31,878 nt of DNA from the IMG/VR virus record IMGVR_UViG_3300002920_000008, positions 1 through 31,878 of that record. The stretch is one strand, 5' to 3'. Shown here piece by piece: positions 1-31,878 of the stretch. The DNA is from a virus. The position numbers were made by a program, and so were the translations under genes. The first letter of the stretch is position 1, and each line of letters opens with the position of its first letter. The notes beneath the pieces were generated by a model that saw only the letters and a program-made list of their open reading frames with translations, was not told the origin of the DNA and did no database searches.

Positions 1-1011
1 ATATACAAATATAACGAGGACTCTTTAGAAGACAAGTTCACAAGCGGTCGAGTCTATTTAAGTGTAGACTCTACGAATAGGATTAAAGTTCCTAATCGAC
101 CTTTCACAATTGAGGCGAAAGGATTACGAGATACTAGCGACACAACATTACTAATAGAGCGTTTAGCAGATAGGTTTTTAGAGCGTTACCAATATGGCGC
201 TGAGAGTTTAGAAGTTGAAGTTCCTTTTAATGTTGGTTGGACTGTTGAGATTGGCGATCCCATTGTGTTCGGTGATGAATCAATTCAGTTAACTGACACG
301 AGTAGGGGAAAGCGGTCTTTTGGTCAGCGCATATTTGAAGTTACAAACAAGCGTATGAATTGGCGAACTGGTCGAATAAGCTTATCGTTACTCGACACTA
401 GTTTTAATCTCAGTTACCGTCGTGGCGTATTTAGTCCAGCCAGCAAGGTTGTCTCTGGCACAACGACATCTATTATGATTCAAGACAGTTTTGGGACTGA
501 GCCACCTAACATTGAAAAGGATAAGTGGGAATTTTATATAGGTAAGCAGATATTAGTGCACAGTGAGGATTGGTCTATTCAAGCAGTAACAAGGTTAATT
601 GGGTTTTCAGTTAGCAACGATTATGAGATGTTAGTGCAGACTTTGCCTTTTGCTCCACAAGCTGGATATTTTGTTCGGTTACCTAATTACAATTTAATAA
701 ATGATCCTAATAGTCAGATTTACAAGCAGATACATCCGTTTTGGTGTCCTGTTGCTAAGATTACAAATGTCATTAACAGTAACACGATTGAAGTTTCTGC
801 TACTGATGTAACTAAGTTCTTCGAGGGTTCTATAATTAGGGTTCACAATTCTGATTATTCGTTTGATTCTGGTAGGAAAGGTTTTATTGTGGAAAACATT
901 AGTGCTACACAATTGGTCATTAATGGTAACACCACAGGGATGATGACGGGTCATGATATTGAGTTAATAGGTTTTGTTACCGATGAGGGTCAGCCTTATA
1001 CTTGGATATAG
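1..1011 (+). CDS. C-terminal part of a ~915-aa wrap-around tail tip / host-specificity-like protein (continues from 30065..31878)
   Basis: Frame 1 is open from base 1 to the TAG at 1009-1011. Base 1 equals base 31802 and the frames match. The track ORF 265..1011 (GTG start) is therefore only the end of a longer ORF. The lambda-J-like assignment is inferred from size and from the tail-gene neighbourhood. Confidence 0.7.
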   Translation: MYKYNEDSLEDKFTSGRVYLSVDSTNRIKVPNRPFTIEAKGLRDTSDTTLLIERLADRFLERYQYGAESLEVEVPFNVGWTVEIGDPIVFGDESIQLTDTSRGKRSFGQRIFEVTNKRMNWRTGRISLSLLDTSFNLSYRRGVFSPASKVVSGTTTSIMIQDSFGTEPPNIEKDKWEFYIGKQILVHSEDWSIQAVTRLIGFSVSNDYEMLVQTLPFAPQAGYFVRLPNYNLINDPNSQIYKQIHPFWCPVAKITNVINSNTIEVSATDVTKFFEGSIIRVHNSDYSFDSGRKGFIVENISATQLVINGNTTGMMTGHDIELIGFVTDEGQPYTWI

Positions 1012-1026
1012 TTAGGAGGTTATAAG

Positions 1027-1572
1027 ATGGCTAAAGTACCACCCGCAAAGATAGATTTATATGAACAAGAAATTAAGGCAGGTGCAGCAGCTAGTGAAGC
1101 GACAATGCAGCGTATAGCATCTTCAGTGAACTTTTGGAATGCTTTTTACGAAGGGCAACGGGCATGGTTTCTTAACGGCAGATATAGCGCTTTTGGAACA
1201 CCACAGTATAATGTTGACGGGGCATATCCTTGTGTTACTGACATGGAGTTATATGGTTTTTGTATGTATAACTTAGTAGCTGGTAGCAGTGGTTTTACTG
1301 AGTTAAATGTTATAGTTCACCCGCCATCTGGTTCTCCTTTTAGTCTTTTTACGGTAACTCCTAAGATACCTCACACCAGTGGTAACAATGCTAGGATGAT
1401 TATAAATGTTTCAACCAATACAACGGTAGCACAGTCTACTTTTGTAACCTTGCCTACTTTTGCAGTAACAACTTTCGCGGCTGGTACCTTATTAACTTTG
1501 GATATGCCTCACGCTCAAGCTGGTGGCGAGAGTTGCGGGCTAGTTTTAGCGTTGCGTCCTTATAGCACATAG
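1027..1572 (+). CDS. Hypothetical protein, probably tail-associated (follows the large tail protein)
   Basis: A 181-aa ORF preceded by the strong SD AGGAGG at 1014-1019. It is the last gene of the plus-strand late operon. No motif recognised. Confidence 0.65.
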   Translation: MAKVPPAKIDLYEQEIKAGAAASEATMQRIASSVNFWNAFYEGQRAWFLNGRYSAFGTPQYNVDGAYPCVTDMELYGFCMYNLVAGSSGFTELNVIVHPPSGSPFSLFTVTPKIPHTSGNNARMIINVSTNTTVAQSTFVTLPTFAVTTFAAGTLLTLDMPHAQAGGESCGLVLALRPYST

Positions 1573-1651
1573 TTCATAATATATGTGTCTGGCAGTGATT
1601 TGAAGTAAAACAAGCATCCATACTTTTCACAATCACGTAAGACCAGGCGCC

Positions 1652-1903
1652 TTAAATTCTTTCAATCTTATAGAATTTAGATGAGAAGAAATCGGAATTT
1701 GATACGATTTTATAACCCATGTTATTTAAGTAGCATTTAAAATCATGATACTTTTGAGCGAACAGGAGCGGGCTAATTTCAGCTATTTCTAATGCGTGTT
1801 CTGGGCAAAGGTTGATTATGATTGGTGATTTTGATGAAGGAAATATTTTAACTTGAGTAGTTCTGTTAGTTTTGCATATCAAGCAAGTGTTTAATGTGTT
1901 CAT
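1652..1903 (-). CDS. Small Cys-rich (CxxC ... CPEH) putative zinc-binding protein
   Basis: An 83-aa ORF at the end of the minus-strand operon with a CLICK...CPEH pattern. It overlaps the RusA-like gene by 38 nt. Confidence 0.45.
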   Translation of the reverse strand: MNTLNTCLICKTNRTTQVKIFPSSKSPIIINLCPEHALEIAEISPLLFAQKYHDFKCYLNNMGYKIVSNSDFFSSKFYKIERI

Positions 1904-2342
1904 CGAATGTTAACCTTTCGATCGGTGTTACCTTAACAATTAGCTGCTCGTCTGATTGGTTAGAGCAAGTAACCTTGTGGCTAGTTTCTTTAAAAAAGAT
2001 CATGTCATCAATATCAAGTATTTTAGCAACGGCGTCTATACTGCTTTTAATTCTATTGTTTGAGTCGATTTTTTTAAAAGGTGATTTTGCTTTTTTAGAT
2101 TTAGTTAGAATGCGGTCTTGGTGAAAGACGAAATATAGTTCAATTTCAAGTGTGAAGCCGTTTTTAATCCAAGTAGCAATTTGGTTTTGAGCTTGTGAGA
2201 TTACTTTGTGATTTTTTAGTTCATAGAGTTTAATGAGGTCATCGAATATTCGAGCCGCCTTTAGTTTTATAAAGCGGCCTCTTGAGATGGTGAGTTGTCT
2301 ATTTTGGCTCGGTGGTATTGGAAGCTTCTTTAGAACTATCAT
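1866..2342 (-). CDS. rusA: RusA-like Holliday junction resolvase
   Basis: N-terminal LPIPPSQN plus the D-x-N-N-x-x-K-x-x-x-D ... DD pattern (KKIDSNNRIKSSIDAVAKILDIDD), which is typical of the RusA family. The 158-aa size also fits. Confidence 0.55.
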   Translation of the reverse strand: MIVLKKLPIPPSQNRQLTISRGRFIKLKAARIFDDLIKLYELKNHKVISQAQNQIATWIKNGFTLEIELYFVFHQDRILTKSKKAKSPFKKIDSNNRIKSSIDAVAKILDIDDMIFFKETSHKVTCSNQSDEQLIVKVTPIERLTFDEHIKHLLDMQN

Positions 2343-2505
2343 TGATATAGTCTAGGAAAGCGGCCCTTACTAGATCAACGATTTTTAGATTTTCTTTTTT
2401 TAATTTAGCTTTCACTTGGGTTACTAGGTCTGAGTCTAGTCTTGCTTGGATTGGGGTGAGTTGTTTTGATTTTGGAAGATAGTCTTTAAGGCTCATGTGT
2501 TTCAT
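2299..2505 (-). CDS. Ribbon-helix-helix (CopG/Arc-like) DNA-binding protein, candidate operon regulator
   Basis: A 68-aa protein. The segment TPIQARLDSDLVTQVKAKLKKENLKIVDLVRAAFLDYI fits the RHH pattern of one beta strand followed by two helices. It is the last small gene of the operator-controlled cluster. Confidence 0.5.
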   Translation of the reverse strand: MKHMSLKDYLPKSKQLTPIQARLDSDLVTQVKAKLKKENLKIVDLVRAAFLDYINDSSKEASNTTEPK

Positions 2506-2511
2506 CCTTTC

Positions 2512-2862
2512 TTAATAGTCATGGTCTTCATAATCTGGCTCAGGAAACTCAGCATGAACTTCGATTAGGTTTTCCAACTTACTAGCTATAAGCTCGTGAG
2601 CTGATTGAGGTAAGGTAGCAAAGCAATCAAAGTCTTCACAGTACACATCGCATCTAAGTACTTCAATTTTTTTTAGCTCCCAGTATCTATTGGGGTCAAA
2701 GGGGGTGTAGCCTATTGGCTGATAAGGCAATATGTCTTTAACCTCTTTAGCATGGACGATCATATCAATGATGTATAATAGACCTGAATCAAGTTCTGTT
2801 TCAACAGTGATTTCATCATTTATTTTTGTTACTCTTATTTTGGATTCCATATTATTACCCAC
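2512..2862 (-). CDS. Strongly acidic hypothetical protein (about 25 D/E versus 10 K/R in 116 aa)
   Basis: An ORF in the AT-rich small-gene cluster, with composition counted from the translation. No recognisable motif. Confidence 0.55.
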   Translation of the reverse strand: MGNNMESKIRVTKINDEITVETELDSGLLYIIDMIVHAKEVKDILPYQPIGYTPFDPNRYWELKKIEVLRCDVYCEDFDCFATLPQSAHELIASKLENLIEVHAEFPEPDYEDHDY

Positions 2863-3106
2863 ACTTTTTTTTTAGTTCGTATCTTTTGAAGCTAGTCATT
2901 TTAAAAATTACATCTTGATTTAAGAAGTTATCTATTAGAACTATTTTAGAACCGTAAATATCAACTTGGTTAATGCCCAATTTTAAAAACTCATCTATGA
3001 TTTGATCTGATTCTTTATAGACTTCTTTAATCGCTTCTAACTTTTCTATGATTTCATATGCTCTTTTAGCGAGTTCTTTGATTTTGAGTGCCTTGCTTGT
3101 TGTCAC
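2855..3106 (-). CDS. Hypothetical small protein
   Basis: An 83-aa ORF with a GTG start preceded by AAGGAGGCTAT. This is the same ribosome-binding context as the next gene upstream. Confidence 0.55.
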   Translation of the reverse strand: MTTSKALKIKELAKRAYEIIEKLEAIKEVYKESDQIIDEFLKLGINQVDIYGSKIVLIDNFLNQDVIFKMTSFKRYELKKKCG

Positions 3107-3131
3107 ATAGCCTCCTTATTCCATAGGTTTC

Positions 3132-3344
3132 TTATAAGCTGAAGATTAGTTCTTTTATCTCTTCAAACTTTTGTCGCAACATTCTTTTATCCTTTTGCAC
3201 ATTCCCTTTGTTTTCTTTTATACTTTGCTCAAGATTTTTTATCTCTAGTAACATCTCTATAATTTGGTGTTTTGTTTCTGCATCGTTGCTTTGAATTTCT
3301 AGGATCATATCAATAATTTCTTGGGTTTCTTGTGTCATTTTCAT
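3132..3344 (-). CDS. Hypothetical small acidic coiled-coil protein (start trimmed to the internal ATG)
   Basis: The track ORF starts at 3383, inside the palindromic operator and without an SD. The internal ATG at 3344 (MKMTQ...) is preceded by AAGGAGG with a 4-nt spacer. Confidence 0.55.
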   Translation of the reverse strand: MKMTQETQEIIDMILEIQSNDAETKHQIIEMLLEIKNLEQSIKENKGNVQKDKRMLRQKFEEIKELIFSL

Positions 3345-3382
3345 ATAGCCTCCTTTGTATGGATTCAGTATATTATTATTCA

Positions 3383-3398
3383 TGATAGAATTCTATCA
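3383..3398. promoter_or_regulatory. Perfect 16-bp palindrome TGATAGAATTCTATCA, candidate operator
   Basis: Read directly from the sequence. It lies about 10 nt downstream of the -10 element of the minus-strand promoter at 3409-3436 and upstream of the small-ORF cluster. Confidence 0.55.
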
Positions 3399-3408
3399 AA
3401 AAAGTATG

Positions 3409-3436
3409 ATTGTACCATAATGAGACAGAGTTTAAA
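3409..3436 (-). promoter_or_regulatory. Sigma70-type promoter with extended -10 (TTTAAA-16-TGgTACAAT) for the small-ORF/RHH operon
   Basis: The minus strand reads TTTAAActctgtctcattaTGgTACAAT. It sits in the 135-bp gap after the methyltransferase gene. Confidence 0.45.
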
Positions 3437-3518
3437 TGTCAGTTGGGTTATATGGCTAATTGATTGAGTTGGAATGATTCAGAGGTTATATTAGTGTTGA
3501 CTTTTGAAGTTATTTATA

Positions 3519-4451
3519 TTATCTCGCGCTGCTGTTTGTGCTTTTCTTCCATAATTCATAACCGGCGTTGTTAGCAAACAACTTTTCAACGCTTTTTAAT
3601 CTTTTGCCAGGTGATGAAAATCCTGAAAACACAGTTTTCGATTTTGCCCATATCAAGTGCAGCCATTTAGGTGCATTATACTCACTAACAAATACTGGGT
3701 TACTATTTTCTGTTACCCAAGTCCAGAATTTTGCATGATCAAAACCATCTTTAGAATATTTTGCTGTTTCACAATACGGCGGATCGCAGTAAATGACTGA
3801 GTTTGGTTTAATTGTTACTTGTTCATATGATAGGTTTGTAAATGTGATTATGTTACTAAACGGGGATACTTGTGATAGATTTTGCGCTCTCGTTAACTCC
3901 AAGTTCTCAACTTGAAATAAATTAGAAAAATGTTTATATTTTAATTTTTTATGTGTTACCCTAATTGCTTTAGATGAATATTTTTTTCTTTCTTGTATGC
4001 TAAGGCTATCTGCGAACTTGTGAATTCCTAAGGCTTCCTTTGCGAAATCGTCAAACTCATTAAAAACGATTGCGTTGTGAATTGATTTTTTAAAAGGCTC
4101 AATGTCTTTTGAGTATAGGTAACCTTTTAAATTGTTACTAAAAGACCATATAATTTTAACATATGGGTCATTAGAGTTATAAAACTCATCTCTGGTAACA
4201 AACTTAGGTTTAAAATTTTCATAAGAGTATTTTCCAGCGATGCAGTCTTGTATAAACTGCGTTTGACCTTGGTTAATTTCATTAAAATGAAAGTGTTTCC
4301 ATTTGTGTCTGAATCTAAGGACAGCGCAATGGGTAACAGAGAAACCGCCGCCGAACAGGTCATATAGATTTTCAGCTTCTGGTAACAAGGATAATATTTT
4401 GGTAGCGATTCTGCTTTTGCTACCCAAGTAGCTTACACCAAATTCAGCCAT
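3519..4451 (-). CDS. Dam-family (D12 class, alpha-type) N6-adenine DNA methyltransferase
   Basis: N-terminal YLGSKSRIATKI, the FGGGFSV AdoMet motif and the catalytic DPPY motif (VIYCDPPYCE), in the order typical of Dam-like enzymes. The target site is unknown. Confidence 0.8.
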   Translation of the reverse strand: MAEFGVSYLGSKSRIATKILSLLPEAENLYDLFGGGFSVTHCAVLRFRHKWKHFHFNEINQGQTQFIQDCIAGKYSYENFKPKFVTRDEFYNSNDPYVKIIWSFSNNLKGYLYSKDIEPFKKSIHNAIVFNEFDDFAKEALGIHKFADSLSIQERKKYSSKAIRVTHKKLKYKHFSNLFQVENLELTRAQNLSQVSPFSNIITFTNLSYEQVTIKPNSVIYCDPPYCETAKYSKDGFDHAKFWTWVTENSNPVFVSEYNAPKWLHLIWAKSKTVFSGFSSPGKRLKSVEKLFANNAGYELWKKSTNSSAR

Positions 4452-4959
4452 TTGTATGCAGCTTAAACCCGCACTGAGGGCATTTTAATTCTTTTGAGTT
4501 TCCAATTTTCTCACCCTCATTATAGTTTTCAACATCAGGCAGATCGATGTTACTAATCATGTCGATATCATGTTCCGAAAATCCCCAATCAAGCAAGTCA
4601 TTAAGGTCAAAATCAGATTTTAGCTTTTGGAAGTCCCAATCGCCCGCGATGTTCTTGTTCATTCTAATGATAACAGCTTCTTCTTGCTTTGGTGTTAACA
4701 TTCTATCGGGAACGTAAACATCTATTTCTTGGTTTGGGTCTTCTTCAAGTAACACTTCGAATCGCGCGTGCCCCGATAGAATTGTGTTGTCTAGATTGAT
4801 ATTAATAGGCTGCGCAAACCCTATTTCATTGATTGATTTTCTAAGCTCTTGCTTTCCAGAATCTGAAATTATTCGAGGATTCTTGTTATAGGGTTTTAAC
4901 TCCGAAATCTTTCTTTTCTCTAGTTTCCAGTTAATTATTTTGTTCATATGTAAGATCAT
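4444..4959 (-). CDS. ParB-like nuclease (ParBc) domain protein with C-terminal CxxC zinc-ribbon-like tail
   Basis: ISELKPYNKNPR ... LRKSINEIGFAQPI ... LSGHARFE matches the ParB N-terminal domain pattern. It overlaps the methyltransferase gene by 8 nt, a common phage pairing. Confidence 0.7.
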   Translation of the reverse strand: MILHMNKIINWKLEKRKISELKPYNKNPRIISDSGKQELRKSINEIGFAQPININLDNTILSGHARFEVLLEEDPNQEIDVYVPDRMLTPKQEEAVIIRMNKNIAGDWDFQKLKSDFDLNDLLDWGFSEHDIDMISNIDLPDVENYNEGEKIGNSKELKCPQCGFKLHTNG

Positions 4960-4988
4960 AATAATATTGCATTAGAAATAGCAACATG

Positions 4989-5451
4989 AAACTTACCAAG
5001 CTGAGTTATTTTGTAAGCTTTGTCCTAATAACTAATAATTCTAATTTGTAATGGTAACGAAAGTTGGTTTTGAATAGCTTCTGGATGGTTACCTGAAAGT
5101 GTTACCTAGACATGCGCGCATTGCCTTGAGCTGAGCAGAGCAAGGCTTATAGATGAGCGGGTGTTACTACTCAACTGGCTCTCAATCTTACTTCACCCTA
5201 GCTTGTGTAGTAACAAGCAACCCTTAGTGTAATCGGGTAGTTAGGTTTTCATTATAGCCGAGGGCAAGCAATCGAACTTCACTCGCGCAGTCCGTTATGG
5301 TCTCACATTCTCATGTAAGGGTCTTAGCTTCCCAAGACGAGACATTGCCCGTCGCCTCGCTTTCGCTGAGGCACGCATATTTACGACCGGTTACAAGCTT
5401 GATCTGGCTTAGCTTCACCGTGTGGGCTATGCGTATACCCCTGACCAGATC
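4989..5451 (-). ncRNA. Candidate ~460-nt structured non-coding RNA or long structured leader (family not recognised)
   Basis: No credible ORF. GC is about 49% over 5101-5460, against about 40% for the genome. There are at least nine perfect 5-10 bp helices, including a three-way junction. On the minus strand there are GAAA and GAGA tetraloops and G-U pairs where the plus strand would have A-C. A promoter sits directly upstream. The ends are approximate. Confidence 0.35.
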
Positions 5452-5458
5452 AAAATCG

Positions 5459-5487
5459 AATATAGGGGAAATGTGGCGGTTTAACAA
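5459..5487 (-). promoter_or_regulatory. Sigma70-type promoter TTGTTA-17-TATATT driving the structured region
   Basis: The minus strand reads TTGTTAaaccgccacatttccccTATATT. The predicted start near 5451 coincides with the first base of the 7-bp helix 5445-5451/5401-5407. Confidence 0.4.
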
Positions 5488-5522
5488 GGTGTTTTTAGGA
5501 GAGTTATGATTAGAGTGAGGTG

Positions 5523-5558
5523 GAAAAAAAAGAGACGAGCTTTTGGGGCTCGCCTCTG
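5523..5558 (-). terminator. Intrinsic terminator, functional orientation minus strand
   Basis: A 10-bp stem (5531-5540/5548-5557) that is perfect on the minus strand apart from one G-U pair, but has an A-C mismatch on the plus strand. On the minus strand it is followed by eight U. The plus strand has no U tract after the stem. Confidence 0.7.
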
Positions 5559-5660
5559 AAAAAAACGCATGGTTATGTGGGCTATATGATCATGCACTTG
5601 CTAATGTAACTGCAATGTGAATAGAAGTAAAGCGATTTAAATCAACGTGAGGGGGGTTAT

Positions 5661-6482
5661 ATGAGATGGGTCAAGCTCTACACCAATGTCCATAACAGTG
5701 AGCCGATGAGAGAGCTACTGTCCCAGGTCGGTCACATCGCGTTATGTTACTACATTTTGCTTGAAATGTGTGCAGAAAAGTTAAGCTGTGAGGGTAAAAT
5801 TCTTACAGAAAGTGATATGGTATTTAGTTTTGAAGAGAGAATTTTGCGGGAGCGGATGAGGTTATCGCCTCGGAAGCTAAGAGAGTTTTTAAAAATTTCT
5901 TCAGAAAAATTTAAATTTTCTTTAGAAATTTCTGAAAATTTTTTTAAAATTAAAATGCCTATGTTGCTGAAATTGTTACATACTGATCTAAAAAAATCAA
6001 GAGCAAATCAAGAGCAAATCAAGAGCAAATCAAGAACAAAACGTGAACAAGTCAAGAGTAGCACGCAGGTGACCACGGTTACCGGTGAAGGTTCTGGGGT
6101 TTTGAGCAAAACAACAGAAGAAAGGCTTGCTGAAAAGGAGGCATCGAGTCAAAACAGGAGGATTAAGGAGGCTTATATAGAGGCTTACAAAGCTAAGTAT
6201 GGTGTTGAGCCATTGACACAGAATGCAACTTTTAACTCTCAGTGCAATATGCTTAGGAAGAAAGTCGGTTTTGAGACTGCTATAGAGCTAGTGAAGTTTT
6301 ACCTTAATCACCAGAAATCTTTTTATGCGTCTAAGACTCATAGCTTTGGACTCTTGTTAGCAGATGCTGAGACTTTGGTAGCACAAATGCGGATGGGTGT
6401 TACCGTTACCGGATTTGAATCAAGACAGATTGAGGAAAGCGCAGGGTTAATGGCGCAACTAGAAAGATTAAGGAGGAAATAA
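5661..6482 (+). CDS. Replisome organizer / replication initiator-like protein
   Basis: The N-terminus MRWVKLYTNVHNSEPMRELL...YYILLEMCAEK resembles the phage replisome organizer N-terminal domain. The SD GAGGGGGG lies upstream. The gene contains phased iterons and is the first gene of the rightward early operon. Confidence 0.55.
   Translation: MRWVKLYTNVHNSEPMRELLSQVGHIALCYYILLEMCAEKLSCEGKILTESDMVFSFEERILRERMRLSPRKLREFLKISSEKFKFSLEISENFFKIKMPMLLKLLHTDLKKSRANQEQIKSKSRTKREQVKSSTQVTTVTGEGSGVLSKTTEERLAEKEASSQNRRIKEAYIEAYKAKYGVEPLTQNATFNSQCNMLRKKVGFETAIELVKFYLNHQKSFYASKTHSFGLLLADAETLVAQMRMGVTVTGFESRQIEESAGLMAQLERLRRK
5997..6060. repeat. 11-bp phased iterons (TCAAGAGCAAA x3 perfect, then degenerate copies), putative replication origin inside the organizer gene
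   Basis: Copies start at 5997, 6008, 6019, 6030 (one mismatch) and 6052. All are in 11-bp register, about one helical turn. Confidence 0.6.
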
Positions 6483-7027
6483 TGAACCACAAAGAATTCT
6501 GGTTCATGGTAGCAACATACTACCGAGTAAGGTTACCGGATATAACTTATCATATGTATGCCGAAGACACTAAACACATTCCAGTTGAAACACTGATTTC
6601 AATGTTTGATAAGTACAGGAAAACGCCGAGGGGTTCTGTAATGCCAATGCCTAATGTATTCCTACAGATGTTTGAAGGCAAGATTAGCGCTGACGATATG
6701 GCCAACATAGTTCCTTTAAGGATATTCGAGGCAGTTCGAAAGTTTGGATGGTCTCGGAAAGATGAGGCAAGGGACTATATTGGTGAAATTGGATGGCAGA
6801 TTGTAGAGATGCGAGGCGGATGGGCTGGCGTTTGCGAAAACCTCGGGACTAATTGGGATGAAGGTGTTTTCATTGCGCAGAGCAGAGAGATGACAAAATC
6901 ACTTCTCAAGGCTTCGGAGTTGGGTTATGGTGACAAGCCTATAAGCTTGGTGTCATCTTCAAAAGCTCAATGCAAACTTGAGCATGGTAACAATGTGGAA
7001 TTAGAACCAAAAGTTACCGATTATTAA
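6482..7027 (+). CDS. Possible G39P-like helicase loader
   Basis: It follows the organizer with a TAATG overlap and an AAGGAGG SD. The N-terminal pattern (FWFMVATYY...YHMYAEDTKHIPVETLISMFDKYRK) is reminiscent of SPP1 G39P-type loaders. This is a weak call from memory. Confidence 0.3.
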   Translation: MNHKEFWFMVATYYRVRLPDITYHMYAEDTKHIPVETLISMFDKYRKTPRGSVMPMPNVFLQMFEGKISADDMANIVPLRIFEAVRKFGWSRKDEARDYIGEIGWQIVEMRGGWAGVCENLGTNWDEGVFIAQSREMTKSLLKASELGYGDKPISLVSSSKAQCKLEHGNNVELEPKVTDY

Positions 7028-7049
7028 TAATAGGTGGCGTCGGTTATGG

Positions 7050-7997
7050 TTGTGGGGTTTGATTATGCTTGGGAAATTAGATTCCGAAAGGTTTCAATCA
7101 TCTCTTGTTATTAGTCCTAGTAGCTTAGTAACATTTTTAAATTCCCCCGCAGAGTACCATCAGCGATATATATTAGGCAAAAGGCCTGAACAGACTGAGG
7201 CGATGTTAGTTGGCGAAGCAATTCATTGCGCTATCTTAGAGCCTGACAAGTTTGATTCTAGGTTTGCGACTGTATCACCAGAAGTTAACTACATTAAGAC
7301 CGCAGATGAAATAATAGAGGCTATAAAGGCTCATGGGGAGAAGCCTGTTAGCAGGCGAAAAGGTGACTTAATAAGCCAGTTACTCGCATTAGATCCAGAC
7401 GCGCGCATCCTTGATGTGTATTTAGACGAAGTTACTGAAAGCGGTAGGAAGTTACTTAAGCCAAGTGATTTTAAAATGTGCTTAGATATTCAATCAAAAG
7501 TTAAGTCGCATGATTGGCTTTCAAGAGTGTTGTCAAAGGGCAATGCTGAGCAGTGGGTTTGGTCTCAATTCACAGAAAACACAATTATCCATGGCCGTAT
7601 GGATTTTTTTAGTAACGAGTTTAACCAGCCTGTTATTTTGGATTTTAAGACTGTGAAATCCGCGCATCCTGAGAGTTTTCAGCGCCAGATATTTAATGAA
7701 AAGCTTTATGTGCAAGCTGCTATGTATTGTGATATGGTTAAAGACTCAACGGGAAAAGATCCGCTATTTGCATGGGTTACCATAGAGAAGTCAGAACCAT
7801 ATGTTATAGAGATATATGCTGCTGACTTTGGGTTACTTGAGGCCGGAAGGTCAACTTATCACAAAGGCGCTCAAAGGTTAATAGAGGCAACAGAGTCAAA
7901 CAATTTTCGTGGTTACACTAATGGCAAAGTTACAACGATAACACTGCCATCATGGGCTTTTAATAGGTTGGATTATTATGCAGAGCAAGAGATATGA
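7050..7997 (+). CDS. PD-(D/E)XK (RecB/Cas4-like fold) exonuclease, partner of the RecT-like protein
   Basis: Motifs GEAIHCAILE, GRMDFF...VILDFKT and QAAMY (QxxxY). The gene lies one small HTH gene upstream of the annealase gene. The start is uncertain (TTG at 7050 or ATG at 7065). Confidence 0.65.
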   Translation: MWGLIMLGKLDSERFQSSLVISPSSLVTFLNSPAEYHQRYILGKRPEQTEAMLVGEAIHCAILEPDKFDSRFATVSPEVNYIKTADEIIEAIKAHGEKPVSRRKGDLISQLLALDPDARILDVYLDEVTESGRKLLKPSDFKMCLDIQSKVKSHDWLSRVLSKGNAEQWVWSQFTENTIIHGRMDFFSNEFNQPVILDFKTVKSAHPESFQRQIFNEKLYVQAAMYCDMVKDSTGKDPLFAWVTIEKSEPYVIEIYAADFGLLEAGRSTYHKGAQRLIEATESNNFRGYTNGKVTTITLPSWAFNRLDYYAEQEI

Positions 7998-8313
7998 TGT
8001 TACCACTGACAAAGGCCATGCGGTTTTAAAGCTAATGGCTGATGGATGGAGCTTTACGTATGCAATGAAGAAAGTTTTTAATTCACAAAACCAATCGATA
8101 GCAAAGCGTCTTTACGAGATTAATCCCAGAATTAGGGAAGTTGTCGAGATGCGAAAGCGTATCAAGCGTCAATCTGTTTACAAAGCTGTTAAAGGGTTTC
8201 CAAAAGTAGATGAGAACACTATCAAACAGTTAATCAAAGAGAGTAAGAAAAGAAGGAGATTAGAAAATGAGCGACGCTCAGCAGGCATCAACACAGAAGG
8301 CAAAGGGAAGTAA
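7978..8313 (+). CDS. Small basic helix-turn-helix protein
   Basis: The N-terminal KGHAVLKLMADGWSFTYAMKKV is HTH-like and similar to the N-terminus of 8949..9152. The C-terminus is Lys/Arg rich. Confidence 0.45.
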   Translation: MQSKRYDVTTDKGHAVLKLMADGWSFTYAMKKVFNSQNQSIAKRLYEINPRIREVVEMRKRIKRQSVYKAVKGFPKVDENTIKQLIKESKKRRRLENERRSAGINTEGKGK

Positions 8314-8947
8314 CATTATAGTAACTCAATCAGGGTTATTAGAAGCTCAAGATATTGATGGAAAGTACAGATTGGCGGAAGTTCTTTTTAAGTCTGGAAT
8401 GATTCCAAAATCATATGAGAACCCAATGCAGGTCATGGTTGCAATGCAGTTTGCTCAAGAGCTTGGATTGCATCCGTTTCACGGTATAAGAAACATAGCA
8501 ATGATTAATGGTAACCCTAGCATATGGGGCGAGTTACCGCTTGCGTTGGCAATCAAAACTGGGAAAATTCAAAGTATAGAGGAGTTTTTATTTGACAAGG
8601 ATTATAACAAGATATGTTTTAATAACAAGAACTTAAATGCAGAGGTGTATGGAGCTGTTACCAGAATAGTTCACAAGGAGATTGGAAGTTTTGAATCAAC
8701 TTTTACAATCGATGACGCTGAGAGGGCTGGGCTACTTAATAGGTCACCAGTGTGGAAGAGTTATAGGAAGATAATGCTACAAAGGCGGGCTAGATCGTTT
8801 GCGCTTAAGTCGTTGTTCCCTGAGGCTATTGCTGGTATACCTATAGCAGAATATGACTTTAATTATGTTCCGGACGTTACTGAATCAAGCAAAAGGGTTA
8901 CTCACAACGGTAGTGCTGACCCTAGTGAGATTTTAAACGAGATTTGA
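8267..8947 (+). CDS. recT: RecT/Red-beta-like single-strand annealing protein
   Basis: The pattern SIWGELPLALAIKTGKI ... PVWKSYRKIMLQRRARSFALKSLFPE resembles the RecT family. An AAGGAG SD is present. The exonuclease gene 7050..7997 lies upstream, separated by the HTH gene 7978..8313. Confidence 0.55.
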   Translation: MSDAQQASTQKAKGSNIIVTQSGLLEAQDIDGKYRLAEVLFKSGMIPKSYENPMQVMVAMQFAQELGLHPFHGIRNIAMINGNPSIWGELPLALAIKTGKIQSIEEFLFDKDYNKICFNNKNLNAEVYGAVTRIVHKEIGSFESTFTIDDAERAGLLNRSPVWKSYRKIMLQRRARSFALKSLFPEAIAGIPIAEYDFNYVPDVTESSKRVTHNGSADPSEILNEI

Positions 8948-8948
8948 A

Positions 8949-9152
8949 ATGAGAGGTAAGAAACCTAGAGTTATTACAAAAGATGAGATAAAGAGGATCA
9001 TAGATCTAATCGCAGAGGGTTATTCAGTGAGATACGCGGCTGGGATGGTTTTGGGAACTGCAAATGAAGTTTATATTAGAAAGATTAAACAGGAATACCC
9101 AGAAGTAGCGGAATATTTTAACAAGCATAGGAAGAAGAGAGCTTACTTTTAA
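8949..9152 (+). CDS. Small helix-turn-helix protein (paralogue-like of 7978..8313)
   Basis: EIKRIIDLIAEGYSVRYAAGMV is an HTH-like segment. The protein is 67 aa. Confidence 0.45.
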   Translation: MRGKKPRVITKDEIKRIIDLIAEGYSVRYAAGMVLGTANEVYIRKIKQEYPEVAEYFNKHRKKRAYF

Positions 9153-9176
9153 GTAACCATGTGGAGGGGGTAACAT

Positions 9177-9395
9177 ATGGACAGAGACACTTTTAGAACT
9201 CTTGCGGCTGGCAAATATGCGATAAGTAATCTTGAGGGCACAATTGATAAGTCTCATATGCTCTCTTTCATTGATGGGGCAATATACGCTTATGATATTT
9301 TAAAAAAACAAACCACAAAAGGAGGGGTTACAAATGAAACTAAACAAGATGCAGAAAGCCAAGATCTTGGAAATAGTGGAAAAGAAGTACGCTAA
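9177..9395 (+). CDS. Hypothetical protein
   Basis: A 72-aa ORF with the SD GGAGGGGG 6 nt upstream. Confidence 0.5.
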   Translation: MDRDTFRTLAAGKYAISNLEGTIDKSHMLSFIDGAIYAYDILKKQTTKGGVTNETKQDAESQDLGNSGKEVR

Positions 9396-9564
9396 AAAAG
9401 CCAAGCTTAGCGCATCACAGCTTAAGGGGCTCATTGAGCTAGTCTTCAAGGCTATTAAGTCTTTAAAGACAGAAAACGTCAAGAAGCCATCAACGAGAAA
9501 GCAAAAGCCTACTAAAAAAGTTGCTACCAAGGCAAAAGAACAGAACACAACAGAGAATAACTAG
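9334..9564 (+). CDS. Lys-rich small basic protein (possible DNA-binding)
   Basis: A 76-aa ORF with the strong SD AAGGAGGGG upstream. It overlaps the previous ORF by 62 nt. Confidence 0.5.
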   Translation: MKLNKMQKAKILEIVEKKYAKKAKLSASQLKGLIELVFKAIKSLKTENVKKPSTRKQKPTKKVATKAKEQNTTENN

Positions 9565-9960
9565 ATGAGTAACAGGGCTGTGAAACTAGCACTAAAGTTT
9601 GCTATTAAAAAAACTAGGGACGCGGCCCTGATTCAAAACATTTATACCAGACACCAGAGATTAAGAAAGAAACATTTGCCAGATAACAAGCTAGTGCAAT
9701 TCATAGCAGAATGTTACTTGTTAAACCTGATACCATTAAAATCATTGACAACTTGCGTTGAGATAACTAAGGGCAGGACTAAAGTCCAATCGTTACTGGA
9801 GATCAATCCACAAAATATCTCACATCTTACGAAACTGGATCAAGCGTCAATCTATATGCTGCAAGTAACGTTTCTAAAAAACACTTTAAAAAACATTCTA
9901 AGTACTCAAAATAACTATGAAATTCAAAGCTACAGGATGTTACTAAATAAATATCTTTGA
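9565..9960 (+). CDS. Hypothetical protein
   Basis: A 131-aa ORF whose start abuts the preceding stop (TAGATG). No motif recognised. Confidence 0.45.
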   Translation: MSNRAVKLALKFAIKKTRDAALIQNIYTRHQRLRKKHLPDNKLVQFIAECYLLNLIPLKSLTTCVEITKGRTKVQSLLEINPQNISHLTKLDQASIYMLQVTFLKNTLKNILSTQNNYEIQSYRMLLNKYL

Positions 9961-10003
9961 TAATGGTCACCAATTAAAGCAACCTAAAAAAGGGGTGCTA
10001 CTC

Positions 10004-10195
10004 ATGGAAGATCAGGTGACAGTTGAGCTATCAAGAGAAGGGATAACCGACTTTTTAGCAAGTTGCTTGTCGGAAATTCATATTGACGAGATAACACCGC
10101 ATATTACTATCTTAGATCAAAGGCATATACATTTTGTCTTAGGAGATTTTAAGTTACTCATAGAAGTAACAGATATAGACAAGTTACTGAACTAA
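10004..10195 (+). CDS. Hypothetical small acidic protein (start moved to the ATG at 10004)
   Basis: The track start, GTG at 9995, lies within the SD-like AAAGGGG. The ATG at 10004 has normal spacing from that SD. Confidence 0.45.
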   Translation: MEDQVTVELSREGITDFLASCLSEIHIDEITPHITILDQRHIHFVLGDFKLLIEVTDIDKLLN

Positions 10196-10238
10196 CCCCG
10201 TGGGTTGATGCTCGGCTTTCAGTGAAAGAGGGCAGATT

Positions 10239-10685
10239 TTGGAGGACAAAATAAGTAGAAGTCAGTTTGTTATGGATGAAGATGAGTTTAAAAAACTCAT
10301 GAGACTCCACGCAACACTAACCGAAGTAGCAGGATGGTTTGATGTGTCGGAAGACACAATAGAGGCCGCTTGTAAAAGGCAGTTCAATCTTTCATTTTCG
10401 GAATGCTTTAAAAAATTTTCTGCTGGGGGGAAGATTTCTCTAAGGCGTGCGCAATGGATTGCAGCCACTGAGAAGCACAACACCGCCTTGCTAATTTGGC
10501 TTGGGAAACAGTACTTAGGTCAAAAGGATATGATAGAACATTCTGGTAACCCTGACAAAGCACCAATACAATTAGCTTATGCGCAACCAGTACCACAAAA
10601 GAAACTTGAATCAGCTCTTAATCAAAAGATAAATGAGGTCATTGAGGTAGAGGCTAAGTGCTTAGATGAACCAGAAACTGACTAA
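10239..10685 (+). CDS. terS: Terminase small subunit
   Basis: It lies immediately upstream of TerL and overlaps it. There is an HTH-like segment (LTEVAGWFDVSEDTIE) and the LIWLGKQYLGQKD motif common in small terminases. The start is TTG. Confidence 0.55.
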   Translation: MEDKISRSQFVMDEDEFKKLMRLHATLTEVAGWFDVSEDTIEAACKRQFNLSFSECFKKFSAGGKISLRRAQWIAATEKHNTALLIWLGKQYLGQKDMIEHSGNPDKAPIQLAYAQPVPQKKLESALNQKINEVIEVEAKCLDEPETD

Positions 10686-12081
10686 GGAAGAGGCGGAGAA
10701 GCTATCACAACCTTACCTTACTAAATTCAATCCCTATGTGATACCAATGCAAGGGGCAGTTATAAACCTGATCCGAGCCGATTGGGATTATTCAAAAGGA
10801 ACCCCCGAAATACTATTAACTGGTTCATATGGTAGTAGCAAGTCGGTGCTACTAGCTCACCTTGCGGTAACACATTGTTTTTTACAACCCTATTCAAGGG
10901 TTTGCATATGTCGAAGGGCGTTACCAGATTTAAAGCGCACAATCTTCCAAGAGATTTTGGAGCACATATCAGAGGACCTTGTTGAAGGCAAGGATTACAA
11001 AGTCAATCACTCAACAGCTATGATCAAATTTAGAAACGGTTCAGAGATTATCAGCATGAGTTGGGCGGACAAGCGTTATAAAAAGGGTCGTTCACTCCGG
11101 TTATCAATGCTAGTAATCGAAGAGCTTACTGAAAACGATGAGCAAGACTTTGAAGCTTTCAAAACTTTAAAAGCAAGGGTCAGAAGGTTACCAGGCATTA
11201 AAGAAAATGTAGTAATTTGTGCTACTAACCCAGATGACCCCGAGTCGATATGGTATAAATACTTTATAGCTTCTCAACCTCATCCAACACGGTTTGTCTT
11301 CTATTCGAAGACAGAAGACAACCCCTTTATAGATCCAATCTACATAGAGCAATTAAAGAAAGATTTGGACCCCATATCAATCAGGCGTTACCTTTACGGG
11401 GAGTGGGTATCATTACAAAACAATGGTATCTACTATTGTTATAATAGCAGTGTTCACTTCCTTAAAGACAAGGAATATCAGTTCAATACTATGTTACCAA
11501 TTGACATCTCATGGGACTTTAATATAGGCGAAAACAAGCCTCTATCGATCATCGTCGGGCAATATGATCCAAGCCTTGAAACGTTCCACGTAGAACGATC
11601 TATTTGCATTGAATCGGCATCAACACACTTAATGCTGGATGAATTGCAATCCAGAGGCTACTTCGATCTAGGAGCTAAAATAAGAATTTACGGTGATGCT
11701 ACTGGTCAAGCTAGGTCTACAAACTCACTTCACTCTAATTATGAGATTATCAAGAATTACTTAAGTAACTATACTGATTCACAAGGCAGAAGGGTTACTT
11801 TTGAGATGAAAGTCCCCAGAAGTAACCCACCGATCAGGACTAGGCATAATGTTGTAAACAGCTATTTCGAAAACGGCAAAGGGCAAGCAAGATGTTTCCT
11901 TTATAAGTATGCTACTAAACTAGATGAGGGCTTGAGGTTGACGAAACTTAAAAAAGGCGGAGATTATGTAGAGGATGATAGTAAAGACTATCAACACGTT
12001 ACCACAAGCCTAGGTTATTGGATGGTGCATATTCATAACACTAAGAACGTTCACAAAATAACCAGGAATAGGAGATTTTAA
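10666..12081 (+). CDS. terL: Terminase large subunit
   Basis: Deviant Walker A LLTGSYGSSKS, Walker B MLVIEE, and C-terminal nuclease-type acidic motifs (ISWDFN, YGDATG). The size is 471 aa and a portal-sized gene follows. Confidence 0.8.
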   Translation: MNQKLTKEEAEKLSQPYLTKFNPYVIPMQGAVINLIRADWDYSKGTPEILLTGSYGSSKSVLLAHLAVTHCFLQPYSRVCICRRALPDLKRTIFQEILEHISEDLVEGKDYKVNHSTAMIKFRNGSEIISMSWADKRYKKGRSLRLSMLVIEELTENDEQDFEAFKTLKARVRRLPGIKENVVICATNPDDPESIWYKYFIASQPHPTRFVFYSKTEDNPFIDPIYIEQLKKDLDPISIRRYLYGEWVSLQNNGIYYCYNSSVHFLKDKEYQFNTMLPIDISWDFNIGENKPLSIIVGQYDPSLETFHVERSICIESASTHLMLDELQSRGYFDLGAKIRIYGDATGQARSTNSLHSNYEIIKNYLSNYTDSQGRRVTFEMKVPRSNPPIRTRHNVVNSYFENGKGQARCFLYKYATKLDEGLRLTKLKKGGDYVEDDSKDYQHVTTSLGYWMVHIHNTKNVHKITRNRRF

Positions 12082-12083
12082 AA

Positions 12084-13496
12084 ATGGATGTGAAGCAGAT
12101 AATCAAAGAAATTGAGGGGCTAAGCAACAGAAAGAGAAAATCAGTTAGTTTTGCGGAATCAGAGATTTACAACGACAATATATATCCTTATGTTAGTCGT
12201 TACCTTCAAAACTTTTACGACAAAGACACTCTAAACGAAGTATCTATTTATAGCTCTATTAACCTTGCTAAGAGGATTGTAGATCAAGAAGCAAGCTTAT
12301 ATAGAACCGCCCCAACAAGATCGTTTTCCGGATTATCCGATGATCAGGTAGCTACAATCAAGCAAGTATATAATGACTTAAAGATAGATCATGTAATGCT
12401 TAGAAGTAACAGGGCTTTTAAGCTTCAAGGGCAAAATCATATTGAAGTGCTACCTTTTAACGGTAAGCTAATCGCCCGTGTTCTATTAAACCATCACTTG
12501 GATGCAATTCCAGTCGAAGAAAACCCAGAAGTGGCAGAGGGGTATGTTGTTAGTGGCTTCGATCGTTACCAAGTAGTTGATAGTACAGATATTAAAAACC
12601 AACGCATAGCTGATTTTGCTGACTACAAGTCAACCTTAAAAAGGTATGCGTTCTTTACAAAAGATAGTAACTTTATAGTAGATGGAAACGGTGAGTTACT
12701 ATCAGATAGCACAGAAAACCCAATCGGAATGCTGCCAATTGTCGAGGTTGCAGGCTTTAAGGACTTCACATATTGGGTAGAGAAGGGAACTAGCGTTACC
12801 GACTTCACTATCCAATTTAACGCGACAATGAGCGATATCGCGCATATTGTTAGGATGCAAGGCTTTGCACAAGCATATATTAGCGGGGCGTCTGATATGT
12901 TGCCGGAACGTCTTGTGATTGGACCTAATCACGTGTTGCGATTGCCTGTTGATCCAAACAACCCAGTTCAAACGCAATTTGGCTTTGCTAATCCTAGTCC
13001 CGATTTAGCTGGTTCTTTAAGGTTTCCAGAGGTGTTGTTAAGTAGCTTTTTAACATCACGGGGCTTAAGTCCTAAGCTTGTATCAGGTAGCGGCGAGGTT
13101 GATAAATACACGAGCGGTCTTGATAGGTTACTATCAATGATTGAGAGATTCGAGGCCAGTCAGTACGATATGGAGCTATTTAGATCAGCAGAGAAGAACT
13201 TATTTAAACTCATTATCCGTTACTTAAATACATATGCGGGGACATCTGTTCTAAGTTATAAGTGGAATAATGTGAAAGAAGATTCTGTTGATATATTCGT
13301 TAAATACTCAGAACCTCAAATGCTAATGAGCGAGCAAGAAAAGCTGGACGCGATTGCTAGAAAGAAAGAACTGGGGTTAATGAGTGATCTGGACGCTATA
13401 ATGGAATATTACGGATTAGACGAAGAGGCGGCTAGAGCAAAGTTAAACAAGATGAGATCGGAAATGATTTTAAGTCAGGTAACAAACGAAGGGTAA
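12084..13496 (+). CDS. Portal protein
   Basis: A 470-aa ORF directly after TerL with an AGGAG SD. Assigned by synteny and size only. Confidence 0.65.
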   Translation: MDVKQIIKEIEGLSNRKRKSVSFAESEIYNDNIYPYVSRYLQNFYDKDTLNEVSIYSSINLAKRIVDQEASLYRTAPTRSFSGLSDDQVATIKQVYNDLKIDHVMLRSNRAFKLQGQNHIEVLPFNGKLIARVLLNHHLDAIPVEENPEVAEGYVVSGFDRYQVVDSTDIKNQRIADFADYKSTLKRYAFFTKDSNFIVDGNGELLSDSTENPIGMLPIVEVAGFKDFTYWVEKGTSVTDFTIQFNATMSDIAHIVRMQGFAQAYISGASDMLPERLVIGPNHVLRLPVDPNNPVQTQFGFANPSPDLAGSLRFPEVLLSSFLTSRGLSPKLVSGSGEVDKYTSGLDRLLSMIERFEASQYDMELFRSAEKNLFKLIIRYLNTYAGTSVLSYKWNNVKEDSVDIFVKYSEPQMLMSEQEKLDAIARKKELGLMSDLDAIMEYYGLDEEAARAKLNKMRSEMILSQVTNEG

Positions 13497-13508
13497 CAAG
13501 TAACTTAT

Positions 13509-14105
13509 ATGCCTAGATTCCCTAAAAATATGGTAATCGACACATCCGAGATTAGTCAGACGATTGATGCGTCATGGCTTGGGCGTGAGGTTACTGACAC
13601 AAATCTATTAGAGCGGATTGGCCAAGCTACACTTGACTACATGTTAGACCGTGTTAGCACGGGCAAGGGAATCGGTGGAGTAACATTTAAACCAAATAAA
13701 TATTCAAATCGGTACATGAAAACTGCGGAGTTTCAAGCAGCAGGCAAGTCACCTAGTCCGGTGAATATGACTTTGCATGGTGATATGCTTGGCAGCATAC
13801 AGCTTGAAGTTGGTGAATCTAGTTTTAAGCTATATATACCACCAGAACAGTCCCCGAAGGCTCACGGCCACCAGACTGGCGAGGGCACAGCACCCAAGAG
13901 GCCTTTCTTTGGGGTAACACGCACCGAGTTTGAAAAGAATATTCTAATTAAATTCAAGGAAGAGATCAAAAGAAGTTCTGCACAAAAGTCTAACTTGCAA
14001 GAAAATGTTACCAAAACACAAGCAAAGCCGATCAGGCTATTAAATAATCTTGATATCCTTGAGGAGATAAGGACACTTGGAGATCTATTTAGGTTGGTAA
14101 AATGA
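13509..14105 (+). CDS. Head/virion morphogenesis-like protein
   Basis: Located between the portal and scaffold genes. The segment VNMTLHGDMLGSI weakly recalls virion-morphogenesis families. Confidence 0.3.
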   Translation: MPRFPKNMVIDTSEISQTIDASWLGREVTDTNLLERIGQATLDYMLDRVSTGKGIGGVTFKPNKYSNRYMKTAEFQAAGKSPSPVNMTLHGDMLGSIQLEVGESSFKLYIPPEQSPKAHGHQTGEGTAPKRPFFGVTRTEFEKNILIKFKEEIKRSSAQKSNLQENVTKTQAKPIRLLNNLDILEEIRTLGDLFRLVK

Positions 14106-14710
14106 GTTTTAAAATCAAGTTTAGGGATGATCTATTTAGAGTTGTTACCAAAGAGGCAAAAGCGGCATTGCAAGAGTCTATGCGATCAAAAAAGTTAGGT
14201 GAGGACATCGGCAGAGTTGTGATCAGAGATATCCAAGTACAAACACGATCAGGCAAGTCGATACCATCAGGAGGACGCTTAAAGCCGCTTTCAAAGAGTT
14301 GGATTAAGCTCAGAAAAGAGATAATAAGTGCCAATGGTGCAGAGAGTTATGTTAAGCCTACGAGAAGTAACTTAAGTCTCTCAAGTCAGTTACTGAACAG
14401 CATGAGTTTTAATCAAAAGCAGACTGGGAGAGGTTTAGAAATATCATTCTTTTTTAAAGGAACCCACGAGCCTTATAAGTTACCATACAAGAAAAGCTGG
14501 ACAGTTAAAAACGCGTTTGGTCGTGGTAAAAATACAGTTTTTAATAGCAACAAAACGGGAATGAGAATCATAGGCAAAAGAATACAGAATGAAAAGCTTG
14601 CGGAATATATTGAAAGAACGCGACCGTTCATAGGTGTAAGGCCGCAGGTTCAAGCAACCTTAAGGGAATTAGTATTGAGAGAGGTGCGTAGATTATTAAA
14701 AATCAGGTAA
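14102..14710 (+). CDS. Hypothetical basic structural/morphogenesis protein
   Basis: A 202-aa ORF translationally coupled to the previous gene (ATGA overlap). No firm motif. Confidence 0.4.
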   Translation: MSFKIKFRDDLFRVVTKEAKAALQESMRSKKLGEDIGRVVIRDIQVQTRSGKSIPSGGRLKPLSKSWIKLRKEIISANGAESYVKPTRSNLSLSSQLLNSMSFNQKQTGRGLEISFFFKGTHEPYKLPYKKSWTVKNAFGRGKNTVFNSNKTGMRIIGKRIQNEKLAEYIERTRPFIGVRPQVQATLRELVLREVRRLLKIR

Positions 14711-14757
14711 CAAACAGGCCTATGCAAGGCTTGACATAGTAACAAGGAGCGTAAACA

Positions 14758-15330
14758 ATGGTAGAAGACAAAGGGACAGTGTCCAATTCAGAAGTCGTCA
14801 GTGACGAGAAAAAAGACCTGGTAGCCTATGAAACTTACAGGCGAGCCATCGGCGAAGTGAAGCAACTTAAAGCAAAACTCGCTGAGATTGAGGCGGAGCG
14901 CGAGCGAGAGCAGCAATCAAAGCTTGCCGAACAAGGAAAGTACAAGGAGCAGGCAGAATCGTTACTTAAGAAGTTGTCAGAGAAAGATGAGCAGATTAAA
15001 AGTATTGTTTCATCTTTTGGGAAAAGGGTCTTTGAAACAGAAGCTAAATCGATAGCTCTGGGACTAGGCGCAAGACCTGAAGCCATTGACGACATCTTAA
15101 AAGTTGGTAACTGGGATGATATTGAGATCGATAATAATTTCAATATTAACAAGGACCAGTTACGAATGAAGATTGACGATCTGTTGAAAAGTAAGCCGTG
15201 GTTTTCGGTGAGTAACACAAAAGCTCCTCAAAGTATTATCCCAACTAACAGGGTTACCGATAACAGTGCTCGAGATCTTAGCAAGCTTAGTCTTGAGGAG
15301 ATCAGGGAGCTAGCAAAGCAGATAAAATAA
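14758..15330 (+). CDS. Scaffolding protein
   Basis: A charged coiled-coil sequence (KLAEIEAEREREQQSKLAEQGKYKEQAESLLKK) immediately upstream of the capsid gene, with an AAGGAG SD. Confidence 0.55.
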   Translation: MVEDKGTVSNSEVVSDEKKDLVAYETYRRAIGEVKQLKAKLAEIEAEREREQQSKLAEQGKYKEQAESLLKKLSEKDEQIKSIVSSFGKRVFETEAKSIALGLGARPEAIDDILKVGNWDDIEIDNNFNINKDQLRMKIDDLLKSKPWFSVSNTKAPQSIIPTNRVTDNSARDLSKLSLEEIRELAKQIK

Positions 15331-15357
15331 TTTAATAATTTAAAAAGGAGTTTAAAA

Positions 15358-16203
15358 ATGGCAGTAACAGGTAACACCCAATTGGGTCCAACTAAACAAG
15401 ATTTAATTGCAGCAGCAGTACAAAGGGAATTAAAATTCACAGCGATCTTATCTAGTTATGTAACTGACGTTTCTCAGTTTGCTGTGAAGGGTGCAAAATC
15501 AATTAGCTTTCCAAAGTTCACTAGCTTCACAGTTCAAAACAGAGCATCAGCAACCGCCGGAACTATCGACCATCTAACAGCCTCAACAGACAAGCTTGAT
15601 TTAAATATCAATGCTTATGTTTCTTGGTTGATCGACGGTTCTGACGAAATTCAATCTTCAGTAGCTGCAAAAGTCGAATTTGCAATCAGAGCAGCCGCCG
15701 CACATGGTCGATATGTTGATGAGAAGATAATTGATCAAGTTAAAACAAACGCGGGTTTTGTAGCGACTGCTACTGCGAACTTAAGGGACAAAATTCTCGA
15801 GTGTCGTGCTTTCTTAAAAAGAAACCAAGCAATCTTAGAACAATCAGTTTTAGCTGTCTCCCCAGAGATGGAAAAGCAGTTACTTCAAGTTGCTGAGTTT
15901 TCTCAAGCTAATATCTATGGTCAAGCTGTGATTCCACAAGGTGTCATCGGAAGAATTTACGGAATGCCTGTTGTCGTTCATAGCGGTTTTGCTGCCAATG
16001 AAGCTTTTATGTGGAGTAAAGACGCTATTGCCCTTGGTTTCCAATCAGCTCCAAATTATGCTTCACAACCTGCTATCGAGTACGGAACTACTGCTGTGCT
16101 TGAAGCCATGGATCAATTATTTGGAGTAAAAGCGCTTCAAATTGACCAAGGTACTGGAACGCTTACAGGCAAGTCGGCTTTAATTGCTAAAGTATCAGGG
16201 TAA
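15358..16203 (+). CDS. Major capsid protein (HK97-fold expected)
   Basis: It follows the scaffold gene. The very strong leader AAAAAGGAGTTTAAAA is shared almost exactly with the tail tube gene. The size (281 aa) and Ala/Val-rich composition fit. Confidence 0.65.
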   Translation: MAVTGNTQLGPTKQDLIAAAVQRELKFTAILSSYVTDVSQFAVKGAKSISFPKFTSFTVQNRASATAGTIDHLTASTDKLDLNINAYVSWLIDGSDEIQSSVAAKVEFAIRAAAAHGRYVDEKIIDQVKTNAGFVATATANLRDKILECRAFLKRNQAILEQSVLAVSPEMEKQLLQVAEFSQANIYGQAVIPQGVIGRIYGMPVVVHSGFAANEAFMWSKDAIALGFQSAPNYASQPAIEYGTTAVLEAMDQLFGVKALQIDQGTGTLTGKSALIAKVSG

Positions 16204-16215
16204 CAGCATTAGCTA

Positions 16216-16440
16216 ATGGCGGAGAATAGGATAGACACAATACCTAACTTTGTAAGAGCGGAGTCACTAAGCGGGCTCCGTTCTGCAATGCTTAAAAACA
16301 ACATGAGACTTGGCGCTTTCGTGATCTATCGAGATATTCAACAGGTTGAAGAAAGGGGCAGAAAGTTCTTTATAGCATGGTATGATGAGCCATCTATCAA
16401 GACTTTTAGCACTGGGGTAGTAAATGAGTCTACCGAGTAA
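16216..16440 (+). CDS. Hypothetical small head-associated protein
   Basis: A 74-aa ORF after the capsid gene. No motif. Confidence 0.4.
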   Translation: MAENRIDTIPNFVRAESLSGLRSAMLKNNMRLGAFVIYRDIQQVEERGRKFFIAWYDEPSIKTFSTGVVNESTE

Positions 16441-17044
16441 CATAAGGGATCGCGAGTATGATAAATTCACACTTGATAGCAATGGTAACACTGCTGTAAG
16501 GGTTACTATGGCTAGTCCAGTAACTTTAAATTTTAACATTAATCCAAGAGGCGAATATAATAACGCTACCACATATCATCTTGGGGACATTGTAACATTT
16601 AACGGTGTCAGTTACATCGCAACAACGACAATAACAGGCATAAACCCTCCAGCTCCACAATGGCAGACAATCTATGATCCTGAGTTAGCAGTTGGTAGTA
16701 ACATATTACTGTTAGAAGCTGGGGAAAACATTTCAGCAATGAAGCTAGTATATATTAACAATTTAGGCAAAGCGATGATTGCTAAAAACAATGGTACTTA
16801 CGAGCAATCAAGATGCGTCGGGATATCAAGAAACGCAGTTATGACAGGGAATGTCGGGGCTTTTGTGGCTTTTGGTGAAGTAACAGATTCAATGTTTACA
16901 TTTGCGTCGGGTAACGACTTATTTTTAGGTGTCAACGGTTTTGTTACTGATGTTGCTCCTACAAGCGGTTATTTGACAAAGGTCGGTAACAGTTTGTGGG
17001 CAAACAAAGTTTTAATTAACATAACAGATACAATAGTTTTATAA
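16424..17044 (+). CDS. Hypothetical structural protein with a CBM5/12-like (chitin-binding type 3-like) motif
   Basis: YNNATTYHLGDIVTFNGVSYIATTTITGINPPAPQW fits the Y..GD.V..NG..Y......G..P....W pattern. The C-terminal half resembles the next ORF. Confidence 0.4.
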   Translation: MSLPSNIRDREYDKFTLDSNGNTAVRVTMASPVTLNFNINPRGEYNNATTYHLGDIVTFNGVSYIATTTITGINPPAPQWQTIYDPELAVGSNILLLEAGENISAMKLVYINNLGKAMIAKNNGTYEQSRCVGISRNAVMTGNVGAFVAFGEVTDSMFTFASGNDLFLGVNGFVTDVAPTSGYLTKVGNSLWANKVLINITDTIVL

Positions 17045-17057
17045 TAGGAGGTTTAAA

Positions 17058-17564
17058 ATGGCAGACAAGTATCAAACGTTAATAGCAGGTCGTGAGACAA
17101 TGGTAGAAGCTACAACGGTATCTACTGGTGTTGCTCAGGCTGGTGACATAATTGCCTTAGATTCTACTGGGAAAATTGACTTTTCATTGTTACCAACTGG
17201 ACTTGGCCCAACTGTTCAAGTTGCACCAGCTTCGGAAAACTTAAATGCTGGCGACTTTGTAAATATCTTTAATAATTTAGGTACACCAAATGTAAGGAAG
17301 GCAGATTCTACTAACGACCGAAGGGCAGTTGGATATGTTTTAACTGCTGTAACTGCTGGTAACAATGCTACTGTTTTCTTTGAGGGTTTGAACAGCGCTG
17401 TTACTGGTCTAACCCCAGGTCAGAGAGTCTACTTAGGAGCAGCAGGCGGAATCAAAACAACACCCCCAAGCAGTGCAAGCGGCGACGTCATACATCAGTA
17501 CTTAGGAAGGGCACTAAACACTACTTTGATGGATGTTGAGATAGATGATGAAATAGTTCTTTAA
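17058..17564 (+). CDS. Possible head decoration/cement-like protein (DUF2190-like pattern)
   Basis: Strong SD AGGAGG. The segments AGDIIALDSTGKI and RRAVGYVLTAVTAGNNATVFFEG resemble small capsid decoration proteins. Weak call. Confidence 0.35.
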   Translation: MADKYQTLIAGRETMVEATTVSTGVAQAGDIIALDSTGKIDFSLLPTGLGPTVQVAPASENLNAGDFVNIFNNLGTPNVRKADSTNDRRAVGYVLTAVTAGNNATVFFEGLNSAVTGLTPGQRVYLGAAGGIKTTPPSSASGDVIHQYLGRALNTTLMDVEIDDEIVL

Positions 17565-17583
17565 TAGTAATAGGAAGTAACAA

Positions 17584-18807
17584 ATGTCACTAATAGTTCT
17601 AGACGATGGTCGTATTAAGGTAGCGGATGCTATAGGATTTGACCCGCGTAACCTTGACGCATTGTCACGATTAAAAACAAGTAACACTGTTGAGTTAGCC
17701 TCGTTTAACCATAGATTAGGGAAAGAGGCAGATTATTGGGATGAGTCGATAGGATCAGGGGGGACATCGACTCATAACAGTAACACGTGCAGTGTTGACA
17801 TGGCTACCACGACAGCTATCGGGTCGGCTGTTTCTAGGCAGACGTTTAGACACTTTGAATATCGTCGTGGCAGCACACAAACTATCTACATATCATGCGT
17901 GTTTGGTGCTCCCGTTGCGAATAACTTTAGACGTATCGGATACTTTGATGATTTTAACGGGGCTTTCTTTCAAGTTTCTGGGAGCGGATTCGCGCTTGGA
18001 TATCGAAGTTCTGTTACAGGGTCAGCCGTTGACACTATAATACCACAATCGGCTTTCAATCAAGACAAGCTTAATGGCACTGGACCAAGCGGCATCACAC
18101 TTGATCTAACTAAGCCAAACTTATATGTGATTGAATATTCATGGGCTGGTGTTACTACAGTCAAATACAATGTTATAATCGATGGTAAAATAATACCAAT
18201 TCACAGGATTGATTCCGCTAATTCATCATTGTTACCAAATACTCAGACAGCTCAGTTACCTATTAGGCTAGTAAACAGTAATGTAGGTGCTACTTCAGTA
18301 GGGTCTACGTTATCAGTATCTTACTGTGGTGTATTTTCAAGCGGCGCGTCTTCTTTTAATCGTCGGATTAAATTAATCAGCAGTGCAGACTCGGAAGTTT
18401 CAGTTAGCGTAACAGATACATTAATATATGGTATCCGCTTAAGATCTGACAGGAGAAACATATCAGTTCAAGCTATCGAATATGATTTCATGGCAACAGC
18501 AGGATCTACTTTTATCTATTACCAGTTGTTACTAAGACCGTCATTAACTGGAGAGATTGTTACTATTGAGAATGATTTAATAGAAAGAATAACTGAGGTG
18601 GCTTCTTATTCTGGAGGCATTGTTATTGCTCAAGGCTACATTAATGCTTCCAGCTTTGGTCGTGTTGACTTGTCAATACCAATTAAAAATGACACCTATT
18701 TAGGTTACTCAATTTCCAATGTTCCGGATTCCTTGATTATGGTGGGAAGAGCGGTATCAGGTTCTGCGAGCATCTTTTATAATTTCTACTATAGAGAGGT
18801 GTATTAG
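17584..18807 (+). CDS. Hypothetical structural protein (407 aa)
   Basis: A long ORF in the late operon between the head and tail genes. No motif recognised. Confidence 0.5.
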   Translation: MSLIVLDDGRIKVADAIGFDPRNLDALSRLKTSNTVELASFNHRLGKEADYWDESIGSGGTSTHNSNTCSVDMATTTAIGSAVSRQTFRHFEYRRGSTQTIYISCVFGAPVANNFRRIGYFDDFNGAFFQVSGSGFALGYRSSVTGSAVDTIIPQSAFNQDKLNGTGPSGITLDLTKPNLYVIEYSWAGVTTVKYNVIIDGKIIPIHRIDSANSSLLPNTQTAQLPIRLVNSNVGATSVGSTLSVSYCGVFSSGASSFNRRIKLISSADSEVSVSVTDTLIYGIRLRSDRRNISVQAIEYDFMATAGSTFIYYQLLLRPSLTGEIVTIENDLIERITEVASYSGGIVIAQGYINASSFGRVDLSIPIKNDTYLGYSISNVPDSLIMVGRAVSGSASIFYNFYYREVY

Positions 18808-18808
18808 T

Positions 18809-19171
18809 ATGCTGATGTTTGATGATCCAAACACAAAGTTAGATATAGTTGCAAGTTCTATTGTTACTATCCTTGCTGGTGAGACTAAATCAGCAGAATA
18901 TATTTTTACGTCTGATAAAGTTTTAACTGGTGCCGAATACTTTAGAGAAGGCGGCAACTTTGGTGATGTTGTTAGTTTTCAGATAGTTCATCCGGTAGCA
19001 GGTGTGTTAGACCAATTTGCTACAAATATATATTTAAACAAAGAACACGGATTATATCAATTTTACAGAGCAAGAATCCCATCAGGTTTAATAGCGCGCG
19101 CTGTATATGTTAACAACGGTCCGAACCAAGCAAAGTTTTGTTTTAATCTAATAACCCACAAGGAAAAATGA
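18809..19171 (+). CDS. Hypothetical protein (head-tail connector region)
   Basis: A 120-aa ORF tightly packed with its neighbours. Confidence 0.45.
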   Translation: MLMFDDPNTKLDIVASSIVTILAGETKSAEYIFTSDKVLTGAEYFREGGNFGDVVSFQIVHPVAGVLDQFATNIYLNKEHGLYQFYRARIPSGLIARAVYVNNGPNQAKFCFNLITHKEK

Positions 19172-19704
19172 AAGCACAGCTTTACGTAGTCTTTTCTAGT
19201 AACAGAAAATGGTGGTACATACTCGATGACATAATTCGAATGGTCGAAGGTGTTCACTACTCACATACTGCTATTATGCTGCATAATCCCATAAGCGGGA
19301 AATCAACGATCTACGAATTAAAATTCCCAAAAGGAAGGTCGATCGATCTAGTTGAATGGCTTAAGGAGCATCAGTTAAGGGAAATATTTTTGATCGATGA
19401 GCAGTTTGATACCATGTCAAGCGATCATTATGTTCTTTTGAACATGGTTAACAAGCCATATTCGATAATTCAATTACTGGTGATAGGTTTTGGGATGATT
19501 TGCTTGCCTTTTGGTAGAATACTATCATCTGCAAGGATCAACGGTAACAGAGCAAAGATATGTACAGAGCTTGTAGCTAGGTTTTTAAGCCGTTGTTATG
19601 GGGTAAGACTCAGGAAGTCGCCGGACATGATGGCGTTAAAAGACACTTTTAATTTAGTTAAAACGTTCGTAGAATCTAAGAAGAGGCTAGGCGATGGCGT
19701 TTAA
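19168..19704 (+). CDS. Possible permuted papain-like (YiiX / Peptidase_C92-like) hydrolase
   Basis: A His-first then Cys arrangement: VHYSHTAIML ... PYS ... AKICTELVARFL. This resembles the H...CSELV signature of that family. Call from memory. Confidence 0.3.
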   Translation: MKAQLYVVFSSNRKWWYILDDIIRMVEGVHYSHTAIMLHNPISGKSTIYELKFPKGRSIDLVEWLKEHQLREIFLIDEQFDTMSSDHYVLLNMVNKPYSIIQLLVIGFGMICLPFGRILSSARINGNRAKICTELVARFLSRCYGVRLRKSPDMMALKDTFNLVKTFVESKKRLGDGV

Positions 19705-20407
19705 GTTACTTCAGTATGATAGTATAGTTCAAACTGGTGATTTGGTGCGATTAGACGCTTCCAAGACTTTTAGTCCAAAGGGTAGTCCTGGGATTACTAC
19801 TGTTGAGATTGAGCCTGAAGCGGGTAATGGTTTTATAAATGTTACCGGCTCAACACCTATACAGCCTAGAAACTGGTATTTGGATTGGATATATCTGACC
19901 AATGGAGTAAAGACAATCACTTTAAGGGTAACCGAGACCGGTCCAATTGTTAGCACTCAGACATTTCAGATTAATGTGCTTACTGCTACTGAGGATAATT
20001 TGTATTCGAGCGATCAAGATCTTGTTGGGTTGGAGCATGATATCTTAAGTTACCTTCCACAAGGTAGATCAAGTTACAATTATGTTCATCGCAAGGCGCA
20101 AAAGGAAATATTAGAGTGGCTTGATCAGATAAGGCTATACCGTCGTGACGGTTCAAGATTACAGAAACAAGACTTAAACATAGTGCAGGACATACGAGAG
20201 TTGTCAGCAAACTGGGCTTTAATGCTCATATTTCATGACTTGAGTAACAAAACAGACGACAAGTTTTATCAAAAGTATTTAGGTTATCGGACAAAAGTTG
20301 AGGCGATGAAGAACAGAGGGCGCATCCAAGCGGATTTAGATGGAAGCGGCGGAATTGATGAATCTGAGCGCGTGGATGTTCGCTCGTTTAAGATGGTGAG
20401 GAGATGA
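19694..20407 (+). CDS. Hypothetical protein (connector / tail completion region)
   Basis: A 237-aa ORF that overlaps its neighbours by a few nt. Confidence 0.45.
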   Translation: MAFKLLQYDSIVQTGDLVRLDASKTFSPKGSPGITTVEIEPEAGNGFINVTGSTPIQPRNWYLDWIYLTNGVKTITLRVTETGPIVSTQTFQINVLTATEDNLYSSDQDLVGLEHDILSYLPQGRSSYNYVHRKAQKEILEWLDQIRLYRRDGSRLQKQDLNIVQDIRELSANWALMLIFHDLSNKTDDKFYQKYLGYRTKVEAMKNRGRIQADLDGSGGIDESERVDVRSFKMVRR

Positions 20408-20826
20408 GTGTTAATATAGCTTTTGAATATATTGAAGCAAAGGTTACTTCTGAGGGGTTTACCCAGTGGGAAGCTCCTTTTGATACTAGTAACATTGCAT
20501 CAACCATAATAGACCAGTCGTTTCATGTTGCTTTAACCTCTAGTGTTCGAGAGAGTCAGGGTAACCAATCAATCACATTGCGCCATGGGTTTGATGTTAG
20601 CCTGTTCTTTAAAGGATATAGGAACACGAAGGAAGAGGCACATGAGTTACTTGCTAGGGCGGAATCAGTGATTTTAGCACTATGCGGGTATAACAATGAT
20701 TGGAATTCAATTAATTCGGTTCAGTTCCAAAGGCTTGAGCTGTTACCGTTCGACGAGACTGATAATAACAGTATCCTAGTCGCTGTTATTTCAATCGATG
20801 TAATAATAAGCCTATGCTTTAACTAA
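20404..20826 (+). CDS. Hypothetical protein, possible tail terminator/completion protein
   Basis: A 140-aa ORF immediately upstream of the major tail gene. Assigned by position only. Confidence 0.35.
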   Translation: MSVNIAFEYIEAKVTSEGFTQWEAPFDTSNIASTIIDQSFHVALTSSVRESQGNQSITLRHGFDVSLFFKGYRNTKEEAHELLARAESVILALCGYNNDWNSINSVQFQRLELLPFDETDNNSILVAVISIDVIISLCFN

Positions 20827-20840
20827 AAAAGGAGTTTAAA

Positions 20841-21770
20841 ATGTCTTGCCAAACCCAGAACTTTCAGCTTGGAGTTAGGAACATCCTAATAGGTGAGAAC
20901 AGACCTCAGGTGTTCTGTATTGTAACCCGAAAGGATGTAGCAGGCTCTTTAGCTGGTAAATATTTTGTCTTTCATGCTCCAGTAACACAAGCTAAGCATT
21001 ATGTATGGTATGAAATAGTTGGGAACACAAATTCAGTTGATCCATCCATCCCAAATGCCACAATGCACAAAGTAACAATATTGGCCAACGACACGGCCGC
21101 AGCCGTTGCAACTAAGACGGCCACTGTTTTATCGTCACTAGCAATCATTAATAGCGCTGTTGCTACTGGTAATCACATTGAAGTGAAATTTCAGAACAAT
21201 GGGTATGCTTATGAGGCCCGTGACGCATTGATCCCAGCTAAAAAGACGGGTTTCCAAATTACAGTTTCGAAGTTTGGTTCAGTACAAGCAGATGCAGGAC
21301 CAACCCAAGGGGATATAACACTTAGTATTGAACAGCAGTTCGTTGACATCACAAGTCCACAGACTGGGGACTTTGTTTTAGGTCAGATTAGACGCGGCGT
21401 CACTGTCTCAATGTCGTTTGAATTGAAGTCAACTGCTGAAGCTAATATTAGAGAGGCGTTAAACTACTACGGCGGTACATATGTAACCGACGATGCTGAC
21501 AGCGCGGTGTTATCTGGTTACGGATCAAATAACATTTTTAAGTCTTTCGATGATGTTGCTGTTCCAGTTATATTAAGGGAGCCAGCTTTAGCTGCTGAAA
21601 ATGACCCTTCAAGGGATATCACTTTAGTGAAGGCGAAAGTCGCTTTAGGTGAAGTTACCTTTAGTGCAGAGAGCGAATTAGTGTTACCCATTGAGGTAAC
21701 TGGATACTTAGATCAATCTAAGTTTTCTGGTCTAAATCTACTCAAGTTTGGTGACTCTACTAAGTTATAA
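20841..21770 (+). CDS. Major tail (tube) protein
   Basis: Directly upstream of the G/GT chaperone pair and the tape measure. It has the same strong leader as the capsid gene (AAAAAGGAGTTTAAA) and is followed by a terminator hairpin. Confidence 0.6.
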   Translation: MSCQTQNFQLGVRNILIGENRPQVFCIVTRKDVAGSLAGKYFVFHAPVTQAKHYVWYEIVGNTNSVDPSIPNATMHKVTILANDTAAAVATKTATVLSSLAIINSAVATGNHIEVKFQNNGYAYEARDALIPAKKTGFQITVSKFGSVQADAGPTQGDITLSIEQQFVDITSPQTGDFVLGQIRRGVTVSMSFELKSTAEANIREALNYYGGTYVTDDADSAVLSGYGSNNIFKSFDDVAVPVILREPALAAENDPSRDITLVKAKVALGEVTFSAESELVLPIEVTGYLDQSKFSGLNLLKFGDSTKL

Positions 21771-21792
21771 TTAAAAAAATGTTGCTTTTTTG

Positions 21793-21826
21793 TCCCCTCT
21801 GGTTATGCTGGAGGGGAATTTTAATT
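21793..21826 (+). terminator. Intrinsic terminator / attenuator after the major tail gene
   Basis: A 7-bp GC-rich stem, TCCCCTC (21793-21799) pairing with GAGGGGA (21811-21817), with an 11-nt loop. It is followed by ATTTTAATT. Confidence 0.5.
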
Positions 21827-21838
21827 AGAGGGGTTTCA

Positions 21839-22096
21839 ATGAGTCATTTTATCGCAAAGCGCAAGGATCTAACAATAGAGATCGAAGGAGAAGTTGTTAC
21901 CATTAAAAGTCCTAAGATTGCTCAATTCGAAGCATTGCAGGAGGCATTAAAGGGCGCTTCAGATTCTGAAATCTACAAAGTTTATAAGTCTTGGTTTGTC
22001 GATATTGGTATCCCATCGAGATTAGTAGATGAGTTAGACAACGACGATTTCGTGGGTCTAGTTAAATTCATTTCTGAGCCTAGTAAAAAAAAATAA
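21839..22096 (+). CDS. Tail assembly chaperone (G-like), start moved to the ATG at 21839
   Basis: The track start at 21779 would read through the terminator hairpin. The ATG at 21839 (MSHFIAKRK) follows the SD AGAGGGG. The gene ends in a run of nine A just before the tape measure gene. Confidence 0.65.
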   Translation: MSHFIAKRKDLTIEIEGEVVTIKSPKIAQFEALQEALKGASDSEIYKVYKSWFVDIGIPSRLVDELDNDDFVGLVKFISEPSKKK

Positions 22097-22395
22097 GTAA
22101 CTGGGATTTAGCAAAAGCAGAAATCTGTGCTTTCTACGGCTGGACCCCAAGAGATTTAGACGAGATAACTTTAAAAGAATTCTATGCATATCAAAGAGCG
22201 ATTATCGTATTAGAAGCCAATCGACAGTTGCGAGCTATGCAAGTTTCCGATTATCCTCATCTTAAGGACGAAGCAAGGAAGCGGATACTTAAGTCCTTAG
22301 AGAAGCAGCTACAGAGCAATATAGATAGCGAAACAAAATCTTCTAAGAAGGTTTTGAGTAACGAAGAGCTAATGAAATTAATTTCGGGACGATAG
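21839..22395 (+). CDS. Tail assembly chaperone frameshift product (GT-like) made by -1 slippage in the A-run at 22085-22093
   Basis: The -1 frame is open from 22087 to the TAG at 22393-22395 with no start codon of its own. It ends exactly at the tape measure ATG (22396). This is the classic arrangement in long-tailed phages. Confidence 0.6.
22085..22093 (+). other. Slippery sequence AAAAAAAAA for the programmed -1 frameshift
   Basis: Nine consecutive A covering the last three Lys codons of the G-like ORF. Confidence 0.6.
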
Positions 22396-24804
22396 ATGGC
22401 TGATGATAAGAAGCTAGTCATAGAAGCGGTCTTAGATACGAGTCAAACACAGGCAGCTTTTGAAGATATTAGCAAATCCGGTAACAAGGCTGCTAGCTCA
22501 TTACAGAGCGGCTTTTCAAAGGCTAATCCATTGACTGGATTGAATTCAGAGTTATCAAACGCAAGCCGTGGCTTTGATCTATTAGGCGTTAGCTTGTCAC
22601 GAGCATTGTTACCATTAGCAGCATTATCTACGGCAATTTTAGCAGTAAAGAAGGCCATTGAACTGATTAGCGAATCAGAGAGGAACGAGCAATTAGTCAA
22701 CTCTTTTAATGCTGCTGCGGCTAGTGCTGGCGTATTGGGTGACAATCTTTCACGGGCGTTAGAGAGGGCGGCAGCAAGCACGGCTGATCTTGAGGATGTT
22801 TTAAAGGTTGCTACCCAAGGCGCTAACGAATTGGGGAAGGGTGTAGAACGTTACCCTGAGCTGCTGGAGTTAGCGAGAAAGGCATCGATTCAGTTTGGTG
22901 GTTCAGTAATTGAAAACTTTGAGAGATTAAACAATGCCATTGTTTCAGGCTCTACTAGGAGCATTAGAGACATAGCTGTTATAGATGTTACCAAGGCACA
23001 AAAGGAATACGCTGAGGCTTTAGGCACTACAATTGACCAATTGACAGAGCAGGAAAAGAGACAAGCGACACTCAACGCTGTTTTGGAGAAGGGTAGCAAG
23101 AATCTACAAGCTGTAAAAACAGATCAAGAAAATTTAGCTACTACGATTGCTAGGGGCAAAGTCGTCATTGGTGAGACTTTTGAGGCATTGGGCGACCGAT
23201 TAAGGGAAACTCTTGGCGTTTCTCTTCAGGATGTTGCAAAGTATTTCGTTGATATCATTGCAAAGCTTAGAGATTTCATAAAGCCAGCTCCAGAGATAGA
23301 GCGCGTGCGATCAAGAATAGATGCGATCAATTCAGAGTTACAGAACGTAGATTCTACATTTAACAAGGTAGCTGGATCGGTTGCGAATTTCTTCGGGTTT
23401 AAGACAAAAGACAAGCGCACTGAGCTACAAGCAGAGCTTGAATCATTGCAAAGCAGGTTAAAGGAACTTGAGCAATCTGAGAAACTTAAAATCGAGATTA
23501 AGACAGAGATCAAACCCCCAAAAGATCCAGAAATAGAGCGCATCGCATTAGACAATCAAGCAAAATTCAATGCTAAGTTATCTGAGTTAAACAAGGCAGC
23601 ACAGGATGCGCAATTTCAGGCAAGACTTGCACAGGCTAAGAGTAACGAACAGCGTTACCGTATAGAGCTAGAAAGATTGGCTATTGATAGTGCCAATAGG
23701 CTTCAAGATATTGATAAGGAGTTGGGGAATCTAAGATTCATTTCAGATGTGAAGTTAAATGAGGCTAGACTTGCCGAGGTTGCTAGATTCAACGCAGAGG
23801 TAATTAAACTTGAAGCTAAGCGTGAGCAAGACAAGAATTCTGAGTTAAAAAAATTGGTTAATCCTACAATCGACACAGAAGCAGAAAGAATAGCATTAGA
23901 GAATCAGGCTGCTTTTAATGCAAAACTAGCCGAATTAAACAGAGAAGCAAGAGAGGCTGAATTTCAAGCGAGACTTGCTCAGGCACAAACAAAACAAGAG
24001 GCCTATCAGATAGAGCTAGAAAGATTGGCAATTGATAGCGCTAATAGGCTTCAGGCTATTGACAACGAATTTGGTAACTTAAGGTTTGTTTCAGATGCAC
24101 AGAGGAATGAAGCACGACTTGCTGAGGTTGCTAGGTTTAATGCTGAAGTAATGAAACTTGAGGCTAAGCACACGCAAGACCAGATCAAGGAACAGCAGCG
24201 AAGACAGCAGCTAATACTGCAAATTAACGCTGCTACCCAACAAGCTTTAGTGTCAGTAACAAGCTCAGCATTTCAGGCGTTGGGGGCATCATTGCTTAAT
24301 GGCGGCAAGGCTTGGAGTAACTTCAGTGCTACTGTTTTGGGAATTTTAGGCGACTTGCTAATCAATATTGGTCAAAGCATTATTGCTGCAAGCAGTGCGA
24401 TCAAAGCTCTTGCTATTGCACTTGCAAATCCTTTTGGTTTTTTAGGCGGCTTAGTTGCAGGTGGTGCTTTGATTGCATTAGGAGCTGCTTTAAAAGCATT
24501 AGCCAATTCTAAAAGCAAGGCTGCTGCTAGTTATGGGGGCGGATCAGTAGCAACATATACTCCCCCACCGCCACCCACCCCAACTTTTGGAGGCGGCGTT
24601 ACAGATGTGGGCGGGCAACCTGTAAACTTAGGTAACTCAAATAATTATGATTTCCAAGAGAGGGATCGACAGGTTAGACAGGATGTGCAAGTAATTATAC
24701 AAGGTGACGTTTTGGATTCTGATGAGACTGGATTAAGGATCGTTGAGCTTATAAATAAGGCTTTTGACAAACAGGGTGTTACCGTTCGAAGAGGATACGC
24801 ATAA
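22396..24804 (+). CDS. Tape measure protein
   Basis: An 802-aa protein directly after the G/GT pair. It has long coiled-coil segments, a Gly/Ala-rich hydrophobic segment (GILGDLLINIGQSIIAASSAIKALAIALANPFGFLGGLVAGGALIALGAALKAL) and an internal duplication. Confidence 0.85.
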   Translation: MADDKKLVIEAVLDTSQTQAAFEDISKSGNKAASSLQSGFSKANPLTGLNSELSNASRGFDLLGVSLSRALLPLAALSTAILAVKKAIELISESERNEQLVNSFNAAAASAGVLGDNLSRALERAAASTADLEDVLKVATQGANELGKGVERYPELLELARKASIQFGGSVIENFERLNNAIVSGSTRSIRDIAVIDVTKAQKEYAEALGTTIDQLTEQEKRQATLNAVLEKGSKNLQAVKTDQENLATTIARGKVVIGETFEALGDRLRETLGVSLQDVAKYFVDIIAKLRDFIKPAPEIERVRSRIDAINSELQNVDSTFNKVAGSVANFFGFKTKDKRTELQAELESLQSRLKELEQSEKLKIEIKTEIKPPKDPEIERIALDNQAKFNAKLSELNKAAQDAQFQARLAQAKSNEQRYRIELERLAIDSANRLQDIDKELGNLRFISDVKLNEARLAEVARFNAEVIKLEAKREQDKNSELKKLVNPTIDTEAERIALENQAAFNAKLAELNREAREAEFQARLAQAQTKQEAYQIELERLAIDSANRLQAIDNEFGNLRFVSDAQRNEARLAEVARFNAEVMKLEAKHTQDQIKEQQRRQQLILQINAATQQALVSVTSSAFQALGASLLNGGKAWSNFSATVLGILGDLLINIGQSIIAASSAIKALAIALANPFGFLGGLVAGGALIALGAALKALANSKSKAAASYGGGSVATYTPPPPPTPTFGGGVTDVGGQPVNLGNSNNYDFQERDRQVRQDVQVIIQGDVLDSDETGLRIVELINKAFDKQGVTVRRGYA
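23536..24168 (+). repeat. Tandem in-frame duplication inside the tape measure gene (two ~285-nt cores, period 348 nt = 116 aa)
   Basis: ERIALDNQAKFNAKLSELNKAAQDAQFQARLAQA...LAEVARFNAEVIKLEAK is repeated as ERIALENQAAFNAKLAELNREAREAEFQARLAQA...LAEVARFNAEVMKLEAK. The DNA copies are clearly alignable by eye. Confidence 0.85.
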
Positions 24805-25574
24805 TGTTGGAAACAAGGTCACAGTTCCTTTACGGGTTGAAGATCAAAGCAGGGGAAAACTATTTAAGTTTCGTTGAGGCCTCAACCCCTTCACAGCAGA
24901 GATCTGCAACTTTAAAGCCTATTGGGTATTCTTTAACAAGCTTAAGATCAGAGCTTGAATCCGCTATGAACGCAGCCGGCAATCAAACTTATACAGTTAC
25001 TTTAAATCAAGATACAAGGACACTGACGATAAGTGCTGCGGGTAACTTTAATATTTTGATTAATTCTGGTCCGTTTAATGGTTCTAGCATCTGGGGGGTA
25101 TTAGGCCTTGGGTTTACTGATAAAACTGGTAGTAACACGTATACTACTCAACCGATTGGAATATTATACAAGCCACAATTCTACTTACTTGATTACGTTG
25201 ATGGTCTAAACAATCAGCGTCCAATTGATTCTGTGAAGCATGAGACGTCATCCGGTCTTGTGGAGGTGGTAAGATATGGAACACGTTACCTATATGAAAT
25301 GACAATAGATTTTATAACAAATATTCCGCAAGATCCTAGCGGCTGGATTGAGACAGATACAACAGCCGTTGAGAAAGCTAGAGCTTTTTTAGAATATGTT
25401 ACTGCCCAAAACGTCGTGGATTTTTACCCCGATCGAGATTCATCCGATTTCATAACCTTAGCTTTGCACGCGACACAACAGGACTCAAACGGTCTTGGAT
25501 TTAAGATAAGTGAAAAGCAAGGGTTACTAGGATATTACACAACAGGTCTATTGACCTTTAGAAAGGTGTTATAA
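24804..25574 (+). CDS. Tail component at the distal-tail-protein position
   Basis: A 256-aa ORF coupled to the end of the tape measure gene (ATAATG overlap). Assigned by position only. Confidence 0.4.
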   Translation: MLETRSQFLYGLKIKAGENYLSFVEASTPSQQRSATLKPIGYSLTSLRSELESAMNAAGNQTYTVTLNQDTRTLTISAAGNFNILINSGPFNGSSIWGVLGLGFTDKTGSNTYTTQPIGILYKPQFYLLDYVDGLNNQRPIDSVKHETSSGLVEVVRYGTRYLYEMTIDFITNIPQDPSGWIETDTTAVEKARAFLEYVTAQNVVDFYPDRDSSDFITLALHATQQDSNGLGFKISEKQGLLGYYTTGLLTFRKVL

Positions 25575-27898
25575 TGAGCGTAGTAAACGGTCAGAAAGTT
25601 GAGGCATCAGTAGTTAACAATGCTTTCATGAGCAGGCTAGACAACACAAGTACTGTTGGGAAAGTTGCCCTTCAAAACACTGATGCCGGTAGCGGATCAG
25701 CTATAATCAACACACAAGGATATATTAACAAGCTGGCTAATATTTTAGGGACTAGCGAACTAGACGCAACGCCACTAAACTATATTTCAAACGATGTTGT
25801 AGCCGATGGGGATAATCACAAAGTAGCGATTGAGAAGCTTGACGCATATGCTGGAGACTTAAGAACTGACGTTACTACTCTACAAACTGCTGTAGCTAAT
25901 ATTCAGGCCGAGCAGATTGTTCAGAATAATAGGCTTACAACTATTGAAAGTTCTGACTCTACTTTTGGAGGTAACAAGACATTTTCAGGGAGTGTCACAA
26001 TACAAGGTAACTTAGATGTTAACGGAACACTCACCACTATTAACAGCACTCAACTTGAAGTCACGGATCCTCTTATAACACTAAATGATGGCGGTACAGA
26101 TGTTACTGCCAACGGTGCAGGAATTGAAATTGAAAGGCCATCCGGAAACGCTGCAATAGTTTTCGATCCAGCACTTGCATCTAAGTTTAAGATCGGACTA
26201 TTAACTAGCTTATACGAAGTAGTTGTTTCCGGTGTTGCTCAAGTTGTTTCTGGTATAAAAGACTTCATTACAGGGATAAAAACGGACACTATTAACGAGT
26301 CAACCCTCAATGCTGGTGTTACCGTTGATGCCGTCTTAATTAAAGACGGATTAGTTGATGGACGAGACGTGTCAGCAGATGGGACAACTTTGGACGGTCA
26401 TACTACCACACTTGGAACACACACAACCCAGATCGGTCAACTTCAAACAGACGTATCGAACATCCAAGCCGAGCAGGTAACGCAAAACAATAGGCTAACG
26501 AACATTGAAAGTAACAATTCAACATTTGGAGGAAACAAAACTTTTACAGGCAATGTAGATGTTCAAGGCAATTTAAATGTAGTTGGATTGCTACAAAAGC
26601 AGTCAGATTATAGTGTTAAAGTTTCTAACAACATGGTAACTTTAAACTCGTCTAATACTGCTTTAGCTGCTGAGGGCGGTGGGATTGAGATCGCGCGCGC
26701 CGCCTCTCCTAGTGCTCGAATTGAGTTTGATTCCTCTTTACCATCTAAATTTAAGATTGGTCTTACTTCTCAATTAAACGAAGTTTTAGTTTCTGGCCCT
26801 GCTCAAACGGTTTCAGGTTTAAAAACTTTCACTTCTGGGATTGCTACTGCTTCTGTTGCTGAAACCGTATCAGGAAGCGGGGTTACTGTAGCCAATACAT
26901 TGATTAACAACGGCAGTGTTGCCGGTGTTAACATAGCAGGTTTGCAGACTACTGTTGGCAACCTTCAAACATGGCAAACAACAGCACAGAACGATATAAG
27001 CAACCTTCAAACAAATGTTAATGGTCTTCAGACATGGAAGACTTCAGTTGACTCTGGGAATCACACATTTTCTGGTAACAAGACGTTTTCAAACGATGTA
27101 ACTGTTCAAGGTAAATTGACTGTTAATGATATAGTTATCAACTCATCGCTTGTGCTTGGGGCAACAGTCAACACACAAAACGGTTTCAACGTAACACTTA
27201 ACGTTAACTCGCCATATGTATCACTTGAGTCGGATTTTATGCCCCTTGAGAGTGTAGTCGCGATAACAGCTCCTCCTGATACTAGGATGGTAACTATTGT
27301 TAATAACGGTATTATGCCTGTTACCTTCAAACATAATGCTTCCCCTACTGACTCCAGAATTAGGGTTAGTAATGAGAAAGACTTAAAATTAAAACCAAGG
27401 CAACACGCTGTTTTTATATACAACACACATATGATGGGCAAGGGTTGGATGGTATCAGCAGGCTCTAGTCCTACAGTCAAAACTTTTGAGATGAAAATTA
27501 GAGGCAACTACGGGGGTATGGCTCCAAAGAATGCTGTAGACGGCTTTTGGATCAATAATGACCCAATCAATATCTTTAAAGTTTATCTCTATCAGATAAC
27601 CCCCGGAACTGGCGGAACTACCACGATAGACATTAAACGGACTCCGTTCGGTCCTAGCTCGACAACTTACTCACTCTTTTCTACACTTCCTTCGGTAACA
27701 CCTGCTGCGGGTTCTAATGCTTGGTGTGGGATGGGTGACAGCGTTACTGGATTTACAATGCCTGCGACATTCGCTGGTGGCATTGCTGAGCTTACTGGCA
27801 TAGGTCCCAAGACAGCTTTTAGATTAGATCTAATTAGTGCTCAAACTGGCTCACCTGCTGATGTAGGTGTTATAGTATATTACTATGATGCTCAGTAG
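25574..27898 (+). CDS. Tail fibre protein with repeated modules
   Basis: A 774-aa protein rich in Thr, Gly, Asn and Val. The motif TF(G/S)GNKTF..V.(V/I)QG.L.V occurs three times and there are coiled-coil-like LQT repeats. It lies downstream of the tape measure. Confidence 0.65.
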   Translation: MSVVNGQKVEASVVNNAFMSRLDNTSTVGKVALQNTDAGSGSAIINTQGYINKLANILGTSELDATPLNYISNDVVADGDNHKVAIEKLDAYAGDLRTDVTTLQTAVANIQAEQIVQNNRLTTIESSDSTFGGNKTFSGSVTIQGNLDVNGTLTTINSTQLEVTDPLITLNDGGTDVTANGAGIEIERPSGNAAIVFDPALASKFKIGLLTSLYEVVVSGVAQVVSGIKDFITGIKTDTINESTLNAGVTVDAVLIKDGLVDGRDVSADGTTLDGHTTTLGTHTTQIGQLQTDVSNIQAEQVTQNNRLTNIESNNSTFGGNKTFTGNVDVQGNLNVVGLLQKQSDYSVKVSNNMVTLNSSNTALAAEGGGIEIARAASPSARIEFDSSLPSKFKIGLTSQLNEVLVSGPAQTVSGLKTFTSGIATASVAETVSGSGVTVANTLINNGSVAGVNIAGLQTTVGNLQTWQTTAQNDISNLQTNVNGLQTWKTSVDSGNHTFSGNKTFSNDVTVQGKLTVNDIVINSSLVLGATVNTQNGFNVTLNVNSPYVSLESDFMPLESVVAITAPPDTRMVTIVNNGIMPVTFKHNASPTDSRIRVSNEKDLKLKPRQHAVFIYNTHMMGKGWMVSAGSSPTVKTFEMKIRGNYGGMAPKNAVDGFWINNDPINIFKVYLYQITPGTGGTTTIDIKRTPFGPSSTTYSLFSTLPSVTPAAGSNAWCGMGDSVTGFTMPATFAGGIAELTGIGPKTAFRLDLISAQTGSPADVGVIVYYYDAQ
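25898..26920 (+). repeat. Two ~150-aa tandem modules within the fibre gene (offset 561 nt), with a third partial copy near 27063-27130
   Basis: NIQAEQIVQNNRLTTIESSDSTFGGNKTFSGSVTIQGNLDVNG...SKFKIGL...VSGVAQVVSGIKDF is repeated as NIQAEQVTQNNRLTNIESNNSTFGGNKTFTGNVDVQGNLNVVG...SKFKIGL...VSGPAQTVSGLKTF. Confidence 0.8.
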
Positions 27899-27913
27899 AA
27901 AACGGAGTTAAAT

Positions 27914-28129
27914 ATGAGTTTGAAAGACATTAACATATCAATTAGAACAGCTCTTGAGGCTATTATAGTTCCCATCATTTCCTACGGTGTTTATCTGCTA
28001 AATGATATGAATCAGAACATTCAGAAGTTAAACACACAAGTGGCAATTATATTAGCAGAGCGTGATGTTACCAAGGATATTTTAAAAGATCATGAGTCAA
28101 GGTTACGTTTTTTAGAAGGGAGAAAGTAA
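27914..28129 (+). CDS. Small single-pass membrane protein, holin candidate
   Basis: A 71-aa protein with one hydrophobic segment (ALEAIIVPIISYGVYLL) and a charged C-terminus. It lies upstream of the lysis genes. Confidence 0.3.
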   Translation: MSLKDINISIRTALEAIIVPIISYGVYLLNDMNQNIQKLNTQVAIILAERDVTKDILKDHESRLRFLEGRK

Positions 28130-28130
28130 G

Positions 28131-28496
28131 ATGGCTACATATTTCGGTACAAGTTTAAAATTCGTTCAGAAGGTTAAGCAATATGATAATAATAAAAATA
28201 TAGAGCAAATAGATTACTTTGTTCCAAGTAACCATTATCTCATTTTAAGTTATTTAGGGGCCGCTTCTCATTATTATTCAGTCATCCAAAACTATAGTGT
28301 TATTCTATATGTTGACGACGTTTTGGCTTTTAAATATTATGAACCAAATACTAGCTATATAGAATATGTCCATCATTTTTCTGGTGGTCTCTATTGCCCC
28401 GGACCTACAACAGTAACTTTGCGAATTTTCGGGTCAGATTATAAATATATGAGTAGAACAAAGTATTTTGTCGGAGCACTATTTACAAACGGTTAA
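28131..28496 (+). CDS. Hypothetical Tyr-rich protein
   Basis: A 121-aa AT-rich ORF. No motif. Confidence 0.4.
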   Translation: MATYFGTSLKFVQKVKQYDNNKNIEQIDYFVPSNHYLILSYLGAASHYYSVIQNYSVILYVDDVLAFKYYEPNTSYIEYVHHFSGGLYCPGPTTVTLRIFGSDYKYMSRTKYFVGALFTNG

Positions 28497-28529
28497 CAAT
28501 AATTAGTAACATAACAAAGGAGGAAACAA

Positions 28530-28727
28530 ATGAAACCAGAAATTAAATACGAAAACGGAATGCTAGTAGCTAGCATTAAAGTTGGTGTTGATACTGACAA
28601 GGATGGTATCAATGCAATTGGGGCAGATGTTACTGTTTACATTGACCCAAAAGAGGCCGTTACTGAGATTATTAAGACAGAAGTCCCCCAATGGTTAAAA
28701 GACTTATTAGCTAAAAAGGGAGAGTAA
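28530..28727 (+). CDS. Hypothetical small acidic protein
   Basis: A 65-aa ORF with the strong SD AAGGAGG. Confidence 0.5.
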   Translation: MKPEIKYENGMLVASIKVGVDTDKDGINAIGADVTVYIDPKEAVTEIIKTEVPQWLKDLLAKKGE

Positions 28728-28728
28728 C

Positions 28729-29034
28729 ATGGGTTTGACTGGTTGGGCAAGCAGGAAAGCTGCAATTAAAGTTATAATGGCCAAGGTTGGCGCTGGCCTT
28801 GCCGGACCAGTCGCATTTGTTTTAAGCCTTTTGATTGACAAGATATTGCTTAGGATTCAAGAAGAGTTTAACCGATGGGCTAATCAAAAGGCACAAGACA
28901 AAAGAAACGATGAGTTAAAGAAAATAGATGAAGAGAAGGCAAAAGAGTATAAGAATGTTATAGGTAACAGTAATTCAACCGAAAAGGATATAGAAGATGC
29001 GAGCCTTGACTTTCTTAATTCTGGTCGCAAGTAG
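28729..29034 (+). CDS. Membrane-anchored coiled-coil protein, i-spanin-like (or holin)
   Basis: An N-terminal hydrophobic segment (VGAGLAGPVAFVLSLLI) followed by a charged helical region. The 3' end overlaps the next lipoprotein-like gene by 38 nt. Confidence 0.4.
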   Translation: MGLTGWASRKAAIKVIMAKVGAGLAGPVAFVLSLLIDKILLRIQEEFNRWANQKAQDKRNDELKKIDEEKAKEYKNVIGNSNSTEKDIEDASLDFLNSGRK

Positions 29035-29278
29035 TGCTTGTGCTACCAAAGCTCCGACACCTCCAAGAGTTGACTTATATCAACCTATCTTAAAACATAA
29101 TCGATGCAATGTTTATAGGATGAACAACGATGAGCAATGGGAAATAAAGGAGCGGTTACCAATTGATGCTTGCAATGGTATCTTTGGTGTTACTGCTGAT
29201 GATTTTAACAAGTTGCGTGACTACTCACGAAGATTAAAAACATTCATAGAAAATAATTGTAATTGTGGGAACAAATAA
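28997..29278 (+). CDS. Secreted or lipoprotein, o-spanin-like
   Basis: The signal peptide MRALTFLILVASSAC has a Cys at a lipobox-like position (the -3 residue is atypical). A Pro-rich segment follows. The gene starts inside the preceding gene, the overlapped spanin architecture. Confidence 0.4.
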   Translation: MRALTFLILVASSACATKAPTPPRVDLYQPILKHNRCNVYRMNNDEQWEIKERLPIDACNGIFGVTADDFNKLRDYSRRLKTFIENNCNCGNK

Positions 29279-30075
29279 TGATACGACGTATTATTAAGTT
29301 TTTCAAAGGCGTATTTAAATCAAAACATTCTGTAAGTTCTTCAAGCGAAGATAATGCATCATTTGAAACACTTGGCGAATCACCTGTTTTATCTGATATG
29401 CCCACAAGTCAAAAGAAAGTGTTACTGAGATATCCGAAGGCCATTGAAGGGCGTAGAATGGTTACTTATGGACGATATAGATATGGTTATCCTGAGGGGG
29501 TTGTTATACATTATACAGCCGGCTGGGATCGTGATTTTAAAGATGCATTAAACACTTTTAACTGGGGTGTTGATGAAAAGCTTTGTTTTGATCTTATAGC
29601 TCCGAAGGGAGAGTTAATAACGGGCGCTCCTTTGGACGAGTTTGGATCTCATGCGGGTTTAAGCAAATGGAAAGGGTTACCAGGCGATAGGCTTTCAAAG
29701 TTTTTAAGAGGAATTGAGGTAGCAAGTGGCGGGAAGTTAAATAGGAATCTTGAGACTGATTTCCATAGGAAATACACAGATGATCAAGTTAGGACCCTTG
29801 ATTTTACAACACCTGAGTGGGGTCAAGCTGGAATCTATTCAAAATTCACTAAGGAGCAAGAGGCTACTTTAACTGATTATATATTGTGGCTTTATAAGAA
29901 TTCTCCAATTAGAAACGGCGAGAGGGTTTTTAAACTAGACTTTGTTTTGGCACATCACGAGGTGTCAGGACTTGCGGGTTTAGGTTACTGGAGAAAGCCT
30001 GACTGTGGTGGATGTCTTTCGATGCCGATGAATATGTATCGGGATTATTTAAAGGAACTAGCTCGTGGCATTTAA
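29278..30075 (+). CDS. N-acetylmuramoyl-L-alanine amidase (Amidase_2 / T7-lysozyme-like) endolysin
   Basis: GVVIHYTAGW, LAHHEVSG and RKPDCGG give the His/His/Cys zinc triad pattern of Amidase_2. The start is moved to the ATG at 29278 (TAATG overlap) from the TTG at 29263. Confidence 0.7.
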   Translation: MIRRIIKFFKGVFKSKHSVSSSSEDNASFETLGESPVLSDMPTSQKKVLLRYPKAIEGRRMVTYGRYRYGYPEGVVIHYTAGWDRDFKDALNTFNWGVDEKLCFDLIAPKGELITGAPLDEFGSHAGLSKWKGLPGDRLSKFLRGIEVASGGKLNRNLETDFHRKYTDDQVRTLDFTTPEWGQAGIYSKFTKEQEATLTDYILWLYKNSPIRNGERVFKLDFVLAHHEVSGLAGLGYWRKPDCGGCLSMPMNMYRDYLKELARGI

Positions 30076-31878
30076 TGTTACCAAGAGAGCAAGAGCACTA
30101 TTTGAACAAACTGAGATTAAGCCTAACCTAGTTTTAAAGATCGACGGTTATAACAAGTTATTTGGCGTACAGGCTATAAGAGATGATGCGATCTTTGGTT
30201 ATAATAACATTGAATTTGGTGACGTTGGTCTTGTGTTTGGAGGGCTTGCAGAAATATCGGATCAACGTGACTTAATATCATTAAGCGGGACTAGTACCGA
30301 GATCAACCAGCAATTGGAGCCGGATCAGGGTAACGTTTCAAGTGTTCAGAAGATGACAATACGCTTGGTTGATCAAGCTGAGGAGATGACTAGGCTTGTT
30401 AGTCCGGGGTTCGTGTTTGATGATATTTTGTACAAGTATGCTCAAGTGTATATTGGACACACTGACAGCGCTTTCCCTGATGACTATATTGAGCTTTTTA
30501 ATGGTAACATTCAAGGGGTTAGATACGGAGCTGGATTTGTAGAGCTTGAGATAGTGAACCCTGAGGATTTTCAGAGGGCTGAGCTATTTACGAAGGCCGA
30601 GGCTATTGTTACTCAACCAATTAACTATAATTCTCGTAACATTCAAGGGATATTATTTAAGGCACATGACCATGTTACTGGCGTTGTTCAGGTAAATATC
30701 GTTTCAGGTGCGAGCGGTGATAACGCAGTTGTATCGGTTTCAGGTAATGACATAACTATACAGATTAACACATCTGCAACCAAGATAAAGACAATTAAAA
30801 AGGCTGTTGACGATGATTCATCATGCCGTCAGTTAGTAGAGGTTAGTTACTTAGCAGGGACTAACAAGGAGGCTATAGCTACTACTACAGGCGGCTTTGT
30901 ACAGCTTTTAAATGATACCACTATCTACTTAGATGACGTTAAGTTGTTTTTAGATCCTGTCGGTAACCTTTTTAAGACTTATATTAAGGTTGGCGAGGAG
31001 ATAATAGAATACACGGGCAGGGATGTAGTTAACAACACGCTAACAGGATGTGTAAGAGCGTCATTAAATACGATAGGCAAATATCACAAAAGTGGCGAGA
31101 CGGCTGAGAGTTTTTACAAGTTGGGTGATGGGACAAGTAACAATGGCAATGCGATTGACTTAGCTTTAAAGGTGTTACTGAGCGGTCAGGAAGACCCTAA
31201 TTACATCACGAATTTACCAGTGTTAGCTTTTGCTAAGTACGGGACTTTTGACACAAACCCTAATGCTGTATACTTTAGTAACCAAGATTTAGAACGAGAG
31301 TTTGGCATAGTTGCTGGAGATTTTGTTACTATAACTGGTGCTACCAACGCAGCCAACAATATAGTTAATTTACCTGTTAAGACAGTTATTAAGGGCAATG
31401 GCTTTAGTGCTTTGGAGTTTAATCATACTTTTGTAATTGAGTCTACTGGTGCAGTTGCCAGTGCAAAGAGTCAATACAATGTGTTACCTGACGGCCTAGG
31501 GTTATTACCTAGGCAAGTGGATATTTTAAGGTTTTTAGAGATCAAGAAAATATATTATTCTGATATCTCTTTAAATGAGATATATATAAAAAACACGGTT
31601 AGGGCAAGCGAGTTATTAAACAAGCAGTTATATTTGCCATCTGGGTTATTCTCGTTACCAAGAAGAGGAAGGGTTAGTGTCGGTTTTCTAGCACCTCCAT
31701 TGTTTGATCCTCTGATGAAGACATTAAACCTTGATACCGTGAAGAATATTGACGGGGTAACAATCAACAGAACGACGACAAGGAACTTTTATAACGCGAT
31801 TATATACAAATATAACGAGGACTCTTTAGAAGACAAGTTCACAAGCGGTCGAGTCTATTTAAGTGTAGACTCTACGAA
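30065..31878 (+). CDS. N-terminal part of the ~915-aa wrap-around tail tip / host-specificity-like protein (continues at 1..1011)
   Basis: The frame is open from the TAG at 30059-30061 to the window end with no stop. The first start candidate is GTG at 30065, overlapping the amidase stop. The ORF is absent from the track because it runs off the edge. Confidence 0.7.
   Translation, partial: MAFNVTKRARALFEQTEIKPNLVLKIDGYNKLFGVQAIRDDAIFGYNNIEFGDVGLVFGGLAEISDQRDLISLSGTSTEINQQLEPDQGNVSSVQKMTIRLVDQAEEMTRLVSPGFVFDDILYKYAQVYIGHTDSAFPDDYIELFNGNIQGVRYGAGFVELEIVNPEDFQRAELFTKAEAIVTQPINYNSRNIQGILFKAHDHVTGVVQVNIVSGASGDNAVVSVSGNDITIQINTSATKIKTIKKAVDDDSSCRQLVEVSYLAGTNKEAIATTTGGFVQLLNDTTIYLDDVKLFLDPVGNLFKTYIKVGEEIIEYTGRDVVNNTLTGCVRASLNTIGKYHKSGETAESFYKLGDGTSNNGNAIDLALKVLLSGQEDPNYITNLPVLAFAKYGTFDTNPNAVYFSNQDLEREFGIVAGDFVTITGATNAANNIVNLPVKTVIKGNGFSALEFNHTFVIESTGAVASAKSQYNVLPDGLGLLPRQVDILRFLEIKKIYYSDISLNEIYIKNTVRASELLNKQLYLPSGLFSLPRRGRVSVGFLAPPLFDPLMKTLNLDTVKNIDGVTINRTTTRNFYNAIIYKYNEDSLEDKFTSGRVYLSVDST
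31802..31878. repeat. 77-bp terminal overlap identical to bases 1-77 (circular closure of the contig)
   Basis: Direct comparison shows atatacaaatataacgagg...gtgtagactctacgaa at both ends. The reading frame of the flanking ORF is preserved across the join. Confidence 0.95.

Follow-up and report, generated by a model that had tools for sequence, protein, structure and literature searches.

The 'nin' regions of lambdoid phages, situated between the replication and the late genes, hold small ORFs together with a methylase and RusA/NinG. Small proteins of the ribbon-helix-helix (RHH) type act in several described systems as repressors that occupy inverted or TAGA-type repeats as dimers of dimers: Arc of phage P22, an RHH protein of ~53 aa, binds an operator of ~21 bp with TAGA boxes and autoregulates a short phage operon (PMC12645479), Reg576 of the pLS20 family represses ardC and other establishment genes and places two dimers on each operator (PMC6294495), and Aca14, an RHH-type Aca of 66 aa, has been validated experimentally (PMC13551039). 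Because an RHH-type Aca has been validated, it is legitimate to compare a phage cluster that contains an RHH gene with acr-aca operons. RHH-regulated anti-defense operons are already known (Aca14, Reg576), and the locus described here is at best a further candidate member.

The window, that is, the whole stretch of 31,878 nt that was analyzed, is a complete, terminally redundant tailed-phage genome of 31.8 kb with a 77-bp direct terminal repeat. Its sole leftward transcription block (1652-4959) is oriented away from the genes for recombination, packaging, and structure. The first gene of this block (4444-4959, minus strand) encodes a 171-aa protein with a ParB N-terminal domain and a C-terminal Zn-ribbon motif (phrog_620, E = 3.5e-28), in which no helix-turn-helix domain is recognizable by Pfam or PHROGs. 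It is followed on the same strand by a D12-class (Dam-like) N6-adenine DNA methyltransferase (3519-4451; Pfam PF02086, E = 5.8e-10; phrog_56, E = 4e-26), which lies directly upstream of the cluster of interest. After a gap of 177 nt comes a tightly packed unit of six genes, namely ORF1, ORF2, ORF3, the 65-aa RHH gene, RusA, and an HNH-like zinc protein, and the cluster forms the promoter-proximal part of this second half of the block. The original prediction had read positions 2299-3440 as an acr-aca-like anti-defense operon closed by the RHH gene: an inverted-repeat promoter region, small orphan genes, and a co-encoded small DNA-binding protein are indeed present, but the regulator is not the terminal gene. 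Its 3' end is overlapped by 44 nt by the gene of a RusA-family Holliday-junction resolvase (1866-2342, minus strand, 158 aa; Pfam PF05866, 26.8 bits against a gathering cut-off of 22.8, profile positions 2-112 of 124), to which the RHH gene is predicted to be translationally coupled. The last gene of the leftward unit (1652-1903, minus strand) overlaps RusA and encodes an 83-aa Cys-rich protein (CxxC...CxxH) that has no Pfam match of its own and is weakly HNH-like, with a BLASTP match (E = 5e-4) to a protein of locus L007 which itself matches HNHc_6 and HNH PHROGs.

We tentatively favor, at slightly less than an even chance, a reading in which the cluster is a self-regulated RHH operon with a palindrome as its operator and with ORF1-3 as fast-diverging accessory (host-takeover) proteins, ORF1 being a recent cassette. 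The RHH protein, as a dimer or a dimer of dimers, would repress transcription and, on accumulating, switch the unit off; its most likely operator in the window genome would be the palindrome TGATAG-AATT-CTATCA, and ORF1 may have been gained or lost recently as a cassette at a variable spot beside the promoter. An anti-defense role of ORF1-3 is one plausible role among these accessory functions and is put forward as a hypothesis.

The assignment of the regulator (2299-2496, minus strand, 65 aa, 15 nt after ORF3 and on the same strand) to the RHH type, as originally claimed, is borne out by a family profile and by an AlphaFold model. Searches with the single sequence gave sub-threshold matches only (CopG_antitoxin, E = 0.078; an Arc-like PHROG, E = 0.04), whereas the profile of a 52-member family matched the solved RHH structures SvtR (2kel, E = 1.8e-5), CopG-family 9kkd (4.9e-4), 2k9i (3.1e-3), and CopG-family 6iya (4.4e-3); seven of the 52 members match RHH_1 in Pfam, five CopG_antitoxin, and one Omega_Repress. 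In the AlphaFold monomer (pLDDT 79), residues from about 13 to 20 are extended, two helices follow (22-34 and 39-56), and the tail is disordered; strand, helix, helix is the topology expected of the superfamily. Foldseek gave nine matches for this model, eight of them to RHH proteins (Arc, CdbA, TacA, AmrZ, CopG; TM to target 0.48-0.75), each with E>1 and hence not significant individually. Profile and model together show the protein to be a predicted member of the RHH (CopG/Arc/MetJ) superfamily. The best profile matches, SvtR (SIRV1 gp08) and CopG-family repressors, are small viral or plasmid transcription repressors, but they are related to the family at the level of the superfamily only; by itself, the window protein stays below every Pfam threshold. 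P15, Q17, and R19 are the residues that would read DNA, and an amide plus an Arg fall at positions equivalent to Arc N11 and R13 in an inferred alignment.

Neither tblastn against phages and plasmids with the RHH protein, nor its sequence and alignments in IMG/VR, nor its alignment in the metagenome and genome scans yielded a significant relative. Remote homologues in other phages stand in strings of small unknown genes, unrelated to ORF1-3, beside ParB-like and DNA-modification genes (Tet/JBP, TAGT), and no operator motif common to the upstream regions of these homologues was found. Distant members are found on bacterial chromosomes as well, as stand-alone genes, and the family is therefore no anti-defense marker. 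A type II toxin-antitoxin module was rejected (NCBIfam RelB/DinJ, 17.8 bits against a cut-off of 96; no neighboring toxin-family match), as were an immI-like reading and a PADLOC defense-system reading, both for want of a partner-gene match.

The three small ORFs exist as predicted and have no significant match in Pfam (which includes Acr and Ard families), PHROGs, PADLOC, or NCBIfam; their sizes, given originally as 70, 83, and 116 aa beside an RHH protein of 68 aa, become 69, 83, and 112 aa beside one of 65 aa when Shine-Dalgarno positions and homologues are used to choose the likely true starts. ORF1 (3132-3341, minus strand) is lineage-specific by comparison with the sister contigs and phages, and predicted to be of the helical coiled-coil type with a pI of 4.9. 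ORF2 (2855-3106, minus strand), which starts with GTG, is basic (pI 9.0) and an orphan that, among the phages and sister contigs compared, is kept only in the sister lineage described below. ORF3 (2512-2850, minus strand), likewise an orphan, carries a net charge of -15 (pI 4.4) and is predicted to be beta-rich with one helix. Searches by tblastn of ORF1-3 against phages and of ORF3 against plasmids (where ORF3 and the RHH protein were the queries) gave nothing significant; ORF2 and ORF3 had no match among PDB sequences, the ORF3 model (pLDDT 76) none among PDB folds and only weak ones in BFVD, to uncharacterized phage proteins, and the ORF3 alignment found no relatives in IMG/VR. Two genes of L007, of 88 and 114 aa, had been considered as relatives of ORF3 and ORF2, respectively, and were rejected at a profile-profile probability of 1.4%.

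The cluster had been called compositionally foreign at about 27% GC; the measured value for 2299-3440 is 33.0%, against 33.9% for the block 1652-4959 and 39.4% for the whole window, and the argument fails. GC near 29% is confined to ORF1, ORF2, and the intergenic region, with 37% in ORF3 and the RHH gene. Tests for intrinsic terminators at the unit ends and for 5'-UTR structure gave nothing significant (z-scores from -0.25 to -1.44); no terminator was found between the methylase and the cluster, and read-through from upstream is therefore possible. Rfam had no match in the whole window, the ORF-free stretch 4900-5700 included, the DNA of 1600-5600 had none among isolate phages, and exact-sequence look-ups of window proteins found no record.

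The candidate operator lies in the intergenic region upstream of ORF1. The 16-bp palindrome TGATAGAATTCTATCA (3383-3398) is, as claimed, perfect, and it is the sole perfect 16-mer palindrome in the window, in which three 14-mers and fifteen 12-mers are otherwise found. An extended -10 promoter had been proposed beside it: the match (P1, TTTAAA-16 nt-TGgTACAAT; 3409-3436, minus strand; 9/12 with TG in a consensus scan) is there, with 10 nt between the end of its -10 element and the palindrome, but a better-scoring site lies nearby. This alternative candidate, P2 (TTGATA-16-AATAAT; 3372-3399, minus strand), is with 10/12 the best promoter-like site of the region, by consensus match only, and has its -35 inside the palindrome, so that the palindrome lies just downstream of the would-be start site of P1 and overlaps the -35 of P2. 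Across 1500-5800, 24 promoter-like sites were found against 14.2 +/- 4.4 in shuffles; the promoter calls are weak evidence and consistent with chance in AT-rich DNA. Counted for the favored reading were the unique palindrome with its favorable position near both promoter candidates, the gene string with its overlaps, the RHH fold, the precedent of established RHH repressors, the fast divergence of ORF2 and ORF3, the charge of ORF3, the variable junction after the methylase, and the setting of remote RHH homologues in other phages; promoter calls within chance, possible read-through, and the conservation of intergenic blocks outside the palindrome were counted against it. The identical leader AAGGAGGCTAT (Shine-Dalgarno plus spacer) that had been reported before two of the ORFs does precede ORF1 (3345-3355, minus strand; ATG at 3341) and ORF2 (3107-3117, minus strand; GTG at 3106), and the likeness reaches 16 of 18 nt.

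In its architecture, the palindrome resembles the P22 Arc/Pant (immI) system in that it contains two inverted TAGA boxes. The two differ in gene order and in sequence: arc is the first gene of its operon and is followed by the antirepressor gene ant, of which no homologue is present here, and Arc has no significant sequence similarity to the window protein, their likeness being one of fold only (Foldseek E>1). Reg576 offers a second parallel, in that an autoregulating RHH repressor is proposed for the transient early expression of 'establishment' genes on incoming DNA; it belongs, however, to a plasmid system, its operator has no palindrome but a dual direct heptamer (TTATCCC), and it controls a known anti-restriction gene, ardC (PMC6294495). 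The window protein had no sequence match in the plasmid records searched.

A comparison with relatives was possible with the sole related lineage found, three metagenome contigs (L001-L003), and it revealed both a conserved core and a variable edge. ORF2, ORF3, the RHH gene, and RusA are kept in order; ORF1 is missing, and the leader there runs straight into the ORF2 homologue. At the methylase-ORF2 junction, these contigs carry an orphan of 123-141 aa on the opposite strand, from which the junction is judged to be variable. Both gene overlaps (RHH/RusA and RusA/Cys-rich) are retained, L002 also keeping the N-terminal LPIPPSQN motif of RusA, and the Cys-rich protein is 57% identical to its L002 orthologue. 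Among 5.8 billion proteins, homologues of ORF3 were found in L001-L003 only (54-57% identity), and ORF2 shares 44-49% of its residues with L001 and L002 at a dN/dS of 0.21. Purifying selection acts on ORF2 and on the neighboring genes with a computable dN/dS, and ORF2 and ORF3 diverge faster than their neighbors (dN 0.38-0.42, against 0.14-0.15 for the RHH protein and RusA and 0.09 for the ParB-like protein). By these comparisons, ORF2 and ORF3 are predicted to be real genes that form a conserved syntenic core under purifying selection and not swappable cargo; only ORF1 varies.

The regulatory DNA has fared differently from the regulator. The RHH protein is 78% identical to its orthologues in L001 and L002, which retain P15, Q17, and R19; none of the three contigs, however, has the palindrome at the aligned position, the 7.2 kb of the sister lineage contain no inverted TGATAG pair at all, and the TACAAT -10 is replaced by AAAAGC in L001 and L002. 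The intergenic blocks that are kept (TCTGTCTCATT, CATACTTTTTTG, and TATACTGA) all lie outside the palindrome, and scans of genomes and IMG/VR with the conserved promoter-block DNA pattern returned nothing. The absence of palindrome and -10 despite unchanged inferred reading residues was counted against the favored reading.

Among the alternatives, the one that survives best, which we consider unlikely yet worth serious weight, is that the locus is a 'nin-like' region of accessory and DNA-metabolism genes, in which ORF1-3 serve non-defense functions, the RHH protein regulates other targets (e.g., an early-to-late switch), and the palindrome belongs to a genome-wide set of sites. As in lambdoid nin regions, a Dam-type methylase and a RusA-family resolvase stand among packed small ORFs of mostly unknown function, and ParB-like and HNH-like genes complete the neighborhood; the conserved ORF2-ORF3-RHH-RusA synteny with its translational coupling points the same way. 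Unlike a lambdoid nin region, the locus has no Q antiterminator and no lambdoid homologues, and it adds an RHH protein and a candidate promoter and palindrome of its own. The distribution of the palindrome arms argues further for such a set: perfect inverted pairs number three against 0.03 expected, and none of 1000 shuffles reaches two. Beside the palindrome itself they are TGATAG-GTTA-CTATCA (13121-13136, with 7-bp arms TTGATAG/CTATCAA, inside the ORF at 12084-13496) and TGATAG-TAAAGA-CTATCA (11976-11993, near the 3' end of the large-terminase ORF), and a copy with one mismatch, TGGTAG-AATA-CTATCA, lies at 19512-19527 inside the ORF at 19168-19704; these three further copies all lie within packaging and structural genes, and their spacing is either N4 or, at 11976, N6. 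Against this, the intragenic copies at 13121 and 19512 have no obvious promoter context, the late-gene copies are known from the window genome alone, with no relatives covering them, and the null model may be too generous because the hexamer TTACTT likewise has three inverted pairs. In such a region, ORF1-3 might, for example, be replication or recombination accessory factors or host-physiology modulators.

Distinctly unlikely, in our judgment, is a true acr-aca-type operon in which ORF1, ORF2, and/or ORF3 inhibit host immunity (CRISPR-Cas, restriction-modification, or others) and the RHH protein is an Aca-like autorepressor at the palindrome. The architecture matches, and Aca14 is an RHH protein of nearly equal size (WP_005725436.1 / HDR1349883.1, compared with the window protein by size only, 66 vs 65 aa); Aca14 operons, too, combine a small RHH gene with small accessory genes and an AT-rich inverted repeat in the promoter region, sometimes with a methylase or restriction-modification context adjacent (PMC13551039). 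The strong acidity of ORF3, the fast divergence of ORF2 and ORF3, the presence or absence of ORF1 right beside the promoter, and the position of the cluster next to a self-protective DNA methylase, with relatives in other phages next to hypermodification genes, would all suit such a role. However, Aca14 operons hold recognizable acr genes (AcrIF23, AcrIF6, AcrVA3) or csx20, whereas no ORF is recognizable here (PMC13551039): in the searches run (Pfam, PHROGs, PDB), ORF1-3 show no likeness in sequence to known Acr or anti-restriction proteins, and ORF3 shows none by fold either. Across Aca14 operons, a conserved inverted repeat overlaps the -10; the repeat of the window is found downstream of one -10 and has no counterpart kept along with the regulator, neither in the sister lineage nor upstream of remote family members. 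Moreover, the regulator is followed by the coupled RusA, a housekeeping DNA-repair function, and the HNH-like gene, unlike in Aca14 operons, and while ORF1 varies beside a kept regulator, ORF2 and ORF3 are its fixed partners in both lineages and not exchangeable cargo. The lack of anti-defense similarity in ORF1-3 and the stand-alone bacterial members of the RHH family were also counted against the self-regulated operon that we favor.

Were the RHH protein to autoregulate and any of ORF1-3 to block a host defense, new inhibitor families would result, together with a second lineage of RHH-type regulators in the recently opened class of non-HTH anti-defense regulators, and guilt-by-association searches could use the profile of the RHH family (about 50 clusters at 50% identity) as bait. 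A far-reaching version, which we regard as very improbable, combines three elements: ORF1-3 as new anti-defense families, the 65-aa protein as founder of an Aca14-like RHH regulator family, and TGATAG arms that mark late-gene sites as well; it would couple the shut-off of counter-defense genes to a temporal switch acting genome-wide. As a candidate, the locus is reasonable but unproven; it belongs to a rare and uncultured lineage of phages, and its value is that of an entry on a screening list and not of a discovery.

The palindrome might also be no RHH site at all. parS sites are 16-bp palindromes. Binding by another protein (the ParB-N/Zn-ribbon protein or a host regulator), or a chance or lineage-specific feature, would account for the absence of the palindrome beside a near-identical RHH protein in the sister lineage and for a variable arm spacing (N4, N6) that is uncommon among rigid dimeric DNA-binding proteins, and a ParB-like gene is a recurrent neighbor of RHH-bearing clusters, but we hold this to be the remotest of the explanations, as the ParB-like protein has no recognizable helix-turn-helix domain, its sister is 83% identical in contigs that equally lack the motif, and half-sites spaced by one helical turn suit binding by a dimer of dimers of the Arc type (PMC12645479). 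The ParB alignment, which found nothing in the metagenome scan, recovered one locus in IMG/VR (L011), which is 30% identical and of unrelated layout.

We tentatively favor reading the minus-strand cluster at 2299–3440 as an accessory sub-operon with orphan genes that is repressed by its ribbon-helix-helix (RHH) protein and belongs to the leftward block of the genome. The genome is complete at ~31.8 kb, circularly assembled or terminally redundant, because the whole contig ends in an exact 77-bp direct terminal repeat (1–77 = 31802–31878). Nearly all of its genes run rightward from 5661: These include a PD-(D/E)XK exonuclease and a RecT-like annealing protein, the large terminase (10666–12081), whose best identity to any isolate phage is only ~24%, structural genes, and an amidase (29263). 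The sole leftward block extends from 4959 to 1652 in the order ParB-N/Zn-ribbon gene, D12 Dam-like methylase, a 177-nt gap, ORF1, ORF2, ORF3, RHH, RusA, and Zn protein. The four ORFs of the original prediction are present, and their proposed sizes of 70, 83, 116, and 68 aa are only partly right: With starts set by Shine–Dalgarno positions and the starts of homologues, ORF1 comprises 69 aa (3132–3341), ORF2 83 aa from a GTG start (2855–3106), ORF3 112 aa (2512–2850), and the RHH protein 65 aa (2299–2496), all on the minus strand. The RHH gene does not close the cluster, as had been assumed, since the RusA-family resolvase gene (1866–2342, minus strand; Pfam 26.8 bits vs a cut-off of 22.8) begins 44 nt inside it and is followed by the overlapping gene of the 83-aa CxxC...CxxH Zn protein (1652–1903, minus strand), the last of the leftward unit. 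The proposed foreign composition at ~27% GC was likewise not recovered: The cluster measures 33.0% compared with 39.4% for the window and, because the whole leftward block has 33.9%, it does not stand out from the neighboring genes; GC contents of ~29% are confined to ORF1, ORF2, and the intergenic region.

In line with the absence of recognizable motifs noted before, ORF1–3 gave no significant match in Pfam, PHROGs, PADLOC, and NCBIfam. There was likewise no match for the three ORFs in isolate phages by tblastn, for ORF2 and ORF3 among PDB sequences, or for ORF3 in plasmid records by tblastn, and among 5.8 billion proteins the only homologues of ORF3 are sister-lineage copies. ORF3 is strongly acidic (net charge −15, pI 4.4), and its AlphaFold model (three-sequence alignment, pLDDT 76) is β-rich with one helix; the model found no counterpart among PDB folds (TM below 0.25) and only weak matches in BFVD, all to uncharacterized phage proteins of 90–118 aa (TM 0.4–0.46, E 0.02–0.1). 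ORF1 resembles a coiled-coil helix, and ORF2 is basic. These features identify no function.

Single-sequence searches with the 65-aa protein yielded sub-threshold matches only, and an exhaustive HMMER search collected 50 small proteins with the common pattern DYLPK...VQARxD...L...VK..LKK......DL..AAF..YL. The profile of this family matches solved RHH repressors (SvtR 2kel, E 1.8e-5; CopG-family 9kkd, 4.9e-4; also 2k9i and 6iya), and its members match Pfam RHH_1, CopG_antitoxin, and Omega_Repress. The AlphaFold model (pLDDT 79) consists of an extended segment, two helices, and a disordered tail; its closest PDB folds are Arc, CdbA, TacA, AmrZ, and CopG, every one at E>1, a level to be expected when a 45-residue domain is modeled as a monomer. 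Profile and predicted topology together support the RHH assignment, which we accept. Alignment to the CopG and Arc strand patterns predicts P15, Q17, and R19 as the DNA-facing residues; in Arc, the contact residues are Q9, N11, and R13, and the box is TAGA (PMC12645479). In other phages the family occurs within strings of small unknown genes, which in two independent lineages of loci (L005/L006, 496–2844; L007–L010, ~2019–4184) adjoin divergent ParB-like and DNA-hypermodification genes; the latter, found in uncultured phages, are Tet_JBP (Tet/JBP), TAGT, and CTP_transf_like. RHH, ParB-like, and DNA-modification genes form a recurrent neighborhood. At one further locus (L004) the RHH gene is on its own, and the neighbors of the remote homologues share no homology with ORF1–3. 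Because a subgroup stands alone on bacterial chromosomes, beside efflux or metabolic genes, the family is a general small regulator and not a marker of anti-defense loci. In the unrelated phage locus L007, the gene directly after the RHH homologue encodes an HNHc_6/HNH-endonuclease protein, to which the Zn protein is weakly similar by BLASTP (E 5e-4).

The extended −10 promoter of the original prediction was located (TTTAAA-16-TGgTACAAT, 3436..3409, minus strand), as was, downstream of it, the perfect 16-bp palindrome TGATAGAATTCTATCA (3383–3398), the only one of its kind in the window. These promoter calls are weak; the scan returned 24 promoter-like sites compared with 14.2 ± 4.4 in shuffles, and in a better-scoring candidate, TTGATA-16-AATAAT (10/12), the −35 falls within the palindrome. 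With either candidate, a protein bound to the palindrome would occupy a repressor-type position. The shared leader AAGGAGGCTAT does precede ORF1 as well as ORF2, and the 18-nt stretch containing it agrees at 16/18 positions between the two copies. No terminator-like site was found at the end of the unit or between the methylase and the cluster, so that read-through into the cluster from an upstream promoter is possible.

The arms of the palindrome recur. An a priori 16-mer search of the window (≤3 mismatches) gave 3 sites vs 0.24 expected, and TGATAG-N4-CTATCA with ≤1 mismatch 3 vs 0.09. Perfect TGATAG/CTATCA inverted pairs with spacers of 0–10 nt number three against a shuffle mean of 0.03 (0/1000 shuffles reach two), a null that is perhaps too generous because the hexamer TTACTT also has three inverted pairs (9143, 11757, and 28214; spacers 2, 0, and 6 nt). 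The latter exceed the shuffle prediction; either this hexamer is another inverted repeat that recurs in the genome, or the null is too lenient. The perfect TGATAG pairs lie at 3383 (N4; intergenic, upstream of ORF1), 13121–13136 (N4; inside ORF 12084–13496), and 11976–11993 (N6; inside the terminase ORF, near its 3′ end), with one-mismatch copies at 19512–19527 (inside ORF 19168–19704) and 10017–10033 (intergenic region before 10239). The recurrence hints at some DNA-binding protein with several recognition sites in the genome. Of the intragenic copies, the two with N4 spacers have the same codon phase. The DNA available from relatives does not reach the late-gene sites.

The collections searched contain one related lineage, represented by three JGI metagenome contigs (L001–L003), which keeps the order ORF2-ORF3-RHH-RusA-Zn and both gene overlaps. 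Amino acid identity to the window is 83% for ParB, 78% for RHH, 76% for RusA, 64% for the methylase, 57% for the Zn protein, 54–57% for ORF3, and 47–49% for ORF2. Purifying selection acts on ORF2 (dN/dS 0.21), and dN amounts to 0.38–0.42 for ORF2 and ORF3 vs 0.14–0.15 for RHH and RusA: Both ORFs are genuine genes and diverge faster than those around them. ORF1 is absent, and the homologous leader leads directly into ORF2. Between methylase and ORF2, the sister lineage carries an opposite-strand orphan of 98–141 aa (L001 586–1011, L002 1357–1728, L003 1873–2169; minus strand) that matched nothing in the family libraries searched; because in the window this very position holds only intergenic DNA and ORF1, the junction appears to be a spot of gene gain and loss. 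The intergenic alignment retains the blocks TCTGTCTCATT, CATACTTTTTTG, and TATACTGA, with AAAAGC in place of TACAAT and GTTTTCTTTTTTCTATAC in place of the palindrome, and no inverted TGATAG pair was found anywhere in L001–L003. Since the putative DNA-reading residues are identical in both lineages, this counts against a conserved pairing of RHH protein and palindrome; operator turnover between the lineages is possible. The alternative of an ordinary nin-like region, in which the RHH protein has other targets, is rather unlikely.

RHH-regulated counter-defense or establishment operons are already known, and on paper the cluster would be of the same kind. The anti-CRISPR-associated (Aca) regulator Aca14, of 66 aa, was validated by EMSA and a reporter assay, and its inverted repeat overlaps the −10 (PMC13551039); Reg576 regulates plasmid establishment genes (PMC6294495), and Arc regulates Pant in phage P22 (PMC12645479). 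The comparison of Aca14 with the 65-aa protein covers size, in which the two are similar. The anti-defense layout originally proposed is largely real as an observation, and its acr-aca reading is a fair analogy, unproven and partly weakened. A bona fide anti-defense operon is improbable. In two tested features of acr-aca operons the cluster differs: Such operons have a recognizable anti-defense gene, whereas none was recognized among ORF1–3, and their inverted repeat and regulator are conserved as a pair, whereas the palindrome is not kept in the sister lineage.

Elsewhere in the genome, an ORF of 111 aa that separates the exonuclease gene from the RecT-like gene (7978–8313, plus strand) has a sub-threshold Pfam AcrIIA4 match (E 0.036, 14.8 bits vs a cut-off of 27; no stretch passes), most likely by chance. 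The divergent leftward and rightward blocks are separated by a 700-bp ORF-free, GC-richer stretch (4960–5660) with a strong terminator-like hairpin (5557..5531, minus strand), no Rfam match, and a minus-strand fold z-score of only −2.0; its possible roles are those of a non-coding RNA, a regulatory region, or an origin. Inside ORF 5661–6482, AT-rich inverted repeats based on AAATTT/GAAATTTC are clustered at 5885–5950 and include the 14-bp palindrome AAAATTTAAATTTT at 5906, an arrangement that recalls origins located within replication-initiator genes.

Follow-up and report, generated by a model that had tools for sequence, protein, structure and literature searches.

A candidate stand-alone structured RNA with a predicted 5' double-pseudoknot domain in the early control region of an uncultured tailed phage

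Large structured RNAs encoded by phages are, to our knowledge, rare, and almost none of those we know of has a known function. The put RNA of HK022, an element of processive antitermination, consists of two simple stem-loops spanning ~70 nt, and the pseudoknot of the T4 gene 32 leader comprises ~30 nt. The C4 RNA of P1 and P7 and the CI RNA of P4 are immunity RNAs of ~70–80 nt that are processed from operon leaders and pair with repeated complementary sites downstream; C4 constitutes an Rfam family. HDV-like ribozymes form a nested double pseudoknot with the strand order P1-P2-P3-P3'-P1'-P4-P2'. Among the larger RNAs of phages and prophages, GOLLD and ROOL, both Rfam families, have recently had their structures solved, as assemblies made of RNA alone (bioRxiv 10.1101/2024.12.08.627333). 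Structured RNA candidates have also been mined from IMG/VR phage contigs, with at least three distinct IMG/VR regions required; these candidates are 29–151 nt long (mean 67), and the gene 32 pseudoknot is mentioned in the same study (Comput Struct Biotechnol J 2023, PMC10690425).

A GC-rich noncoding element between two early operons

The DNA analyzed here (the window, 31,878 nt) belongs to an uncultured ~32-kb tailed phage, in which a gap of 701 bp (4960–5660) separates two early operons. Next to the gap lie genes for a replisome organiser and a ParB-like protein. An earlier note, made by reading the window alone, had described the gap as ~700 bp without a credible ORF and had proposed that it holds a structured RNA of ~460 nt. 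No credible ORF was found in 4960–5660 under the standard code (code 11) or with recoded stop codons, in agreement with that reading. The proposed length was revised: nhmmer matches, alignments, and a noncoding substitution pattern define a conserved core of ~365 nt at 5087–5452 on the minus strand. The 70- and 58-amino acid ORFs inside the element are disrupted by stops and frameshifts in L134, the closest relative, and the ORFs within the element gave no Pfam or PHROG matches. Substitutions between the window and L134 are distributed over the three codon phases as 19/19/17, with no 3-nt periodicity, and indels in the element are 1–2 nt long and not multiples of three. The codon-like conservation that the earlier note had named as the sign of a missed protein gene is thus not seen; a missed or recoded gene was rejected on these grounds, and the element is noncoding.

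The GC content over 5101–5460 is 49.2%, as against the ~49% counted earlier, and is the highest of all 360-nt windows of the contig (mean 39.5%, S.D. 3.4), some coding windows reaching 48%. Over 4960–5100 it is 29.8%, and the AT-rich spacer at 4960–5086 (minus strand), where the alignment decays, lies outside the conserved element. When the minimum free energy of a 471-nt stretch was compared with dinucleotide shuffles, it was ordinary on both strands (z = -0.48 on the minus and +0.59 on the plus strand), and the sole stretch reaching a folding z of about -2 was 5255–5455 on the minus strand. All helices listed in the earlier note are literally complementary where they were read, and the window alone does not place them beyond chance. 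An intergenic GC peak in an AT-rich phage can flag an RNA gene that goes unnoticed in the folding statistics of a single sequence.

A search with the ParB-like protein combined with contig look-ups gave L134, L135, and L164. The earlier note had suggested collecting homologues, and nhmmer with the element matched L134 (E = 8e-75) and L135 (E = 4e-48). Three lineages, of which two are close, carry the element: the window, L134, and L164. L165 was rejected as a fourth homologue; it is unmatched by the covariance model and shows weak patches only. The element is absent from the other ParB-family loci inspected (L136–L141, L162–L163, L166–L197, and L202–L206) and from the nearest ParB relative of L164 (83% amino acid identity), and a family-profile scan of viral contigs with the ParB-like family gave 32 loci, all without it. 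Relatives found through the replication protein have AT-rich upstream gaps of 120–500 nt that lack the element, and a scan of viral contigs with the single ParB-like protein gave no relatives.

A covariance model of the 5' domain recovered only the three known copies from 58 sources (326 kb), and neither the gap nor the L164 element had a blastn match in phage and plasmid collections. Exact patterns returned either nothing (20-mer and two-motif patterns in viral contigs; the element in the searched IMG/VR copy) or chance matches: a pattern of GAAGCTAAG twice gave chance coding matches only, an 18-mer gave 20 chance matches in metagenome contigs, and a 5'-domain pattern gave 4 in viral contigs. 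With its presence in ~3 of 45 related loci, the element is an accessory feature, patchily distributed among related phages, and ~32-kb phages that have or lack it but are otherwise alike offer a natural comparison.

Conservation, fold, and strand of the element

The core is 83% identical between the window and L134, versus identities at third codon positions of 54% (ParB-like) and 53% (methyltransferase) in the adjacent genes, indicating that purifying selection acts on the element. Two blocks on the minus strand are invariant between the window and L134: one of 44 nt at 5247–5290 (CUGCGCGAGUGAAGUUCGAUUGCUUGCCCUCGGCUAUAAUGAAA), which contains a perfect TATAAT, and one of 33 nt at 5128–5160, within the feature 5123–5160. 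The last stretch conserved between these two lineages is a motif, GGUAAC-N8-GUAAC (5087–5106, minus strand), that is still recognizable in L164; L134 and L164 are 83% identical over 24 nt in this region. We infer that the motif may be a processing site or the 3' end. L164 aligns beyond the 5' domain in short patches only.

The first ~80 nt of the element (5373–5452, minus strand) are common to all three lineages and are predicted to fold into a double-pseudoknot domain, made up of helix P1 (5444–5452/5400–5408), the 3-bp helix P2 (5439–5441/5424–5426), and the pseudoknots PKa (5428–5434/5373–5379) and PKb (5417–5421/5387–5391). The strands follow one another in the order P1-P2-PKa-P2'-PKb-P1'-PKb'-PKa'; P1 encloses P2, and the P2 loop (PKa) and the strand after P2 (PKb) pair downstream of P1. 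In the window, L134, and L164, 69 of the 72 cells were paired, and compensatory changes were found at 10 of the 24 pairs. A test of the domain in three lineages gave 90% paired cells, a value matched in 0 of 500 shuffles, with slid controls at 27–40%. Every lineage has a PKa 7-mer of its own (ACGCAUA, CUACAUA, and GGCAAAC) and, 16–22 nt past P1, a perfect partner for it, with a chance of 0.7–1.7% each. Both PKa and PKb were also predicted by the minimum-free-energy fold of L164 alone. These comparisons indicate a double pseudoknot in the first ~80 nt, the base pairing of which is kept by selection. P1 corresponds to a helix of the earlier note (5401–5407/5445–5451), which is thereby supported; the two small helices drawn inside it found no comparative support.

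For the window and L134, a curated model of 72 pairs (144 pair-by-sequence cells) was derived from the sequences on which it was tested, and 99.3% of its cells were paired, with one cell unpaired and slid controls at 29–42%. Its 9 compensatory pairs and 6 one-sided changes all preserve pairing. RNAalifold gave 95 pairs for the same two sequences, 8 of them compensatory and 0 broken, and the column-shuffle z of the alignment fold was -4.17 on the minus and -2.95 on the plus strand. When gap-free helices of 5 bp or more that carry a compensatory change were counted without bias, 7 were found, versus 4.1 ± 2.2 after shuffling (p ~0.1); because so few lineages are compared, the covariation statistics are thin. 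Within the three lineages, the generic marks of a structured noncoding RNA, conservation above neutral and compensatory pairs on one strand, are both found, and these data indicate that base pairs of the element are conserved.

Several hairpins, all on the minus strand, can be discerned 3' of the first domain. The GAAA-capped hairpin at 5354–5372 (GCCUCAGC-GAAA-GCGAGGC) is invariant between the window and L134, so covariation is uninformative for or against it; the earlier version of this hairpin (5350–5360/5365–5375) holds in the form given here, with one bulged A. The GAAA (5361–5364) and GAGA (5309–5312) loops read earlier are present. Hairpin Pc (GACGGG/CUCGUC, 5336–5353) shows in L134 one compensatory change, from C-G to U-A, and one change from G-U to G-C. 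It competes with the helix 5345–5350/5262–5267, which the earlier note had used to close a three-way junction, and accounts for more changes; that helix and the others of the junction (5300–5304/5339–5343 and 5321–5325/5334–5338) were not borne out comparatively. Hairpin Pd (CUUACAU-GAGA-AUGUGAG, 5302–5319) has a GNRA loop and keeps its pairs through one compensatory and two one-sided changes, and the previously listed helix 5305–5308/5313–5316 is retained as the inner part of this 7-bp hairpin. Hairpin Pf (CGGACU/AGUUCG, 5273–5294) is weakly supported, with one G-U to A-U change and the rest invariant. Its place is given as within the 44-nt invariant block.

A long irregular hairpin domain at 5188–5271 comprises 22 pairs in three segments, with three compensatory and two one-sided changes and 0 broken pairs, and fits L134 better than the hairpin formerly read at 5201–5218. 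The latter (5201–5206/5213–5218) dropped out of the model, as did 5159–5163/5194–5198, the long-range pair 5113–5118/5284–5289, and the distal stem 4989–4996/5013–5020, which lies in the nonconserved AT-rich spacer; none of these gained comparative support. The hairpin GCCUUG/CAAGGC (5141–5146/5123–5128), also listed earlier, is supported, L134 keeping 5 of its 6 pairs, two of them as G-U. A 13-bp inverted repeat of the window (5162–5174/5203–5215) and the long-range helices of its minimum-free-energy fold were rejected, both being broken in L134.

The one-sided changes exchange Watson-Crick for G-U pairs on a minus-sense RNA and would be A-C mismatches on the plus strand, and this strand specificity assigns the predicted RNA to the minus strand, as the earlier note had favored. 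Consistent with this, the minimum-free-energy fold of the window, when tested on L134, retained 5 compensatory pairs for the minus strand but 0 for the plus strand, and L164 had a folding z of -1.63 on the strand of its ParB-like gene, compared with +0.10 on the opposite strand.

Transcription signals and competing explanations

A promoter-like site, TTGTTA-17-TATATT, lies on the minus strand at 5459–5487 (9 of 12 consensus matches), where the earlier note had placed it, back-to-back with a rightward promoter-like site on the plus strand (5481–5510). A -10-like hexamer precedes the first G of P1 by exactly 7 nt in the window (TATATT), L134 (CATATT), and L164 (TATTTT). A -35 hexamer is seen in the window only, the -35 region of L134 lying beyond its contig, and L164 has a weak promoter, scoring 8 of 12 by eye, that was unflagged by the promoter search. 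We infer from these signals a promoter and 5' end for the element, which would make it an independent transcription unit. The sole intrinsic-type terminator of the gap (5557–5531 plus a T run) sits upstream of the element promoter. No terminator or other 3'-end signal was found downstream of the element (5452–4947) or in the relatives' loci, so read-through into the ParB-like operon could occur.

The ParB-like gene has a promoter-like site of its own, TTGCTA-18-TATGAT (4955–4984, minus strand), before its ATG at 4947. In the window, L134, and the element-less L138, the -10 hexamer ends 6–7 nt before the ATG, no Shine-Dalgarno sequence precedes the gene, and the gene looks leaderless. The spacer between the element and this promoter is ~100 nt in the window, ~30 nt in L134, and ~70 nt in L164 and is not conserved. 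Each of the three lineages has the element directly upstream of a ParB-like/methyltransferase pair and on the strand of that pair, the methyltransferase being of class D12 in the window and L134 and of class C5 in L164; such a position would also be expected from a cis role.

We consider it probable that 5087–5452 is a stand-alone, highly structured noncoding RNA of ~365 nt and an accessory gene of the phage. The earlier note had left the choice between a stand-alone RNA and an operon leader; the former is preferred because the ParB-like gene appears to have its own promoter at the ATG and no Shine-Dalgarno sequence. Leftward early transcription would proceed from a sigma-70-type promoter belonging to the element (5487–5459), back-to-back with the rightward promoter of the replication operon, and would start at ~5451–5452, the first base of P1. 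The first ~80 nt would fold into the compact double pseudoknot, and the remaining ~285 nt would contain the GNRA-capped hairpins, the 84-nt irregular hairpin, and two long invariant blocks that may be single-stranded or engaged in tertiary contacts. The 3' end at ~5087 would arise by processing. The product would act as an RNA, most likely in trans, its fold serving as a scaffold or decoy whose partner might be a host or phage protein or a small ligand, and is probably not a translated leader of the ParB-like/methyltransferase operon.

It seems rather doubtful that the element is instead a cis-acting structured leader, with transcription from 5487–5459 running through into the ParB-like/methyltransferase operon and the fold controlling expression by riboswitch-like sensing through the 5' pseudoknot, processive antitermination, transcript stabilization, or interference with the proximal promoter. 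Its location upstream of the pair in three lineages despite the D12 versus C5 difference, the lack of a terminator before the gene, and the aptamer-like size and pseudoknotted compactness of the 5' domain would all suit a leader. However, relatives have the same operon without the element, and the gene appears to have a proximal promoter of its own, with the -10 hexamer 6–7 nt before the ATG, and no Shine-Dalgarno sequence, so that an internal AUG on a long transcript would be translated poorly. Nor is there a terminator/anti-terminator or a sequestered ribosome-binding site; the spacer is unconserved and variable in length, and 285 nt more of conserved structure follow the putative aptamer. 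The nested pseudoknots at the extreme 5' end, the GNRA tetraloops, and the patchy occurrence at one and the same position in phages that have otherwise diverged, with the nearest ParB relative of L164 lacking the element, could also point to a self-processing or mobile RNA, either an undescribed self-cleaving ribozyme that makes the 5' end at P1 or an intron-like relic. We judge this very unlikely, since no Rfam ribozyme or intron matched at E up to 10, the helix order is unlike that of HDV-like ribozymes and the group I core, and there is no interrupted host gene, flanking repeat, or associated endonuclease or reverse transcriptase.

The location in the control region of divergent early operons, beside replisome-organiser and ParB-like genes, raises the question of a site that works as DNA and would be conserved for the proteins that bind it: an origin of replication, an array of partition or operator sites for either the ParB-like protein or a repressor, or a cluster of promoters. 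The long invariant blocks, the TATAAT inside the 44-nt block, the flanking AT-rich stretch, and GUGAAG-like words that repeat at 85–86-nt spacings agree with this proposal, but duplex DNA sites do not need compensatory pairing across 20–90 nt, pseudoknots included, or a strand-specific tolerance of wobble pairs. Since iterons and tandem repeats are absent, the repeated word is not enriched, and the element is missing from most relatives that share the replication and ParB-like genes, this explanation is highly improbable. We give almost no credence to the view that nothing here is functional and that the helices are coincidental in a chance GC-rich spacer or decaying gene remnant. A folding energy no better than that of shuffled sequences, the short helices expected by chance in any 470-nt stretch, and the small number of homologues would fit it; the identity of 83% versus 53–54% at neutral sites, the invariant runs of 44 and 33 nt, the ten compensatory pairs of the 5' domain in three lineages, and the alignment fold z of -4.17 argue against it.

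Returning to the stand-alone RNA, a bolder extension, which we regard as unlikely, is that the ~80-nt double pseudoknot is the core of a new phage RNA class with variable bodies, serving as an aptamer or decoy for a host factor or small signaling molecule, or as an undescribed self-cleaving ribozyme that would generate its own 5' end. If true, the aptamer or decoy reading would mean an RNA-based counter-defense or takeover device early in infection. A new RNA family that comparative data back may point to a new takeover mechanism of the RNA-protein or RNA-ligand kind, and the predicted RNA, at ~365 nt with a core of ~80 nt, can be made synthetically and thus probed, imaged, and used as bait.

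Known RNA families and related systems

The element belongs to no described Rfam family. Rfam 15 (4227 covariance models), the search that the earlier note had suggested, gave no match at gathering thresholds over the whole window, and only chance-level matches at E up to 10 for 4900–5700 and 5080–5460 and at E up to 5 for L134, L164, and L165. These permissive matches were to unrelated eukaryotic or terminator-like models, at 11–32 bits against thresholds of 34–90. The earlier proposal of a novel minus-strand structured RNA is supported by selection on a noncoding sequence, compensatory pairs, strand-specific G-U changes, the position of the -10-like hexamer, and the lack of an Rfam match; its detailed fold, length, and distal stem were partly wrong, and it missed the decisive feature, the double pseudoknot. 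ARAGORN found no tRNA or tmRNA genes in the window, L134, L164, or L165. Two likenesses noted by eye, of GAUCUGG...CCAGAUC to a TPP riboswitch and of GUUCGAUU to a tRNA T-arm, were dropped, with no backing for either from Rfam or ARAGORN.

Further candidates were rejected. A terminated small RNA of the lambda oop type would call for a GC-rich hairpin and U run, which are absent from the 3' end of the element, and a ToxI-like type III antitoxin RNA was discarded as Tandem Repeats Finder reported none in 4800–5800, where short two-copy families only were seen. An iteron or tandem array with a period of ~86 nt failed likewise, with no tandem repeats and no enrichment of the repeated word. Matches and complements to other parts of the window reach at most 11 nt, at chance level, which removed an antisense regulator of the phage's own genes, and no flanking repeats were found for a mobile element with terminal repeats. 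A riboswitch expression platform was set aside for want of a terminator in 5452–4947, a Shine-Dalgarno sequence to sequester, and a conserved spacer.

Like the HK022 put RNA and the T4 gene 32 leader, the element would fold where an early leftward transcript begins, and, as in the gene 32 leader, an unstructured AU-rich stretch would separate a 5' pseudoknot from the gene. Unlike these systems, it is conserved over ~365 nt, the downstream gene appears leaderless with its own promoter, and relatives occur without it. Its position recalls that of the C4 and CI RNAs, structured RNAs that small-genome phages carry in the switch region immediately before an early operon, but it shows no complementarity of more than 11 nt in the window and no Rfam match.

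The predicted 5' domain resembles the cores of H-type pseudoknot riboswitches, HDV-like ribozymes, and group I introns in being a compact fold (here ~80 nt) in which a hairpin loop and the strand beside it find their partners beyond the helix that encloses them. Its helix order differs from that of HDV-like ribozymes, and no HDV-type Rfam model matched. The order P1(5')-hairpin-PKb(5')-P1(3')-PKb(3') recalls the P3/P7 crossing of group I introns; in contrast to these, the element has no P1/P2 substrate helices, exons, G-binding P7, or Intron_gpI match, and no gene on either side of it is interrupted.

As in the candidates mined from IMG/VR (PMC10690425), we find a conserved intergenic phage RNA candidate with covariation support; at ~365 nt, versus 29–151 nt, it is set apart from them by their description. 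GOLLD and ROOL are longer (~500–800 nt) and have different helices, and no covariance-model match links the element to GOLLD, ROOL, or OLE-type RNAs. The element is known from three lineages only, and multimerization as in the GOLLD and ROOL assemblies is not indicated. With these two RNAs it shares the lack of a known partner and, as far as comparative analysis suggests, a phage-encoded, stand-alone, GC-enriched, multi-helix architecture with pseudoknots, GNRA loops, and a patchy accessory distribution.

Setting and composition of the element

The window is a 31,878-bp JGI metagenome contig from an uncultured tailed phage, whose terminase finds its nearest cultured-phage match at 24% identity. 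The leftward early operon comprises a ParB-like gene (4444–4947/4959), a D12 adenine methyltransferase gene (3519–4451), small genes and a weak RusA-like match; the rightward operon starts with a replisome-organiser-like gene (5661–6482), followed by an exonuclease VIII/RecT pair and terminase, head, tail and lysis genes. The element (5087–5452, minus strand) sits in the 701-bp gap separating them (4960–5660). ParB-like family proteins carry an invariant CxxC at the C-terminal end (C156 and C159 in the protein alignment A4; residues 156–159 of the window gene, 4444–4947), which suggests a small C-terminal zinc ribbon. No ORF is listed at 30075–31878, where by eye the reading frame seems open to the contig end; if it is real, the contig is a permuted circle or was cut within a gene.

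As the earlier note had reported, the gap holds no credible ORF, and recoding a stop codon yields none either; the GC content over 5101–5460 measured 49.2% (about 49% had been counted); the listed helices are all literally complementary, and both GNRA loops and the promoter-like hexamers TTGTTA-17-TATATT are where they had been placed. No other 360-nt window of the contig has so high a GC content (mean 39.5%, S.D. 3.4), yet the margin over the richest coding windows is only about 1–2 points. The description "helix-dense" did not hold on the window sequence alone: folding of 4985–5455 was no better than that of dinucleotide shuffles (z = −0.48, minus; +0.59, plus), so the helix content is not above chance, and only 5255–5455 on the minus strand reached z of about −2. 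A 13-nt inverted repeat inside the element (5162–5174/5203–5215, 92% complementary) dominates the minimum-free-energy fold of the window and is not kept in the related contig L134. Four G(U/G)GAAG(C)U(A/U)(A/C)G-like words on the minus strand (5408–5418, 5323–5333, 5273–5282 and 5183–5196), spaced 85, ∼49 and 86 nt, are present in the window and L134 and absent from a third locus, L164; the word showed no enrichment versus shuffles of the window.

Homologues and structural conservation

At E ≤ 1e-10, 226 relatives of the ParB-like protein were found, and many of their contigs are ∼32 kb long. The closest, P0008 (83% amino acid identity), is encoded on contigs L134 and L135. Both carry the element (nhmmer E = 8e-75 and 4e-48, respectively; blastn, 84% identity across 385 nt), placed immediately 5' of the ParB-like gene and oriented as on the window minus strand. 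Conservation runs from 5464 to about 5087 and then fades in an AT-rich spacer. In L164, whose ParB relative P0012 is 61% identical to the window protein, a 642-nt gap contains a GC-richer stretch of ∼280 nt; over the first ∼85 nt of that stretch the alignment to the element is convincing, and the remainder shows short collinear patches only. About 40 other loci of the ParB family and all pattern scans yielded no further copy, the locus of P0014 (the nearest ParB relative of that of L164, 83%) lacks the element, and it is absent from relatives retrieved via the replication protein. The comparative set is three lineages, two of them close.

Two other gaps drew attention. Upstream of the ParB relative P0011, L165 101–277 is GC-richer (42%; whole locus, 38%) and includes a 9-bp helix, UAGGCCCUA...UAGGGCCUA; it has no match to the 5'-domain model and only weak patches in common with the element, and may represent another leader RNA. 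In L126, the gap preceding a distant relative of the replication protein (4085–4337) contains, on the reverse strand, a look-alike of a tRNA 3'-half (T-arm GGGGTTCGAATCCCC, then ...GCCA) in which ARAGORN detects no complete tRNA and which may be an attP core.

RNAalifold on the window and L134 gave 95 pairs, 8 of them compensatory and none broken, and the z scores from column shuffling were −4.17 (minus-sense RNA) and −2.95 (plus sense). Tested blind on L134, the minimum-free-energy fold of the window kept 5 compensatory and 9 one-sided pairs with 18 broken on the minus strand (0, 16 and 22, respectively, on the plus strand), indicating that this fold is real only in part. Counted without bias, gap-free helices that are 5 bp or longer and carry a compensatory change showed a modest excess only (7 versus 4.1 ± 2.2 in shuffles). 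The curated model, derived from the same data used to test it, comprises 72 pairs, and 99.3% of its cells are paired in the two sequences; every change in it, whether compensatory (9) or one-sided (6), keeps the pair, and slid controls reached 29–42% paired with 0–1 compensatory pairs.

The 5' domain is the best-supported part of the structure. Helix P1 (5444–5452/5400–5408) is crossed by both PKa (5428–5434/5373–5379), which joins the loop of P2 (GGG/CCC, 5439–5441/5424–5426) to downstream sequence, and PKb (5417–5421/5387–5391), making a double pseudoknot domain. The PKa 7-mer differs among lineages (ACGCAUA in the window, CUACAUA in L134 and GGCAAAC in L164), and a perfect 7-bp partner lies 16–22 nt past P1 in all three (chance 0.7–1.7% per lineage); both PKa and PKb also appear in the minimum-free-energy fold computed from L164 alone. 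In a MAFFT alignment of the domain 90% of cells pair, a level that none of 500 shuffles attained (slid controls, 27–40%); when the alignment is guided by structure, pairing extends to 69 of 72 cells, and compensatory change is seen at 10 of the 24 pairs. Downstream on the minus strand follow an invariant GAAA-capped hairpin (5354–5372), hairpins Pc (5336–5353), Pd (GAGA-capped, 5302–5319) and the weakly supported Pf (5273–5294), an 84-nt irregular hairpin with three compensatory changes (5188–5271), hairpin GCCUUG/CAAGGC (5123–5146) and a conserved 3' motif, GGUAAC-N8-GUAAC (5087–5106). The three-way junction, the helices inside P1, helix 5159–5163/5194–5198, the long-range pair 5113–5118/5284–5289 and the distal stem of the earlier note were contradicted or less well explained by L134.

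Strand and transcription signals

One-sided changes are all Watson-Crick/G-U exchanges on the minus-sense RNA, where the plus strand would give A-C mismatches; this supports the minus-strand RNA that the earlier note favored. Several of them sit in helices that also bear strand-neutral compensatory changes. Folding of L164 gave z = −1.63 on the ParB strand versus +0.10 on the other. In each of the three lineages a −10-like hexamer (TATATT, CATATT and TATTTT) lies 7 nt ahead of the G that opens P1, which supports the 5' end at about 5451 predicted in the earlier note. The leftward promoter-like site of the element (TTGTTA-17-TATATT, 5459–5487, minus) stands back-to-back with a rightward one (TTAACA-18-TATGAT, 5481–5510, plus, 10 of 12 matches), their −35 hexamers overlapping; by sequence, 5459–5510 looks like a divergent switch region.

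No terminator was found downstream of the element. A strong intrinsic-terminator hairpin with a T run (5523–5557, minus) precedes the replisome-organiser gene by ∼100 nt and is antisense to the 5' UTR of that gene, a position resembling that of lambda oop. It occurs at the same place in relatives without the element (L138 5820–5844; by eye also L002, L127, L128, L130 and L136) and in L164, a locus with the element (1498–1536); a promoter that could drive a short antisense RNA was not detected.

Interpretation and relation to known RNAs

Between the window and L134, identity at third codon positions is 54% for the ParB-like gene and 53% for the methyltransferase gene, versus 83% over the element core, which includes invariant runs of 44 nt (5247–5290) and 33 nt (5128–5160). 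The 55 core substitutions split 19/19/17 over the three phases, indels are of 1–2 nt, and both ORFs inside the element are broken in L134. On these counts the element is non-coding and under purifying selection. We consider a functional structured RNA on the minus strand, of whatever kind, very probable; a chance feature or decaying remnant, with the ordinary folding energy in its favor and this conservation against it, is the least credible reading. A site acting at the DNA level, which sequence conservation would suit and the compensatory changes would not, is very improbable, and a self-processing or mobile RNA, with which the patchy occurrence would agree, is scarcely less so.

We favor, with some reserve, an accessory gene for a stand-alone structured RNA, which would be read leftward from a promoter of its own and act as a folded RNA, probably in trans; no partner or target is indicated, complementarity to the rest of the phage being at most 11 nt. 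A cis-acting leader of the ParB-like/methyltransferase operon would fit the position of the element and is unlikely. The ParB-like gene has promoter-like hexamers of its own (window 4984–4955, L134 419–448 and the element-less L138 5967–5994). In all three the −10 ends 6–7 nt ahead of the ATG and a Shine-Dalgarno sequence is lacking; the gene therefore looks independent of the element and appears, from these signals, to be expressed as a leaderless mRNA (window 4947–4984, L134 419–457 and L138 5967–6003). The start called at 4947 (MNKIINW) suits this better than the longer ORF from 4959.

The element, which the earlier note did not recognise as any known family, failed all the family tests applied: Rfam and ARAGORN returned no match, leaving no Rfam model, tRNA or tmRNA assignment, and no repeat array, antisense target or expression platform was found. 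HDV-like ribozymes and group I introns arrange their helices in another order. Structured RNA candidates mined from IMG/VR, of 29–151 nt (PMC10690425), are the same kind of object as the element, as are GOLLD and ROOL, phage-borne structured RNAs of unknown function. The element is filed as a new family of this known kind, the phage structured RNAs.
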